Source of the DNA: Candidatus Heimdallarchaeota archaeon
Lineage (GTDB): Archaea > Asgardarchaeota > Heimdallarchaeia > Hodarchaeales > Hodarchaeaceae
NCBI GenBank assembly: GCA_020353515.1
Contig: CP070695.1
Location: forward strand, 4,325,589-4,389,588
Direction: 5' to 3'
Length of the DNA stretch: 64,000 bases
Shown here: positions 1-64,000 of the stretch, piece by piece
How the letters are laid out: each line of letters opens with the position of its first letter
Numbering within the stretch: the stretch's first letter is position 1
Program-made: the position numbers and the translations under genes
The notes under the pieces: generated by a model
What the model saw: the letters and a program-made list of their open reading frames with translations, nothing else
Database searches by the model: none
What the model was told of the DNA's origin: nothing

Positions 1-2130
1 TCTGCACCACTTTGCAGGCATAATATTCGCAATCATGTATGCTCATCCCCGACACTTGGATTACGTGGAAAGCAAAGTCCTCGTAGAGAAGGCGCAGACA
101 TTTCTAAAGCTGCGTGGGAGAAATTTCTAAAGAAAAAGAAAAAATATCAAGTGAAAATCCAAGACGATTTAACATTTCTCGTGGAGTTCCCTTGGTATCC
201 TTTCACAAAGCTAAATGCATGGATCCCTACCCGAAGACCTCATTATAAATCAGAGCGCGAAAGATCAATCAATGTAGAAGAGCTTTTCTTGTATTTGGAA
301 CATGAAACTAATGCTGTGGATTATGATAGAAAATTTTTCTATTCTCCTTGGGTACAAGAGCAATTCAACATTTGGCAGAGAAAATGGAAGACACATAATG
401 GGTATTGGGAACAAAATAGAACACATAGAGCTACAAAGTTTGAATTACAATTTCCTCAACTAGCTCAGGAAGACCTCGAAATTCTACGAAAAGCAGGATG
501 TAAGGTTACCTTTGCTGCAGGTGCATTGGAAAAGCTCAAGAAGCTTGAGAAGGAAGCTAGTAAGGATTTCAATATTACAATAGAAACCCATGATGACCGT
601 CTACGAATCCATTGGAACAAAGAATTTAATAAGTGGTTTCACTCTCTTCTAAATGTTTTTGCTAGATTCATGGCCATTAGATCAGAGGACGATCCTCAAG
701 CAGATTTTATTCCTTGTATTCATCAAATTGGTCCTCATGAAATACAGGTTGATTATTGGGCAGCATTTAGAGCCAACCATTTCTGGCATGAAGTCCATCA
801 AGCTATTAAGAAAACAGACCATCCTCCCTTATTTGATCTACAATATCAACCATATCAACCCTCAACGAAAGAATATAATTTCTCAATGGAGCCAAAATAT
901 ACTCTTCGAACATATCAACAAGAGGCTATGGAAGAATGGAAGGATAATCGTTACTATGGTTCTATTCAGCTGCCTACTGGTGCTGGAAAAAGCTTAATTG
1001 GAATTGATGCTATAAGACATGTTCACGAAAGGACTTTAATCTTGGTACCAAATTTAGCTTTAGTAGATCAGTGGGTTGACTTCACTTCGAAATTTCTTTC
1101 AATTCCTGTTAGTCAGATAGGGATTTTCAACGGTCAGAAAAAAGCTTTTCGAGAGTATCCTGTTGTTATTTCCACATATCAACTTTTAAGTCAATATTTA
1201 CAAGATTTACATGCTTATAAGTCCAGTGATAGTTCTACTAAACCTCTCCGTGAAAAAATCTTAGTTGAAGATACAATTGGGTTCTTTACACACAAATTCG
1301 GGTTATTAATCGCAGATGAATCTCATCATATTCAAGCAGAGACCTTTAGACAGATCGCCTTAGATTTAGAGATTCCACGCCGCCTGGCATTGTCAGCTAC
1401 AATTGAAAAAAGTGTTCACTCATCTTTAGTAATTGCTACACTTGGCCCTATCATTTACAAAGTAGGTTATGGTCTTCTTGCACGAGAGGGTTTTATTGCC
1501 CCTATTTACTTTAAACGAATTCATATACCCCTGACTTCCGATGAAAAAGAATATTTAAACCGTAAAGGAAAAAGAGCGTATGGAAAAGTTTCCAGACAAG
1601 CAAGTAACAAGCTTTTAGCTATTCGAAAATTACTAGAAGCACCTGTAACGTCTCAAACCCTGATTTTTACCAGTCGCATCAAACACGCTATGAAAATTCA
1701 TTCTTTCCTCAAAGAACATGGAATAGAATCCACGGTTTTGACTGGGCATACAGTGATGAACGATCGTGAACTGAATCAGATCTTGGATCAATTTCGGCAA
1801 AGCAAAATCCAAACACTCGTGTTAGTGAAAATGCTTAATGAGGGATTTGATGCCCCAGCCGATACAATAATTATTGCATCTGGAACTCGAAACAGAAGAG
1901 AACAAATCCAACGAGTCGGGAGAGCTACTCGACCTGGAAAAGTAGCTAAGTTATTTGAATTAATAATCGATCCTCTAGAATTGAATTACGAATTCGAAGT
2001 AGCTCAAGCACGAGATATCTCAGATGTAATTGAACCCCAGGTACAAGACCTTCTTTTACCAATAGAGATCAAAGAAGAGATCGAAAAAGTAGTTGATGAT
2101 ATTAAACTTAGTTTTTATGAGGGCTATTGA
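1..2130 (+). CDS. SF2 DEAD/DEAH-box helicase, XPB/Rad25-like, with long N-terminal extension (5' partial)
   Basis: Motifs LPTGAGKS, DESHH, LSAT, EGFD, QRVGRATR. Frame 1 is open from base 1 into the 151 ORF, so the true start probably lies upstream of the window. Confidence 0.85.
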   Translation, partial: SAPLCRHNIRNHVCSSPTLGLRGKQSPRREGADISKAAWEKFLKKKKKYQVKIQDDLTFLVEFPWYPFTKLNAWIPTRRPHYKSERERSINVEELFLYLEHETNAVDYDRKFFYSPWVQEQFNIWQRKWKTHNGYWEQNRTHRATKFELQFPQLAQEDLEILRKAGCKVTFAAGALEKLKKLEKEASKDFNITIETHDDRLRIHWNKEFNKWFHSLLNVFARFMAIRSEDDPQADFIPCIHQIGPHEIQVDYWAAFRANHFWHEVHQAIKKTDHPPLFDLQYQPYQPSTKEYNFSMEPKYTLRTYQQEAMEEWKDNRYYGSIQLPTGAGKSLIGIDAIRHVHERTLILVPNLALVDQWVDFTSKFLSIPVSQIGIFNGQKKAFREYPVVISTYQLLSQYLQDLHAYKSSDSSTKPLREKILVEDTIGFFTHKFGLLIADESHHIQAETFRQIALDLEIPRRLALSATIEKSVHSSLVIATLGPIIYKVGYGLLAREGFIAPIYFKRIHIPLTSDEKEYLNRKGKRAYGKVSRQASNKLLAIRKLLEAPVTSQTLIFTSRIKHAMKIHSFLKEHGIESTVLTGHTVMNDRELNQILDQFRQSKIQTLVLVKMLNEGFDAPADTIIIASGTRNRREQIQRVGRATRPGKVAKLFELIIDPLELNYEFEVAQARDISDVIEPQVQDLLLPIEIKEEIEKVVDDIKLSFYEGY

Positions 2131-3346
2131 TACCACGTTCAAAATCCTGTTCTTTAATCTTGTACAAGAGAAATAAAATCATTGTAATAACAAGAATACT
2201 AAATGTAAGAATATAAAATACAGCATTTAGATCTAGTATTTCCCATATGGGCCCTGATACAATAGTTGAAGTAGTTCGTCCTAAAGAGACATAAAAACCT
2301 AAGGCTCCCAGAGCTGTACCACGGAATTCTATAGGTGCACTTCTTGAAACCTCATTATTTTCTGCCATATAAGAGGTCATCATGGACACATTCAAGCAAA
2401 TGTACAGTAATATCAATATTAGAAAATCCTGTACTACTGTAAACACTAGTAAAGCAAGAGAGTATATGATTAGGGTAATAGTAATAACATATATGAAACG
2501 AAACTTATCAGTCAATCTTCCCAAGAATGGCTTAAACCATATACTTAATATAATTGCCCAAAAGCCAATTTCTGCGACATCACCACGAGTATATCCTTTT
2601 TGCAAGATTAGTAAGGGCAAGAATGTCGACGTAGTAAATTCAGTAATTGCTACTATGAACTGATAAATATAGGCTCTTGTTAAACCTCTTATCAAGGTCA
2701 TATGTTTTAACGAGGAGAGCATTGAGAAAAAAGAGTCAATAATTGCTCTTGGAATACAAGAAACTTGTTTTCTATCGGCTTTATCCAATCCTTCTGGCAA
2801 TAATTTGACATTTACTAATCCAAAGAGGAATGCCATTCCTGCAGCAAGACCAAAAAGATCCCTCAAGCTCCATAACAATTCATCCAAAGTTAAGTTAGAT
2901 ATCAATAATCCAATAATTGACCCTAAGTCAGCCATTTGAAATATTCGACCAATAGATCCCCCTGAACTGTTTTCTGGTGAGAAATCTGACACATAAGCTA
3001 ATAAACACGGCCAAAAAGCACTCATACCAAGTGCAACGAATAGGATGGAGAATAAGATCCAAAACCAGTGGTCTGCAATGGACATCAGGATCAACGCAAC
3101 AGTCAAACTAAAATGACCAAACAGAATCAATGGCTTTCTGCCAATTATCTGTGAGAGATCTCCGAAGGGGACACGAAAAAGGAGTTGTAAAAGATTCCTC
3201 AGTGAAACAATGATCGTAATAATAATGATAGCAGCTAGTAAGTCTTCCTTCAAAAAAATCACAATATAATTTCCAATTATAACTAATTGAAATGTTGCTA
3301 AAACGGTTCCTAACCCTGCTATCCAAATTGCCTTCGTTGAGGTCAT
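2108..3346 (-). CDS. MFS transporter
   Basis: About 12 hydrophobic segments; MFS motif-A-like GDLSQIIGRK and GRLTDKFR. Confidence 0.9.
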   Translation of the reverse strand: MTSTKAIWIAGLGTVLATFQLVIIGNYIVIFLKEDLLAAIIIITIIVSLRNLLQLLFRVPFGDLSQIIGRKPLILFGHFSLTVALILMSIADHWFWILFSILFVALGMSAFWPCLLAYVSDFSPENSSGGSIGRIFQMADLGSIIGLLISNLTLDELLWSLRDLFGLAAGMAFLFGLVNVKLLPEGLDKADRKQVSCIPRAIIDSFFSMLSSLKHMTLIRGLTRAYIYQFIVAITEFTTSTFLPLLILQKGYTRGDVAEIGFWAIILSIWFKPFLGRLTDKFRFIYVITITLIIYSLALLVFTVVQDFLILILLYICLNVSMMTSYMAENNEVSRSAPIEFRGTALGALGFYVSLGRTTSTIVSGPIWEILDLNAVFYILTFSILVITMILFLLYKIKEQDFERGINSPHKN

Positions 3347-3530
3347 TAGCTTAAAATCAGCCTTCTTTTACGCATTTTATTCGTACTCTTGGCTAGATAT
3401 ATCTTCCTTCCTCAGTTTACCATCAAACTGAAGATAAAGATTCTCACCCAAAACTTTTAATTTTCTAGAAAGGAAAAATTAGAAAACTTTTACAAAGGTA
3501 TTCAGATTAAAGAAGTAAAGAGGAACTATT

Positions 3531-4427
3531 ATGGCTGAAATTGTTCAAAGTGAAGAAGCTACAGTGAAGATAAACGGTATTGAGATAACGTATGATACTT
3601 TTGGAGACCCTCAAGCTGCCCCAATGTTGCTTATTATGGGATTAAGTACTCAGATGATTATGTGGGACGAAGCTTTTTGCAAAGCGATAGCTTCAAATGG
3701 ATATTGGGTTATCCGTTTTGATAATCGTGATGTTGGACTTTCAACAAAGTTTGACAATGCAGGTATCCCCGATTTAATGGAAATGATGATGAAAGTCCAA
3801 CAGGGAGAAGAAGTAAAAGCCCCTTATACATTATTAGACATGGCAAAAGATGCGATTGGATTACTCGATGTATTGAAAATTGATACTGCTCACATTGTAG
3901 GTGCATCTATGGGAGGAATGATAGCTCAAACTATTGCTATTCATTATCCTGAACGAGTACGTACTTTGACATCAATTATGTCGACAACTAGTAATCCAGA
4001 ACTACCACAACCAGGACCAGAGGCAATATCTATTCTGATCACACCTCCTCCCTCTGAAAGAGCTGAATATATTGAAGATTCAGTAAAAACATGGAGGTTT
4101 TTGAATGGGGAGTTATCATTTGATGAGGATTTTGTACGAGAACGCTCAACCCAAGCTTTTGATAGGTGTTACTATCCTGTTGGCGCTGGAAGACAACTCG
4201 CGGCCATTTTAGCCTCTGGTAGTCGTAAAGAGGAACTTAAAAATGTTAAGGTGCCAACTCTAGTGATTCATGGAGATACTGACCCCCTAGTTCCTGTTGA
4301 AGGAGGAAAAGAGACAGCAGAAGTCATTCCAGAAGCAAAATTATTGATTTTAGAAGGAATGGGTCATAGTATTCCGGCAGAAGTGGCGCCAAAAATAATA
4401 GAAGCCATAGTAAAACATGCTATTTAG
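3531..4427 (+). CDS. alpha/beta-fold hydrolase
   Basis: DNRDVGLS, nucleophile elbow GASMGG, HGDTDPL, GMGH. Confidence 0.92.
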   Translation: MAEIVQSEEATVKINGIEITYDTFGDPQAAPMLLIMGLSTQMIMWDEAFCKAIASNGYWVIRFDNRDVGLSTKFDNAGIPDLMEMMMKVQQGEEVKAPYTLLDMAKDAIGLLDVLKIDTAHIVGASMGGMIAQTIAIHYPERVRTLTSIMSTTSNPELPQPGPEAISILITPPPSERAEYIEDSVKTWRFLNGELSFDEDFVRERSTQAFDRCYYPVGAGRQLAAILASGSRKEELKNVKVPTLVIHGDTDPLVPVEGGKETAEVIPEAKLLILEGMGHSIPAEVAPKIIEAIVKHAI

Positions 4428-4504
4428 CAGGGAAAAGATAATCCCAGGGGGAAAATTCTGTATTAAGTGTGGAGCAGTTATAAGTAGAAAATCCAGCTAG
4501 TTAA

Positions 4505-5062
4505 TTAGGTGAGCCGTTTCTCTAATTCCAAGAAACGCTCCTGCAATTTGATAATAAAAGAATCAAGCTCTTTCTCAACAGTGCTGATCCATTCAATCAA
4601 AATATCAAGGGCTAAAAGAGCTTGTTTCCCTTTTGTTGTTCCTTTGGATTCCTCTGAGAGCGATGTTCCCCAATGTTCTCGAATCCTAATTAGATCATCA
4701 GCTTTTTCTTGTAAAGAATTAGCACTTTGATCGTAGATGTGAATCAACAATTCACGAAAAGAAGTAGGCTCAACCTGGTATTTCCATTCGCGACTACCTG
4801 GTTCACGCCTTCGAGTAATTAAGTTCCAATTCTCAAGTTCTTTTAAATTTCTGCTAATTGTCGAGGGATTGACTTTGAATTTCTCAACAAGATCTTTTTG
4901 GAGTAAGGGTTTATCAGGGGACGATAAGACACATAAAGCATAAATTCGCCCTAATAGTGGTGATCCACCCCGATCATACATGAAATCTTCAAAAAAATTG
5001 GAAATCTCTTCCTCTAACTTTGATATATCTTGTGAATCTTCCTCACTACTAATATCTGACAT
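4505..5062 (-). CDS. GbsR/MarR-like winged-helix transcriptional regulator
   Basis: GRIYALC...QKDLVEKFKVNPSTISRNLKELE...RREPGSREWKY. Confidence 0.8.
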   Translation of the reverse strand: MSDISSEEDSQDISKLEEEISNFFEDFMYDRGGSPLLGRIYALCVLSSPDKPLLQKDLVEKFKVNPSTISRNLKELENWNLITRRREPGSREWKYQVEPTSFRELLIHIYDQSANSLQEKADDLIRIREHWGTSLSEESKGTTKGKQALLALDILIEWISTVEKELDSFIIKLQERFLELEKRLT

Positions 5063-5289
5063 AAGATTTCAACCTATATTGATGAAAGAGCACTACAAAC
5101 ACGAAAAATAAAGACCTTTATAAAAATATTATTAATTTCTTATGAGCTTAATTATAATCTCATGAAGCTCTACTCAAGTGACATAAGAACCTTCTCTAGG
5201 TTGGTTTTGTAAGAAATTTCTTTAAAATAAACAAAGATATTCTATTCCAACACTCGAATGGGTCTGAATGTCTAAAAAAATGGCTGTGA

Positions 5290-7005
5290 TTGACGTTGAT
5301 CACTAATTTATCCCTACAGAATTTTAAAGGATTCGGGTATCCTGGTCAGAACATCCCAATGAATCGAATCACGTTACTTTTTGGTGCTAATAGCGCAGGA
5401 AAAACCTCAATAATTCAATCTCTCCTTTTGCTTCACCAAACGATTACTGAAGCCACAGATCCTACTACAGTATTACTACCAAATGGTACTCTCATCTCAT
5501 TGGGAAGTTTCAGAGAATTTGTCCACAAACATGATCTAGATCGGGAAATAAAAATCGGGATCGAATCTGAATATATTGATAGTATGTGTTTCTCTTTTCG
5601 TTTACAAAACAATCTAATGGAAATGGCTAGTTTTGAAGGGTTAGCAAAAGAATGGATGACTACTAATTCAAAAATACAGAATTGGGAAAGGATTCGTTTT
5701 CGTGGAGAAAATGCTGATAGAAATCGTTACAATATGAATTTCATCAATTATGTTGAAACCTTTGATCAATTATTGCAACAACCAAACATTATCGAAGATT
5801 TGATTAAAGAAGTTCAAAGACGAAAAGAATTCACTGAACGAACCCTAAAGTTATTAGAAGGAGAAATGACCCAAATAGATAAGAAACAGTTGATTGAAGA
5901 AGAAGATAAAGACATTTATTCTCATAAAATGATGAATTTTTTAGTAACTAATATTTTTAGATCAATAAAGGAGGGAGGGGAAACAAGGCCTCAGGATGAA
6001 CTCAAGAATTTGTTGTTATACTTATCACCACAAGATTTTGAATTCACAACAGATTTATTGAAATTTACAACAAGTAAAGAGCTAATACAGCTCTTTAATG
6101 AGGTAATAACTTCAATTAAAGAGAAAAGGATCAGTAGTATGTTAGATTTCCAAGAAAAGGTAACTATAAGTAACCTCTTAATGTTAAAATCGAATTTTAC
6201 TCTTGAAAAAAACGAAAAAGGAAAAACACCTGATTTACAAAAAGAACAGATTAAAAAATTGATATTTACTACAATTTTCCGTGAGTATTTCAATATCCCA
6301 TCAATGAAAAAGAATATTGAGTATACTAGGAAGAAAATAAATCATCAGTTGGCTCGAATACTTTTCTTAGGGCCCTTAAGACGCGAACCTGAAAGATATT
6401 ACTTTTTTTCTGGTAATGTCCCAACTGATGTTGGTAAGAAGGGCGATAAAACAGCTGAATCTCTATTTTATTCCAAAGACATTCAAGAAGCTGTTAATAA
6501 GAAACTAAATGAACTAGGTATTGATTATCACATCAATGTGACTCCAATCTCTGGAGAAACAAAGGATATTTTCAGTGTACGGTTATTGGATCAAACACTG
6601 AAGACTGATGTTAGCATTTCGGAAGTAGGATTCGGCTTCAGTCAAATTCTGCCAATTATTGTGCAATCGTATTTATCTACTGATAACATTATATGTATTG
6701 AGCAACCTGAAATACATATTCATCCACGATTACAAACAGAACTTGCTCAGTTATTCTATGAAAGAGTTAAGGAAAATAAAAAGCTTCAGTATATCATTGA
6801 AACACACAGTGAACATATTATTCTCCGTTTTCAAAAATTAATACGGAAACAACAACTAAAGCCATCAGATATTTCTGTTATTTACGTTATGAAAGAAAAG
6901 GAAGGGATAATCTGTAAACAACTTAAACTGGATCAGAAGGGAGATTTTATTGACCCCTGGCCTGAAGGATTTTTTGATGAAGCATTTAAAGAAAGGTTTG
7001 GTTAA
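5290..7005 (+). CDS. ABC-type ATPase (AAA_15/AAA_21-like) with C-terminal DUF3696-like tail
   Basis: LQNFKGF, Walker A GANSAGKT, helical insert, LGPLR, signature VGFGFSQ, Walker B IEQPEIHIHP, H-loop ETHSE, tail GDFIDPWPEGFFD. Confidence 0.88.
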   Translation: MTLITNLSLQNFKGFGYPGQNIPMNRITLLFGANSAGKTSIIQSLLLLHQTITEATDPTTVLLPNGTLISLGSFREFVHKHDLDREIKIGIESEYIDSMCFSFRLQNNLMEMASFEGLAKEWMTTNSKIQNWERIRFRGENADRNRYNMNFINYVETFDQLLQQPNIIEDLIKEVQRRKEFTERTLKLLEGEMTQIDKKQLIEEEDKDIYSHKMMNFLVTNIFRSIKEGGETRPQDELKNLLLYLSPQDFEFTTDLLKFTTSKELIQLFNEVITSIKEKRISSMLDFQEKVTISNLLMLKSNFTLEKNEKGKTPDLQKEQIKKLIFTTIFREYFNIPSMKKNIEYTRKKINHQLARILFLGPLRREPERYYFFSGNVPTDVGKKGDKTAESLFYSKDIQEAVNKKLNELGIDYHINVTPISGETKDIFSVRLLDQTLKTDVSISEVGFGFSQILPIIVQSYLSTDNIICIEQPEIHIHPRLQTELAQLFYERVKENKKLQYIIETHSEHIILRFQKLIRKQQLKPSDISVIYVMKEKEGIICKQLKLDQKGDFIDPWPEGFFDEAFKERFG

Positions 7006-7011
7006 GAAGAA

Positions 7012-8043
7012 ATGAAATTTCACGTCTTTTCTCTTTCCCCCAGTTGTTTTCAAAATAATAACCCAATTGAGGTAACAATCAAAATATTAAGTCTATTATT
7101 CCGTCACGCTCTACTCTTTAATCATCAAGATCTATACGGAAAAATAATTCGGAAACTTAGCTTAAACTTGGATCATAATCGAGTTAAGGATCTTGAATTA
7201 TTGTTACTAATGTACCATAAAGAAAAACGAATAGTGGAAGTGATTAAGAACGAATCTCATGATTTTAATTCTTTATGTCAATTAAACAAATATCTCTTTG
7301 AACAAGGTATCACTATTCTTTTCTCAAAGGAGGAAATGACACCTTCCGCGTCAACAACTTGTGGAAATTCGTGTTTTATGGCAGAGAAATCACATATTGA
7401 TGTCTATACATACGTGGATGATTTCCCAATACCTCCTTCACAAGAAATTCGGTTAGAGAAGCAATATGATAATGAATGGATGAAAGAGAACATTTATAAT
7501 CCTCTGTTAGTCGGTTCCACAATTATACGTATTGTAGATCCGTTTGTTGGAAGAGAATTGTACAATATTGCTGATGTAAAAGTTGATAGATGGGAGACAG
7601 AAAGTCATTGGGTGTACTCATTAACAGAAATTTTCAACCTCTTCCAAGATCAATCTATCTTTAAAGATCGGAAGTATTTCATCTACACGGCAGTTAGAGT
7701 CGATGAAGAACATAAAGCAATAGAAACTGCAGAGCGATTCCGAAAACAATTTCTGAATGATACCAGTATTATTGTCAAATTTTTCTTCTATGTCTATGAA
7801 AAGTCTTTCAATCCTCCAGATGAGTTCCCCCATGATAGGTATATACTTACAGATAATGTAGGGGTGAATATTGGCATAGGTTTGGATACTATTAACCCAG
7901 ATAACCAACAAATCAGGCGAGAAACCCAATTAACCTTTGTTGGAAATGAAACAGTGGCTTCAGTTATGTCTCAGCTAAAGAACATCCCAATAGGTACGGT
8001 AAAGGGAAAAAAAAGTCGAATCTTAAGAAGAAAAACCATTTAG
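7012..8043 (+). CDS. Hypothetical protein with C-terminal MITD1-C/PLD-like (HDR) domain
   Basis: IRIVDPFV and PHDRYILTDNVGVNIGIGLD resemble the MIT_C pattern (IxDPY...HDRxI...IGRGLD); starts 6 bp after the ATPase stop. Confidence 0.65.
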   Translation: MKFHVFSLSPSCFQNNNPIEVTIKILSLLFRHALLFNHQDLYGKIIRKLSLNLDHNRVKDLELLLLMYHKEKRIVEVIKNESHDFNSLCQLNKYLFEQGITILFSKEEMTPSASTTCGNSCFMAEKSHIDVYTYVDDFPIPPSQEIRLEKQYDNEWMKENIYNPLLVGSTIIRIVDPFVGRELYNIADVKVDRWETESHWVYSLTEIFNLFQDQSIFKDRKYFIYTAVRVDEEHKAIETAERFRKQFLNDTSIIVKFFFYVYEKSFNPPDEFPHDRYILTDNVGVNIGIGLDTINPDNQQIRRETQLTFVGNETVASVMSQLKNIPIGTVKGKKSRILRRKTI

Positions 8044-8055
8044 GTAACATAGATA

Positions 8056-8931
8056 TTAAATAATCTTTACTCCACAATTAGAGCAAAATATCTCGTTAGG
8101 TGAAATTCTCCTCCCGCAATTAAAACAAAAACTAATTTCATTTCGTCTATTAAGTGGTTTTGCCATCTGGTTCGGATAACGTGGTTCATATTGTTCCATA
8201 AACCGTCTTCTTTGGGATCTTAAACTAATGGTAAGGAAAATACCTACAATGGCAATGATTCCAAAGAAGAATAATATTCCAATCATTCCAAGACCAAGAA
8301 ATATGAAATTATCTGAACTATCTGAATATATATATTGTGGATCCGCTAATGTTTCAGAAGTTATTTCTAACCTCGAGGAGGAATAGTAGCCATTCTCTCT
8401 CGAGGCTAATTGAATTTCCCCATCATTGTTAAAGGAATCAAGTCTAAAATAGAATTTCCCATTATCTCTAACATTGTGGGCTGCACTCAAAGAACATTCA
8501 TAACGCCCAGGTTCAGTGATTGTTCCCTCACTCACCAAAGTCTCTTCATTTATATTTGGTTTATTTTCCCAATTTATTAATTTCTCTTCAAAAGAAAAGG
8601 TTTGCCAGACTCTAAAATTGAATGAATGATTATCAGTGATTATTGAGGTAATATTAAGGTTTAAAATCACTCTTAAGACCTCCCCAGGAAAAGGCAGGTC
8701 CCTAACGCGAAAAGCCAGATAGGAATAATGCAATGTTGATGTAGAACTATTAGAACTTACTTTCAAATCTAAAGTATCGCCATAATTAATATTTGGATTA
8801 GAAGAAAAGATATAGGCATCAAAATTACAAATAAAGATAGTAGTACGTTCTATTAACGGATTACAAGTTGTTGGAAGAAAACTTAGGAAAGGAATGGAAA
8901 ATAGAATAAAAATTAAAGCCCTTTTTTTCAT
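8056..8931 (-). CDS. Single-pass membrane protein: signal peptide, DNRLRE/CBM96-like ectodomain, TM, cytoplasmic zinc ribbon
   Basis: DAYIFSSNPNINYG, WENKP, ASREN; TM FIFLGLGMIG...; C-terminal CFNC...CSNC. Confidence 0.7.
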   Translation of the reverse strand: MKKRALIFILFSIPFLSFLPTTCNPLIERTTIFICNFDAYIFSSNPNINYGDTLDLKVSSNSSTSTLHYSYLAFRVRDLPFPGEVLRVILNLNITSIITDNHSFNFRVWQTFSFEEKLINWENKPNINEETLVSEGTITEPGRYECSLSAAHNVRDNGKFYFRLDSFNNDGEIQLASRENGYYSSSRLEITSETLADPQYIYSDSSDNFIFLGLGMIGILFFFGIIAIVGIFLTISLRSQRRRFMEQYEPRYPNQMAKPLNRRNEISFCFNCGRRISPNEIFCSNCGVKII

Positions 8932-9096
8932 CTTTTCACCTAAATTATGTGTTGTTACTCCAGAGATTATTAGTCTGATTTCCTCCCTTCCTCATTTTCT
9001 TCTTAAATTTATTCTTTGGAGAACAATCCTAAAACAGCAAAGGAAGGGCACTTTAATCTTCTAAAAACCATTTCATTAAAAAAAAATTAATTTTGC

Positions 9097-10010
9097 TTAT
9101 TCTATTTCAAATCCTGTAATTATTTCTGGTGGTAACTTTCTCAGATATTCAACTAACGATAAAAAACCAAAATTATTCACTTGTTTTTGGGTTTGAAAAG
9201 ATTGGATAACCTTGTACAATTTAATAGCTCGGATGAATTGTATTTTAGAAAGGAGGATCGCTTCTGGATAACGTAAAGTTGTATAAGCTATTAAAGCGAG
9301 TCCTAGAAAATCAAACAAACTGGGAAGAATTGGATTTGTTATCCACAAAGATAAATTATGACCAAGGTTCAAAATAGGCCGCATACACCCTAATGCTGTA
9401 GCAATAACCCATAAATTTCTCGCTGTGTGGACTCTATTATCAGTTATCACATGTTTTGTTGTTAGATAAACATAAATGAACAGCGATAATACAAAAAATC
9501 GATAACCCTCTAATAGTAGTTGAAAACCACTTGCCAGTAAAATAATTCCATTTTAGGTAATTAATCCTACCCCTACATCAGGGGAATGAAAATCGACATA
9601 CTTCCTCATCTTAACAAACAATACTAGTCCCGTCTCGGGAAGATTCACAACTTCATACAATAAAATGAATGTCTGAATAATAGAAAACCAAATCACTCCT
9701 ATAAGCAATATAATTAGAGGGGGACGATCCCACTTCATTCGTATTGTATAAACGAAGATAAACAAGAAAAATATCATAAATGTACTATCTACGATTTGCC
9801 ATACTAACACCACCGGTGAGGAAAGGTTGATCCGAATGACGTCAGAAAACTGTTGAATTGTAAGTGTTATCCACATCTCAGTATATAACAGATAATCAAA
9901 AATCTTCGTCCGAAAATAGTATCTCAAAAAATAGTAGCAGGAATTAGACTTAATAATGCTACTCCAATACGAATCCAGTCGAAAACAGTAAGAGATTCTA
10001 GTAAAAGCAT
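9097..10010 (-). pseudogene. Multi-pass membrane protein gene with a frameshift and an in-frame TAA
   Basis: ATG at 10010 after AGGAGAAGG gives MLLLESLTVFDWIRIGVALLSLIPATIF, which needs one extra T in the run at 9926-9931 to join LRYYFRTK. The TAA at 9553-9555 is followed in frame by NGIILLASGFQ..., running into the 9097..9450 ORF. Confidence 0.65.
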
Positions 10011-10335
10011 AGTAACCAAAATTCCTTCTCCTTAGACTAATCACATGCTTGGTCACTCTTTACAGCTGAAAGTTGACACGATTTACAGTAGATCTCACCA
10101 CTACTCGTCTCAATGATACACTTTTCACAAAAATTTCCTGCACAAAAAGCACAATTATAATTTGATTTCCGTTTTTTGCACCATTCACACCATTCAAAGA
10201 GCTTGTCTTGGATCATCTTCTCTTATGACATTGTGAAAAGGTGTTTTTAACATTTCACCTAAAGCAGTTATTAATCTTTAATAATTGAAGAAAAATTTTT
10301 ATCATGATTATTATTCACTGAATAAAGGATTTAGT

Positions 10336-11033
10336 ATGTCACAAGAATTTTCTCTTCCACGACTTATTGTCCAAGTAATAGTTGGGTTTATTTTTTATGG
10401 TATTTTTTTTTTGTACCCGCAGGTTCTATAGAATGGATAGAAGCTTGGATATTTCTTATCATTACCTTTCTCTATGTGATGGTAATCGTCCTTTATTTCT
10501 GGAAAAAAGATCCTACAATTCTGTTATCTCGGTCCAAAATCAAGCCTGAAAAAGGATTCGATACAGTATTTTTTTTGATTACAGGTTTAACTTTTTTCTC
10601 AATGTTTCTCATTACTGCTTTTAGCGTGAATCCTGCATTAACTGATCTATTTCCGTGGTCAAATTTCAGAGTTCCATTAGCAATCGAATTCATTGGATTT
10701 GGTGGGATGATACTTGCCTTTACAATATTATTCATTGTAATGCGGGAAAATGCTTACGCATCAAAACGAATTGGAGTAGATGAAGGGCAAAAAGTGATCA
10801 CAACAGGCCCCTATTCGTATGTTCGCCACCCGATGTACATCGGATTCATTATCATGACTATTTGCTTCCCAGTAGCACTTGGGTCATTTCTTGCTCTACC
10901 ATCAGCGGTACTTGTCGTTATTCTTATCGCTGTTCGAGCAACTTATGAAGAAAAGACATTAATAAAAGAATTGGAAGGATATAAGGAATATACTGAAAAA
11001 GTACGTTACCGATTAATACCTAAGATATGGTAA
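10336..11033 (+). CDS. Isoprenylcysteine carboxyl methyltransferase (ICMT/Ste14/PEMT) family protein, frameshifted at a T10 tract
   Basis: VITTGPYSYVRHPMY, EEKTL, YRLIPKIW. ATG 10336 (MSQEFSLPRL...) joins VPAGSIEWIEAWIF only if T10 at 10403-10412 is T11. Confidence 0.8.
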
Positions 11034-11080
11034 AAATAATATTGGATATTTAATCCCAGAACAATAGCTAAGAAAATTAA

Positions 11081-11833
11081 ATGAAGAATCAAGGAGATAG
11101 AAAAATGGATAATTGGATGGAAATAGGAAAATCATTAGAGGAAATACTTAGGCCTCAAACATATCCGCTTGCGATAAAATTTGTAAAGGATGAATCAGAA
11201 TTCCCTGAAAGAACCAGACGGCCTGAAGAAAAGATTGCTATTTGTCAGGCATTGTCTATCTGTCGTAAATATGGGTGGACAATGGGAATAACAGGAGAAG
11301 ATAGTGGGTGCCCTGGAGCTAGCGTAACTTATGGATGGCCATCACCCATTGATGAATCCCAATTGGCGCAATTCTTTCAAATTGCTGGTTACGCTTCAGA
11401 TGAGATTGGGACACAAAGAATCGTGGAAAATTTAGATCGATTAGAAGCAGGGAAATATGGAGGAGTAGTAGTTTCACCCTTAACACGAACAAAGATCGTC
11501 CCAGATGTTATATTAGTGTATGGAAACCCAGCTCAGATTATGCGATTATTACAGGGAAATATGTATAAGGAAGGGAAGAAATTAAAAAGTGAATTGGCTG
11601 GAATAATGGCTTCCTGTACCGCGGGAATCATACGAACGTTTAATACTCATGAATGTCAAGTTGTTGTGCCTGGAAATGGGGATCGGGTTTTTGCGGGCAC
11701 TCAAGATAATGAAATGCTCTTCACAATACCTCCAGAAAAAGCAGAAGATATCATTGATGGGATGAGGCAACAACGTTTTGCGAAATACCCAATTCCTGCT
11801 ACACTACAGATGCCACCACCATTCCCCCTTTGA
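11081..11833 (+). CDS. DUF169 family protein
   Basis: PLAIKF, ICQA, CPGA, PDVILVYGNPAQIMRL, GDRVFAG, EMLFTIP. Confidence 0.85.
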   Translation: MKNQGDRKMDNWMEIGKSLEEILRPQTYPLAIKFVKDESEFPERTRRPEEKIAICQALSICRKYGWTMGITGEDSGCPGASVTYGWPSPIDESQLAQFFQIAGYASDEIGTQRIVENLDRLEAGKYGGVVVSPLTRTKIVPDVILVYGNPAQIMRLLQGNMYKEGKKLKSELAGIMASCTAGIIRTFNTHECQVVVPGNGDRVFAGTQDNEMLFTIPPEKAEDIIDGMRQQRFAKYPIPATLQMPPPFPL

Positions 11834-11869
11834 TCTAATAATCACATCCACTAAAGGTTGTAGAAAATT

Positions 11870-12133
11870 ATGTCTGAAGACACAATTAAAGCAAAATTTG
11901 AAGACGCAGTACAACGAGCAAGTAATTTACCCAATCAACCACCTGAAATATTGCTCGAAATGTATGGACTCTATAAACAAGCTCTCGTTGGAGATGTAAC
12001 AGGGAAGAGACCTGGGCGTGTGAAAATTAAAGCACGATACAAATATGACGCTTGGGCCTCAAGAAAAGGAATGTCACAAGAGGATGCAATGAAAACATAC
12101 ATTAAACTAATTCAAAAGCTTGAAAGCACCTAA
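11870..12133 (+). CDS. Acyl-CoA-binding protein (ACBP)
   Basis: FEDAV...LEMYGLYKQALVGD...RPG...KYDAW...GMSQEDAMKTYI, the canonical ACBP pattern. Confidence 0.92.
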   Translation: MSEDTIKAKFEDAVQRASNLPNQPPEILLEMYGLYKQALVGDVTGKRPGRVKIKARYKYDAWASRKGMSQEDAMKTYIKLIQKLEST

Positions 12134-12175
12134 CTCAGGATTATAAAGGGAGCGTAACACGATTGAGGTTTACGT

Positions 12176-13000
12176 ATGCCAAGTATAGAACTAGAAGATA
12201 TTAATGTACATTATGAAATCAATGGAAAAGGAGCCCCTTTCGTTTTTATTCAAGGAGCATTCGTTAGTTCTACAATGTGGGAGAATCAGGTAAATTTTTT
12301 TTCAAAATCTTTTCAAACTCTAGTGTATGATTTACGTGGACACGGAATAACAGGCCCCTCTTCTAGAAAAAAATATTCAGTTGACCTTTATGCTGATGAT
12401 TTGGTTAATTTACTTGATGCACTGAATATAGATAAACCGATAATTTGCGGTATAAGTCTTGGTGGAATGATCGCACAAGTTTTCGCGACCAAATATCCTG
12501 AAAGGCTCTCTGCTTTGATATTAGCCGACACAGCGGCCACTATTACCCTCACGCACTGGGATTATATAATGAGGTATCTCATTGGCCCAAAATGGCTGAT
12601 GTTACTTTCTTTACGGATGATGGGGGTTCACAGATTTATAAAATTCTCATTTTGGTTGGGAAAATTCACCAGAAGTAAAGAGTGGCTTGGAAACGAAGAA
12701 ATTATTGAATATGAAAAGAATGAAATGCTAAATTTAAATAAAAAAGAATACCTGAAAATTTTTGGCTCATTATATGACTTTAAGTTACAGAAATTAGCTT
12801 TTATAACAGTCCCTACACTTGTAGTCAATGGTGAACACGAAGCGAAAAGTATTTTCAAGCATGCAGAGAAGATACAAAGCTTAATACCCAATTGTGATGT
12901 TGACATCATAAAAAACGCAGGCCATACGTCAAATATGGAAAATCCTAATGAATTCAATCAGAAAATCAATGATTTCCTACAGAAGAATAACATTGAATAA
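12176..13000 (+). CDS. alpha/beta-fold hydrolase
   Basis: YDLRGHG, GISLGG, AGHTSNMENP. Confidence 0.9.
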   Translation: MPSIELEDINVHYEINGKGAPFVFIQGAFVSSTMWENQVNFFSKSFQTLVYDLRGHGITGPSSRKKYSVDLYADDLVNLLDALNIDKPIICGISLGGMIAQVFATKYPERLSALILADTAATITLTHWDYIMRYLIGPKWLMLLSLRMMGVHRFIKFSFWLGKFTRSKEWLGNEEIIEYEKNEMLNLNKKEYLKIFGSLYDFKLQKLAFITVPTLVVNGEHEAKSIFKHAEKIQSLIPNCDVDIIKNAGHTSNMENPNEFNQKINDFLQKNNIE

Positions 13001-13013
13001 AACATGGTAAGGA

Positions 13014-13571
13014 TTGGAGAAAATAATACAACAAATGGAACAACATATAGTGATTATTGATACCATTAATCCAACAATAACAAATGTGTACCATTCTCCG
13101 TCTGACCCCATTGAAGGAGATACTATTAATGCGTATGCTGATATTGAAGATGAGGCAGGGATTGCTATAGCTGAAATATATTTCCAAGTAAATGATGAAA
13201 TGGGATGGACTTCAATACCAATGGCTGTTTATGGAGGAACAACCTATCATGTAAGCATAGGATCATTTTCAGAAGATACGGAAATAAGGTATTATATCAA
13301 GGCTAGTGACGCATCAGACTCCAATAATGAAGCTATAAATGATAACGAAGGAAATTACTATGTAATCTATATTCTATTCTTACCAGAATCCTCTACACAA
13401 CCCACAACCTCTATGGTTGAGGAAACATCAGAAGAGGAAAGTAGTACAGAGCTAAGTGAACCAGGTCAAATCTCGATAAGGGCACCAATTAATTTAACTG
13501 GTCTTGAAATTGTCTTGTTAATAGCTAGTGCTGTACTCTATCGAAAACACAAAAAAATGCAAGGAAAGTAG
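13014..13571 (+). CDS. Ig-like surface-protein module with S/T/E linker and C-terminal membrane anchor; no signal peptide, possibly a fragment
   Basis: PTITNV...YYIKASD...NDNEGNYY, then an S/T/E-rich linker, TM and RKHKK tail. Confidence 0.55.
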   Translation: MEKIIQQMEQHIVIIDTINPTITNVYHSPSDPIEGDTINAYADIEDEAGIAIAEIYFQVNDEMGWTSIPMAVYGGTTYHVSIGSFSEDTEIRYYIKASDASDSNNEAINDNEGNYYVIYILFLPESSTQPTTSMVEETSEEESSTELSEPGQISIRAPINLTGLEIVLLIASAVLYRKHKKMQGK

Positions 13572-13629
13572 TAATACTACTTTTTCCTCTTAAAGTATAA
13601 AAAAGGGGAAATTTGCGGTATAGATAGAC

Positions 13630-14481
13630 CTATATCGCGAATTCTCGCTTATGGAAGATGGTGAGCGCGCTAATTAAAGCAACTATTCCTACTCCAGCAA
13701 CGATGATTACATCACTTAATGGAAGCATTCCAGTCTTGATAATAGTACCAAGGCTGAAATAGTGGAATAAGGAAAAGTTTTGAATTCCAAGTTCTCCTGT
13801 AGGATCTAGCAATCCACCAAAACCATCTAGCATATATTGGCCTCCAATTAATACCCCAGCAGCAGTCAATGACCTATTTGAGTCGAGAAAAATGGTTGCA
13901 CATAATAAGGATATTGCCCCTAAGGCAAAGAGGAGTAAGAATATTCCGAGTGCATAATTGACTACAAGATCATTGTTAATCACATAGTGATAAACTACAT
14001 CATTATAGGTAAATCCTTCTGGGTACAACATATCCATAACCCAGGTCAAACCAATCATAAAAACAACGATAGCCATTGGAAATATGAGGCTGTACGTGAT
14101 ATAAACACCATATTTTTCTAAAAGATACCGCCATCTTGGAATCGGATAGCTCAACATTACATCTAGGGTGTTTTTATCAATCTCAGTGGATAATATTCGA
14201 GCTGGAATAAAGAGAGCAACGAAAAGGACAAGGATATTCATAGTACCTCCGCCATACATGAACAGGACAGCTTGCCAAGTCAAACCAAGACCTTCAAGAC
14301 CTAAATCACCTAATATAACTTTATAAATGGGATTACTCATTGCTTCCAGTCTTTCAAGAATAGTTTTGATCATAGTTGGAAAACTCAAAGCAACTGTACC
14401 CACAAAAGCTGCTGCAACCAAAGGAGGTACTAAACCAGTTAACCAAGACTTTCGTAGATTCTTCAAATAAACATGTACCAT
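13630..14481 (-). CDS. ABC-2 type transporter permease
   Basis: EIDKNTLDVMLSYPIPRWRYLLEK, about 6 TM, FHKREF terminus. Confidence 0.85.
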   Translation of the reverse strand: MVHVYLKNLRKSWLTGLVPPLVAAAFVGTVALSFPTMIKTILERLEAMSNPIYKVILGDLGLEGLGLTWQAVLFMYGGGTMNILVLFVALFIPARILSTEIDKNTLDVMLSYPIPRWRYLLEKYGVYITYSLIFPMAIVVFMIGLTWVMDMLYPEGFTYNDVVYHYVINNDLVVNYALGIFLLLFALGAISLLCATIFLDSNRSLTAAGVLIGGQYMLDGFGGLLDPTGELGIQNFSLFHYFSLGTIIKTGMLPLSDVIIVAGVGIVALISALTIFHKREFAI

Positions 14482-14492
14482 TGTTACATCAC

Positions 14493-15422
14493 CTACTCAT
14501 AAAATTGGAGGAAAATTTCTTCAAGAGTTGCATCCTCACAAGTAAAACGTTTGATATCATAATTGGAGATCCATTTCAACAATTCATTGACATCTTCTTT
14601 AATCTTTAACACGAAGGTGTTCGTCTTCGTCTGTTCAACGGAAATGACTGTGTTTAATTTCCTGATTTCTTCTTCGGAAGGAACTGAAGATCCATTGAAA
14701 GTTATCCGCACCTTCTGCATGAATTTTGTTTTCAGATCTTCAACGGCTTCAACAAGAATCATTTTCCCTTCTTTAATGATTCCCACGCGATCACAGACCG
14801 CCTGAACTTCAGCAAGATCGTGAGAACTCAAAAAGATCGTGTATCCTTCTTTACTGAGTTTCCTGATAATTTTGTGGAAATGTGCAGTCATAAGAGGATC
14901 GAGTCCACTTGTAGGTTCATCGAGGATCAGAAAATCAGGTTTCGCAGCTAACGCTGCAATTAGGCCAGCCTGTTGACGGTTTCCTGTAGAAAGAGATTTG
15001 ATCTTCTTGTGAAGCTTCACCCTAAAGTTTTGTCGAAGCTCAGCAAGAAATTCCTCATTTATGGGCCGAAATTTGCTAAAATACATTAGAAGTTCTTCGC
15101 CAGTAAAGTTCTCAAATAACGCCATGTCACCAGGCACATACCCAATCCTTTTACGAATTTCAAACCGTTCTCGGTGATGATCAAGTCCGAAAATAGTGAC
15201 AGTGCCAGTCTGGATTTTGAGGTAATCCAAAATAGCCCTCATAGTGGTGGTCTTTCCTGCACCGTTAGGCCCTAAAAAACCGAAGATTTCTCCTTTTTTA
15301 ACGTCAAAACTGACTTCTTGAGCTCCGATGACACGTGACCCAAATTTTTTACCTCCAAGGCCAAATTCTCGACCATAAACCTTAGTCAAGTTTGATACTT
15401 GAAGGATTGCTTCAGTACTCAA
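14493..15422 (-). CDS. ABC transporter ATP-binding protein
   Basis: GPNGAGKTT, LSTGNRQ, ILDEPTSGLDP, SSH. Confidence 0.95.
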   Translation of the reverse strand: MSTEAILQVSNLTKVYGREFGLGGKKFGSRVIGAQEVSFDVKKGEIFGFLGPNGAGKTTTMRAILDYLKIQTGTVTIFGLDHHRERFEIRKRIGYVPGDMALFENFTGEELLMYFSKFRPINEEFLAELRQNFRVKLHKKIKSLSTGNRQQAGLIAALAAKPDFLILDEPTSGLDPLMTAHFHKIIRKLSKEGYTIFLSSHDLAEVQAVCDRVGIIKEGKMILVEAVEDLKTKFMQKVRITFNGSSVPSEEEIRKLNTVISVEQTKTNTFVLKIKEDVNELLKWISNYDIKRFTCEDATLEEIFLQFYE

Positions 15423-15644
15423 TTTTTTTTACTCCGTTTGAATATTGCTATACATTATTGATTTTTGCACAATTGACGCAATTCTGGGAAACATGTTAGA
15501 AAACAGGTATATATACTTTTCCTTATAGGCGTAAATTTTGGAAATTTGGTAAATTAAAGTACATTAACGAAATATTTAAAATATGCCTTATAATTGAATT
15601 AAATGACTTGAATTGCTGAAATCAACTTAAAACGAGGATAAAAA

Positions 15645-16760
15645 GTGAAAAATAATATCAATACAGCGCTTTATCAACTAAAGATTGATTATTTGCAATT
15701 TATGATTCAAGTACAGGATTGGCATGATCCTAACATCATATTAATTGTATATGCTCTCTTAATGGAAAAAGAAAAAATAACCCAAGATAATTTAATAGAT
15801 TTAACAGGATTAAGTCGGACTACAATCTCTGAAACCCTCTCACTTCTGATCAATGATCCTCGTGGAATTCCTGTTCTTCAGACACGCAAACCACGTGACA
15901 AGAAAAAATATTACTATTGTCCCCTTTCTTTTCAAGAATATGTGAAACGAATGTTCGGAGGAGCTCTAAAAACAATCAATCTTAACTTAGAATTTGTACC
16001 AGCTATGATAAAGAGATTAAATAGACTAAAACCACAAGATGAAGCAACTAATCATGTTAAAGAGTTCTTAGTATTTTTCTATACCTACAATCATTTTGTT
16101 CGTGTTGTTATGGAAAAGTATGACGAGGTTTTAACTGAATATTTTGAGAATCCAGAAAAAACACCAGATATCCGTAATTTTTTAACGCAAGAGGAGTTAC
16201 ACTTAGAACTTGATACACTAGATGAAACTCCTAACGAATACAAAGAAACGGACTCACTAACCAAAATTCAACGCGACTTTATTGGTGAAATGGTAAGTAT
16301 GGGTCAAACAAGTAGTAGCGGAGTCAACAAAGAACTTGCTTATGCATTTTTTTTGCTTTATCTTAGCAAAAGTCCAATTACTCAAGAAGATTTGATAAAA
16401 ATTACTAAATCACGTCGAGCTGCTGTGTCTGAAGCCTTTACATTGTTGTTACGACAAAAATTTGCCAATTTGGTTAAAAAACCTAATGATAGAAGAAAGT
16501 ACTATGAACCTATTATGAATTTAGACGTTTTTATATCCCAAAGATTACAGTTATCACGTCATAAAATCAATCAAATCAACTTAGTTATGAATAATAGATT
16601 TATCCCCGAAGTTGAGAAAATTGAAGGAGACAAAGAGGAGAAAGATAAGCTTAAGGCCTTTTTTCAAGAAACAGGGAGATATTTCCACATTTTGGGCCGC
16701 TATATGACGGATATGTTTGAATTTATTATGATCCAGTTAAAACAAACAAAAGTTGTGTAA
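15645..16760 (+). CDS. Tandem GbsR/MarR-like wHTH regulator
   Basis: Two repeats: ITQDNLIDLTGLSRTTISETL...KKYY and ITQEDLIKITKSRRAAVSEAF...RRKYY; divergent from the ABC operon. Confidence 0.75.
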   Translation: MKNNINTALYQLKIDYLQFMIQVQDWHDPNIILIVYALLMEKEKITQDNLIDLTGLSRTTISETLSLLINDPRGIPVLQTRKPRDKKKYYYCPLSFQEYVKRMFGGALKTINLNLEFVPAMIKRLNRLKPQDEATNHVKEFLVFFYTYNHFVRVVMEKYDEVLTEYFENPEKTPDIRNFLTQEELHLELDTLDETPNEYKETDSLTKIQRDFIGEMVSMGQTSSSGVNKELAYAFFLLYLSKSPITQEDLIKITKSRRAAVSEAFTLLLRQKFANLVKKPNDRRKYYEPIMNLDVFISQRLQLSRHKINQINLVMNNRFIPEVEKIEGDKEEKDKLKAFFQETGRYFHILGRYMTDMFEFIMIQLKQTKVV

Positions 16761-16955
16761 TTATTAATCATTCCCGAAATTCTAGGATTAATTCTGAAGA
16801 AAGTCATGATACGGTTGATGGAAAATAATAGTATGACTAAATAACACTTGTCGAACAGTATTATTTATCAAGTATACTCTTTTATAATTTGATTTCATCA
16901 GTGTCTGGTGATCAATATCTACTTGAGAGGTATTTTATAATTCAATAACTAACTG

Positions 16956-17744
16956 TTGGTTGTTATCATGCCTAAAAACTCAACAGAAAAGATCGATCTA
17001 GCTATAATAGAAAGAAAATTAAGTAAAGCAAGTACTTCATCAATATACGACACCTTAAGCAAAATTCAACTTGGAAATGTACTGGAAAAAGAAAAAACAG
17101 AAGATAGATTGGATATCGACCTCGATGGTTTCGCTAAACATACATCCCTCTCTAAGGCAACTCAAAAGGAAGATAAGAAAGATCAAACAACTGAGACAAT
17201 CATTGAACCATCATTATCTCCTCCATCTACAGTTCAAGAATTATCAATCCATCACAAAGTATCAATAATAAGTGCCTTTGAAAATCTCTTCGAGATTGAA
17301 AGATATCTCTTGACAGTGGCAGGTAAAGAAATTGAATTTTCCCTGAAGACTGTATCGACAAACCGACATTCTGAAATGATAAAATCCGATATTAACGGTT
17401 CCGATGCAGGAATTATACTGCTTCCTTCCTTCACTGACAGAAATGACATTCAAACGATAATAAATAAACATGTCTCTGAATTATGGAGTTATAATGGACT
17501 AGGCCCTGTTCCTTTTGTGATTTTAGGCTTGGAAGATAACATCACTACTGGTTCATTAGCTTTAGCCGAATTAGAGCAATCTATCAGGACTTTTATTGAG
17601 AATTTAACCCCTGTCACTAGAGGAAATTATGGTTTTGGCGTAAAATACTTTCTTACCAAGAATTTAGATTCAGAAACAGAATTAAGGAAAGTATTGCGGG
17701 CATTATCCATTTTATTAATATCTTATGAACGTTTCAAGATCTGA
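16956..17744 (+). CDS. Degenerate small-GTPase-like protein (pseudo-GTPase) with charged N-terminal region
   Basis: TVAGKEIEFSL, GSDAGIILL, ELWSYNGLGPVPFVILG and GFGVKYFLTK follow the Rab-like scaffold order; no GxxxxGKT, DxxG or NKxD. Confidence 0.55.
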   Translation: MVVIMPKNSTEKIDLAIIERKLSKASTSSIYDTLSKIQLGNVLEKEKTEDRLDIDLDGFAKHTSLSKATQKEDKKDQTTETIIEPSLSPPSTVQELSIHHKVSIISAFENLFEIERYLLTVAGKEIEFSLKTVSTNRHSEMIKSDINGSDAGIILLPSFTDRNDIQTIINKHVSELWSYNGLGPVPFVILGLEDNITTGSLALAELEQSIRTFIENLTPVTRGNYGFGVKYFLTKNLDSETELRKVLRALSILLISYERFKI

Positions 17745-17781
17745 AAAGCCAAGAAGGGAAGTAACTAAGAACACTTAGTTT

Positions 17782-18105
17782 TTAGAAACCATATTTGTGT
17801 AAGTAGTCACACTGCTGACAGTTTGGTTCTGACATAAAGTATTGCTTACAATAGGGTAAAGCTTTCTTTCTTAAAACTAATCTTCTAGTAAACTTTCGAC
17901 AAGACATGATGAACTTCTGAGTTTCGAGTTCTTCCAGACTTCCTGGTGATCCTGCTTTATAATACGGACAACGGGGTGGACATGGTTCATTCCAAATTTT
18001 CAATGTGAGACAATAGGTCGATTTTACATCATAAGATGTGATCAGAAACAAACACTCATGGAAAACCTGTTTTGGTACTTCAGTTGACAGCCAATTTTCT
18101 GTCAT
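17782..18105 (-). CDS. Small Cys-rich hypothetical protein with two similar C-x(13-15)-C-x8-CxxC-like halves
   Basis: 8 Cys in 107 aa: C..C..CPPRC and C..C..CQQC. Confidence 0.55.
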   Translation of the reverse strand: MTENWLSTEVPKQVFHECLFLITSYDVKSTYCLTLKIWNEPCPPRCPYYKAGSPGSLEELETQKFIMSCRKFTRRLVLRKKALPYCKQYFMSEPNCQQCDYLHKYGF

Positions 18106-18386
18106 CTACTTGTCCACCCATCAAATTATTCTATTAGTGAACTCGGTAAGTTATTTTTAATTACCTAATTTTCGGATCGTAATAATATCTGATGGATGAT
18201 ATGACGTAAAAAAGGATATTTATACCCATAAATCTATATTATAAAAGACAAGACTTAATATTTACTCCTATATTGTTAGTTTTAGCGAGTTTTCTTAATT
18301 ATAATGAAAACTTCTTGAATAAGATAGAATATAACAGATTAATGTTTTTTTCCATATTAATACAGACCGTTTATCCCTATTCCCCT

Positions 18387-18506
18387 CACTACTATATTGA
18401 AGACAGAAAGTGTCGCTTGGAAAGCCTCAAGACCACTACCACATCCAACGCGACTTCTGATGACCGACTAGCTTCTCCACATTTCTGTCTTTCAAGTAAT
18501 ACAGTG
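18387..18506. ncRNA. Candidate structured RNA element
   Basis: About 49% GC (44/90 over 18401-18490) inside an AT-rich spacer; nested inverted repeats 18397-18409/18482-18495 and 18412-18421/18444-18454. Confidence 0.4.
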
Positions 18507-18557
18507 CAGATGAAGTATTTAAACATATGTTTATAGGCCAGTGAAAACTACTGATAA

Positions 18558-19103
18558 CTACTTTCTTCTGACCATTTCTTTGTATGATTTAAAGGCAAGA
18601 AACTCCAAGACCCTACTAAAAGAATAAACATCATCTTTTTTTATCGAATAAAACACTTCATTTGGTAGTTCTTCTAGCATTTCAGGTTCATTTAGCATGA
18701 TTCGATTTGAGTCATCTATTATTTCAACAAAAGCTACAGGATTTGTTAAACCAGCCGTTCTTCGATAATTTTGATAAAAGACTTTAGCAGCAACTTCAGA
18801 GTCATGATCCGAAAAGAGAATCATTGCACCAGATGATTTATAGAAACGATTGTGTAACTTATCTGTAAAATATTGACTGATTGGTTGAACCAGGATTATT
18901 TTCACTTCTTTATTTAGAATGGGCCACCTAAATGAGGATATATTTGCAGAAATAACAGAAATATTCTCATGTGTCGAATTCTGTGGGTATCTTTTAGTTA
19001 AATTTTGAATATATCGAGTGGTTTGGCCATCAGGGTGACTTAGAACAGATATCCGTAAAGATATTTCGTCCATTAGCCCAAATTCACTCATATAGTTTTC
19101 CAC
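18558..19103 (-). CDS. Degenerate small-GTPase-like protein (pseudo-GTPase)
   Basis: LRISVLSHPDGQTT (decayed G1), KEVKIILVQPISQYFTDKLHNRFYKSSGAMILF (decayed DTAGQE..LR..YY.GA.GA..VF), NPVAFVEI. Confidence 0.55.
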   Translation of the reverse strand: MENYMSEFGLMDEISLRISVLSHPDGQTTRYIQNLTKRYPQNSTHENISVISANISSFRWPILNKEVKIILVQPISQYFTDKLHNRFYKSSGAMILFSDHDSEVAAKVFYQNYRRTAGLTNPVAFVEIIDDSNRIMLNEPEMLEELPNEVFYSIKKDDVYSFSRVLEFLAFKSYKEMVRRK

Positions 19104-19167
19104 TCGATTTTTAATCTGAAAATGAGCTGAATTGATTATTCGAAATACATGATTCTCTTTTAAATAA

Positions 19168-19203
19168 TTCCTTTTTCAATCGGGATTTAGATTGAAAAAG
19201 GAA
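19168..19203. repeat. Perfect 14-bp inverted repeat with 8-nt loop
   Basis: TTCCTTTTTCAATC-gggattta-GATTGAAAAAGGAA between two co-oriented minus-strand genes. Confidence 0.75.
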
Positions 19204-19266
19204 ATTAGGATATTTCATTAGCTAAATGGAGCTAACTCCCCTATTTGTTCTAGATTTAAATGTTAG

Positions 19267-19674
19267 TTAAACAGCTGTTATTAATGAAAAAACACAGGCA
19301 ATTATAGAGATAGCAATCCAAACAATGAACATATCCCTTTTTCTAAACTTAGAATAATCTATCAATCCGCTAAGAAATATTGCTGCTCCACCAATGATGA
19401 ATAATTGAGGGGCAATTGCTGATGATAATATACTGATAATGAGAAGAAAAATACCTAAACAAAGCATTTGAAGACTCTTATGGAAAACTTGATCATCTGT
19501 CACATTTACAGGTAGTTCTTTACCATGCTGTTTTCTTGGAAGATCGTAATTCTTAGTAACCAAGTAAAGAAGATTCGTCAAGGTCTCAAAAATTCCAAAA
19601 ATAAATCCAAATAAAGTTATTCCAACCAATTGAAAGATAGACAATTCTACGATAGCCATCTTAGATTTCACCAC
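19267..19674 (-). CDS. Small multi-pass membrane protein
   Basis: About 4 hydrophobic segments; RKQHGKELP loop. Confidence 0.65.
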   Translation of the reverse strand: MVKSKMAIVELSIFQLVGITLFGFIFGIFETLTNLLYLVTKNYDLPRKQHGKELPVNVTDDQVFHKSLQMLCLGIFLLIISILSSAIAPQLFIIGGAAIFLSGLIDYSKFRKRDMFIVWIAISIIACVFSLITAV

Positions 19675-19780
19675 TTTAAATTAAAACAAAAACAGTCAAA
19701 AATTTAGTTTCATACTGATTTATAACCTCCCAAAAGTCAATACAAAATTCAAGAAGTCTAAAAATTCATGGAATCCTGAA

Positions 19781-20731
19781 TCATAACTTCTCAAGAAGAA
19801 CCTGACGATTAACTTCAATAAAAGATTCGGAAATTTTTAACTGATTGTTTTCTACCTCAATGACACCATTAAGTCTGAGGGTTTTAATATAATAGGAAAT
19901 GAGAGACTTACTATTCCCGGTAAAGAAAGAAAGGTCCTTTTGAGAACAATCTCCATCTGATAATATCAATATTTCTAGAATATTCTTGATATTCTTATTC
20001 CTACTAAGAGAAAACCATAATTTCTGTTCCATAGAGAACCTTGCGCTACTTAAAAAGAAATGTTTACAACGACCTAATCTTAATGATTCAACTTCGTATT
20101 CCCCTGATTCAAGAGAGCGAATATGATATTGAATTACACCCATCGCAAGATTTGTGGATCTCTGTATTTCACGAAGATTAATTCCAGGATTTTGAGTAAT
20201 TTTGGCTTTTATAATTAGTCTATTTTTATTTCTCGATAATGACTTCTTCTCATCTTGATATTTCAGTTTCTCCAAGTATATTGTTCCGACTAACAGTAGT
20301 ACTGAGTACTTAGTTACTCCTAATCCAAATATCTCTCCATATGTTAAGAAAGGTGACGTTCCGTATTTAATTTGAATCGTAGATAATAATTGCCAATCAA
20401 GTAGTGTTAATGAATAGGAGGTAGTTTTGGAAATTTGGTTGAAAATGATTTCCAGTGAAATAACTGTACTTGTAGTTGTCCCAGAGTTAGTTTGTCCAAC
20501 AAAATCTATGAAAAAGGTATCTAACGCTGAATAAGGAATACAATACACTTTATTTTCATTTTTCTCATGATTCCAACTTTGAGAACCTTGAAATGAATGT
20601 AAAAACAGCATTGTAGCTAAAAAAAAGTAAATGAGCTTTAACTGAGATTTTTTTGAGAATATCATGCTCACCTCTTCATCGTGGGCTTTAGAAATCCTTG
20701 AGTTATAATTTTTTTCCATTTCTGCAGTCAA
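19781..20731 (-). CDS. Membrane-associated transcriptional regulator with C-terminal double wHTH (COG3398-like)
   Basis: N-terminal hydrophobic segments; NPGINLREIQRSTNLAMGVIQYHIRSLE and SQKDLSFFTGNSKSLISYYIKTL. Confidence 0.75.
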   Translation of the reverse strand: MTAEMEKNYNSRISKAHDEEVSMIFSKKSQLKLIYFFLATMLFLHSFQGSQSWNHEKNENKVYCIPYSALDTFFIDFVGQTNSGTTTSTVISLEIIFNQISKTTSYSLTLLDWQLLSTIQIKYGTSPFLTYGEIFGLGVTKYSVLLLVGTIYLEKLKYQDEKKSLSRNKNRLIIKAKITQNPGINLREIQRSTNLAMGVIQYHIRSLESGEYEVESLRLGRCKHFFLSSARFSMEQKLWFSLSRNKNIKNILEILILSDGDCSQKDLSFFTGNSKSLISYYIKTLRLNGVIEVENNQLKISESFIEVNRQVLLEKL

Positions 20732-20830
20732 AAAACTGTACTACTATTATGCTAAGGAAAATAAGGTAGAATAAATGTACCACAATTAATAAAATATCCT
20801 TAAAAAGACACTATTTAGTGAATCATTGGT

Positions 20831-21541
20831 ATGAGCTCCAATTCAAATAGTGAAATCCCAGTCGCTGTTGAAGCCCGAAATATAACAAAGGAGTTTTCTA
20901 TAGGGAGTACCAAAATTACTATTTTGAATGAATTAGACTTTTCTTGTTATGAAAACGAGTTCATAATAATTTCAGGCCCCTCTGGATCTGGGAAATCAAC
21001 TTTTTTATCAATCATTGGCGGACTCACTAGCGTAGATCAGGGAAGTGTACGAGTTTTAAATCATCAATTGAATACAATGACCGAGGAAGCACTAGCGATT
21101 TTCAGATCAGTTTATGTGGGTTTTGTATTTCAAACTGGGCATTTAATTGACTCATTAACAGTACTGGAAAATATACTGCTACCTGTTGAACTTTCACAAC
21201 GAGAAGATTCAGAAAATAAGTATCAGGAAAGAGCTTGGGAATTAATGGAAGAGTTCAAGCTCAGTGAAAGAGCAGATTCGCTTCCAGCAATGATATCAGG
21301 AGGAGAGTATCAAAGAACAGCATTTATCCGAGCATTAATTTTGGATCCAGATATACTTCTTATTGATGAACCAACATCCAATCAAGATACACAAACAACT
21401 AAGATTATTAGTGATAAGCTCCACAGGTTGAAAGGTAAGAAGAATCTTATTGTAATAACTCACGAGAAAAAGCTATTTCCTTTAGCAGACAAAATCTATG
21501 TTCCTCGTGACGGAAAATTAAGTCCTTATGAAATGGATTGA
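20831..21541 (+). CDS. ABC transporter ATP-binding protein (LolD/MacB-like)
   Basis: GPSGSGKST, VGFVFQ, ISGGEYQR, IDEPT, ITHE. Confidence 0.92.
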   Translation: MSSNSNSEIPVAVEARNITKEFSIGSTKITILNELDFSCYENEFIIISGPSGSGKSTFLSIIGGLTSVDQGSVRVLNHQLNTMTEEALAIFRSVYVGFVFQTGHLIDSLTVLENILLPVELSQREDSENKYQERAWELMEEFKLSERADSLPAMISGGEYQRTAFIRALILDPDILLIDEPTSNQDTQTTKIISDKLHRLKGKKNLIVITHEKKLFPLADKIYVPRDGKLSPYEMD

Positions 21542-21547
21542 GGTCAG

Positions 21548-23353
21548 TTGGGTAGTCTCAATCTTGCATTAAAGGACATATGGAGACAAAAACCCAGATC
21601 TTTACTATTTATTACAGTCCAATCTTGTATCACCGCTTCAGGAATCATCATGTATGGTTTAGCTGTAATTATTCAATCACAACTAGGACAAGATCGGGCT
21701 TATTTTAATAATTCAATCATTCAAATCTTCAATGGTTATCTCAATTTTCTCTTATCATTTGCGATAGTAACTGGAATCCTGGTTGCTACAATTCTAAGCT
21801 GTCTCCTGACTGTCGCTCGGATGGACGATTTAGCTGTAATTCTCGCATTGGGAGGCACATTCAAACGAATTCAGCGTATACCTCTAGCACAAATATTCTT
21901 AATTACTCTCATTGCTGGTTTAATCGGTTTGATTGGAGGGATACTAAGTCTTTTTAGCTTTAATCTATTCCTAGGATTTGATACGATAGTATTAGAAGAA
22001 ATTCTTCCCCTTGGTCTTGTCTACATCATCTTCCAGATTATAGGAACATATTTTGCAGCAGGATTTGTTGTCAACCTACTTATTCGAAAAAAAATGAGAG
22101 AAATCATCGATGGTCAGTATGAAGTTGTCACAGTTAATCAAAAGAAAATTTGGGGAATTCCTACAAAAGGAAGAATTGGTTTTCGCCTAGCATATCTCTT
22201 TAACAAACGATCTAGAATCCTTTCATGGGTGATGATTGGAGGAACTTTTATGTTAATCTTCTTGACCGCATTTGGTATCCTAGGAGGGAGTATAATCATC
22301 AATACAACTAGTGCTTATATAGAACGTGGTTATGGAACAGAGGTTTATGTGGTTACAAATCCTGAAATTGAATCACTGCTGAAAGAACTATATGATCCAA
22401 TGGAAGAACTTCGCTTTGATTCTTCGTTATTATCCTCTAGATACTCAATTCCAGCTGAATTTCTAAACCAATTACCAGTAAACTGTACTTTTGAAGCTCG
22501 ACTCTTAATCCCTGGAATAGCAAGAATGATTACTGAAATAAAAACTGAAAATGGAACACCCATCGGGAGTGGTGATACTACCATTGAAACTTATTATTGG
22601 GGAATTGATGAATCTAATTTCTCAATTTTTGATTATTATGGGATAACATTCGCTCCCCCAGGAGGACTTGATATTTATATCGGTGATGGAATGATTCGAT
22701 CATACCTTAATGAAGAAAGAGTAGGTTCAATAATTCCAAAGGGAGACAATATTGGCATTGTAGAACGATTTGAGATTGCAGGAGTGATTATGGATCCGTT
22801 TGCTCGTGGACATTGTGTTTATATGGATTCTGGAGAATTAGCTAGAGTGAATAATATTCAGAATCAAAATAATGTAGTCTTTATTAAGAAACCTAATTCT
22901 GAGATATTCAATCTCGTAGAGGCTTTCAACCTGAAATGCTTCTCATTAGACAATTACAAATCAAACTATCTCGTTAGAAGCAATAATTTCTGGTTAATTT
23001 CATCAATAGCTTTCATTCCAGCAATGATTTCCGCTGGTTTGTCTTTAGTTGCATATTCAGGATTAATCGCTAGAGTTATTCTTATTAAAGACCTAAGAAT
23101 CCTTCGACTAATAGGAGGAAATCCAAAAACTTTGAGAAGAGTTATTCTTTGGGTAAATATCCTCCTTGTATTATATGCAGCCCCCTTAGCAGTGCTCTTT
23201 GGATTTATTTCAGCTCATTCATTTCTAATTGTTGAAGCACGTCTACCTTCTATTCAAGCGTGGATACTTCTGGCTTTAGAATTCCTTGTAATGGTTTTGA
23301 TCATCTATAGGTACATCAAATCGTTTTTTAAAGATTTTTACCGAATTTTATAG
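21548..23353 (+). CDS. FtsX/MacB-like ABC permease
   Basis: Two TM blocks with DLAVILALGG and LRILRLIGG motifs around an extracytoplasmic domain; follows the LolD-like ATPase. Confidence 0.8.
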   Translation: MGSLNLALKDIWRQKPRSLLFITVQSCITASGIIMYGLAVIIQSQLGQDRAYFNNSIIQIFNGYLNFLLSFAIVTGILVATILSCLLTVARMDDLAVILALGGTFKRIQRIPLAQIFLITLIAGLIGLIGGILSLFSFNLFLGFDTIVLEEILPLGLVYIIFQIIGTYFAAGFVVNLLIRKKMREIIDGQYEVVTVNQKKIWGIPTKGRIGFRLAYLFNKRSRILSWVMIGGTFMLIFLTAFGILGGSIIINTTSAYIERGYGTEVYVVTNPEIESLLKELYDPMEELRFDSSLLSSRYSIPAEFLNQLPVNCTFEARLLIPGIARMITEIKTENGTPIGSGDTTIETYYWGIDESNFSIFDYYGITFAPPGGLDIYIGDGMIRSYLNEERVGSIIPKGDNIGIVERFEIAGVIMDPFARGHCVYMDSGELARVNNIQNQNNVVFIKKPNSEIFNLVEAFNLKCFSLDNYKSNYLVRSNNFWLISSIAFIPAMISAGLSLVAYSGLIARVILIKDLRILRLIGGNPKTLRRVILWVNILLVLYAAPLAVLFGFISAHSFLIVEARLPSIQAWILLALEFLVMVLIIYRYIKSFFKDFYRIL

Positions 23354-23438
23354 CGCTTAAGATCATCCAAGCTTTATCTAGATCTTTGATCTTATTTCGT
23401 CTACGCAAAGATATTTAAATAGAGCTTGCGCAAAATAT

Positions 23439-24593
23439 ATGGAGATTGGGATGCAAATCCAAACAAAGACATTAGATGAAAAAGATCTAAGAATTATAAA
23501 TGCTCTATATAAATATGGATTTGGGTCATCTAGCCGTTTCTTAAGTAAGAAAATAAATATTCCAGATAGAACAATAAGTTACCGTCTGAAAACTCTGAAA
23601 GACACCGGATTATTACGGATATATCCTTTTATGAATGAGAGACGTCTAGGATTGGGAGATTGTTGTATTGTAATCCAAGAATCTGAGACATGTAAGTCAA
23701 GTCAGATATCTAAATTATTAGAAAAAATCCCTTTCTTCTATCTTATATCCTCAACATATGGAAGATATAATGGAATATTATGTTTTAGCGTCTATTCTCT
23801 TGATTCAACTCATCCAAAAGAGTTTCTTGAGAAATTGAGGACAGAAGAATTGATTTCTGATTTTGAAATTTATGAAATATGCGATCATATAACAAGTGAT
23901 CCAAAATTAGATTACTATGATCCTCATACAGGGAAATGGAGATGGGATTGGAAACAATGGGAGAAGGAAATCGAAACTACATTAGTTCAAGAACATTCAA
24001 CTGACTTATTCGCAAATCTACACCTTGAACAGAAACAAACGGTGATCAATTTTGATGAAATTGATATCAAACTCCTTAAAATCAAAAAAGATGCCTTTCA
24101 TAATAAAAAAGTTATACTGACTAATAGTGAACTTGGAAAAAAGCTTAACTTATCTGCGTTTAAAGTTAGAAACCGAGTCCAACTTTTATATGACCAAGGA
24201 GTTATTAAAGGGCCTCTAATCAACTTCTTCTGTCCTGAAGAGCGTGATATCCACTTCATCTACCTTTTTGTCAAAATGAAAGATTTCCAACAGAGTTCAT
24301 TGGTTATATCTTCGATTTGTAAATTACCCTTTCAAGTCGGAATCTTTGTTGAATCTAAAACTAAATTCATTCTCTACTATAGAATGAGAACAGAAGAATT
24401 TTCGGAATTCTTACAAAGTTTTGATTTATTAAAGGATTATTTACAATCTTATTTCTTCCAAATAGTCCCATTCTATTATAATAATCGTCATCATCTTTAC
24501 AATGCCTATAATGAAAACACTAAGTCCTGGGATACTCCAATAGAGGAGTATTATAATTTAATAGAGAATTTCAAAAACACAAAGAAAAGTTAG
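23439..24593 (+). CDS. Tandem Lrp/AsnC-type wHTH regulator
   Basis: LDEKDLRIINAL...TISYRLKTL and FDEIDIKLL...ELGKKLNLS...VRNRVQLL. Confidence 0.75.
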   Translation: MEIGMQIQTKTLDEKDLRIINALYKYGFGSSSRFLSKKINIPDRTISYRLKTLKDTGLLRIYPFMNERRLGLGDCCIVIQESETCKSSQISKLLEKIPFFYLISSTYGRYNGILCFSVYSLDSTHPKEFLEKLRTEELISDFEIYEICDHITSDPKLDYYDPHTGKWRWDWKQWEKEIETTLVQEHSTDLFANLHLEQKQTVINFDEIDIKLLKIKKDAFHNKKVILTNSELGKKLNLSAFKVRNRVQLLYDQGVIKGPLINFFCPEERDIHFIYLFVKMKDFQQSSLVISSICKLPFQVGIFVESKTKFILYYRMRTEEFSEFLQSFDLLKDYLQSYFFQIVPFYYNNRHHLYNAYNENTKSWDTPIEEYYNLIENFKNTKKS

Positions 24594-24604
24594 AGTGGAA
24601 AAAC

Positions 24605-26863
24605 ATGACACAAAGACTAGTTGGGATATTCACTATCCTTATGTTATCGTTTTTAGTTATTATATTTTCAAATCAAAGCTTAAATTTAGAGATAAGTAAT
24701 ACTGCTGATTCTTCATCTCAACATTGCCAAATCTCACAGTCACAAGAAATAACTAATTTTACTAATGAGCACACTACACTTCTAGGTCATTCTCAACCAG
24801 TTGGGGACGTAAAGTTCTCTCCTGATGACTCCTTAATAGCATCTGCAAGTCTTGATGGCACTGTTATCATCTGGAATGCATCGAACGGGGAGAAAGTACA
24901 CCTATTAAGACATCAACCAGTTGAGGTAGTCAGAGAAATATCTTTTTCACCAAATGGGTCGATACTGGCTTCAAGCGGTCATTATTGGTTTAGAAATCCT
25001 CCTGGATCGGAGAGTTGGGAAGTAGAAGCACGTCTCTATCTCTGGGATACCTCTACAGGATCGCTACTAAAAACTGTATCAAAATTCGGTGCCAGACTTC
25101 TAGGAGCTTGTTTTTCTCCTGATGGTAAATTACTCGCATTTGTTGAAAATGCGTACAATGGAACCTATTCTGTCAACTTGTGGGATTTTACAAGTAATAA
25201 CTTTTTATATTTGGGGGAACATAATCAATTTATTTTTACATTAGATTTTTCACCTGATGGTAGCCTTTTAGCATCTGGGAGTGATGGTGGGACAATAAAA
25301 CTCTGGGATATAGCCTCTAGAACATTGGTAAGGACGTTAACTGAACATACAGATGATGTTAGATCAATCAAATTTTCTCCGAATGGACAAATATTGGCTT
25401 CAGCTTGTGATGACACCTCAATTATCCTCTGGAACGTGTCCTCTGGTTCTGTGATAAGAACATTAACTGGGCATAACAGGAAGGTTTTTTCAGTAGATTT
25501 TTCTAATGATGATAGACTTGTGTCAGGAGAAGGAGAGTATGACGAAGAGCATTTCCCTTCACGGATACACAATGCTGCTATTAAGATTTGGGATATTATA
25601 ACGGGAAATGAAATAGCTTCTCTAACTGGCCACGAAAATGTCGTTTGCTCTGTTGATTTCTCTTCAGATGGAACAAAAATAGTATCAGGGAGTTGGGACT
25701 GGAGAGTAAAACTTTGGGGTGACCATGGTTTGATAACTTCTGGATATGTTGACGATTGGCCAACCTCAACTCCAGAAGAACAGGGGATGAATTCTACGAC
25801 CTTGAATGAATTATTTGAATACATTGATTCATGGTCTGATGTTATTCATGGATTGTGTGTGATGCGTCATGGAGTCATCGTTGCGGAAGGATATTTCAGT
25901 AGTGACTATCATCAGTATATCCAAGAAGACAAACATCAAACCCATTCAGTTACAAAGAGTTTCACATCTGCTTTGATAGGGATAGCAATCGATCAGGGCT
26001 ATATTACTGATGTCAACCAGAGGGTGCTTGACTTCTTTCCCGAAATGACCTTTTTAAATGTGGATTCACGAAAAGAGGCAATGACTATTGAACATCTCTT
26101 AACAATGCGAACAGGTCTTGATTGGCCAGAGATGGATTCTGGTTATTCTGGTGCGGGAGACCTTGCAGACCAGATGTTGCATAGTAATAACAGTGTACAA
26201 TATATATTAGATAAACCAATGGTTGCGGCTCCAGGAGAGGTTTGGCAATATTGTTCTGGAGCTACACATCTCCTCTCAGCAATTATTCAAAGAACAACAG
26301 GACAAACAACACTTGAATTTGCTCAAGAAAATCTCTTTTCTCCTCTAGGGATTGATTCAAGTGAAGTGATCTGGGACACTGATCGTAATGGGATAAATAG
26401 AGGACACTCCAACCTTTTCTTAACTCCACGAAGTTTAGCTAAATTTGGGTATTTATACCTCAACGAGGGAAAGCTAGATGGAAAAGAGATCATCTCGAAA
26501 GAATGGGTAGAAAAGTCAGTAACAACGGAATTCAGTGGGTATGGCTACTGTTGGTGGAATGATCCTTTTGGTCATTTTGCGATGGGTCTTAATGGTCATT
26601 ATATTTATGTATTACCAGAAGAGAACATCGTAGCTTCTTTTACTGAGTCTTCTATCACTCTAAGACTATTATCACGATACATCATCCCTGCTGTCATTCA
26701 ATCTAAAAGTTCAGCGATTACACAGTCTGATACTGCATCAAAAACTCAACAGTCCAATGATATAAGTAGTACTCAATCTAAAACTTCAGGATTGTCCTTA
26801 TTATATCCTACTTTGGCATTACTAGTAATTATAATGACTCTTAAAAGGAAAAAAGTGTATTAA
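24605..26863 (+). CDS. Membrane-anchored secreted WD40 beta-propeller fused to a beta-lactamase-fold serine hydrolase
   Basis: Signal peptide; about 7 GH...FSPDG...W[DN] repeats; SVTK, HLLTMRTGL, YCS; S/T linker, TM, KRKK tail. Confidence 0.88.
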   Translation: MTQRLVGIFTILMLSFLVIIFSNQSLNLEISNTADSSSQHCQISQSQEITNFTNEHTTLLGHSQPVGDVKFSPDDSLIASASLDGTVIIWNASNGEKVHLLRHQPVEVVREISFSPNGSILASSGHYWFRNPPGSESWEVEARLYLWDTSTGSLLKTVSKFGARLLGACFSPDGKLLAFVENAYNGTYSVNLWDFTSNNFLYLGEHNQFIFTLDFSPDGSLLASGSDGGTIKLWDIASRTLVRTLTEHTDDVRSIKFSPNGQILASACDDTSIILWNVSSGSVIRTLTGHNRKVFSVDFSNDDRLVSGEGEYDEEHFPSRIHNAAIKIWDIITGNEIASLTGHENVVCSVDFSSDGTKIVSGSWDWRVKLWGDHGLITSGYVDDWPTSTPEEQGMNSTTLNELFEYIDSWSDVIHGLCVMRHGVIVAEGYFSSDYHQYIQEDKHQTHSVTKSFTSALIGIAIDQGYITDVNQRVLDFFPEMTFLNVDSRKEAMTIEHLLTMRTGLDWPEMDSGYSGAGDLADQMLHSNNSVQYILDKPMVAAPGEVWQYCSGATHLLSAIIQRTTGQTTLEFAQENLFSPLGIDSSEVIWDTDRNGINRGHSNLFLTPRSLAKFGYLYLNEGKLDGKEIISKEWVEKSVTTEFSGYGYCWWNDPFGHFAMGLNGHYIYVLPEENIVASFTESSITLRLLSRYIIPAVIQSKSSAITQSDTASKTQQSNDISSTQSKTSGLSLLYPTLALLVIIMTLKRKKVY

Positions 26864-26957
26864 GCCATTTTTTGAACTGAAATGCCTTTAACTAAAATTT
26901 TAAGATGAGCTCTACCTCTATCGAAGTGTTTAGAATCCTTTCTTCAAATGTTTTGAT

Positions 26958-27752
26958 TTGGATTATTTTCAAGGAATGTGCCCTTTATTGGAACTTTTAT
27001 CTTGGAATGTCAATGGTATCAGAGCCTGTATTAAAAAAGGCTTTATTGAATGGGTGAAACAACGAGACCCAGAGATCTTATGTCTCCAAGAAACAAAAGC
27101 TCAAGCAGATCAGATATCCTTCTCATTTGATCTTCCTGATTATCGCATCTATTGGAGTTCAGCAAAAAAGAAGGGGTATAGCGGAGTCGCCACTTTAACC
27201 AAAATCAAACCAGTATCGGTTCTACAAGGGCTAGGAGTGAAAGAGTTCGATATTGAGGGAAGATTTCTTCAATTAGAGTTCGAGGATTTCTTTCTAATTA
27301 ATTTGTATTTTCCCAATGCCCAACGTGAATTAAAACGACTTGACTATAAATTACGATTTAATCAGACACTCCTTGCTTATCTAAATAAAATAAAAGAGAA
27401 AAATAAAGGGATAATCCTATGTGGAGATTTTAATGTGGCTCATAAGGAGATCGATCTCAAGAATCCTAAAACAAATCAGAATAATGCAGGATTCTCACCT
27501 CAAGAAAGAGCTTTTTTTACTGAATTATTGGAACATGGGTATATCGATACATTCAGAGAATTTGATCAGTCTCCAGAGCAGTATACTTGGTGGACTTATC
27601 GCTATAATGCTAGAACAAGAAACATCGGATGGCGAATTGATTACTTTCTTATTGATCTAGAATTTAGAGAAAGGTTGGAATCCGCATTTATTTTGAATGA
27701 AGTCATGGGATCAGATCACGTTCCAGTAGGAATAATAATTAGTGTCGAATAA
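26958..27752 (+). CDS. xth: Exodeoxyribonuclease III / AP endonuclease
   Basis: SWNVNGIRA, LQETK, GYSGVA, GDFNVAH, GWRIDYF, GSDHVP. Confidence 0.95.
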   Translation: MDYFQGMCPLLELLSWNVNGIRACIKKGFIEWVKQRDPEILCLQETKAQADQISFSFDLPDYRIYWSSAKKKGYSGVATLTKIKPVSVLQGLGVKEFDIEGRFLQLEFEDFFLINLYFPNAQRELKRLDYKLRFNQTLLAYLNKIKEKNKGIILCGDFNVAHKEIDLKNPKTNQNNAGFSPQERAFFTELLEHGYIDTFREFDQSPEQYTWWTYRYNARTRNIGWRIDYFLIDLEFRERLESAFILNEVMGSDHVPVGIIISVE

Positions 27753-27855
27753 GGATTAATCCAGTAAATTATTATTATTGTCACCCCCTATAGTAAATCC
27801 TTAAAAGCATTAAAACCCATATCCCTCTATACTCAGAGATATCTGTCTATAGGGT

Positions 27856-30800
27856 ATGGTAGCATTGATTTATAAAGAAGGAGGAAGTTGTGAATCTTGC
27901 AACCACCCTTTACAGAGTCAAAGAGACGCTGTTGGTAAAAAATTTTTCATATGCGTTAATAGTAAATGTCCAGTAAAACGACTAACGAATATTGAAACTC
28001 GTCTTGCAGCTATTGAGAAATTACTAGAAATTACGCCAATAATTCCAAAAGCACAAGAGTCAGTTATTGAAATTATTCGGACTCTTCCAAATCTTTCCTT
28101 GGAAGAAGGTAGAGTTCAGTTTTATTCATTATTTGATCAATTAGAAGAATCAAGAGACATACTCAATTTTTTCCTAGAACAAACAGCGAATAATGAATAT
28201 TTATCTCCTCAGTTTTTACAAGAATGGGCAATTCTTATGGCTTATTCAGGGAAAACATTCATGGCAGCTCAAAGAATTTTAACGGAGAAAGGATATGCAG
28301 AAACTCCACTTTCACAAACATTTATCAGCAAGAACATTGGAATAATTATTGATCGTTCTAATTCTGTTCAAGCAGAAGAAAAGCAAAAAATAGTTTCCAC
28401 TCAATTTTATTCCCATTTATTGAATTGGGCAGTAAATGAAGGATTTAGTAGGAGAACTCTTGAAACCCTTCAGGGAAATGCAGGGATATTTCCTCCTCCG
28501 ATTGAGCAAACGATATCTGAAGAAATTGCTACAATACCTTCCGTTCCAGCTCGAGAAATACCTAGTCCGATTAATCAACCAATTGAATCTCTATATCAAC
28601 AGCCATTTAAAAAGTGGATTGATAGATTTCGGCCAGACGAAGGGTGGGAATTTACTATTGGTGCTAATTGGTTACGATGGGTTGGTATCGGTATTATTCT
28701 ATTTGCGCTCTTACTGCTAGTAGTTTGGTCTGCATCTCAAATGAAACTGACAGAAGATGAGATTGCACTTCTCACATTTATAGGACTTGTATTTTCAGGA
28801 GTATCTCTCCATATATTCTCATTCATTTTATTAAGATTCAAAGAACGGAGCCACCACATTCCACCAATTGCTTATTCCATTGCTTTTCTTTCATTAGGAA
28901 TTTATTACATCGCATTATTTACCCTTCGGTTTCATCCTTCAAGTCCTGTTTATGGCGTTGAATATGAGATTTTATATCTAATACTGTGTGTGTTTTTGAT
29001 TCTTATCTCATGTGGTACTGCTTGGGGCCACAATTCGAGCATACTCTTTATAGAGGGATTTACTTTTACCTTATGGCTTTTCTGGCACATACTATCTCAG
29101 ATTTTCGTCAATGATTTGGTTTTTTCAATCGAGATCTTGTTACTTGGTTATATTGCGTTTATACTAGCTTTCCTGGGAATTGGATATTTGAGAAAAGATA
29201 TTATATTAATTATAAGTGTTCAATTGATGGCTCAGTTGCTTATATTCCTTCCAAACTCCTCTAAAGTGTTATCAACTCATTCAGTTATAAGAGAATATCC
29301 TGATATAAATGCGACAATCTTTTTGGTAGTTATCATCAGTATAACTTATCTGGTTATTACGCTAAGGTTTCCTTTTGACATATCCCCTCAATTTTACGAA
29401 ATCATTACTCGTTATCATCTTTCGATCGCCTCGGTTACTCCAATCTTTTCCAGTTTCTTTTTATTGACATTTAAGAGTATTAGTGGGCTTATATTCATTC
29501 CATATCTTGTTGTTTTCACAACTGCATTTCTAGGGTTGGCTTATTATCAAAAAGATCTAGCCGTGGCATTTTCACTTATTCTTCTTACCCAGTTATTATG
29601 GTTGATATCAGTTGGATTTGTAGACAATATTACTTTTACTGAAACTATTCCAGAAATAAATGGTATTCTTACCGTTTTATTGTACCTGACATTTTTTTTC
29701 TGGATCATTGCTCAAAAATTTCCTTCTGATGAAATCGAAACTTGCTTTTGGGACTATATTAATCGAAAACATCTATCAGTAGCTGCAATCGGACCGATTT
29801 TTATTAGTTTCATAATATCCAGATTTAATTATGTCACAAGTGATATTTTTATAATGTACTTGGTACTCTTTTGTATTCTTTGGAGCACCAATAGAAGTAT
29901 TACATTAGAAATGCCTGATTTCCTTATAAAGAAAGTTTCCTTATTTGATATTGTGACCTATTCCTCTGCTATTCTTTTTTTAATAACAATAATATTAGAA
30001 CAGAGTGAGAATCTGTTTGGCGTAGTTTTGGGGTTCATTGCTTTTCCATTGTTTATTCTGTTTAATCAAAGCATATCCAATATGTCTTTGCAGCAGCAAG
30101 AAATTCGGGAAATTTATGCAATCATTAACTGTTTATTTGTAGCCATCATATTCTCATTCATGGTAATGAAAGAAACTTTCTCAAATATTGGGATCTGGAT
30201 TTCAACATTTCTCTTAGACTGGGGAATAGATTTTCTTGAGTTTCTAGGATTGCAAAATAGCTATAATTGGACTTTTATAGGTTTCCTATGGATAGTTGCT
30301 GTTGTTACTATCAACGTCAAGATTTTTCAGCCTAACATTAGACATAGCTTGTCGAAAATTATTATGACCTTATCCTCTCCAACGATAATATATATTTACT
30401 TAGGATTAATAGATGAAATAAACCCTATTCATCTGGCCTTTGTGATAATTGGATATGTCCAACTGATAATCCTTTGGTTCTTTCTTACTTCAGAAAAAAC
30501 AGATCACGCCATTGATAGACATCTTATTTTCATTCCTGGTGTTGCATTACTCCAGCTTTCTGGAAATTTTTTGTTAACAACATCAATAGGTTCATGGAAT
30601 ATTCTATCAGCTATTCTTGTGAATATATTCTTTCCCTTCTCACTAGGGTTTTTTATGGTTGCTCGAAGATTGTTTCATCACTTAATTGACAGTTATCTTA
30701 TTATTTCAGCATCAATTCTCACTCTATTTCAATTCTTGTATTTGAAAAGTAATCAACAGGGTTTATACGCATGGTTTCTTGAATTGGTATTTTTGATCTT

Positions 30801-31827
30801 AGGTCTAGTTTATATTTCTGCCAGACTCTACTTTGGTAAAAAACCATTAGGATCTATTTCTACTTCCCTCTCCATCTTGAAATTCTTTTATCCTTCAATT
30901 AGATATTCAAATAAAGAACAAATTGGATTAAATCTTCTTGTACTCTGTTTTCTAGGATTAATCAATAATACTTTGTGCTTTATATTCTTTCCTACTGCTT
31001 GGAGCCCAACTTTGGTATTTCTATTATTTGATTCAATGGTTGTACTCCCCTTGGTGTTTGCTTTAACCCTATTTGGATTAGATTCACATGTTGCTATAGT
31101 TAATACTCTTACACTTTATGCAAGTGGGTTAATCATTCGATTACCATTACTTGTTAGTTATCCTTTTGATTACAATATTCACCTCCTCATTGGTTTAGTA
31201 TTCCAATTAATTCTGCATGGTTTGCTGGTCAGATTAAGCAAATCAACGAGGGTGACGTCCTCTCTCACACTTTGGAAAATCAAGTTTGAAGGCCGTAAGA
31301 CATGGCCTGAAGATTCTCTTATAATTATGGCAATAATCAATCCTCTTGCCTTCTTTTTTTACGCCTCTCAACTGACCTTAAGAATAGGAGAAGTTTTCAA
31401 GATAACAAATGTACTACCTATGATGATTTTATCAATATTAATTGCTATTTACTTTGTTATTGAAACAAGATTACTATTCTCTTCAATAATAAGTGATAGC
31501 GGCTTATTGATTTCTATTATTATCGCTTGGCTATTTACTGTTTCATTACTTGAGTTTATTTATTTCACTACAGCAGCGACGGCTTTCTTGAGTATTCTGT
31601 ATGGATTTTGGATTAATAAAAGAGAATGGCGAATATTGGGGATCTTGATTATTAGCATCAGTTTAGTATATAGTGCAATTTATCTTGCCCAGATTCCTGA
31701 CGACCTAGTTAAAATCCTAGGATTCGGAATTTTAGGGATTATTTCTGTTGTGATAGCCTTTGTATATTCAAAGTTTGCAAGACGATTCATAGCGGAAGAA
31801 TTTCAAGAAAAAACCTCAATAAGCTGA
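27856..31827 (+). CDS. Large polytopic membrane protein, DUF2339-like, with N-terminal zinc ribbon
   Basis: CESC...CVNSKC; WEFTIGANWLRWVGIGII motif followed by more than 25 hydrophobic segments. Confidence 0.7.
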   Translation: MVALIYKEGGSCESCNHPLQSQRDAVGKKFFICVNSKCPVKRLTNIETRLAAIEKLLEITPIIPKAQESVIEIIRTLPNLSLEEGRVQFYSLFDQLEESRDILNFFLEQTANNEYLSPQFLQEWAILMAYSGKTFMAAQRILTEKGYAETPLSQTFISKNIGIIIDRSNSVQAEEKQKIVSTQFYSHLLNWAVNEGFSRRTLETLQGNAGIFPPPIEQTISEEIATIPSVPAREIPSPINQPIESLYQQPFKKWIDRFRPDEGWEFTIGANWLRWVGIGIILFALLLLVVWSASQMKLTEDEIALLTFIGLVFSGVSLHIFSFILLRFKERSHHIPPIAYSIAFLSLGIYYIALFTLRFHPSSPVYGVEYEILYLILCVFLILISCGTAWGHNSSILFIEGFTFTLWLFWHILSQIFVNDLVFSIEILLLGYIAFILAFLGIGYLRKDIILIISVQLMAQLLIFLPNSSKVLSTHSVIREYPDINATIFLVVIISITYLVITLRFPFDISPQFYEIITRYHLSIASVTPIFSSFFLLTFKSISGLIFIPYLVVFTTAFLGLAYYQKDLAVAFSLILLTQLLWLISVGFVDNITFTETIPEINGILTVLLYLTFFFWIIAQKFPSDEIETCFWDYINRKHLSVAAIGPIFISFIISRFNYVTSDIFIMYLVLFCILWSTNRSITLEMPDFLIKKVSLFDIVTYSSAILFLITIILEQSENLFGVVLGFIAFPLFILFNQSISNMSLQQQEIREIYAIINCLFVAIIFSFMVMKETFSNIGIWISTFLLDWGIDFLEFLGLQNSYNWTFIGFLWIVAVVTINVKIFQPNIRHSLSKIIMTLSSPTIIYIYLGLIDEINPIHLAFVIIGYVQLIILWFFLTSEKTDHAIDRHLIFIPGVALLQLSGNFLLTTSIGSWNILSAILVNIFFPFSLGFFMVARRLFHHLIDSYLIISASILTLFQFLYLKSNQQGLYAWFLELVFLILGLVYISARLYFGKKPLGSISTSLSILKFFYPSIRYSNKEQIGLNLLVLCFLGLINNTLCFIFFPTAWSPTLVFLLFDSMVVLPLVFALTLFGLDSHVAIVNTLTLYASGLIIRLPLLVSYPFDYNIHLLIGLVFQLILHGLLVRLSKSTRVTSSLTLWKIKFEGRKTWPEDSLIIMAIINPLAFFFYASQLTLRIGEVFKITNVLPMMILSILIAIYFVIETRLLFSSIISDSGLLISIIIAWLFTVSLLEFIYFTTAATAFLSILYGFWINKREWRILGILIISISLVYSAIYLAQIPDDLVKILGFGILGIISVVIAFVYSKFARRFIAEEFQEKTSIS

Positions 31828-31948
31828 TCAAAACGTACCACATTATTTTTAAGCATGTCTCTCTACTTTAAGAGCGATTCGTTGTGAATCAACCTAATAA
31901 AAAGAATTTTGAGTAAATGTATAACCAGATTTTCCAGATGATTAAACA

Positions 31949-32794
31949 ATGGTAAATCAAGACAAATCAAGCTATGATCTCTTCAAGGTCATTAATAATC
32001 GAAGATCGATCCGGAAATTTACTGAAAAACCCATTACAGACGATATTCTGAATCAAATATTGGAAGCTGGAATTAAAGCTCCTTTTGCGGCTCAATTGTA
32101 CAGTATTGTCTATACACGTGATAAAGAGAAGATGAAGAAGCTAAGAATTGGAGTCTATTCAACTACCCAGCTCTTAATGATTTTCTTAGTTGATTTCCGA
32201 AAAATTGAGAAAATAATTAAACAGAGAAACTATCAATACGACTACGATGACGGGATGCTCTTATGGCTAGGTATTCAAGACGCAACCTTGGTTGCAGAGA
32301 ATGTCATATTAGCTGCAGATGCAGTCGGCCTCGGATCTGTTCTACTAGGGGGCGCACCTTTACAAACAGACATTATAACTGAAGTCTTCAGTATTCCCTC
32401 CAGAGTTTTCCCTGTTGTCGGTCTGTGTCTAGGATATCCCGATTATACTGCAGAAACGGATGTTAGACCACGTTATCCTTTGAAGTATACAGCTTTTGAG
32501 GATTCGTATCATGATCTTTCTGAAAATGAAATTCGTGAATGTATGAAAAACATGGATGAGGGATATATCACCCAGGGATATTACATTAAATTACAAGCGA
32601 AAATTCCCTTAAAGAAAGGAAAAGATACGATAGATTATGATAAATATTCATGGTCAGAACACCAGAGTCGAAAATACTCCCAAGGATGGTGGAAAAAGGA
32701 ATCAATTTTGTCTCTCCTTCAACGCCAAGGTTTTAATCTTGAAAAATCTCATAATCAAGAAGAAACGAAAATGAAGCGAGTTCCTACTAACTAA
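31949..32794 (+). CDS. Nitroreductase family flavoprotein (NfsA/FRP-like)
   Basis: RRSIRKF, DATLVAENVILAADAVGLGSV, GLCLGYP, RPRYP. Confidence 0.9.
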   Translation: MVNQDKSSYDLFKVINNRRSIRKFTEKPITDDILNQILEAGIKAPFAAQLYSIVYTRDKEKMKKLRIGVYSTTQLLMIFLVDFRKIEKIIKQRNYQYDYDDGMLLWLGIQDATLVAENVILAADAVGLGSVLLGGAPLQTDIITEVFSIPSRVFPVVGLCLGYPDYTAETDVRPRYPLKYTAFEDSYHDLSENEIRECMKNMDEGYITQGYYIKLQAKIPLKKGKDTIDYDKYSWSEHQSRKYSQGWWKKESILSLLQRQGFNLEKSHNQEETKMKRVPTN

Positions 32795-32899
32795 ACATCA
32801 GGGTACAATCTATATCAACATTGGATTAGTTCCGTAAAGATAATATAAATGAACTTTTCTTAAATTGCTTTATTAAAAAGAAGGAAGGTTATTTGTAAG

Positions 32900-34051
32900 A
32901 TGACTCAATGCCCAAATTGCGGAGAAACAGTAGAAATAGGAGATATTTTTTGTTATAAATGTGGATTTAATCTAAGAACGAATTCAATTGTTAAACAAGC
33001 CAAGGAAGAAATTGGAAGACAACTGGAATTAGATACAAATAACTTAACAAGATTTACACAATTAGAAGAACGAATAGAAAATTTAAGGAACATTCCTGAC
33101 GAATTGGAACAACAAAAAGCTTATCTTGCCAATTTAAACCAATCCTTAACAGAAGCACGCCAAAGGTTGGAGTCTCTTGCAGAACAACGTGTAAAAGAGT
33201 ATCGTGATGTAGAAAAGCTCGAAAAATTGAGTGTCACCTCTTTCATGGCACGGATGAAAGGAACTAAGGATCAGCAATTAGAAAAAGAAAGGGTTGAATA
33301 TCTCACAGTACTAAATAAAGAGGAAGCTGCGCAGAGAGAATGTCAACAACTGCAAGATGTCATAACACAAACTCAGTCCCAGGTGTATGAGCTAGGAGAT
33401 TTACTTGATACAAAAAAGAATTTAGAAAAAGAACTTGAAACGTTAATAAATCAAGTATGTGAAGGAGTTCCTGATCCTGTTGAAGACGCAATTGAACAAC
33501 GATTAGCCACTCTTGAAGCTCAAATAGGACCAATTACCAATAATCGTTCACGCATATTCCGGGCGAATAATCACTTAGATCATGCAATTTCTGACTTGAA
33601 TCGTGCATTAGACTCCCTACGAAGCGCCTCAGGTTTCTCAACATGGGATCTTCTTGGAGGGGGATTAATCGCTGATTCAATGAAACATTCAAGGATGTCT
33701 GACGCACGAAATAATGTTCATAATGCCCACAACAACATCCAAAGAGCTATTCAAGAATATCCAGAAATTAGAAATTCCTTGAGTAGTGCTAGTGTCGAAG
33801 AAGTATCCTTTTTTTGGGACGGATTCATGGATAATATCTTCTCGGACATCGCAGCACGAGATAAAATTCATAGATCAAGAGAATCTGTTCGTCAAGCTTT
33901 ACATGATGCTTCCAATGCCAACCGCTGGCTAGATGACAAAATGCGAACTATCAATCAACAATTCAATGATCTAAACAGGAAAATTGAAGAATTAAGGAAG
34001 GATCTTTTAAAAGAACGAAAAAGAATGATTAAGGAAACGCTTGAGAATTAG
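32900..34051 (+). CDS. Zinc-ribbon plus long coiled-coil protein
   Basis: CPNC...CYKC, heptad-rich helices, STWDLLGGGLIAD and FFWDGFMDNIFSD segments. Confidence 0.7.
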   Translation: MTQCPNCGETVEIGDIFCYKCGFNLRTNSIVKQAKEEIGRQLELDTNNLTRFTQLEERIENLRNIPDELEQQKAYLANLNQSLTEARQRLESLAEQRVKEYRDVEKLEKLSVTSFMARMKGTKDQQLEKERVEYLTVLNKEEAAQRECQQLQDVITQTQSQVYELGDLLDTKKNLEKELETLINQVCEGVPDPVEDAIEQRLATLEAQIGPITNNRSRIFRANNHLDHAISDLNRALDSLRSASGFSTWDLLGGGLIADSMKHSRMSDARNNVHNAHNNIQRAIQEYPEIRNSLSSASVEEVSFFWDGFMDNIFSDIAARDKIHRSRESVRQALHDASNANRWLDDKMRTINQQFNDLNRKIEELRKDLLKERKRMIKETLEN

Positions 34052-34068
34052 AGAAGTAATCAAACATT

Positions 34069-34644
34069 CTAGACTTCTAGTGTTTTCCTGATCCTCCATT
34101 CTTCCACTAACAAGTCCATCATTAGATCATCCAGAAATTCACCATTGATATAATCCGCTTTCCGTCGAACTCCTATTTCACGAAACCCTAGCTTCTTATA
34201 AACAGCAATTGCGCGGAAATTGTTTGAAAAAACTCTAAGCTCCAAACTAAGTAAATTTAGGGTTTCAAAACCAAACTCGATAGCTAATTCAAGCGCTTCT
34301 GTTCCCAATCCTTTGTCTCTAAATTCAGGGTTAAAAATTCCAAGACTGATATCTCCTCGTTTGCTAACTGTATTAAGAATCTTTAAACGAATATTTCCGA
34401 TATATTTTTGGCTTTTATTTGTAGAAATCGCAAATGTGTAAATTTCTCCCTGTCTTCTCTCATCCCATGTTCTACGAATCCATTCTAACCCTTCTTCTCG
34501 TGACATTGGAGTTATTCGTCCACTATAATTCATGAATTGAATGTCATTCCAGTAGACTAAAAGTTCATCAACATCAGTAAGCTCCAACCCTCTCAATGTC
34601 ACGGTTTTTCCAACAATCATGATTATACCATTTTTCCGATTCAA
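34069..34644 (-). CDS. GNAT N-acetyltransferase (RimJ/RimL-like)
   Basis: FRDKGLGTEA, LRVFSNNFRAIAVYKKLGF. Confidence 0.9.
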   Translation of the reverse strand: MNRKNGIIMIVGKTVTLRGLELTDVDELLVYWNDIQFMNYSGRITPMSREEGLEWIRRTWDERRQGEIYTFAISTNKSQKYIGNIRLKILNTVSKRGDISLGIFNPEFRDKGLGTEALELAIEFGFETLNLLSLELRVFSNNFRAIAVYKKLGFREIGVRRKADYINGEFLDDLMMDLLVEEWRIRKTLEV

Positions 34645-34679
34645 TTCTTGTAGAAGATGTATATTCGACCTCTAAACTT

Positions 34680-35456
34680 CTAGAAAAGCAAAGAAAGGCA
34701 TGTCAATGCCCCCTCACATTTTTGAAACTCTCTCATATCTAAAGGAATTACTTCAAAACCAGCATCACTTAACATTGATAGAACGTGGGGGAACCCCTTG
34801 GGTATCAAAATGGTTTTTCCTATTGCTAATGTATTGGCAGCATAACTTTCATTGTCATCAACGGTAAGAATCTGGAAATTTTTGAGAGTGGGATGATTCA
34901 TGTGACTCTTAGTTGCAATAACATAGTCATCTCCGAGATAGGTGGCATAACTTTTTAAGTGTACAATATTCGGATCATGGTACACCCCTACTGTGACATT
35001 GAGCCATTCCTTCAACTGATCTACACCCTCAATATTTGTACGCTGGGTGACCCCGCAGATCAAATGATTTGGAAGGTGAATGATATCACCTCCCTCTATT
35101 GTTCCTGGAGAGATGGTCCTTCTGGTTTCCATGAAGTCATTTAATGTTTTTTCCACTGCTAATTCTTCCCCACGACGAGCTTCGGCTCCCATACGTGAGA
35201 TTAATGCTTTATTATTGTGAATAACAGCACAATCCTCCACAAAACATGAATCAGGGTGTTCATTGTCTGTAGGTAATTGAATAACATCAAATCCCAGTTC
35301 TAATAACGTGTTACAATACACTGAATGTTGCTTCTTTGCATTAGAAACATTAATTTCACGTTGGAGTGGGTGGGAAGTGATACATTGTGAGAACTTCGCC
35401 CCAGGTTCACGAACTATGGCATATTTTACGTTCATTTTTGATCCTACTGTAACCAT
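34680..35456 (-). CDS. Dimethylarginine dimethylaminohydrolase (amidinotransferase superfamily)
   Basis: PDSCFVED, RRGE, EGGD, RTN, HLKS, GALTCLS. Confidence 0.9.
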   Translation of the reverse strand: MVTVGSKMNVKYAIVREPGAKFSQCITSHPLQREINVSNAKKQHSVYCNTLLELGFDVIQLPTDNEHPDSCFVEDCAVIHNNKALISRMGAEARRGEELAVEKTLNDFMETRRTISPGTIEGGDIIHLPNHLICGVTQRTNIEGVDQLKEWLNVTVGVYHDPNIVHLKSYATYLGDDYVIATKSHMNHPTLKNFQILTVDDNESYAANTLAIGKTILIPKGFPHVLSMLSDAGFEVIPLDMREFQKCEGALTCLSLLF

Positions 35457-36307
35457 TCAAGTAAACCTGCAACACCTGATGCTGCATATACTAATACTTG
35501 AAATATTTTATACGCTTCAATAATATTATTGGCTGGGTATTCTACAGTTAATCCATCAGTCCTTTCAACGATTGGTAATAATTCGGCCACATCAGCAAAA
35601 TGACTCACAATGAAACTAATACTAGCTTTCACTGGTTCTTCAGTCTTTAGAGGTTGAACTTTGTTTTCTTTAAAGTTAACGACTGCTTTGGTAATAGCCT
35701 CACGCAAATCTGCTTCAATTTTAATCATACTTGGGCTTTTTGCTGACACTCTACTCAAAGACTGCTTAAAAACAACGGTTTCTACCCACGGAGTGTGCTG
35801 CTCTACGTCATCTTTTAGGAGTTGAGCATCTCCAGCAACTAGAATAACTGGGACGTTGTAAAATCCAGCAGCATAGGAGTTGAGGAGAAATTCGCTTACA
35901 GGAACTCCATTGATAACAAACTTGTGGATACTCCGACTTGAATAAGTATGATCGAATGTTGATTTCGCAGTCCCAAATTTCGAATGATATCCCAGAAATA
36001 TAGCCACGTCACAATCTTCTTCGACTCCTGCAACCATACTGACAGGACGAGGATTCCCCCTGACAATTTCCACGTATTCTGGTAATTTATCAACCTTGAG
36101 GTTCACCATGGGACCGTGACTATCAGCAATGAGAATTTCATCAAATCCATTCTTGTTTAACTCATCAGCTACAATCAAAGCAATTTTGGTAGCGATTTCT
36201 CTGGCTTCTGAATATAACGATCCTTTTAGACTCAAATGTCCTGGAATGACAATGAAAGGTAACCCCTCAAGATCAATCGAAATAAAAGCTTTCATAAAAT
36301 ACACCAA
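35444..36307 (-). CDS. dppA: M55 family D-aminopeptidase (DppA-like)
   Basis: ISIDLEG, DSHG, GYHS, FDHTYS, VAGD. Confidence 0.9.
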   Translation of the reverse strand: MVYFMKAFISIDLEGLPFIVIPGHLSLKGSLYSEAREIATKIALIVADELNKNGFDEILIADSHGPMVNLKVDKLPEYVEIVRGNPRPVSMVAGVEEDCDVAIFLGYHSKFGTAKSTFDHTYSSRSIHKFVINGVPVSEFLLNSYAAGFYNVPVILVAGDAQLLKDDVEQHTPWVETVVFKQSLSRVSAKSPSMIKIEADLREAITKAVVNFKENKVQPLKTEEPVKASISFIVSHFADVAELLPIVERTDGLTVEYPANNIIEAYKIFQVLVYAASGVAGLLEWLQ

Positions 36308-36396
36308 AAAGAGTTGTGTGAAAGTACTTTATCAGTGTGATGAATGATTAAACCGATTCCTACGGAATAGATCCAGAAGCTCAATACAGCTAATTC

Positions 36397-36660
36397 TCAT
36401 GATGATAACCAGGGAGCTTTCCAGGTACTACTCCTACCAGATTCAGGTTTTCTAGGCTCAACAGGTTCTTCTTTAGGTATGAATTCAGTTGATCTAAAAT
36501 CTCTATTTCCTACATGCTCCCAATAATATACGATAGCCTCTCTAACAAATCGGGATTTATCTTTTGTTTGTAGTAGGATATTCTTAACCTCCTCATCCAT
36601 TCTAAAATTAAAACGAGGAGAATTTTCTTTATCGGATATCATTAACCTTTTTCGAGGCAT
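36397..36660 (-). CDS. Ribbon-helix-helix (CopG/Arc-like) DNA-binding protein
   Basis: MPRKR...PRFNFRMDEEVKNIL...KSRFVREAI; ATG at 36660 preceded by AGGATGA. Confidence 0.65.
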   Translation of the reverse strand: MPRKRLMISDKENSPRFNFRMDEEVKNILLQTKDKSRFVREAIVYYWEHVGNRDFRSTEFIPKEEPVEPRKPESGRSSTWKAPWLSS

Positions 36661-36715
36661 TGATGAAACATCATCCTTTCCTATCGATTGATCTTTATTT
36701 CTGCAAAAATATAAG

Positions 36716-36789
36716 TGTACGTAACTTTGGAATAACACAAAAGCTATTTTGTACGTACATTATTTAGTTATGAAGGTTTTGTACGTACA
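36716..36789. promoter_or_regulatory. Three copies of a TGTACGTA(CA) palindromic site upstream of the RHH gene
   Basis: TGTACGTA at 36716; TTTTGTACGTACA at 36747 and 36777 (30-bp spacing); TGTACGTACA is a perfect palindrome. Confidence 0.65.
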
Positions 36790-37000
36790 ATATAAATATT
36801 TTCATCAATCATTGGTATCACCCTTTTCCCACTTCCATTCTCCTGATGTTGTGAGGGATCCAATACTTAATTAATAATCCAAATAAATCCAGAATAATGG
36901 ATACAGAGATATCGTCATGTCCTAATTTGATGTACTTGGTAAAATGCCTGAATTGGAGAAATCGATGAACTCCACTTCTTCTTCAATATATTAAAATAAT

Positions 37001-38014
37001 GTGAGAGAAAGACCTGTACTGAGGATGCACTGCATGAAGGAAAATGATCATCATAATCCAATGAACGTGAGTAAGAAAGTTTTAGAAGCTGAAAAGCGGA
37101 TAAGAACCTATATCAGAGAGACACCTTTAGAATACTCCCCATATTTAAGTAAAATAGGAAACTCTAAAGTTTATCTTAAATTAGAAAATATTCAATTGAC
37201 TGGATCGTTCAAGGCCAGAGGAGCGATGAATAAAATCCTTTCTCTTACGAGAGGTACCGAAATCACAACTGCCTCATCTGGCAACCATGGATTAGCAGTA
37301 GCTTACTCGCTCAGTAAACTTGGTGGAATAGGGACAATATATCTCCCTACAACCACGGCTCCTGTTAAAATTGAGAAATTACGTAATTATGACATTCAAT
37401 TGGAATTTTATGGTACAGATAGTGTTGAGGCAGAAATTTTCGCCAAAGAAATTGCACATCGGGATAAAAAGGTCTTCATTTCACCGTATAACGACCTAGA
37501 GATTATCGGGGGGCAGGGTACTATCGGATTAGAACTTACTAGACAACTAGCTAAGATTGATGTCGTCTTAGTTACCATTGGAGGGGGAGGGTTAATATCA
37601 GGTATTGCAGGGTATTTAAAAAATTTAAATCCAGATGTTGAAATTGTAGGATGTCTTCCACAAAATTCTGCGGTGATGTACGAGTCCATTAAGGCGGGAA
37701 GGATACTTGATATGGAAAGTAAACCAACGTTGAGCGATGGATCAGCTGGAGGTATCGAACCTGATGCTATTACCTTTGAACTATGTCAACGGTATGTAGA
37801 TCTCTATATTCTTGTTAATGAAGAGGAAATTGCGAATAGTATTTTACTTATGCTTGAGAAACACCACATGGTCGTTGAAGGAGCAGCAGGAGTCACAATA
37901 GCGGCATTTCTGAAAGAGAAAGATCGTTTTAAAGAAAAAAATGTCGTCTTGATTATGTGTGGAGGGAATATTAGTATTCAACAACTAAAGGAGATTATCT
38001 GTAGCCGTTCTTAG
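37001..38014 (+). CDS. Threonine/serine dehydratase (PLP fold II, no ACT domain)
   Basis: KLENIQLTGSFKARGA, ASSGNHG, GQGTIG, IGGGGLISG, CGGN. Confidence 0.92.
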   Translation: MRERPVLRMHCMKENDHHNPMNVSKKVLEAEKRIRTYIRETPLEYSPYLSKIGNSKVYLKLENIQLTGSFKARGAMNKILSLTRGTEITTASSGNHGLAVAYSLSKLGGIGTIYLPTTTAPVKIEKLRNYDIQLEFYGTDSVEAEIFAKEIAHRDKKVFISPYNDLEIIGGQGTIGLELTRQLAKIDVVLVTIGGGGLISGIAGYLKNLNPDVEIVGCLPQNSAVMYESIKAGRILDMESKPTLSDGSAGGIEPDAITFELCQRYVDLYILVNEEEIANSILLMLEKHHMVVEGAAGVTIAAFLKEKDRFKEKNVVLIMCGGNISIQQLKEIICSRS

Positions 38015-38054
38015 CAGCTTTTCTCAGAGTGGGACTTATTCAAGGTAAATGAAT

Positions 38055-38072
38055 TATGAATAATAATTCATA
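38055..38072. promoter_or_regulatory. 18-bp palindromic operator upstream of the DUF134 gene
   Basis: TATGAATAATAATTCATA, one mismatch to the perfect palindrome at 43617. Confidence 0.65.
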
Positions 38073-38147
38073 ACCTTTATATTTACATCTAAATGAAGAC
38101 CTTTTCAGACTGAATGTCATATAGTTCAATCTTAGGAGTGAATAACC

Positions 38148-38573
38148 ATTCCCCGTGGTAGGAATCCCAGAAGTGTTCGGTGTGAACCCTCTCAATATTA
38201 CTTTAAGCCTCGTGGTGTCCCTTTACTAGACATTCCTGGTGAAGTAGCGATAACTATTGAGGAGTTAGAAGCTATTCGACTCGCTGATTCAGAAGGAATC
38301 AAACAACAAGAAGCTGCGGAACAAATGAAAATCAGTCAGTCTACTATTTCAAGACATTTGGAATCAGCTCATCGTAAAATTGCTAAAGCTCTGATTCATG
38401 GCTTAGCTATTAAAATAGCAAATCCAAAAGATTACTTTCATTGTGAGGATTGTGGACATATTCAATCAATTCCAGAAGAAGGAAAATTAGAAGTAAAGTG
38501 TGAACAATGTCACTCAACAAATATTCATCAGCATATTCACTCAAATAATGAACACAGGATTCAGTCTATATAA
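38148..38573 (+). CDS. DUF134 family HTH protein with C-terminal zinc ribbon; probable ATT start
   Basis: (I)PRGRNPRSV...YFKPRG...EELEAIRLAD.EG..QQEAAEQMKISQST...CEDC..CEQC. In-frame TGA at 38139 and SD AGGAGTGA imply a non-ATG start. Confidence 0.85.
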   Translation: MPRGRNPRSVRCEPSQYYFKPRGVPLLDIPGEVAITIEELEAIRLADSEGIKQQEAAEQMKISQSTISRHLESAHRKIAKALIHGLAIKIANPKDYFHCEDCGHIQSIPEEGKLEVKCEQCHSTNIHQHIHSNNEHRIQSI

Positions 38574-38824
38574 TGATTTCAAGAGACTAGACTATCAAGA
38601 AGGATATAATATGAGTAAACCTGAAGAAATGATGGTATCAAGAAAACCTTTAATTTCTCCTTTTTTTGTCTATTTGCATTAAATTTTCCTTAATGTTTTG
38701 GTTCTTTCTTTCTAGAAAAAAAGCTCAGTCAAGTATTCCCGGTTGTTTTTGAAAGGCAAGGAGATGTTCTTCTCTCTTTTATCCCCTGAATGTGCTTATT
38801 CTCTCAAGAAAACATATTTTTTTT

Positions 38825-39546
38825 TTATGTAGATTTTAAAAAAATTATTCTTGAACTTCCAATAGCTGAAAATCCAAGATCAAAAGCCCTTTCAGGAAGA
38901 ATTTGAGCAGATGGTCCAATTAGGATTTTTTTCCCAGAAATATATTGTAATAATGGATGATTTCATCAAAGTTATCAAATACTAAAGCTGATCCAGAAAC
39001 CAAGATACTATCAACTACTTCCAGATCAGATACCTTATCAACTTGAGTTGTATTTTTGATATAAGTTGGTGGCATAAATTTATCTAAGATCTTGACAATT
39101 TTACCTTCCTTAGCCAGATGACGAGAAATTGGATGAATATTCCCAACCATACCTACCACATTGTCTGAGGATGACTCCAAAATTCCAAGAATATCTAGAT
39201 ATGACGCTTCAGAAAAATCAATATAAGTTTGGCTGTAAGTATTAAGCGCAGCAACTCCAATTGATCTTAATATTGAATAAGGAGAGGAACAGTATTCAAT
39301 GAGTTCATAAATTCTCTTTTCTGAAGGTAATCCATCTTTAACTAGGCTATGGTATCCTTCATGATCCATTGAACGATCAGTTAAAGTGAAGGACACTCCA
39401 ACGGTTCCATCTTTTAGTTCTATCCCTGTATAAAGTACTCCAATCACTACTTTCTTAATAACCAAATTGCCTGGTAGTTTGATTAACTCTAAAGCCTGTT
39501 CGGAAAGTTGATTGAGCTGCAAAGACATCAATTTACCCTCTATCAT
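38825..39546 (-). pseudogene. DUF4213/DUF364 Rossmann-like putative metal-binding protein, frameshifted near its C-terminus
   Basis: RSIGVAALN, VGMVGN, VSGSALV; the conserved IGPSAQILPE..FDLGF continues in another frame after about 38950 and stops at 38825. Confidence 0.7.
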
Positions 39547-39613
39547 GAATTAATTAGTTTCGAATGAGACTGGATACCATGCGCTTGTAAGTCGTATCTT
39601 CTTTCATTATCAA

Positions 39614-40876
39614 TCAGATTTGATAAGATTTCTGTACTTCTGTTTGATAAATTATGAATCTCTCCAGAATTTCAAAAATTGTATTTCCCTGAGATGGTTC
39701 CAATTGAATGTTATTGTCAGTAAGTATTGCTTTAGGCCCAACACCAAACGTTTCAAGATCTTTGATCAGAAGAATATCTATTTCCTTTTCAGTTAGGAGT
39801 TCGGCGCTTAAAATTCCTCTTTTTCGTTCAGCTAATCTATGTGGATTCTCAACTATCTGTGTTGAGATGACCTTTTGACTTGGTATGTCTATATCAGCGA
39901 TTAAAAAGGCTGGGGCTATACCAAAATGGTCAGCAGGAGATTTATCAATCTTAGAATCAAGAGAGGTGACAGCAATCGCCACTTTTAACCGTGTTTTTAA
40001 GATAGGTTCAACGCTTATCATGATACTATCTAAGAGAGAGATATTTTTTTTCAATGATGATTCTAGATGATGAGTAACACGGTTGATAGATTTTATGGTT
40101 TCTGTTGTATCCATTTGAATATTTATATCTGCAAAGTAATATGGTCCAGAACGTCTTATTCTAATATTAGATACTTCTAGAACCTCAGAAAATTGAAGTA
40201 TAATGGCTCTTATCTGCTCAATTATATCGGGGTCATCGATGGCATCTATTAGAATTAAAAGAGAGCTTTTCCCAAAACTTATTCCAGTTTTGATAATGAA
40301 CACACCAATTAATAAACCTATTAATCCTTCCAACTGGGGAAATTCTATCATATGAGCAAAAATCCCTAGAAAGACTAAAGAATTGGTAACTATATCTAAT
40401 TGGAACTCTTTTGCTGTTCCAATCATTGCAGACGATGCTATTTTGTTCCCAATTTTTAAATTATAACGATAAAGACCAAATGCCGACAAGATAGAGACTA
40501 ATGAAACCAACAATCCAAAAATAGGTTGAAATAACTCAGAAGGCGCAAAGATAGCATGAATACTCTCACTAAGAATATGTAATCCAAATAGAAGAATGAA
40601 AATAGCCATAATTAAAGTAGCTAATGTCTCCATTCGGTAATATCCATAAGGAAACCGTTTTGAGGGGTCTTTCTGGGAAAATCGAAGTCCCAGAAAAACC
40701 ATAAAAGTCGCTGTTAAATCTGTTAAAGCATCTAAACCAGATGCTAGTAAGGAAACACTTCCAATTAATAAAGCTCCAATAATTTTGAAAATGATTAGGA
40801 GAGAATTACATATCATTGTCACAAAAGTAGCCCTTTCACCCTCAGCTAGTAACGCTTTTCTATCCAGAACAGTCAG
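39614..40876 (-). CDS. Cation diffusion facilitator with C-terminal NifB/NifX-like domain; probable CTG start
   Basis: FPYGYYRMETL, RIRRSGPYYFADI, C-terminal HFGIAPAF...ENP; the frame extends upstream to CTG 40876 behind GAGGGG. Confidence 0.85.
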   Translation of the reverse strand: MTVLDRKALLAEGERATFVTMICNSLLIIFKIIGALLIGSVSLLASGLDALTDLTATFMVFLGLRFSQKDPSKRFPYGYYRMETLATLIMAIFILLFGLHILSESIHAIFAPSELFQPIFGLLVSLVSILSAFGLYRYNLKIGNKIASSAMIGTAKEFQLDIVTNSLVFLGIFAHMIEFPQLEGLIGLLIGVFIIKTGISFGKSSLLILIDAIDDPDIIEQIRAIILQFSEVLEVSNIRIRRSGPYYFADINIQMDTTETIKSINRVTHHLESSLKKNISLLDSIMISVEPILKTRLKVAIAVTSLDSKIDKSPADHFGIAPAFLIADIDIPSQKVISTQIVENPHRLAERKRGILSAELLTEKEIDILLIKDLETFGVGPKAILTDNNIQLEPSQGNTIFEILERFIIYQTEVQKSYQI

Positions 40877-40881
40877 ATAAA

Positions 40882-41799
40882 TTACCCCTCATTCAATTGC
40901 AAAAGCCCTTGAATTCTTAACCACATTTCATTCAATGACTTTTCTAGGTCATTAATCCCTTCTTCAAGAATAGTTTTTCCATTTGTCATTGCTTTAAAGA
41001 TTTGCAAATTATAGGGAAGTTCTGTTAAAATCGGGATATTTTCCTCTCTACAATATGATACGATATTGGTTCGTTGTACTTCATTTATAGTAGCTTTGTT
41101 GATAATAATAGCTGGTGTTAAGTTAAAGAAATGTACAAGCTCGATAGTTCGTTTCATATCATGAATTGCAGTTGTAGTAGGTTCGACTACAATGATAACT
41201 AATTCAGCATTTGTTAAAGCTGCTATTACAGAACAACCAATCCCTGGACTACCATCAACTATGACAAGATTTTTGTTGAGTTGATTGGCTTTGACATGAC
41301 TCCTCTTAATAACCTCACTAACCAATTTTCCTGAATTTTCAGCTCCAATATCTAGACGTGCGTGAACCATTGGTCCAAACCTTGTCTCTGCTTCATACAT
41401 TCTACCTGAAGGTTTGATTTCCATGGTTATTGCTTTTTGAGGACAAACCCAGGCGCAAAAACCACAACCTTCACAAGTTATGGGATTTATTTCAAAGTTG
41501 GGGTCTACTGCGTCAAAACGACATACTTCAAGGCATTTCCCGCAATTTAAGCATCTTTCAGGATTTTTTATAGCGATTTTTCCGCTCATAAACCGTTCTG
41601 AAGAAATATCATTTGGATTTAATAGTAGGTGTAAATTTGGTGCATCTACATCACAATCAGCGAGTAAGGAAATAGAGGCCGATAATTGGGCAAGTACTGC
41701 GGTTATTGTTGTTTTTCCAGTCCCTCCTTTTCCTGAAAGGACTGTGATTTGTTTTTTAATATCTATTGTCAATGTATGACCTCCTGAATTCGAAACCAT
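40882..41799 (-). CDS. MinD/ParA-family P-loop ATPase with inserted 2x[4Fe-4S] ferredoxin domain
   Basis: SGKGGTGKTT, DCDVDAPN, CLNCGKCLEVC, CEGCGFCAWVCP, DGSPGIGC. Confidence 0.92.
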   Translation of the reverse strand: MVSNSGGHTLTIDIKKQITVLSGKGGTGKTTITAVLAQLSASISLLADCDVDAPNLHLLLNPNDISSERFMSGKIAIKNPERCLNCGKCLEVCRFDAVDPNFEINPITCEGCGFCAWVCPQKAITMEIKPSGRMYEAETRFGPMVHARLDIGAENSGKLVSEVIKRSHVKANQLNKNLVIVDGSPGIGCSVIAALTNAELVIIVVEPTTTAIHDMKRTIELVHFFNLTPAIIINKATINEVQRTNIVSYCREENIPILTELPYNLQIFKAMTNGKTILEEGINDLEKSLNEMWLRIQGLLQLNEG

Positions 41800-42623
41800 A
41801 GATTAGAATAGACAGTATCAAATCTAGCTATTGTTCCAATAAGCGGAAGACCATTGGAGTAGAGCTGAAGAATTTCTTTGTCATGTGGGATTTCTAAAAG
41901 CAACTCATAGGCTTTTTCTTTGACTAAATGGTTAATTCGATCATCACCTACATCAGATCGATTATTCACGATCCCAAAAGAGATCTCAAGCTGTTTAACA
42001 AGATTGATGGCAATTCGGAGGTCATGTTCACCCGCAGGAGTAGGTTCTGTTACCAGAATCGTAAAATCTGTTTTAGACAATCCTTCAATGACAGGACAAT
42101 CTGAACCAGGAGGTAAATCTAGTATAATAAACTCACTCTTCTCGTTAAATGCTATTTTCTTTAGTTCACGAATTATAGGAGTGGCTAGAGCTTCTCCTAC
42201 ATTTAATTTCCCTTCATAGAACACCAAATTGTTTTTGGAGCCTTCAGATCTGCGAATAACTCCCAATTGATGGGATTTTTCTTTGATAGCTTCCTCTGGA
42301 CAGGCCATAGTACATAATCCGCAACCATGACACAATTCCTCAAACACCATTACTTGATTAAAGAGAACTGCTAAAGCGTTAAATTCACATAAATCAGCAC
42401 AAAGCCCACAATGTGAACAGATGAATTCGTCAATTATTGGCCTTGGTATATTTACTTCCTGATATTGAATCAATTCGCAGTGTAAAAAGTGATTACAATT
42501 TGGTTCCTCAACGTCTAAGTCAAATAAGGCGACATGATGGGATTTTGATAGATGGAGTGCTAAGTTTACCGCGATTGTAGTCTTTCCAGTTCCGCCTTTA
42601 CCACTCGCCACACCAATGATCGT
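41769..42623 (-). CDS. MinD/ParA-family P-loop ATPase with inserted ferredoxin domain; probable ACG start
   Basis: (T)IIGVASGKGGTGKTT, DLDVEEPN, CSHCGLCADLC, CHGCGLCTMACP; AGGAGG 8 nt upstream of ACG at 42623. Confidence 0.9.
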   Translation of the reverse strand, partial: TIIGVASGKGGTGKTTIAVNLALHLSKSHHVALFDLDVEEPNCNHFLHCELIQYQEVNIPRPIIDEFICSHCGLCADLCEFNALAVLFNQVMVFEELCHGCGLCTMACPEEAIKEKSHQLGVIRRSEGSKNNLVFYEGKLNVGEALATPIIRELKKIAFNEKSEFIILDLPPGSDCPVIEGLSKTDFTILVTEPTPAGEHDLRIAINLVKQLEISFGIVNNRSDVGDDRINHLVKEKAYELLLEIPHDKEILQLYSNGLPLIGTIARFDTVYSNLWFRIQEVIH

Positions 42624-42635
42624 GTATTGTGCCTC

Positions 42636-43034
42636 CTAATGATGATGGCCAAGTTCTTCGTGCCCACCTTCTCCACGGTATTTATGTTCTTGACAGGCAG
42701 TTTTATCTGTAGCCATCTGCAATTTTTTGTCTTTGAACTGTCGAATTGCGTCTTTGACTGTTCCATAAGCACCTACAAAAACTTCAACCCCATATTGTTC
42801 AAATAACTGGATTGCTCGTCTGCCTAATCCTCCACAGAGCATCACATCGATATTATGTTCGTATAGTAGTTCTGCAGGTAATTTATTTCCACCCATATGA
42901 GTGGATGTGTTTTTTATAATTATTACATCTTGGGTTTCATCATCGTAAATGGTATACAGAGGAACTCGTCCAAAATGATAACCCACTTGAGACTCAAGTC
43001 CGTCTTTTGTTTCAGAAGGTATACATAATCGCAA
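42636..43034 (-). CDS. NifB/NifX-family (FeMo-co-binding fold) protein with His-rich tail
   Basis: HFGRVPLY, LCGGLGRRA, C-terminal ACQEH...HEELGHHH. Confidence 0.88.
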   Translation of the reverse strand: MRLCIPSETKDGLESQVGYHFGRVPLYTIYDDETQDVIIIKNTSTHMGGNKLPAELLYEHNIDVMLCGGLGRRAIQLFEQYGVEVFVGAYGTVKDAIRQFKDKKLQMATDKTACQEHKYRGEGGHEELGHHH

Positions 43035-43063
43035 TCTCGCTTTCTCCTATTGTGTTCTTTCTA

Positions 43064-43489
43064 CTAATAATTTTCACGGCCTTGTCCCTGGCGACCCATA
43101 CCACCGCGACCCCCACCTCTCCCTCTACCACGTCCTCCCCGAAATCCTGTAGCCATAGCTATTTTAGTTAATTTTCCAGCAAGAAATGTTTCTATATTTT
43201 TGTTTAAAGTGCCATTAATACCCATAAACATATCTATTCCAGCAGCTTGTAGTACATTCCAAGCATTAGGACCTATTCTGGGTGCTATGACTAGATCAAC
43301 TTCTTGGTTAACTAAAGACTGAGCTGCTTGAATTCCAGCTCCTCCAGCAGCATTTTGAGCTTTATTCGGTAAAACAGTGATAATTTCCTGACTCTCTGAG
43401 TCTACAATCACAAAATATGAACATCGCCCAAATACACTAGCAAATGCTTGAGATAGTTCTTTTCCATTGGAAGGTATTCCAATCTTCAT
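43064..43489 (-). CDS. NifB/NifX-family protein with Gly/Arg-rich tail
   Basis: FGRCSYFVIVD, GGAGIQAAQ, IGPNA, GFRGGRGRGRGGGRGG. Confidence 0.9.
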   Translation of the reverse strand: MKIGIPSNGKELSQAFASVFGRCSYFVIVDSESQEIITVLPNKAQNAAGGAGIQAAQSLVNQEVDLVIAPRIGPNAWNVLQAAGIDMFMGINGTLNKNIETFLAGKLTKIAMATGFRGGRGRGRGGGRGGMGRQGQGRENY

Positions 43490-43616
43490 CTAATCACTTC
43501 TTTAAATTTATTCGATATTATCACGAAATTTACTCAATCTGTGCAAATTTTTGTAGATTTCAGTTGTATAACAGTATTTAGACTTCCAATTAGGCAATTA
43601 GAATCCAAAGAATAAT

Positions 43617-43657
43617 TATGAATAATTATTCATATACTTTTTGCATAAATATTCATA
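43617..43657. promoter_or_regulatory. Tandem 18-bp palindromic operators upstream of the NifX/MinD/CDF operon
   Basis: Perfect palindrome TATGAATAATTATTCATA (43617-43634) plus a 3-mismatch copy TTTGCATAAATATTCATA (43640-43657). Confidence 0.7.
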
Positions 43658-43749
43658 ATCATTTAGAAACAGAGTCTATAGAGAACAAAGATAATAATTT
43701 ATGATGGAATTATTAACATTTAACAGGTAAAAGAGATAATCTATGACCA

Positions 43750-45534
43750 TTAACGATTATGTAACCTGTTGTATTCTTGGACCATTTTTTGAATATCTAC
43801 TGTAGAACCCCGAGTTGGGCCTTCTTGGAGCACTTCCTTTGTAAACCTTTCTGGAAGCGTATCCTCTAGTTTTATACCAAATTTTTGATTTAACTTGTAA
43901 TCCCTTTCAATAGCTTCTCCCAGGATTTTCATCAGATACTCTGGAGTGTAATTGATCCCTGTACCGTATGTTAACAGATTTGATGCATTCTCTAAGTTTA
44001 AAATATCCATACAAAGACCAATATTTTTGCACATTGTCATACTGTCCGTAAGGAGGGCAATTTTCTCAGAATAGGTGACTAGTGCCGCTTTCCCTTCTTC
44101 TGAAAGTCTGTCCGCAGCTTTTTCAGTACCAAATCTCTTCTTAGCTTCTTCCCACCTCTCTGTAAGCTCAAAAAATGGTTCAGCTCTAAGATGGTCTCCA
44201 CCACGAGACGCAATTGCATAAGTCAAGCCATATGCTTTTAACCCTCGTGGGTCCCCACAAATGATATCCAGTCCCTTTACCTGCATAACTAGTTTTTTTA
44301 CCTCCTCACCATATTTTTGTGAATATTTAGTCGCCCCCTCTGCCAATTCATCACCAATCCCTTTTCGGAAGGTTATCATTTGGACGATTTCTCTAATCTT
44401 TTCAGTATCGCCCCAATGAATTTCAATACCACCAGTATCTTCTGGTGTTAATAATCCCTTTTCTTGACATTCCATTAACCATCCGATCACTTCACAGGTG
44501 GAGAGTGAGTCTAATCCAACCTGGTTGAGGTAGTGATTCATTTCCAGCGCGAACGCTAGGTCTGATACACCTATCCGAGTGGTAAATCCACAGAGAGTTT
44601 CATATTCTGGCCCTTCTGCTTCATAATCACCACAAACATAATATCTAGAACAGTGCAGATTACAATTAAAACAACCTTTATTCTTTACTTTGTATTTTTC
44701 AGCCAGATGTTCTCCAGAGACTTCATTGAGATAATCACACACCCCTTTCTGGAAGTGATCAGTGGGAAGGATTCCGATCCCATTCAAATCAGTCATCAAC
44801 ATTGTTGTTCCTAGGTTATAGCGTTTAGAGTATTCATTATGATTGAAAATCTCTTTCTTAATTCTAGTAACTTCTGACATAAATGCAAGCGGTTCAGCGA
44901 ATTCTACAGAACGATACCCACGAATAGCAACAGCTTTAAGATTCTTTGATCCCATCACTGCTCCCATTCCTGTTCTTCCACTCGCTCGATTTCCACTTGA
45001 AATGACAGAGGAATACAATACCTTATTCTCTCCCGCAGAACCGATAGCTGCTACTTGAATTGAATAATCTCTCTGCTCTTTCCGAATCTTGTGAGTTGTA
45101 TCCACTACTAAATTACCTGCAAAATGAGGACAATCTATGAAGTCAACCTCTGAGTCAGAAATCATCAAATAAAGGAGATTACTTGCTTTACCGGTGATGA
45201 TGATTTGGTCAAAACCCGTTAATTTCATTTCCGCCCCAAAATGACCACCTGCAGCAGAATCCCCTAATATCCCTGTTAAGGGAGATTTTGCAGAGATCGT
45301 AAAATATGCAGATGCAGGTAAAAAGGAACCAGTTAACGGACCAATTCCAAATATTAGCATATTGTCAGGTCCAAGTGGATCACAACTTGGAACTAATTCC
45401 TCAAACAATCTTTTAGAATTAGCACCCCTACCCCCAATTACATTTCTAATCCAACTCTTCTTCAATATATCGATTTTGTACCTTCTTTCGGAAAGATTAA
45501 CTCGTAGTATTTTTCCTCCGTAACCATACTCCAT
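43750..45534 (-). CDS. aor: Aldehyde:ferredoxin oxidoreductase family tungstoenzyme
   Basis: KSPLTG, GRTGMGAVMGSKNLKA, CFNCNLHC, GPEYET, RGGDH, DSMTMC. Confidence 0.92.
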   Translation of the reverse strand: MEYGYGGKILRVNLSERRYKIDILKKSWIRNVIGGRGANSKRLFEELVPSCDPLGPDNMLIFGIGPLTGSFLPASAYFTISAKSPLTGILGDSAAGGHFGAEMKLTGFDQIIITGKASNLLYLMISDSEVDFIDCPHFAGNLVVDTTHKIRKEQRDYSIQVAAIGSAGENKVLYSSVISSGNRASGRTGMGAVMGSKNLKAVAIRGYRSVEFAEPLAFMSEVTRIKKEIFNHNEYSKRYNLGTTMLMTDLNGIGILPTDHFQKGVCDYLNEVSGEHLAEKYKVKNKGCFNCNLHCSRYYVCGDYEAEGPEYETLCGFTTRIGVSDLAFALEMNHYLNQVGLDSLSTCEVIGWLMECQEKGLLTPEDTGGIEIHWGDTEKIREIVQMITFRKGIGDELAEGATKYSQKYGEEVKKLVMQVKGLDIICGDPRGLKAYGLTYAIASRGGDHLRAEPFFELTERWEEAKKRFGTEKAADRLSEEGKAALVTYSEKIALLTDSMTMCKNIGLCMDILNLENASNLLTYGTGINYTPEYLMKILGEAIERDYKLNQKFGIKLEDTLPERFTKEVLQEGPTRGSTVDIQKMVQEYNRLHNR

Positions 45535-45538
45535 GTCA

Positions 45539-46054
45539 CTACCTCCTCCATTTACTCCTTACGTCTTTCCCTAGCATTTCAATGTAATGCATTTGTTTTT
45601 CACTAGGGTTCATATTCTTTGTTTCAACTTTGAAGTTAGCGAAGGAAGGCTTCTCAAACTCGGGAATATAGTTGATTGCCCTCTCAGTACAAATTTCGAC
45701 ACATTTTGGAGAACCACCACAGAGATCGCATACATACACTATTTTATTAAAGATCTGTATTGCACCTATGGGGCAATTCCTCTCACATTTTCCACAAAGC
45801 GTACATAATGTAGGAGAAATAAGAATTTGTCCTTGATCTCCTAATGTAATAGCATTTGAAGGACAATCCATACAATATCTTTCGTTACATTGAAGACAAA
45901 CAACGGGGCCATCGATTCCAGTGTGGAATAAATTCATGATTTGAATTCTAGCCATATTTCGGTTAACTCTACCTGTATGATACATTGTACAGGAAGTTTC
46001 ACACATTCTACAACCTGTACACTTACTAATATCAAGTTGAATTATCATCATCAA
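45539..46054 (-). CDS. 4Fe-4S dicluster electron-transfer subunit
   Basis: CTGCRMCETSC, CLQC...CMDCP, CTLCGKCERNCP, CDLC...CVEIC. Confidence 0.9.
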   Translation of the reverse strand: MMMIIQLDISKCTGCRMCETSCTMYHTGRVNRNMARIQIMNLFHTGIDGPVVCLQCNERYCMDCPSNAITLGDQGQILISPTLCTLCGKCERNCPIGAIQIFNKIVYVCDLCGGSPKCVEICTERAINYIPEFEKPSFANFKVETKNMNPSEKQMHYIEMLGKDVRSKWRR

Positions 46055-46319
46055 TCAATTCCAAACGATATTGAACCAAACCATCGGGATCAGGACATGA
46101 AAAATGTTTTACTCTTTTCACCCAATGTTCATCAGCAAGCTTCTCTTTTTCAGAAAAAATCGGGAAAATGGGCATCATACTCTGTAACGCCCAGATGCAA
46201 ATGTGTTTTCCCTCTGGAATTGTCAATTTTGATCCTTCTACATAAAAATAATCCCCAACAAGCATGGGTAAATTGCAATAACCATTAATCCGTTCGACAG
46301 TCACCTTAATTTTGATCAT
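46032..46319 (-). CDS. TIGR04076-family small Cys protein
   Basis: IKVTVERINGYC...VGDYF...ICIWAL...SCPDP; start reassigned to ATG 46319. Confidence 0.75.
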   Translation of the reverse strand: MIKIKVTVERINGYCNLPMLVGDYFYVEGSKLTIPEGKHICIWALQSMMPIFPIFSEKEKLADEHWVKRVKHFSCPDPDGLVQYRLELIDDDNST

Positions 46320-46356
46320 ATTACAACCCAACTGATAATACTTTTTGTAACCTCGT

Positions 46357-48573
46357 TCATGTTGGCCTTGGAAGAATGATATGTGATGGATAATCGGATC
46401 CAACAAGAATTGTGTTATTAGCGATTTTGTGATCTAAGTACTTATAGTAATAGAGCTCTGGGGAAACTCCTGTATTTGGATTGATTGCGAATCGTGGATA
46501 ATTAGAACTTGATATCGTAATCCTGATCCTATGTCCTGAATCAAACTGATAAGCAGTTGACCAAAGATCAATCGTAATATTTTCAGGTTCACCAGGATTT
46601 AGGGGGGGAGCATCTAGATCAAAACCATCACGCCTGACCATATTAATTATCCCATCAGCTAATAACATGGAACGTCCATCAGGATATACATCTGTAATTT
46701 TAACCGTGAAATCAGTATTAGTGCAATTTGACATAACCCAAAGATGTGCCCATATCTGGCCCACAACCTCTACTTTAGAGGTGAGAGGAGGGCTTTCAAA
46801 AATTAGCACGTCATCCCGATTCTCAACAGAACGCTGATCATATGGGCCTGCAGGTATTATCAAGTTTGTTCCACCAAGAGTAGGTACTGGATCCCGTGGA
46901 TCATATAAATAAGAATAATTTGTGTTAGCTAATCCAGTCATTCCAAGAATAAGCTCGTTATCAGCACTGAAGTACCAGTGATCGTCCTCATGAGGTACAG
47001 GCCAATCATAAGCATATCTGAAATCATTCACATCAGAATCTTCTGAGGTGTTATCCCCCATCATATAATAGGCAACACGATACTCATTGTTCCAATCAAA
47101 CTCTTTCCCCGACAAAACGTGATCAAAAAGCTTTTGTTCCCATCCAAGGTACAAATCAAATCCAGATTTTGATTTTGTGGGATAGAATATTTCTCCTTGC
47201 ATTCCTTCACCAGGAAAACCATGGGTAAAGGGGCCCATTATTAACAATTGCTTCCCACGAGCTGCATTAAGCCCCAAATCGTCGTACCCTATGAATCCAT
47301 CAAGTGTTCCCTGTTGGAAAACGTCATACCACCCTCCAATATGAATAGCTGGGACGTTAACATTCCCAAAATTTGGACCTTCCTGTAAAAATAAGGATGT
47401 TGAATTATAGTAGCTATCTTCTTTTTTTGGGTGACTTATTATTTGTTGCAGCTGATATTCATAGTTGTCAGCTGTTCCTTCAAGCCAGCCAAGAACAAGA
47501 CTTTCCTTTAGTGCCCCTCCAGGATATACTGAGATTTTGTACAAATCAGGTGTCCCAATCATCAAAGATTGACATGCAAGGCCAGTTGGATTCATACCTG
47601 CATAGAAAAATTGGTTAATTGCTAAGGCAGAGAGTCCAATAGAAGCAATTTTCCCATTACACCAAGATTGATCTAGAATCCAATTGATTGTATCAACCCC
47701 ATCCGTATAGGCTTGCTGAAACATGATAAAATCGTCGTGATCTTCTGAATCATAGCACCCTCGGATATCCTGAATCACTAAATGATACCCTTGAGTGAGA
47801 TACAATAATCCATAAATTGCTCCCATCCCATCTTTTCCATAGGACGTACGGGAAAGAATAACTGGTCTGGATCCTCCAAACGATCCTGGAGCCAAATAAA
47901 CATCCGTAGCTAATTTAATCCCGTCTCTCATGACAATATAATGAGTTTGTTTGGGAGAAGGAGCATAGATAGCTGCTCCTAATAAAACTATGGAGGGAAC
48001 TATTAGAAGAATAACCAGAAATCCTATATACAAACCCTTAGGCATCCTGTTAAATCGCTGGAGATTCTTTTGGAAAACGGTTGATAATTTAAGGGTAGAT
48101 GATTTCTGCCCATGGTGCAGGAATGTAAGGATACCCAATCCTATTGCAGCAGTCGCCAGATAGTCCTCAGTGATTATGTAGCCTAAGATTCCTATAAGAG
48201 GACCAACAACGTTGATTACAACTCCAGCAGTTTTTAGAGGCTCAGAACTTCTTTTTGTCCCAATCTCTTTAAGATAGTTCCCCCCTAGGAGGAGAGAATA
48301 AAATGAGATAAAGGCTGCGAGAGGAAGATACAACATCCCTATGATTACGACCACAATTTGCTCTAATCCGAATAATATTGACTTATTTTGTGTGAATAAT
48401 TTTTCTCCGCCTTCCAGCTCCTGATTGTAATCCTTGGAGTAGTTAAGAACATATGTTACTGTATAAAATCCTCTACATACTATTAATAACGCTCCACCTG
48501 CTAATATCTGTTCGATAGTGAATATTCCTAGACTGTTTAGATAATAATAGATCATACTGATTTGATCAATCAT
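46357..48573 (-). CDS. CocE/NonD family serine hydrolase with N-terminal membrane domain
   Basis: MRDGIKLATDVY, QDIRG, WCNGKIASIGLSALA, GGWYD, MGPFTHG, ISSSNYPRF. Confidence 0.9.
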   Translation of the reverse strand: MIDQISMIYYYLNSLGIFTIEQILAGGALLIVCRGFYTVTYVLNYSKDYNQELEGGEKLFTQNKSILFGLEQIVVVIIGMLYLPLAAFISFYSLLLGGNYLKEIGTKRSSEPLKTAGVVINVVGPLIGILGYIITEDYLATAAIGLGILTFLHHGQKSSTLKLSTVFQKNLQRFNRMPKGLYIGFLVILLIVPSIVLLGAAIYAPSPKQTHYIVMRDGIKLATDVYLAPGSFGGSRPVILSRTSYGKDGMGAIYGLLYLTQGYHLVIQDIRGCYDSEDHDDFIMFQQAYTDGVDTINWILDQSWCNGKIASIGLSALAINQFFYAGMNPTGLACQSLMIGTPDLYKISVYPGGALKESLVLGWLEGTADNYEYQLQQIISHPKKEDSYYNSTSLFLQEGPNFGNVNVPAIHIGGWYDVFQQGTLDGFIGYDDLGLNAARGKQLLIMGPFTHGFPGEGMQGEIFYPTKSKSGFDLYLGWEQKLFDHVLSGKEFDWNNEYRVAYYMMGDNTSEDSDVNDFRYAYDWPVPHEDDHWYFSADNELILGMTGLANTNYSYLYDPRDPVPTLGGTNLIIPAGPYDQRSVENRDDVLIFESPPLTSKVEVVGQIWAHLWVMSNCTNTDFTVKITDVYPDGRSMLLADGIINMVRRDGFDLDAPPLNPGEPENITIDLWSTAYQFDSGHRIRITISSSNYPRFAINPNTGVSPELYYYKYLDHKIANNTILVGSDYPSHIILPRPT

Positions 48574-48747
48574 GTTAAGCCAACCTTAAATTAGTTCATC
48601 AAAAGGGGATTGTTTTTTTTTAAAGATTTTGACTTTATACACTTCTAAGTTACGAATAACTATTGTGATCTAATGATCTTACGAGTATCAATAAGGAAAA
48701 CTTTTATTGGAATTTAACTTCAATCTTAGAAGGATGTCTTAAGAGAG

Positions 48748-49590
48748 ATGACAATGAAAACAGCTAAACCTGTTATACTCAGTTTTTTACTAATTTTCGC
48801 TCTAGGAAATGTTCTGATCAATGTAAAAGGAAATGATGACATTCCCATTACTCCTAATGATGAATTCTTTTTTATAGCAATTGATTTCTTTGAAATTGAT
48901 CCTGACAACTATCGTTTAGTGGTCATGGGTGAAGTAGCCAATCCATTAAACTTATCACTAGAGGAAATCAAAGCAATGCCTGTTACTTCGGAAATAGTAC
49001 GATTATCATGTGTTGCTTATAGATCTGGAGCAACCTCATTAACAGGAGTCGCTAATTGGACTGGGGTGAGATTATCACATATTTTGAGCCTCGCAAAGAT
49101 AGATTATTTTAGAGTAAAGGATATTTCCTTCCATACTCCTAATTTAAGCCCCGAAGGTTACTCAACCAGTCTTTCACTAGAAGAATCATTTTGGGGTGAT
49201 GTTATTCTTGCTTATGAAATGAATGGTGAACCCTTACCAAAAGAACATGGTTTCCCTCTACGACTTGTTTGTCCCCGCTTTTATGGTTATAAATGGATTA
49301 AATGGGTAGCGTATATCAATGTAACAACCATCGATTATAAAGGATATTGGGAAAGAGTGGGCTATAATGATACCCCTTATGTAGACATAGACCTTCCTAT
49401 TTATTATTCCCCAGTTGGATCCGATATACCAATTCATGAATTAACCCGTGGGTCAGAATCTAGTGAGTCAAAATCCACTCCTTGGCCCGTGATAGAATTA
49501 ATTCTTCCTTTAGTAGCAACGATAGTAGTGACACGATTCTATATCAATCAACGGAAAAGAGGTCAAGCTAAACTTCGTTCTCCAGTTTGA
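48748..49590 (+). CDS. Sulfite-oxidase-family molybdopterin oxidoreductase (MsrP/YuiH-like) with signal peptide and C-terminal TM
   Basis: RLSCV, WTGVRL, YSTSL, LAYEMNGEPLPKEHGFPLRLVCP, GYKWIKW, GYWE. Confidence 0.88.
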   Translation: MTMKTAKPVILSFLLIFALGNVLINVKGNDDIPITPNDEFFFIAIDFFEIDPDNYRLVVMGEVANPLNLSLEEIKAMPVTSEIVRLSCVAYRSGATSLTGVANWTGVRLSHILSLAKIDYFRVKDISFHTPNLSPEGYSTSLSLEESFWGDVILAYEMNGEPLPKEHGFPLRLVCPRFYGYKWIKWVAYINVTTIDYKGYWERVGYNDTPYVDIDLPIYYSPVGSDIPIHELTRGSESSESKSTPWPVIELILPLVATIVVTRFYINQRKRGQAKLRSPV

Positions 49591-51338
49591 ACTTTCCATA
49601 AAGAGGCGTATAATCGATCATCTTCAACCAATTCATTATGGGTACCCTGTTCGATTATCTCACCATGATCTAGCACGAAAATTCTATCTGCATTTCGGAT
49701 AGTTGATAATCTATGAGCTATAATAATTGTAGTCCGCCCGACTATTATTTTTTCAAGCGATCTCTGAATAGCTGCTTCTGTTTCATTGTCTACACTAGAC
49801 GTAGCTTCGTCCAGAACAAGAATTGGGGGATTCTTCAAAACTGCACGAGCAATAGCAATTCGTTGTCTCTGCCCCCCGCTTAATTTCTGACCTCTTTCTC
49901 CAACAAGAGTATCATAGCCATTTGGGAGACTTTCAATAAAACCGTGAACCTCAGCTACCTGTGCAGCTTTAATAATATCATCAATGGGTGTATCTGGCCT
50001 ACCATATGCAATATTTTCTCTCACAGTCCCATCAATAATGAAAGTATCTTGTTTAACTAGACCAATTGCCTTTCGTAACTCTTGAAGATCGAAATCTCTA
50101 ATATCAACCCCATCAAGGGTAATTCTACCCTGTTGTGGATCGTAGAAACGTAAGAGTAACTTGACTATGGTTGACTTCCCAACACCTGTACTTCCAACAA
50201 ATGCAATTGTTTGTCCTGGTTCAATATTTACGTTTAAATTAGTAAAAGTCGAATTACGCCCTTTATAACTAAAGCAAACATTTTCAAAAGAAATTCCCCC
50301 AGAAATTGAAGATAAAAAGAGTTTGCTTTTCCCATTTGAAATCCTACTTTCAGTATCAAGTAAGGTCATTATTCTGGTGGTTGAAGCCATGGCTCGCTGG
50401 TATTGATCAAGGGTCTCACCTACCCTTGTTAAGGGCCAGAGCAGCCTTTGAGTTAGAAAGATCATGGCTGAATATGCAGCAATCTCTAATTGACCATTAA
50501 GGGTCTGTAATCCCCCAAAAATTAACATTGCTGTGAAACCTATAACGATTATCATTCTAATGAGGGGTGAGAAAGCAGAGCTGAATTTAATCGCTTCCCG
50601 ATTACTCTCCATATAATCACTTGAGGATCTGAATATTCGACCTTCCTCATACTCTTCAGTCGTATAACTTTTGATTGTTGCTATTCCTGTTAAATTATTT
50701 GATAATTGACCGTTTAATATTCCTACTCTCTCTCTTACATCAACATATCGCGACTCTAGACGTTTCTGAAATTTAATCGAAAAAACAAGAATAAATGGCA
50801 TTGGGACTGCTGCCATCCAAGCAACTTCAGGTGAAAGCAGAAAGAATGCGGTTAAGATAGTTATAGCAGTCACCGTGACTTGGATCAGATCGTTTGCTCC
50901 GATATCAAGAAATCGTTCCAGTTGGTTTATATCATCGTTCAGTATAGACATTAAACCACCCGTCTGACGATCTTCAAAGTATTCCATATCTAAGTGCTGA
51001 AGATGATTATAAGCGTCCAGACGCAATTCATGTTCAATGGTTTGAGCCAAATTTCTCCAATAAATTTTGTATATATACTCAAACAATGATTCTAATGCCC
51101 ATATAATGAAAGTTAATAGTCCGAGGAAAACTAATTGTGAAGGAACGTCACCAATTCCAAGATATCCAAAAATAGAGCCTTCTTGCCTGACTGCAATGTC
51201 AACTGCGGCAGCAATTAGGAACGGAGGCGCTAAATCAAACCATTTATTGAGTATCGAAAAGAGAGTGGCCAGTAATAGTGTACCACGATGTGATCGTGAG
51301 TAATGTATCAATTGTAAGAGAGGGCGATCATATTTCAT
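49563..51338 (-). CDS. ABC exporter, fused TMD-NBD
   Basis: GSTGVGKST, LSGGQRQRIAIARA, LDEATSSVD, IAHRLST. Confidence 0.95.
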   Translation of the reverse strand: MKYDRPLLQLIHYSRSHRGTLLLATLFSILNKWFDLAPPFLIAAAVDIAVRQEGSIFGYLGIGDVPSQLVFLGLLTFIIWALESLFEYIYKIYWRNLAQTIEHELRLDAYNHLQHLDMEYFEDRQTGGLMSILNDDINQLERFLDIGANDLIQVTVTAITILTAFFLLSPEVAWMAAVPMPFILVFSIKFQKRLESRYVDVRERVGILNGQLSNNLTGIATIKSYTTEEYEEGRIFRSSSDYMESNREAIKFSSAFSPLIRMIIVIGFTAMLIFGGLQTLNGQLEIAAYSAMIFLTQRLLWPLTRVGETLDQYQRAMASTTRIMTLLDTESRISNGKSKLFLSSISGGISFENVCFSYKGRNSTFTNLNVNIEPGQTIAFVGSTGVGKSTIVKLLLRFYDPQQGRITLDGVDIRDFDLQELRKAIGLVKQDTFIIDGTVRENIAYGRPDTPIDDIIKAAQVAEVHGFIESLPNGYDTLVGERGQKLSGGQRQRIAIARAVLKNPPILVLDEATSSVDNETEAAIQRSLEKIIVGRTTIIIAHRLSTIRNADRIFVLDHGEIIEQGTHNELVEDDRLYASLWKVQTGERSLA

Positions 51339-51450
51339 GATTAAAGGGAGAAGAATATTTATTTATCTACTGTTTGATAAGGTAAAGATAGATGAATTAC
51401 CCCATTCATTAACCAACTCAAATATAATTATATCTCGATAAAAAGCATAA

Positions 51451-51993
51451 TTGGGAAGAATCATGAAGAAAGAGATACCTCAAGGCCCAAACCCACCTGA
51501 AACAATCTATGTCCGAATTGAGATTCCCCTAGGTTCTAAGGTCAAGTATGAATTTAACAAAAAGTTTAACGCGATATTTGTTGATAGAATACTTCATTCT
51601 TCTGTGGTCTACCCCACTGCATATGGATTTATCCCAAAGACTCTCTGCAAAGATGATGATCCGCTGGATGTCATGGTATTACTTAGTGCTGGAATTGAAC
51701 TAATACCAGGATGCATTGTATCGGTAAGGCCTGTAGCTGTCTTGAAAATGGAAGATGAAAAGGGGGAGGATGATAAGATCGTTGCAGTATTAGTAGATGA
51801 TCCGAGGATGGAAGAGATACAATCATTAGATTCCATTCCGAAGCACTCATTGAAGGAAATTGAAGAGTTTTTTGATACTTACAAGCATCTGGAGAGAGGG
51901 AAAACAACACGTATAGTTGGTTGGGCTGATCAAAAAATTGCGTTAACAACCATTGAGGACGCTATTGTTTTATTCAATCAACACAATCTTTGA
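51451..51993 (+). CDS. ppa: Inorganic pyrophosphatase (family I)
   Basis: IEIP, KYE, VDR, YGFIP, DDDPLDV, DEKGEDDK, YKHLE. Confidence 0.95.
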   Translation: MGRIMKKEIPQGPNPPETIYVRIEIPLGSKVKYEFNKKFNAIFVDRILHSSVVYPTAYGFIPKTLCKDDDPLDVMVLLSAGIELIPGCIVSVRPVAVLKMEDEKGEDDKIVAVLVDDPRMEEIQSLDSIPKHSLKEIEEFFDTYKHLERGKTTRIVGWADQKIALTTIEDAIVLFNQHNL

Positions 51994-53095
51994 TGGCATC
52001 AGTGATACATTGAAGCCCACTCTCAAGTTCGTGTTTGCTTGGATAACCATAACCGATACGCATAAACCGTTTATCTACTTCAAACCAATGACCAGGCGCT
52101 ACAAAAGTTTTGTATTTCATTTTGAGAGTTTCGTAGAATCTTTCAATGTCAATGTTAACGCTGGATTTTATTCTGGGAAAACAGATGACCCCTCCTGAAG
52201 GTTCTACCCATTCCATATAGTCAGAGGTTTTCATCCATCTGGTCAATATTTCTTGATTTGTTTTAACATGTAAGGATACTTTAGATAGAAATTCCTTTTT
52301 TCTAGCTAGGAAGTGAGCAGCTATCTCCTCATCCACAATAGAGTTACAAATGAAGATTAACTCCTTTCCAGCTAAAAAATTCTCCATCAAATTCGTATTC
52401 TGACTAATTAACCAGCCAATTCGAATACCAGGTAAGCCATACGCCTTGGAAAACGAAGAAACACTGATAGCATTCTCACTCAATGAACCCACTATCGGCA
52501 GTGGATCAGGAGTCATTTCCCGATATGTTTCATCAAACAATAGGTAAATTCCTTTGGATTCTATTAAAGAAATGATTTCGTTCAATTGAGATTCAGTAAT
52601 CATTGTTCCAGTAGGATTATGGGGGTATGTTAGACTAATTAAACGTGTGTTCGGTTGAATTAATTGTTCGAGTTTGTTAAGGCTAAATTGAAATTGATCC
52701 TCCATTGTTAATTGCAGATATTCTACCTGACATCCAATAGCTCGTGGAGACTCAAGATTCGCAACATAATTTGGATGCAAAATCACTACATGATCACTTG
52801 GCTTAAGAAGAGATGTAGTAATTATGAATAATGCTCCAGCAGCTCCTATTGTGGTTAAAACATTGTCTGGATTAACTTGTTCATCTGCAATGTACTCTCT
52901 AAGTTGAGGATTACCCAAATGGTCAGTATAGCTGAGAGCAAGATCAGTTAAGTCGATATCAAGGTTCCCAAGGATAAAATCAGAAACAGAACTTTCTGCA
53001 AGATTGTACTTAATTCTCTCATACCCAAATTCTTCGGGCGATTCTTTTTCAATCGGAGTTCGTCGATAGACTAGGTGTCCTTCTTTCATTTTCAT
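51974..53095 (-). CDS. PLP-dependent aminotransferase class I/II
   Basis: PHNPTG, FDETY, SFSKAYGLPGIRIGW, FMRIGYG. Confidence 0.92.
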   Translation of the reverse strand: MKMKEGHLVYRRTPIEKESPEEFGYERIKYNLAESSVSDFILGNLDIDLTDLALSYTDHLGNPQLREYIADEQVNPDNVLTTIGAAGALFIITTSLLKPSDHVVILHPNYVANLESPRAIGCQVEYLQLTMEDQFQFSLNKLEQLIQPNTRLISLTYPHNPTGTMITESQLNEIISLIESKGIYLLFDETYREMTPDPLPIVGSLSENAISVSSFSKAYGLPGIRIGWLISQNTNLMENFLAGKELIFICNSIVDEEIAAHFLARKKEFLSKVSLHVKTNQEILTRWMKTSDYMEWVEPSGGVICFPRIKSSVNIDIERFYETLKMKYKTFVAPGHWFEVDKRFMRIGYGYPSKHELESGLQCITDAIKDCVD

Positions 53096-53182
53096 TTTAT
53101 GTCGAATCTACCATAACTTATTTTCTACATAAAAAATAATATCTTTTGATCTCAAACATAATACAAGGAGTCAGTTATACTA

Positions 53183-53872
53183 ATGGGTTTTGTTGAAATC
53201 TTTCTACTCTCATTTCTTGTTGCATTATCGGGATCACTGTCTCCTGGGCCTTTACTTACTTATACGATATATAAAGCGATTCAATCAGGAAAGAAAGCCT
53301 ACCTAATTGGCATTCTTATCTGGATCGGTCATGCCATCCTAGAATTTGTCTTGATGTTAATTTTACTCATCGGTCTGTCTCCATTTATTACTGATAGGCC
53401 AGTTGTTATTCTTATTGGATTATTAGGGGGTGGAATTTTGATATTCTTTGGAGTAAGTCTCTTAAGAGACATTTGGCTTAAAAAAATTGATTTGAATTTT
53501 CTCACATCCGATGAAAAGAACATTGATGACCGAGAGGTAAGTGAGATAACTGATCTGATCCAACAACCCACTCTTGGAGGGGTATTAGTCTCCATGTCTA
53601 ATCCTTATTGGTGGATCTGGTGGGCTGTTATTGGCCTGAATTTTATGACCCAATTTTCAGTGGGAGTATTAAATATAGAATTTTGGGGATTCTTTTTGGG
53701 ACATGAATTAGGGGATTTCTTAACCTATGTTTCAATTGCCACTATTCTCGGTTTTACTAATAAATTCTTATCTAAAAAACTCTATCTCGGGATTATTATT
53801 GGATGCTGTGCCTTTATGATTATTTTTGGTTTATATTTGGCAGTTTCACCCATTCTCTCATATAATCCTTGA
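53183..53872 (+). CDS. LysE family translocator
   Basis: LSGSLSPGP, GHAILE, SNPYWWIWW. Confidence 0.88.
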   Translation: MGFVEIFLLSFLVALSGSLSPGPLLTYTIYKAIQSGKKAYLIGILIWIGHAILEFVLMLILLIGLSPFITDRPVVILIGLLGGGILIFFGVSLLRDIWLKKIDLNFLTSDEKNIDDREVSEITDLIQQPTLGGVLVSMSNPYWWIWWAVIGLNFMTQFSVGVLNIEFWGFFLGHELGDFLTYVSIATILGFTNKFLSKKLYLGIIIGCCAFMIIFGLYLAVSPILSYNP

Positions 53873-53978
53873 GTTTTTAGAGAAATTTATTACAAAAGAT
53901 CATCATCATAACCGATATTAATCCATTTTTTGGAACCACGAGAGTCCCTCGATAATTCTAATTACAAGTTTAGCCATT

Positions 53979-54013
53979 AAAAAAAAAAGAGAGGAGAGAA
54001 AAAAATCAAAAAA
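53979..54013 (-). terminator. Oligo-T/pyrimidine tract terminator of the surface-protein gene
   Basis: A-rich runs on + (T-runs on -) immediately after the stop at 54014. Confidence 0.5.
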
Positions 54014-56635
54014 TCAGGTTTTTTTCTTCCTGTGTTTGTAAACCAACATAGGTAGTACTATCAACAAAGAGAGGATGAATGAGAAACCCGGAGTCCCAAT
54101 TGATTCTGTTGGTTCAGTTTCAATAGTTGTTGTAGAGGTGGAAGCAGTTGTAGGTACCGTTGTAGTAGTTGGTGCTTCAAATGACACATCAGCTTCAAAA
54201 AACGGAACCCAACGGAGTCTTACATTTCCATCTGGGGACCATCCCATTAAGAGTGCCAGATCACAAGTGATGGTTTCTTGTGCTGTGATTGTACAGGAAA
54301 ATGATACAGTCTCTCCTGAATCAATTTCAAAATGTTTGTTAGGGATGGTATAAACTGTAGTATCCCATCTTTTCTTACCTGCCCATGGTTCCGTAGGATA
54401 AAATTCACCGCCAACCCAGGTACTTTCCACTTCAACAGGATCTCCATTGATTTTAAAGTTACTAGCACTGAGATTAGTAGTATTGAAATAAAGTTTAAAA
54501 TTCGGACTGGGCTGTGATACAATTTTAGCACTTTTTAACATGAATAGAGCAAAGTTATTCTCCGCTCGTTGGAGGGTATGTGTTTCAGTGCCAAGTTTGA
54601 ACAGTTTAGGTTTTCCATTTTCTAAGTTGTAGGTTTCAAGTCTACGTGTGTCATCAGGTGGGCCTTCAAAAATCGCATACGCATGAACTCCATCAACGAC
54701 TGCATCCCAAGGTCTGGTAGCATTCGGAGACCACATAACATCAAAAGTATCAGTCTTGTCCCCATCACCATTCAAATCGAGATCTACGATACTTTCGTCA
54801 AGGATTCCAACACCATCAACTAGTGGCATCTGATAAGCCAGCTTTCCCCAATCCATTGTCATTGTACCAGCTGTTGCTGGAGCACCATCGTTTCGAACTG
54901 TTGTCGTGAATTGATAAACCCCTGGTTCAGTTGACGCGAGAGAGGAACTAACATGACTGAAATCAGGAAGAGTAAATGTCACTTCTTCAATGATAGGTAT
55001 CCAATGGTACCTGGTGTTCCCATCAGGGGACCAATTCAGAAGGAGATAGAAATCACTAGTTACTGCTTCGTGAGCTATAAATGTGCAAGAAAATGTCACT
55101 TCCTCATCTTGATCAATTATTAAATCACTATTTGGAACAATGTACACCTTATCATTCCATGGAATTTCTTCCCAATACGGGTACCATAATTGGTCCCAGG
55201 TGTGGTTTATTCTGACAGGTTCGTCGTTTATTTCAAAGTCAATTGCTCTTAAACTTGAAAACGAGCCCTCGTGTTCGAATACTAGCTCAAAGTTTGTATT
55301 TGGGTGGTGTAAGATGTCGGCATCACATAATCCAAAAACAGCAAAATCATTGTCCGCAGAAAGAAGCGAATGCGTTTCACTCCCTAACTTAAACAACTTT
55401 GGGTCCTCGTTGATATAATAAGTTCGCAGCTCTCTTCGATCTTCAGGGGGCCCCTCCCAAAACGAATAGGCGTGAATATCTTGAACTCCATCGTTGACTA
55501 CAGCATCCCAATTACGAGTATCATTATGGAACCAGGTAACGTCAAAAAAATCTAGTGTATCGCCATCACCATTCAGATCTTGACCAACATCGTTCTCTAC
55601 AAGAGTTCCAGTACCATCATCAAGCGGTAAATCGTAAATGATTTTTTCCCAAGAAATTGGTACATCCCCAGCTGTAGCCTGAGTACCGATGTTTTTAACT
55701 GTGGCTTTGAATTCTTTTACACCTGTATCGACATCCAATATATCGAGATAGGTACCAATGAAGTAAGGCCGATTAATCGCTTCAAATGATACATCTACTT
55801 GGTCAAAGGGCACCCATCGATATCTAATATTCCCATCTGGGGACCAGTTTGTCAGAAGTGCGACTTCACAAGTGGTAGTTTCCCTAGCTACGATCGTACA
55901 AGAGAATTCCATCTGTTCATCTGTTCCAAATTCTGTTGCTTGATTGGGAACGACATAAGCTGTATACGGACGTTCTATCCCAGCCCAAAATTCCACTCCT
56001 GTTTGGGTGTAGTTTATCTCAACATCTTCTCCATCAATTTTGAAGTCCACGAGACTGACATTAGAATATATTACTAGTTCTAAGTTTGGACTTGGATGTT
56101 TCAAAATCATGGCATCGAATCCAAAGAAGGCAGCACCATCCTCAGCGTAGTAAAGAGAATGTTTCTTATTCCCTAGCTGAAAGAGTTTTGACTCTCCATC
56201 AATATAATATGTTCTGTTGAATCCCCGATTTACAGGGTGGTCTGCGAGTGCGTAGACGTATACACCATCAATTTCAGCATCCCATGGCCTAAGAGTATTG
56301 TTCCACTCAACATTAAATGTATCATCTTTGTCATTATCGCCGTTGATATCGTAATCTGCAACACTTTCATCTAGAGTTCCAACTCCAGCAGTCAATGTTA
56401 ACTCATAACTGTATTTTTCCCATGAGATTGGAACAGTGCCTGTTATGGCTGGATCACCCGTGTTTTCGATAGTTGCTGTAAACTCATAGACACCTTGGTT
56501 CAATTGAGTCAAGGAAGAATCCACGAAAATGATATCTACTTCGTTGATTGCCTCTAATCTCTCAGGGAGAAGTTTAACGCTTCCCACATTTAAACTTAAG
56601 AAGATTAAAACGAAAAAAAGTAATAAACGCTTCAT
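54014..56635 (-). CDS. Acidic cell-surface protein with three ~265-aa repeats, Thr-rich linker and PGF-like C-terminal anchor
   Basis: Signal peptide; each repeat has D[IL]NGD.D, R.WDA, FSCT and WSPDGN.R..W; ends TPGF-TM-KHRKKK. Confidence 0.85.
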   Translation of the reverse strand: MKRLLLFFVLIFLSLNVGSVKLLPERLEAINEVDIIFVDSSLTQLNQGVYEFTATIENTGDPAITGTVPISWEKYSYELTLTAGVGTLDESVADYDINGDNDKDDTFNVEWNNTLRPWDAEIDGVYVYALADHPVNRGFNRTYYIDGESKLFQLGNKKHSLYYAEDGAAFFGFDAMILKHPSPNLELVIYSNVSLVDFKIDGEDVEINYTQTGVEFWAGIERPYTAYVVPNQATEFGTDEQMEFSCTIVARETTTCEVALLTNWSPDGNIRYRWVPFDQVDVSFEAINRPYFIGTYLDILDVDTGVKEFKATVKNIGTQATAGDVPISWEKIIYDLPLDDGTGTLVENDVGQDLNGDGDTLDFFDVTWFHNDTRNWDAVVNDGVQDIHAYSFWEGPPEDRRELRTYYINEDPKLFKLGSETHSLLSADNDFAVFGLCDADILHHPNTNFELVFEHEGSFSSLRAIDFEINDEPVRINHTWDQLWYPYWEEIPWNDKVYIVPNSDLIIDQDEEVTFSCTFIAHEAVTSDFYLLLNWSPDGNTRYHWIPIIEEVTFTLPDFSHVSSSLASTEPGVYQFTTTVRNDGAPATAGTMTMDWGKLAYQMPLVDGVGILDESIVDLDLNGDGDKTDTFDVMWSPNATRPWDAVVDGVHAYAIFEGPPDDTRRLETYNLENGKPKLFKLGTETHTLQRAENNFALFMLKSAKIVSQPSPNFKLYFNTTNLSASNFKINGDPVEVESTWVGGEFYPTEPWAGKKRWDTTVYTIPNKHFEIDSGETVSFSCTITAQETITCDLALLMGWSPDGNVRLRWVPFFEADVSFEAPTTTTVPTTASTSTTTIETEPTESIGTPGFSFILSLLIVLPMLVYKHRKKKT

Positions 56636-56777
56636 TTTTCATTTCTCCAGAAATCATTTCTCCCTGAAATAGATCCTTTTAAAGTTAAGTGAGTAGTTCA
56701 GATTTTTGTAGTATCTCCAGTTCCTCATATAATCTAATCAAATTGAACTTAATCGATAAAATTCCAACAATTGGCAT

Positions 56778-57143
56778 TTAAATTAGTTTCATAGAAGAAT
56801 CCTTCTTTAAGAATTTGTTTTTTCTTATAAGAATACAGATTAACACTCCTAGATAACAAAAAATAAACAGGATGGGGAGTATAATCAGATAAGGTTCAGT
56901 CCTCTCACCAAGAGTCAGAGGAAACACCAGGAATGTATAAAAAATACTTCTGGTCACTGGAAGCAAGTTTATAATTATAAGAACCAAGATCATGAAGATA
57001 ATTAAAAAATGGTAATGTAGTCCAAATTTTTGCAGTATCCCCATTTGCTCATATTGACCGATTATTTCAAAATAAATGATGAAGTGGTGGTTTCTAGAAG
57101 AGTTAATAGATATAAAACAGATTCTAGCTAGACAATTGATCAC
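56778..57143 (-). CDS. Small hypothetical membrane protein (start uncertain)
   Basis: Two hydrophobic segments and a basic tail in the C-terminal ~88 aa. Confidence 0.35.
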   Translation of the reverse strand: MINCLARICFISINSSRNHHFIIYFEIIGQYEQMGILQKFGLHYHFLIIFMILVLIIINLLPVTRSIFYTFLVFPLTLGERTEPYLIILPILFIFCYLGVLICILIRKNKFLKKDSSMKLI

Positions 57144-59337
57144 TATCCTTTTCTCTCAACCTTCTAATGGATAACTCTAGCGCTCCTTTTAAAATTCGGA
57201 GAAAGGAAGCCCCCTTGGGTGTAATGATATAATTTCTAAAGCGGCCATCCTTAAGGACTTGAGGAGAAATAAAAGGTTCCAAATACTCTAATTCCATCAA
57301 GCGGTTTATTTCATAAGAAACAGTAGTGGGCGGGATATCCAAGGTTTTTGCTAATCTCATTGGGTTAGTTTCTTCAGGATACTGATAGGCAATCTCGATT
57401 AATGTTAAAACTGTTCTCCCTTTTAATCCTGAAGTTAAATCGCCTCTGATGTCAGAGGGAAAGTACTCAATCAATGTTGTCGGTTCTACAGCATCTAGTA
57501 AAGGAGTAACTTGGGGTTCTGAAATCATCCCCGATTGGATGTTTTCAAGGCCAATCATTACCTTTCCATAGATAGATTTTAAGAAATCGATTTGATCATT
57601 CTGAAAAAGCTCAATAATCGTTGTTGGAACTTTTAATCTTGAAGTGTATAGGAAGTAACTCATACCTACAAGTACTAGTAGAGCGATGAAACCAATAATC
57701 AATTGAGATAGTAATTCATCGTTGCCCTGAACTGGATTATTATTTATTCTGAATTCCCTCGAGATTTCTACAATAACATATCCCTCATCGCACTTTGCTT
57801 CTATCTTGAGTAAATAGTTGGAACCATCAGCCACTGTAGTTGTATCCCAGTTGAAGTGCGTGGCTGTTAAATTTGAGGCTAGGAGTATCCACTCCTCTCC
57901 CTGATCTGGCGAATAATAGATTTTGTATGTAATGTTATGCTGCAAGGAATCTAATGCTGCTGTCCAGGTAAGGGTGACGATACCAGTGAGAGGGGGTTGG
58001 GGAAGTAAGAGTTTCGGCTTGTACATCAAATGACTATGATCCAGTGCTAATGTGACAAGGGGATGTAAATCTTGATTCCCTGCTGCTCCTTTCAATAGAT
58101 AAGGTTCATCTACAATTCCATCCGCATTGTGATCAGGTGACACCCAGTCGTTCCAGTAATTAAAGGCAAAGATATTGCTTAATCCGCCATCCTTGGCTTG
58201 ATATCCAGAAACATAATTATCTGTAAAGTTATTAAATGTAAAAATATTGTAATGCGTGTTCCCTTCAATTCTTATGCCTTCCATATTATTTTCACAGAAT
58301 ACATTCTCAGTAAAGGTATTGAAGTCCGAATCAAAGAGAATAGCACCCACTATTCCATTTTTAAGCATCTTATTTGTCGTAAATGTGTTATTATGGGAAG
58401 TGAGTTCTAAATCCACTCCCAAATTGAAATTCTCTCGTGCAGTATTATTCCAAAATGAATTATCTGTTGAGTAATACAGACTAATTCCTCCCATATTGTT
58501 AAACACATGATTGGACGAAACATTGTTCTGAGAGGACACCCACAAAGAAATCCCCAATACGGTATTGGAAATGGTGTTATTCTCGATCACATTCCCTGAG
58601 GTGTAGATGAGGTCGATCCCATTCCCTTCACTCCCATAAATTGTGTTCTTAGAAATTAAATTGGAATGCGATTGCTCAAGCTGTATTCCCGAGCCAGTAT
58701 TATTGTAGATGATATTCCCAACTACTGTAGTATTGAATGTGTCAGTATTTAGCCAAATGGCCATCTCATTATTTTCATAAACACTATTATTGATAATACG
58801 ATTATGCTGTCCCCTAATGTTCATGCCCATCTGATTACCAAAAATAGAATTATTGATAATTAAATTATGTGAGGATGAAAATTCGAAAATGATTCCTCCA
58901 TCTACAGCAGCATTATTGCAAATGATGTTATTCTCAATCGTCCCATGTTGAACACTAGAGAGATGAACGCCTTCAGTTGGAGCGTGTGACCCATTAAGCA
59001 GATTATTTCGAATGATGAAGTAGAAGATAGTGTCACTGATAGAGATTAGTGGCCCTTCTGTAGCTGTAATAGTGTATCCTTCAATAATAATTGGATTCAC
59101 TATTGTCCCCTCTCCAGGCCAATTCTCTGCAGTCGCTTGAGTTATAAAATCCTCGTCACCCTGGATTATAATAGGTGCGTGCGTAGCATATATGGAATTT
59201 CTGGGGGGTTCTTGTAAAAGGTATGATTTGCTTGCAGGAAGATTAAGTGGATTAATGGATTGATCCACATGATTTACAATCCAAACAAATGATACTAACA
59301 AGAGAAAAACGAGGAGTAATGATCGTAAGCCGTTCAT
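57124..59337 (-). CDS. Single-pass receptor-like protein: NosD/right-handed beta-helix, FN3-like domain, TM, cytoplasmic winged helix
   Basis: HAPIIIQGD, many N-x-I-x-N-N-x-x-G-I repeats, NYWND, TWTAALD...YKIYYS, TM, LAKTLDIPPTTVSYEINRL...ITPKG. Confidence 0.85.
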   Translation of the reverse strand: MNGLRSLLLVFLLLVSFVWIVNHVDQSINPLNLPASKSYLLQEPPRNSIYATHAPIIIQGDEDFITQATAENWPGEGTIVNPIIIEGYTITATEGPLISISDTIFYFIIRNNLLNGSHAPTEGVHLSSVQHGTIENNIICNNAAVDGGIIFEFSSSHNLIINNSIFGNQMGMNIRGQHNRIINNSVYENNEMAIWLNTDTFNTTVVGNIIYNNTGSGIQLEQSHSNLISKNTIYGSEGNGIDLIYTSGNVIENNTISNTVLGISLWVSSQNNVSSNHVFNNMGGISLYYSTDNSFWNNTARENFNLGVDLELTSHNNTFTTNKMLKNGIVGAILFDSDFNTFTENVFCENNMEGIRIEGNTHYNIFTFNNFTDNYVSGYQAKDGGLSNIFAFNYWNDWVSPDHNADGIVDEPYLLKGAAGNQDLHPLVTLALDHSHLMYKPKLLLPQPPLTGIVTLTWTAALDSLQHNITYKIYYSPDQGEEWILLASNLTATHFNWDTTTVADGSNYLLKIEAKCDEGYVIVEISREFRINNNPVQGNDELLSQLIIGFIALLVLVGMSYFLYTSRLKVPTTIIELFQNDQIDFLKSIYGKVMIGLENIQSGMISEPQVTPLLDAVEPTTLIEYFPSDIRGDLTSGLKGRTVLTLIEIAYQYPEETNPMRLAKTLDIPPTTVSYEINRLMELEYLEPFISPQVLKDGRFRNYIITPKGASFLRILKGALELSIRRLREKDSDQLSS

Positions 59338-59487
59338 TGGAACAATAAAGGAAAATTCTTTAATTGATATTTAAAGGTAATGAAAGTCAGAATAAATTAA
59401 TACTAAATTTCTTCAGGATTACGAAAAATCATTATTTTCAAAGAGGTCTTCTGGTTAAAAGTCATACACTTCTCAAAGGTTTTTGCA

Positions 59488-60429
59488 ATGTTTTACGAGG
59501 AAGATAATCCACCAGATATCTCTATATCGGAGGTAATGAGATCAATTGAGATTTTGTTCCCAAATATCAAGGAACAAGAAATCAAATTTCATTATCATGG
59601 AAGCTATAATGTATTCGAGATTAAAGGGGAGTATATCTTTCGATTTCCTGATAAATCATTCTTTGGTGAGAGAGGCTTTGAGCTAATCCAACGAGAAGTA
59701 CAACTTCTGGATTTAATCCGTAATAAGATTTCTCTACAAATACCTAAACCAATCTACCTATCTACTGATCCAAATAATCCCTTTGTGGGGTATGAAAAAA
59801 TACATGGCATTTCGCTCTCAAGATGTTTCGACAGAACCACTAAAGCTGATCAAAAGAGCATTGCTATCCAGCTTGGAGGATTTCTTTCAGAACTTCACTC
59901 CTCTAAAATATATCAAAAATTTTGTACAACTTGGAAGAGTGAGCTGGAGTTTAATCCCTCTCGGTATCAATCGTATTGGCAAGATTACTTTCAAAGTGTT
60001 CAAGACAAGGTTTACCCCCTGTTGAATTCGAGACAAAAAAAATGGGTCACGAAAATCTTTCAGGCATTTTTGGAGGAAAAAAAGAATTTTGAGTTTATTC
60101 CGCGTGTCATTCACGGGGATTTTGATACTTCAAATGTCATTGTTGATCCAACATCATTTAAAGTCACAGGTATAATAGATTTTGAAGAAACAGGGGTTTA
60201 TGATCCAGCAGGAGACTTTATATTTTTTGATGAAGGTGAATTCTTTCTAAATCACTTGTTAGCTAATTATAACGGAATCAAGGATTGTCAATTGAAAGAT
60301 AGGATGAAATTCCTGTATTGTCGTGCTGGTTTGATTTATGTTCTTACTGGTTTAGACTATAATATTCCTAAGATGGTTGAATATGGACTCTATCTAATAA
60401 GAGAACGAATGAAAAGGTTTCCCGAATAA
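59488..60429 (+). CDS. Aminoglycoside-phosphotransferase-fold kinase
   Basis: IFRFP, IPKP, IHGDFDTSNV, GIIDFE, DPAGDF. Confidence 0.88.
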   Translation: MFYEEDNPPDISISEVMRSIEILFPNIKEQEIKFHYHGSYNVFEIKGEYIFRFPDKSFFGERGFELIQREVQLLDLIRNKISLQIPKPIYLSTDPNNPFVGYEKIHGISLSRCFDRTTKADQKSIAIQLGGFLSELHSSKIYQKFCTTWKSELEFNPSRYQSYWQDYFQSVQDKVYPLLNSRQKKWVTKIFQAFLEEKKNFEFIPRVIHGDFDTSNVIVDPTSFKVTGIIDFEETGVYDPAGDFIFFDEGEFFLNHLLANYNGIKDCQLKDRMKFLYCRAGLIYVLTGLDYNIPKMVEYGLYLIRERMKRFPE

Positions 60430-60432
60430 GAT

Positions 60433-61326
60433 TTATTTGAATTTGCAGAAAATTTCTCCCTCAGAAGTAAGCTGAACAAGAGATTTGTTCTCTATTGGAT
60501 CTAATTGCCACTTAGAAACGTTGTGCTTGTTTTTATAATTATCAACAACTGTAGAGGAGCATATTACTCGAAAATTATTGTAATTTCCAATGAATAACCG
60601 ATAATAGGGCATATAAGCGTTTGATCTATCACTTAAGGCAGAACAAATGATTAGTTGGGGTTGATCATCATTAACCTCTGCCATTATAAGCTGCATTTGA
60701 TAGTTTGTGTTTTCCTCTTGATGTTTATCGATTAGCTCCTGTAAAATTGGTATCCAAAAATCCTCTATGTGGTTAGTAGAAGATTCTTCTAATAACCTTT
60801 GTTTGATATACCAGCTTAAGAGTTGAGTATCAGAAACTTGATTAGATGGCTGGGATGAGGTATCTAACAGCTCGTAAAGAATGTCAGAATTTAGAGTTCC
60901 ATTATGACTCAGAAAGATCTTCCTCAAATTCGTATCCTCATGAATCAACAATGGTTGTACCTGTTGAAACGTCACCGGCATACTAACACTTGCTCTTCTT
61001 GCATGAGCTAATAAGATTTGATTTGTAGATTTAAGAAAGGGAGAATTTATGATTGATTGAGTTAGACTATTTTTTTTATAAGAGAAAGCAGGCTTTAAGT
61101 CTTGATTTTTGTGTTCCCATTTAATTTTACCATTGTGATCAGTACCAAGGGTTACAACGCCCCATCCATCTTTATGAACACAATTCCTTATTGGAACACC
61201 ATAGACTTGGTTTAGATAATGATCGTTCTTAGTAGATTTTAACCAGGCAATAAACCAATCTCTCAGTAGATGTCTATAGGTTTTTTTCTGATCATGGTTT
61301 ACCCATAGACCCAATAACCGACACAT
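60433..61326 (-). CDS. Class II (Ntn) glutamine amidotransferase, EgtC/Dug3-like gamma-glutamyl hydrolase
   Basis: N-terminal MCRLLG (Cys2 nucleophile), HKDGWG, AHARRAS, HNG, SDT. Confidence 0.85.
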   Translation of the reverse strand: MCRLLGLWVNHDQKKTYRHLLRDWFIAWLKSTKNDHYLNQVYGVPIRNCVHKDGWGVVTLGTDHNGKIKWEHKNQDLKPAFSYKKNSLTQSIINSPFLKSTNQILLAHARRASVSMPVTFQQVQPLLIHEDTNLRKIFLSHNGTLNSDILYELLDTSSQPSNQVSDTQLLSWYIKQRLLEESSTNHIEDFWIPILQELIDKHQEENTNYQMQLIMAEVNDDQPQLIICSALSDRSNAYMPYYRLFIGNYNNFRVICSSTVVDNYKNKHNVSKWQLDPIENKSLVQLTSEGEIFCKFK

Positions 61327-61329
61327 TGT

Positions 61330-61692
61330 TTATTTCTCGCTATACTGTTCAATCAGGCTTCTTGAGGGGTAGTAGGTAAAGGTGCTAAATTGCATTCCGT
61401 TAGGAATTGTCTTTACTTCTACAAGAATCCGGTGATATAAGGAACCCTCCCCTTCAATTAAGTCAATTTCTGTCCAATGAGCTTGGGTTAGCTGGAAGTA
61501 AATCTCTCCTGTAACATTTGATCCCTTATCTTGGACTATGAATGGAAATCCCAGTTCTGGAGGAGTAACTTTTCGATACCCAGGTAATATAGCCTTTTTG
61601 AATTCCAATCCACTTAGGAGAAAATTTCGACTTTGGCCAGATTGTAATGTCCCATAGGTAAATAATCGGTCACAATTTTGATTATCAATCAT
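61330..61692 (-). CDS. gamma-glutamylcyclotransferase (AIG2/GGACT-like)
   Basis: LFTYGTL, VTGEIY, IDLIEG, YHRI. Confidence 0.88.
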   Translation of the reverse strand: MIDNQNCDRLFTYGTLQSGQSRNFLLSGLEFKKAILPGYRKVTPPELGFPFIVQDKGSNVTGEIYFQLTQAHWTEIDLIEGEGSLYHRILVEVKTIPNGMQFSTFTYYPSRSLIEQYSEK

Positions 61693-61731
61693 TAGGAAAT
61701 AAGGTCTCCCTTTAAAAAGTCATCTTCATTG

Positions 61732-63171
61732 TTAAAATCCAAAGCCACCAAAAAGACTTCGTGAAAGATAATCTGATCTACTTAAGGCAACCAAAATACG
61801 GTCTTTATTATCTAATGGGATTTTAATTCCTTGAACATCAAGTGTATTAGTTATTTTAATTCCTTGAAAGTTAGTAACAATATTTTCTTCCTCTTGATAA
61901 GTGAGCTTGTAATCTACGGATAATTTTCCTTGAACCTGAGTTCCACGAGAAACACCATATTTTCTCCCTCGCGAACCAGTGATTGTTCGGGATTTGTTTA
62001 ATTGGACTACGGCATAAACCTTTCCCTGTTGCCGAAGTTCTTCAATTTTTCGGGTGGCAAATTCTACTTCCAATTCACCTTGTCGGTAGTCAGTTCTAAT
62101 CTTTGGAAGTCTTTTTATCTTAACTCCAAGCATTTCTTGATATTTCTCCGTTTCTTTTATCCAATGAGTAATACTTTCCTGTAACGAAAGTTCTCTACCA
62201 TTACGTAAGAAATGGGCATTAACACCATTGAAAATCGCACGTTCAACGTTAGCTATGTGATTAGGGTCAGGGATGATTTCTCCTGTTGTATAGAGGTAAA
62301 TCGCATGTAATGCTGAAACACAACACAGATACACAAGATCCAGGAGATAGTCAAGATCTTGTTGAACATCAAAAATTCTCACTTCAACCCGATTAGTTGT
62401 TAACGAGGAATCCTCATCCTCACCTATATTTGTTAATGGTCCTCTAGGTGTAATATCTACAAGCCTCTCACCTCTAGGATTAGTTATGACCTTTTTCACG
62501 CTCTCGCCTGCTATACGTAAGGTGTATCGCATTCTACCATAGTACTGCATGGGAATTAAGGCAGCATTTCGTTTTGGAATCTGAATTTGAGATGAACCAT
62601 TTGGTTTGAGAACGGTGGAATTGCTTATTCTATTACTAGCTATATTCGTCTGAGATCCTTGAAGTATTGGAGTGTTTGCAGATAGTGCAATCAATTCAGG
62701 AAGATAATTCCAAAGATAGTTATGGACTGCAGCTAGCTCTTCAGCATTCATGAATCCCCCTATTTGGGCAGAAACATTGATATGGGTTCCACTCATTGGA
62801 TGAGGATCGCTCTGTATAGGATGCATACTTTGAGAGAATATTCGATACCCTAATTGCGTTGCCGCATCAGAAAGGAGTTTTCTACCGGCTTTCATTGCTT
62901 CAGCAATATCTTTAGGTGGAAGTGGTAGAGTGACATATTCAATCTGACTTGGTGATGGCTCTGCATCCAATCCTCGAATCTTTAGCTGAAGAAAATCTAA
63001 CCGGTTAGAATCCTGTTCTAGAATCTCTGCAGCTCTCACCATCAATTCATCTGCAGCATTTACTAATGTCCCATCTTGATTTATAATTAGAAACTCTTCT
63101 TCAATCCCGCAGAGAACATTATAATTCTGGCATGGGTCTTCGGAGATTTCCTTTTTTTTTCTCTGAAGCAT
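61732..63171 (-). CDS. Glutamate-cysteine ligase family 2 (GCS2) carboxylate-amine ligase with C-terminal extension
   Basis: GIEEEF, QIEYVT, GTHINVS, LIALSANTP, SNR, RVEVRIFD. Confidence 0.85.
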   Translation of the reverse strand: MLQRKKKEISEDPCQNYNVLCGIEEEFLIINQDGTLVNAADELMVRAAEILEQDSNRLDFLQLKIRGLDAEPSPSQIEYVTLPLPPKDIAEAMKAGRKLLSDAATQLGYRIFSQSMHPIQSDPHPMSGTHINVSAQIGGFMNAEELAAVHNYLWNYLPELIALSANTPILQGSQTNIASNRISNSTVLKPNGSSQIQIPKRNAALIPMQYYGRMRYTLRIAGESVKKVITNPRGERLVDITPRGPLTNIGEDEDSSLTTNRVEVRIFDVQQDLDYLLDLVYLCCVSALHAIYLYTTGEIIPDPNHIANVERAIFNGVNAHFLRNGRELSLQESITHWIKETEKYQEMLGVKIKRLPKIRTDYRQGELEVEFATRKIEELRQQGKVYAVVQLNKSRTITGSRGRKYGVSRGTQVQGKLSVDYKLTYQEEENIVTNFQGIKITNTLDVQGIKIPLDNKDRILVALSRSDYLSRSLFGGFGF

Positions 63172-63216
63172 GAAACATCACATTTGACTAAAGATATTCA
63201 GTGTGGTACTAATATT

Positions 63217-64000
63217 TTAACGATTTTTTATTGATTCTATCACTAGCTCGGAGATATCTTTTATGGCTAGTTTGTTTTCCAATCCTTCAGTCTTAATTGC
63301 TTCATCAAGCATACAATAGCAACTCGGACAGGATACAATCAACTGCGTAGCTCCAGTTTCATAGGCTTCCCTTACTCTAATTCTACTAGGACTGTCTGTT
63401 GATCTTCCTAAGAGATCAAAGACGAAGTTTCCACTTCCACCACCACAACAAAAAGAATTATCTCTAGTTCTCTCCATCTCAACTAGCTCGACTCCAGGGA
63501 TCCACCTTATTAGTTCTCTTGGGGCATCATAGATTTTATTATACCTTCCCAAGAAACAAGGATCGTGGTAAGTTACCTTGGCATTGATTGATGAGAATTC
63601 TAAGTTTTTGTCATTAATTAGTTCAGAAAAAACTTGAGTATAGTGGTATATTTCAATTTCCCCAAGATTCCCATACTTATTTTTCATTGCATTATAACCA
63701 TGAGGAGAAAGGGTGATGATCTTTTTTACACCAAGTTCTCTATATTTTTTGGCATTTCTATCGGCTAACTCTCGAAATAAGCCTTTTTCTCCAATGAAAA
63801 GCACTTCATTGCCATCACAATCCTCATTGGAACCAAGAATCCCAAAAGAAATTCCTGCTGCTTTTAAAAAATCAGCAATAGTTGTAGCCATCCTCTGTCC
63901 TTGCTTTTCGTAAGATCCAGCGCATCCTACATAGAAAAGATAATCATTGTCATTTGAAAAAAGGTTTATTCCTTTAGCCCAAACATCTCTTTCGTTTCGA
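63217..64000 (-). CDS. CCG-domain (HdrD/GlpC-like) Fe-S oxidoreductase (5' partial)
   Basis: YLFYVGC upstream in frame, YHDPCFLGR, CCGGG, SCPSC; frame open to the window end. Confidence 0.88.
   Translation of the reverse strand, partial: RNERDVWAKGINLFSNDNDYLFYVGCAGSYEKQGQRMATTIADFLKAAGISFGILGSNEDCDGNEVLFIGEKGLFRELADRNAKKYRELGVKKIITLSPHGYNAMKNKYGNLGEIEIYHYTQVFSELINDKNLEFSSINAKVTYHDPCFLGRYNKIYDAPRELIRWIPGVELVEMERTRDNSFCCGGGSGNFVFDLLGRSTDSPSRIRVREAYETGATQLIVSCPSCYCMLDEAIKTEGLENKLAIKDISELVIESIKNR

Follow-up and report, generated by a model that had tools for sequence, protein, structure and literature searches.

Gene organization of the locus

The window analysed here is a stretch of 64,000 nucleotides from a genome of 4.94 Mb that is represented by a single contig. 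An earlier sequence-only reading had proposed an Asgard archaeon as the host, and, according to the names of homologues and to the genome set obtained for its order, the genome indeed belongs to this group and within it to the Hodarchaeales, a Heimdall-group order. Two ORFs, located on the same strand and separated by 6 bp, encode an ABC-type ATPase (P0001) and a second protein (P0002), and both ORFs as well as all the motifs that had been quoted for their products were found exactly as given. The pair is flanked, as had also been claimed, by unrelated genes of the opposite strand, a MarR-type gene and a CBM96/zinc-ribbon gene. Positions of genes, domains and motifs are given in Table 1.

Table 1. 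Features of the ATPase-effector locus; positions refer to the window.
Feature	Position	Strand	Remarks
MarR-type regulator, divergent from pair, upstream	4505-5062	-	unrelated to pair
NsnB/HEC-03-type ABC ATPase P0001	5290..7005	+	571-aa ORF, TTG start
Walker A, residues 32-40 (GANSAGKTS)	5383..5409	+	G32, N34, S35, G37, K38, S40 invariant
Fast-evolving, largely helical insert, about residues 121-355	5650..6354	+	identity comparison and AF2 model
Walker B region, residues 468-476 (ICIEQPEIH)	6691..6717	+	E471, Q472, P473, E474, I475, H476 invariant in alignment A2
DUF3696 C-terminal tail, residues 523-568	6856..6993	+	Pfam DUF3696 1.4e-6
NsnC-like effector P0002	7012..8043	+	343-aa ORF, ATG start
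PIN-like N-terminal domain, residues 1-143	7012..7440	+	probably catalytically inactive
PLD-fold C-terminal domain, MIT_C/PB-PLD1 type, residues 144-343	7441..8040	+	AF2 model
D176 (IVDPF), directly after strand 171-175	7537..7539	+	invariant in 24 sequences
HxR(x)4D(x)6GxGxD motif, residues 274-292 (HDRYILTDNVGVNIGIGLD)	7831..7887	+	directly before strand 277-279
CBM96/zinc-ribbon protein, convergent with pair, downstream	8056-8931	-	unrelated to pair

The pair had further been taken for an AT-rich inserted cassette. With a GC content of 0.330, as compared to a window mean of 0.358 (sd 0.0195, equal-sized windows), the AT-richness was borne out weakly, and 11% of the equal-sized windows have a GC content as low as that of the pair. 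The insertion is supported by synteny (see below) but not by composition, and an argument for recent transfer based on this mild AT shift was rejected as weak. At the borders of the pair, neither repeats (direct or inverted) exceeding chance size nor tRNA-like features were found, and no Rfam family was detected within positions 4000-10500.

P0001 is an ABC ATPase with a fast-evolving helical insert

Pfam searches with P0001 led to matches with AAA_15 (1.3e-22) and AAA_21 (6e-18), in addition to the DUF3696 tail. Among the PADLOC models, HEC-03B was the best match (5.3e-59), with nearly equal values for NsnB of the Menshen system (4.7e-56) and for PDC-M55A (8.9e-52), and the models for AriA, GajA and PtuA gave far lower, weak to moderate scores. 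P0001 contains a Walker A motif (GANSAGKTS), a Walker B motif (IICIEQPE), an H-loop (ETHSEH) and the tail motif FIDPWPEGFF. When 15 Asgard archaeal and bacterial ATPases were aligned (alignment A2), the motifs GPLR, VGFGxSQ, IEQPEIH and ETHS were invariant and the tail motif FIDxWPxGFF was strongly conserved, residues G551, F553, I554, W557, P558, F561 and F562 of the DUF3696 tail being identical throughout. In its Walker B motif, P0001 has E-Q where D-E is usual; a similar deviation, E-N, has been described in NsnB (Li et al., 2025; PMC12065111).

The AF2 model of P0001 presents a head similar to those of SMC, Rad50 and AriA and a long helical insert, with helices at residues 154-355 for which the pLDDT is low in part. 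Compared to the ATPase of genome G004, P0001 shows 41% identity in the insert and 71-86% in the cores. Similarly, when compared to bacterial copies, identity in the insert is 8-17%, whereas the two ATPase cores retain 32-50% and the tail 51-59%. We infer that the insert is a candidate sensing region.

P0002 combines a PIN-like and a PLD-fold domain

Searches of Pfam, PADLOC and NCBIfam with P0002 itself did not return any match. The AF2 model of P0002 (pLDDT 85.5, pTM 0.86) consists of two domains. The N-terminal one structurally matches PIN folds (Nmd4 8.5, Chp1 7.7, SMG5 7.2, HARP 7.2, VapCs 5-6). In an alignment of 24 sequences, no acidic residue of this domain is conserved and, because of this lack, the N-terminal domain of P0002 is probably an inactive PIN. 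The C-terminal domain adopts a PLD fold, as had been anticipated for the second protein, and its best structural match is the C-terminal domain of MITD1. The view of the locus as an ABC ATPase with a PLD-like effector was borne out in this respect, and what it had missed is the PIN-like domain at the N-terminus.

The alignment of the effector (A1) comprises 24 full-length homologues, 15 from Asgard archaea and nine from metagenomes or bacteria. Identity is 33-80% for the Asgard homologues (53-80% for 14 of the 15) and 17-21% for the nine others. P0002 displays the motifs IVDPF, PHDRYILTD and IGIGLD, and across the alignment D176, G180, H274, R276, Y277 and G290 are invariant, whereas R181, T280, D292 and R303 are nearly so, T280 and D292 being conserved in at least 90% of the sequences. 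In PLD enzymes, the HKD motif reads HxK(x)4D(x)6G(SxN). The motif of P0002, H274-x-R-x4-D-x6-G-x-G-x-D, has the same spacing, with R where HKD has K, and it is present once per chain. Using the A1 profile, only chance matches were obtained among the sequences of solved structures, and a second, word-based homologue search with this profile did not add any member. The PADLOC model for NsnC, PDLC03880, matches two of the bacterial relatives, P0023 (7e-6) and P0024 (1.5e-3), across the PLD domain.

The pair resembles parts of Menshen and HEC-03

The Menshen system is composed of a DUF262 sensor (NsnA), an ABC ATPase (NsnB) and an effector (NsnC) (Li et al., 2025; PMC12065111). NsnB is characterized by a DUF3696 tail, an R replacing the Q-loop, a GxG signature and an altered Walker B motif, and NsnC by an inactive N-terminal PIN domain followed by a variable C-terminal effector domain. 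In one class of NsnC, the inactive PIN is joined to an MIT_C-like domain, 'PB-PLD1', with D/E after beta2 and HDR before beta5 (PMC12065111). Likewise, P0001 possesses the DUF3696 tail, an R for the Q-loop, the GxG signature and a Walker B motif in which an acid is followed by an amide. P0002 is similar to NsnC in having a PIN-like N-terminal domain without the D-E-D-D catalytic residues, and to PB-PLD1 in having an MIT_C-like PLD domain with D after beta2 and HDR before beta5. Also, the gene order, with a tightly coupled effector gene following the ATPase gene, and an association with type I restriction-modification (R-M), which has been reported for Menshen (PMC12065111), are common to both. 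Judged from these features, parts B and C of Menshen are present in the pair. In contrast to Menshen, NsnA was not found in the operon, in the 4.94-Mb genome or in 22 related loci, the variable helical insert of P0001 exceeds the coverage of the PADLOC NsnB model by roughly 200 residues, and the host is an archaeon, whereas the Menshen survey lists bacteria.

HEC-03 consists of two genes, which encode an ABC ATPase and a VapC-like PIN protein devoid of a PLD domain; both genes are needed to protect E. coli from phage, and expression of HEC-03 is toxic in E. coli (Payne et al., bioRxiv 10.1101/2024.01.29.577857). The pair studied here is similar in that an ABC ATPase, for which HEC-03B is the best PADLOC match, is combined with a partner containing a PIN-like domain in two genes without a DUF262 protein. 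However, the PIN-like domain of P0002 is devoid of conserved acidic residues and fused to a PLD domain, and the models for the HEC-03 partner did not match P0002. With PARIS and Septu, the pair shares the design principle of a nuclease effector that is a protein of its own and is held and controlled by an ABC ATPase of the AAA_15 type. Their effectors are of the TOPRIM/DUF4435 (AriB) or HNH (PtuB) type, in contrast to the PIN and PLD domains encountered here, their ATPases lack a DUF3696 tail as effector clamp, and the PADLOC model for AriB did not match P0002.

The earlier description of the pair as an undescribed system is too strong, as the ATPase is of the NsnB/HEC-03 type and the architecture of the effector has already been described for NsnC (PMC12065111). 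The outcome with PADLOC was divided, the ATPase matching the named systems HEC-03 (HEC-03B) and Menshen (NsnB), and P0002 finding no model. The most fitting interpretation is that the pair represents a two-gene variant, without the sensor, of an anti-virus system that is already known, and not an entirely new system.

The NsnA sensor is missing

The PF03235 (DUF262) model, which responds in 7 of 14 control genomes, had no match in the whole 4.94-Mb genome. An ORF with the DGxQR motif was not found in any of 22 related loci that were inspected with flanks of up to 8 kb each. Bacterial host genomes do encode DUF262 proteins, but the flanks of the pairs retrieved from them contain no DGxQR ORF. 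In the position of NsnA (ParB-DUF262 + ParBDB), directly upstream of P0001, the divergent MarR regulator is found instead. The survey of Menshen systems was seeded on NsnA and reported bacteria only (PMC12065111) and, therefore, it could not have recovered pairs that lack NsnA. What is new here is the consistent lack of NsnA and the occurrence in archaea. The ATPase-effector core of Menshen can occur without the DUF262 sensor in archaea as well as in bacteria, and this bears on the question of which component senses. Few recognized defence systems have been reported for Hodarchaeales (PMC11291487), to which the pair adds a candidate, and current PADLOC models recognize the lone ATPase only.

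Linkage and distribution of the two genes

The effector is present in 7 of 24 genomes of the order (7 of 22 of the genus), and in each of the seven the ATPase is encoded immediately upstream; contig ends cut one of these ATPases and another is broken. When 301 Asgard genomes were searched with the effector profile, eight carriers were found, seven of them in one genus and the eighth (G049) in another family of the class, where the ATPase is located upstream, too. In a species-level genome collection, the ATPase gene precedes the effector gene directly and on the same strand in 18 of 18 loci, the genes often overlapping, and the bacterial carriers include Nostoc, Pseudanabaena, other cyanobacteria and one Polyangiaceae MAG. 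As had been expected of a functional pair, the genes are adjacent in every locus recovered from Asgard archaea, cyanobacteria and Polyangiaceae. Trees of both proteins, which are unrooted and have long branches, agree on a Hodarchaeales clade with strong support, in which G002 branches first and G000 groups with G020; the placement of G004 and G018 is unresolved in the effector tree. These data show a tightly organized operon whose two genes evolve together as one unit.

Site variation and genomic context

Relatives share a syntenic helicase-MFS-hydrolase-MarR block on one side of the pair and an ICMT-DUF169-hydrolase block on the other. What lies between the two blocks varies: genomes G000, G019 and G020 have the ATPase-effector pair there, and G015, G011 and G018 have a pair of ABC-2 transporter genes, in some cases accompanied by additional genes; the copy of the ATPase-effector pair in G018 resides on a different contig. 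Decayed copies exist, since the ATPase is split in G009 and a DDE transposase cuts the effector in locus L038. A tblastn search of plasmid and phage collections did not find any match to the pair.

Neighbourhoods were surveyed for a defence context, which was found for bacterial relatives in type I R-M and type III CRISPR loci. In Nostoc, the HsdR-HsdM-HsdS genes of a type I R-M system precede the pair. Pseudanabaena copies are in type III CRISPR loci, where the pair comes directly after a RAMP protein of 645-674 amino acids, among more RAMP, Uma2 and CARF genes. The R-M and CRISPR contexts count as about two independent observations because they come from two groups of related genomes. Several bacterial copies are also located among housekeeping genes, and for the Asgard copies the expected context was not encountered, as they lie outside recognizable defence islands and have MarR, hydrolase, MFS, GNAT and sulfotransferase genes as neighbours.

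Such ordinary neighbour genes, the resemblance of the ATPase head to SMC and Rad50 and that of the PLD domain to MITD1 would fit a housekeeping function in Asgard archaea, either as an SMC/Rad50-like repair ATPase with its nuclease or as an MITD1-like ESCRT partner. Against this, the pair occurs in just 7 of 22 genomes of the genus and in 8 of the 301 Asgard genomes, its sites differ, and relatives carry a transporter pair here instead. In those Asgard genomes that were searched, neither an MIT domain, an ESCRT neighbour nor an MIT_C match was detected, and the outgroups that lie closest are bacterial copies located in R-M and CRISPR loci. We consider a housekeeping function extremely improbable.

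Patchy distribution, varied sites and the decayed copies in G009 and L038, together with the toxicity of HEC-03 expression in E. coli, would also suit a selfish, toxin-antitoxin-like addiction pair, in which the ATPase would neutralize a toxic PLD protein and which would persist by post-segregational killing without any antiviral role. The lack of matches on plasmids or phages, the embedding in R-M and CRISPR operons and the phage defence conferred by HEC-03, the nearest tested relative, argue against addiction, and, with its 571 amino acids, its intact catalytic motifs and its fast-evolving insert, the ATPase surpasses what would be required of an antitoxin. Addiction as the sole function is, in our opinion, very unlikely.

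Proposed function and mechanism

With a probability of about 0.7, we favour the interpretation that the pair is a horizontally mobile defence module, directed against viruses (or mobile elements), which is of the same kind as Menshen and HEC-03 but dispenses with NsnA, the DUF262 sensor. In AF3 models, NsnB is a tetramer whose DUF3696 tails, in pairs, clamp the PIN-like domain of NsnC, an arrangement analogous to those of Septu and PARIS (PMC12065111). If these NsnB-NsnC models apply, the ABC ATPase would oligomerize, and pairs of its conserved DUF3696 tails would clamp the inactive PIN-like domain of the effector, which would be kept in check while being held by the tails. An infection cue would be detected by the ATPase through its long helical insert, which evolves fast and would take the place of NsnA, and ATP binding or hydrolysis would then alter the conformation of the effector or free it. 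Because there is one HxR...D half-site per chain, we propose that the PLD-type domain probably pairs with a second copy to create an active centre, and the paired effector would cut phosphodiester bonds, most likely those of nucleic acid, thereby stopping the virus or the infected cell. A bolder version, according to which the NsnA-less pair would be an autonomous defence system whose hypervariable insert senses the virus and whose MIT_C-type PLD domain is an active phosphodiesterase that must dimerize after release, seems, taken as a whole, rather unlikely.

The best structural match, MITD1, is a eukaryotic ESCRT-III partner known for binding membranes and not for nuclease activity, so that catalysis and substrate of P0002 are uncertain. 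Within the same defence module, the PLD-type domain might attack or merely bind membranes or lipids, and membrane damage would kill the infected cell. This variant appears distinctly unlikely to us, as the PIN-like N-terminal domain suggests recognition of nucleic acid, the invariant H, R and D favour catalysis over mere binding, bacterial homologues have no basic tail, and the remaining known effector classes of NsnC are mostly nucleases (PMC12065111).

Relationship to MITD1

Between P0002 and the C-terminal domain of MITD1 (MIT_C, PDB 2YMB/4A5Z), sequence identity amounts to 16-17% and the likeness is structural only. The Pfam model MIT_C (PF16565) did not match P0002 and matched 1 of 24 relatives at E 0.043. 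P0002 lacks the MIT domain of MITD1 and, conversely, MITD1 lacks an ATPase partner of this type. An Atlas feature search led to a cluster with MIT_C in 13% of its members and a score of 0.94. Nothing above the cut-off was found when the MIT_C model was run against the own genome and 301 Asgard genomes, and a sub-threshold match in locus L040 was discarded as a false positive, being an ABC-transporter ATPase.

The suggestion in the sequence-only reading that the pair is relevant to the origin of MITD1 found no support, as an MIT_C match above the cut-off was not obtained in 301 Asgard genomes and the effector family is present in eight of them. Among Asgard archaea, the family occurs rarely and patchily, and bacterial sequences form its nearest outgroups. 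An Asgard route to MITD1 is therefore unsupported, and the claim of such an origin should be dropped unless fresh evidence appears.

The likeness of PB-PLD1 to MIT_C has already been noted by Li et al. (PMC12065111). The effector family is a compact and conserved prokaryotic relative of the PLD-like domain of MITD1, with invariant H, R and D, and offers a tractable route to asking whether the MITD1-type PLD-like domain is an enzyme. If the bolder version of the mechanism held, a prokaryotic immune effector of this sort would have been domesticated in eukaryotes, with the PLD-like domain of MITD1 as its relic, and this enigmatic, 'dead-looking' domain would become approachable experimentally via its prokaryotic cousins.

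Gene neighbourhood of the pair

Within the genus, the MarR gene is conserved and the slot adjoining it differs between the window and the relatives' loci L053, L054 and L055. In the relatives, the slot holds a DrrA-like ABC ATPase and an ABC-2 permease, and alongside them a response regulator or a 325-aa protein without a family assignment, whereas in this genome it is occupied by the defence-like pair of ATPase P0001 and effector P0002, followed by the CBM96 gene, the distribution of which in the genus is likewise patchy. Two small ORFs beyond it match no Pfam family and are absent from the syntenic region in genome G015.

Upstream of the pair in genome G049, two genes on the same strand encode proteins of 1153 and 384 aa, the larger one ResIII-helicase-like and the smaller one without a family, and these genes may form a larger multi-gene system with the pair.

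Location of features in the window and in related genomes
Feature	Location	Remark
Slot next to MarR gene	window 4505-5062 (MarR); L053:5108-7497; L054:2807-5784; L055:909-3916	compared in genus
Small ORFs, 117 and 167 aa	window 9097-10056 (-)	downstream of CBM96 gene
Pair and upstream genes	L048:9319-13936 (G049)	sole non-Hodarchaeales Asgard carrier
Broken ATPase gene	L049 = G009:C1:1206000-1220000; L050 = G009:C1:1142000-1151000	Heimdall-group chromosome CP070760
Split effector gene	L038:5974-8222	Pseudanabaena sp. Salubria-1; interrupted by DDE transposase gene (L038:6606-7748)
Shorter ATPases	G004:C285:9566-9958; G002:C4:89069-89590; G018:C27:298268-298846; G023:C491:750-1172	similarity to P0001
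Basic effector tail	window 7996-8040	P0002 residues 329-343; KGKKSRILRRKTI

Interrupted copies and related proteins

In G009, the effector is intact and the ATPase gene lies in separate pieces. Residues 392-571 adjoin the effector, and residues 3-191 are found about 66 kb away beside the HATPase_c gene that in G004 stands before the intact ATPase. The way the pieces are arranged does not match a simple insertion, and the break is therefore either a rearrangement or a misassembly. In Pseudanabaena, the effector gene is divided by a transposase gene (380 aa) on the opposite strand, and the system has decayed at this locus.

Several relatives encode additional ATPases of 402-448 aa with 29-37% identity to the C-terminal part of P0001, which presumably belong to other AAA_15/DUF3696-type systems. 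The strongly basic tail, not found in bacterial homologues, ends the Hodarchaeales effectors, and the model predicts it with confidence to be a terminal strand.
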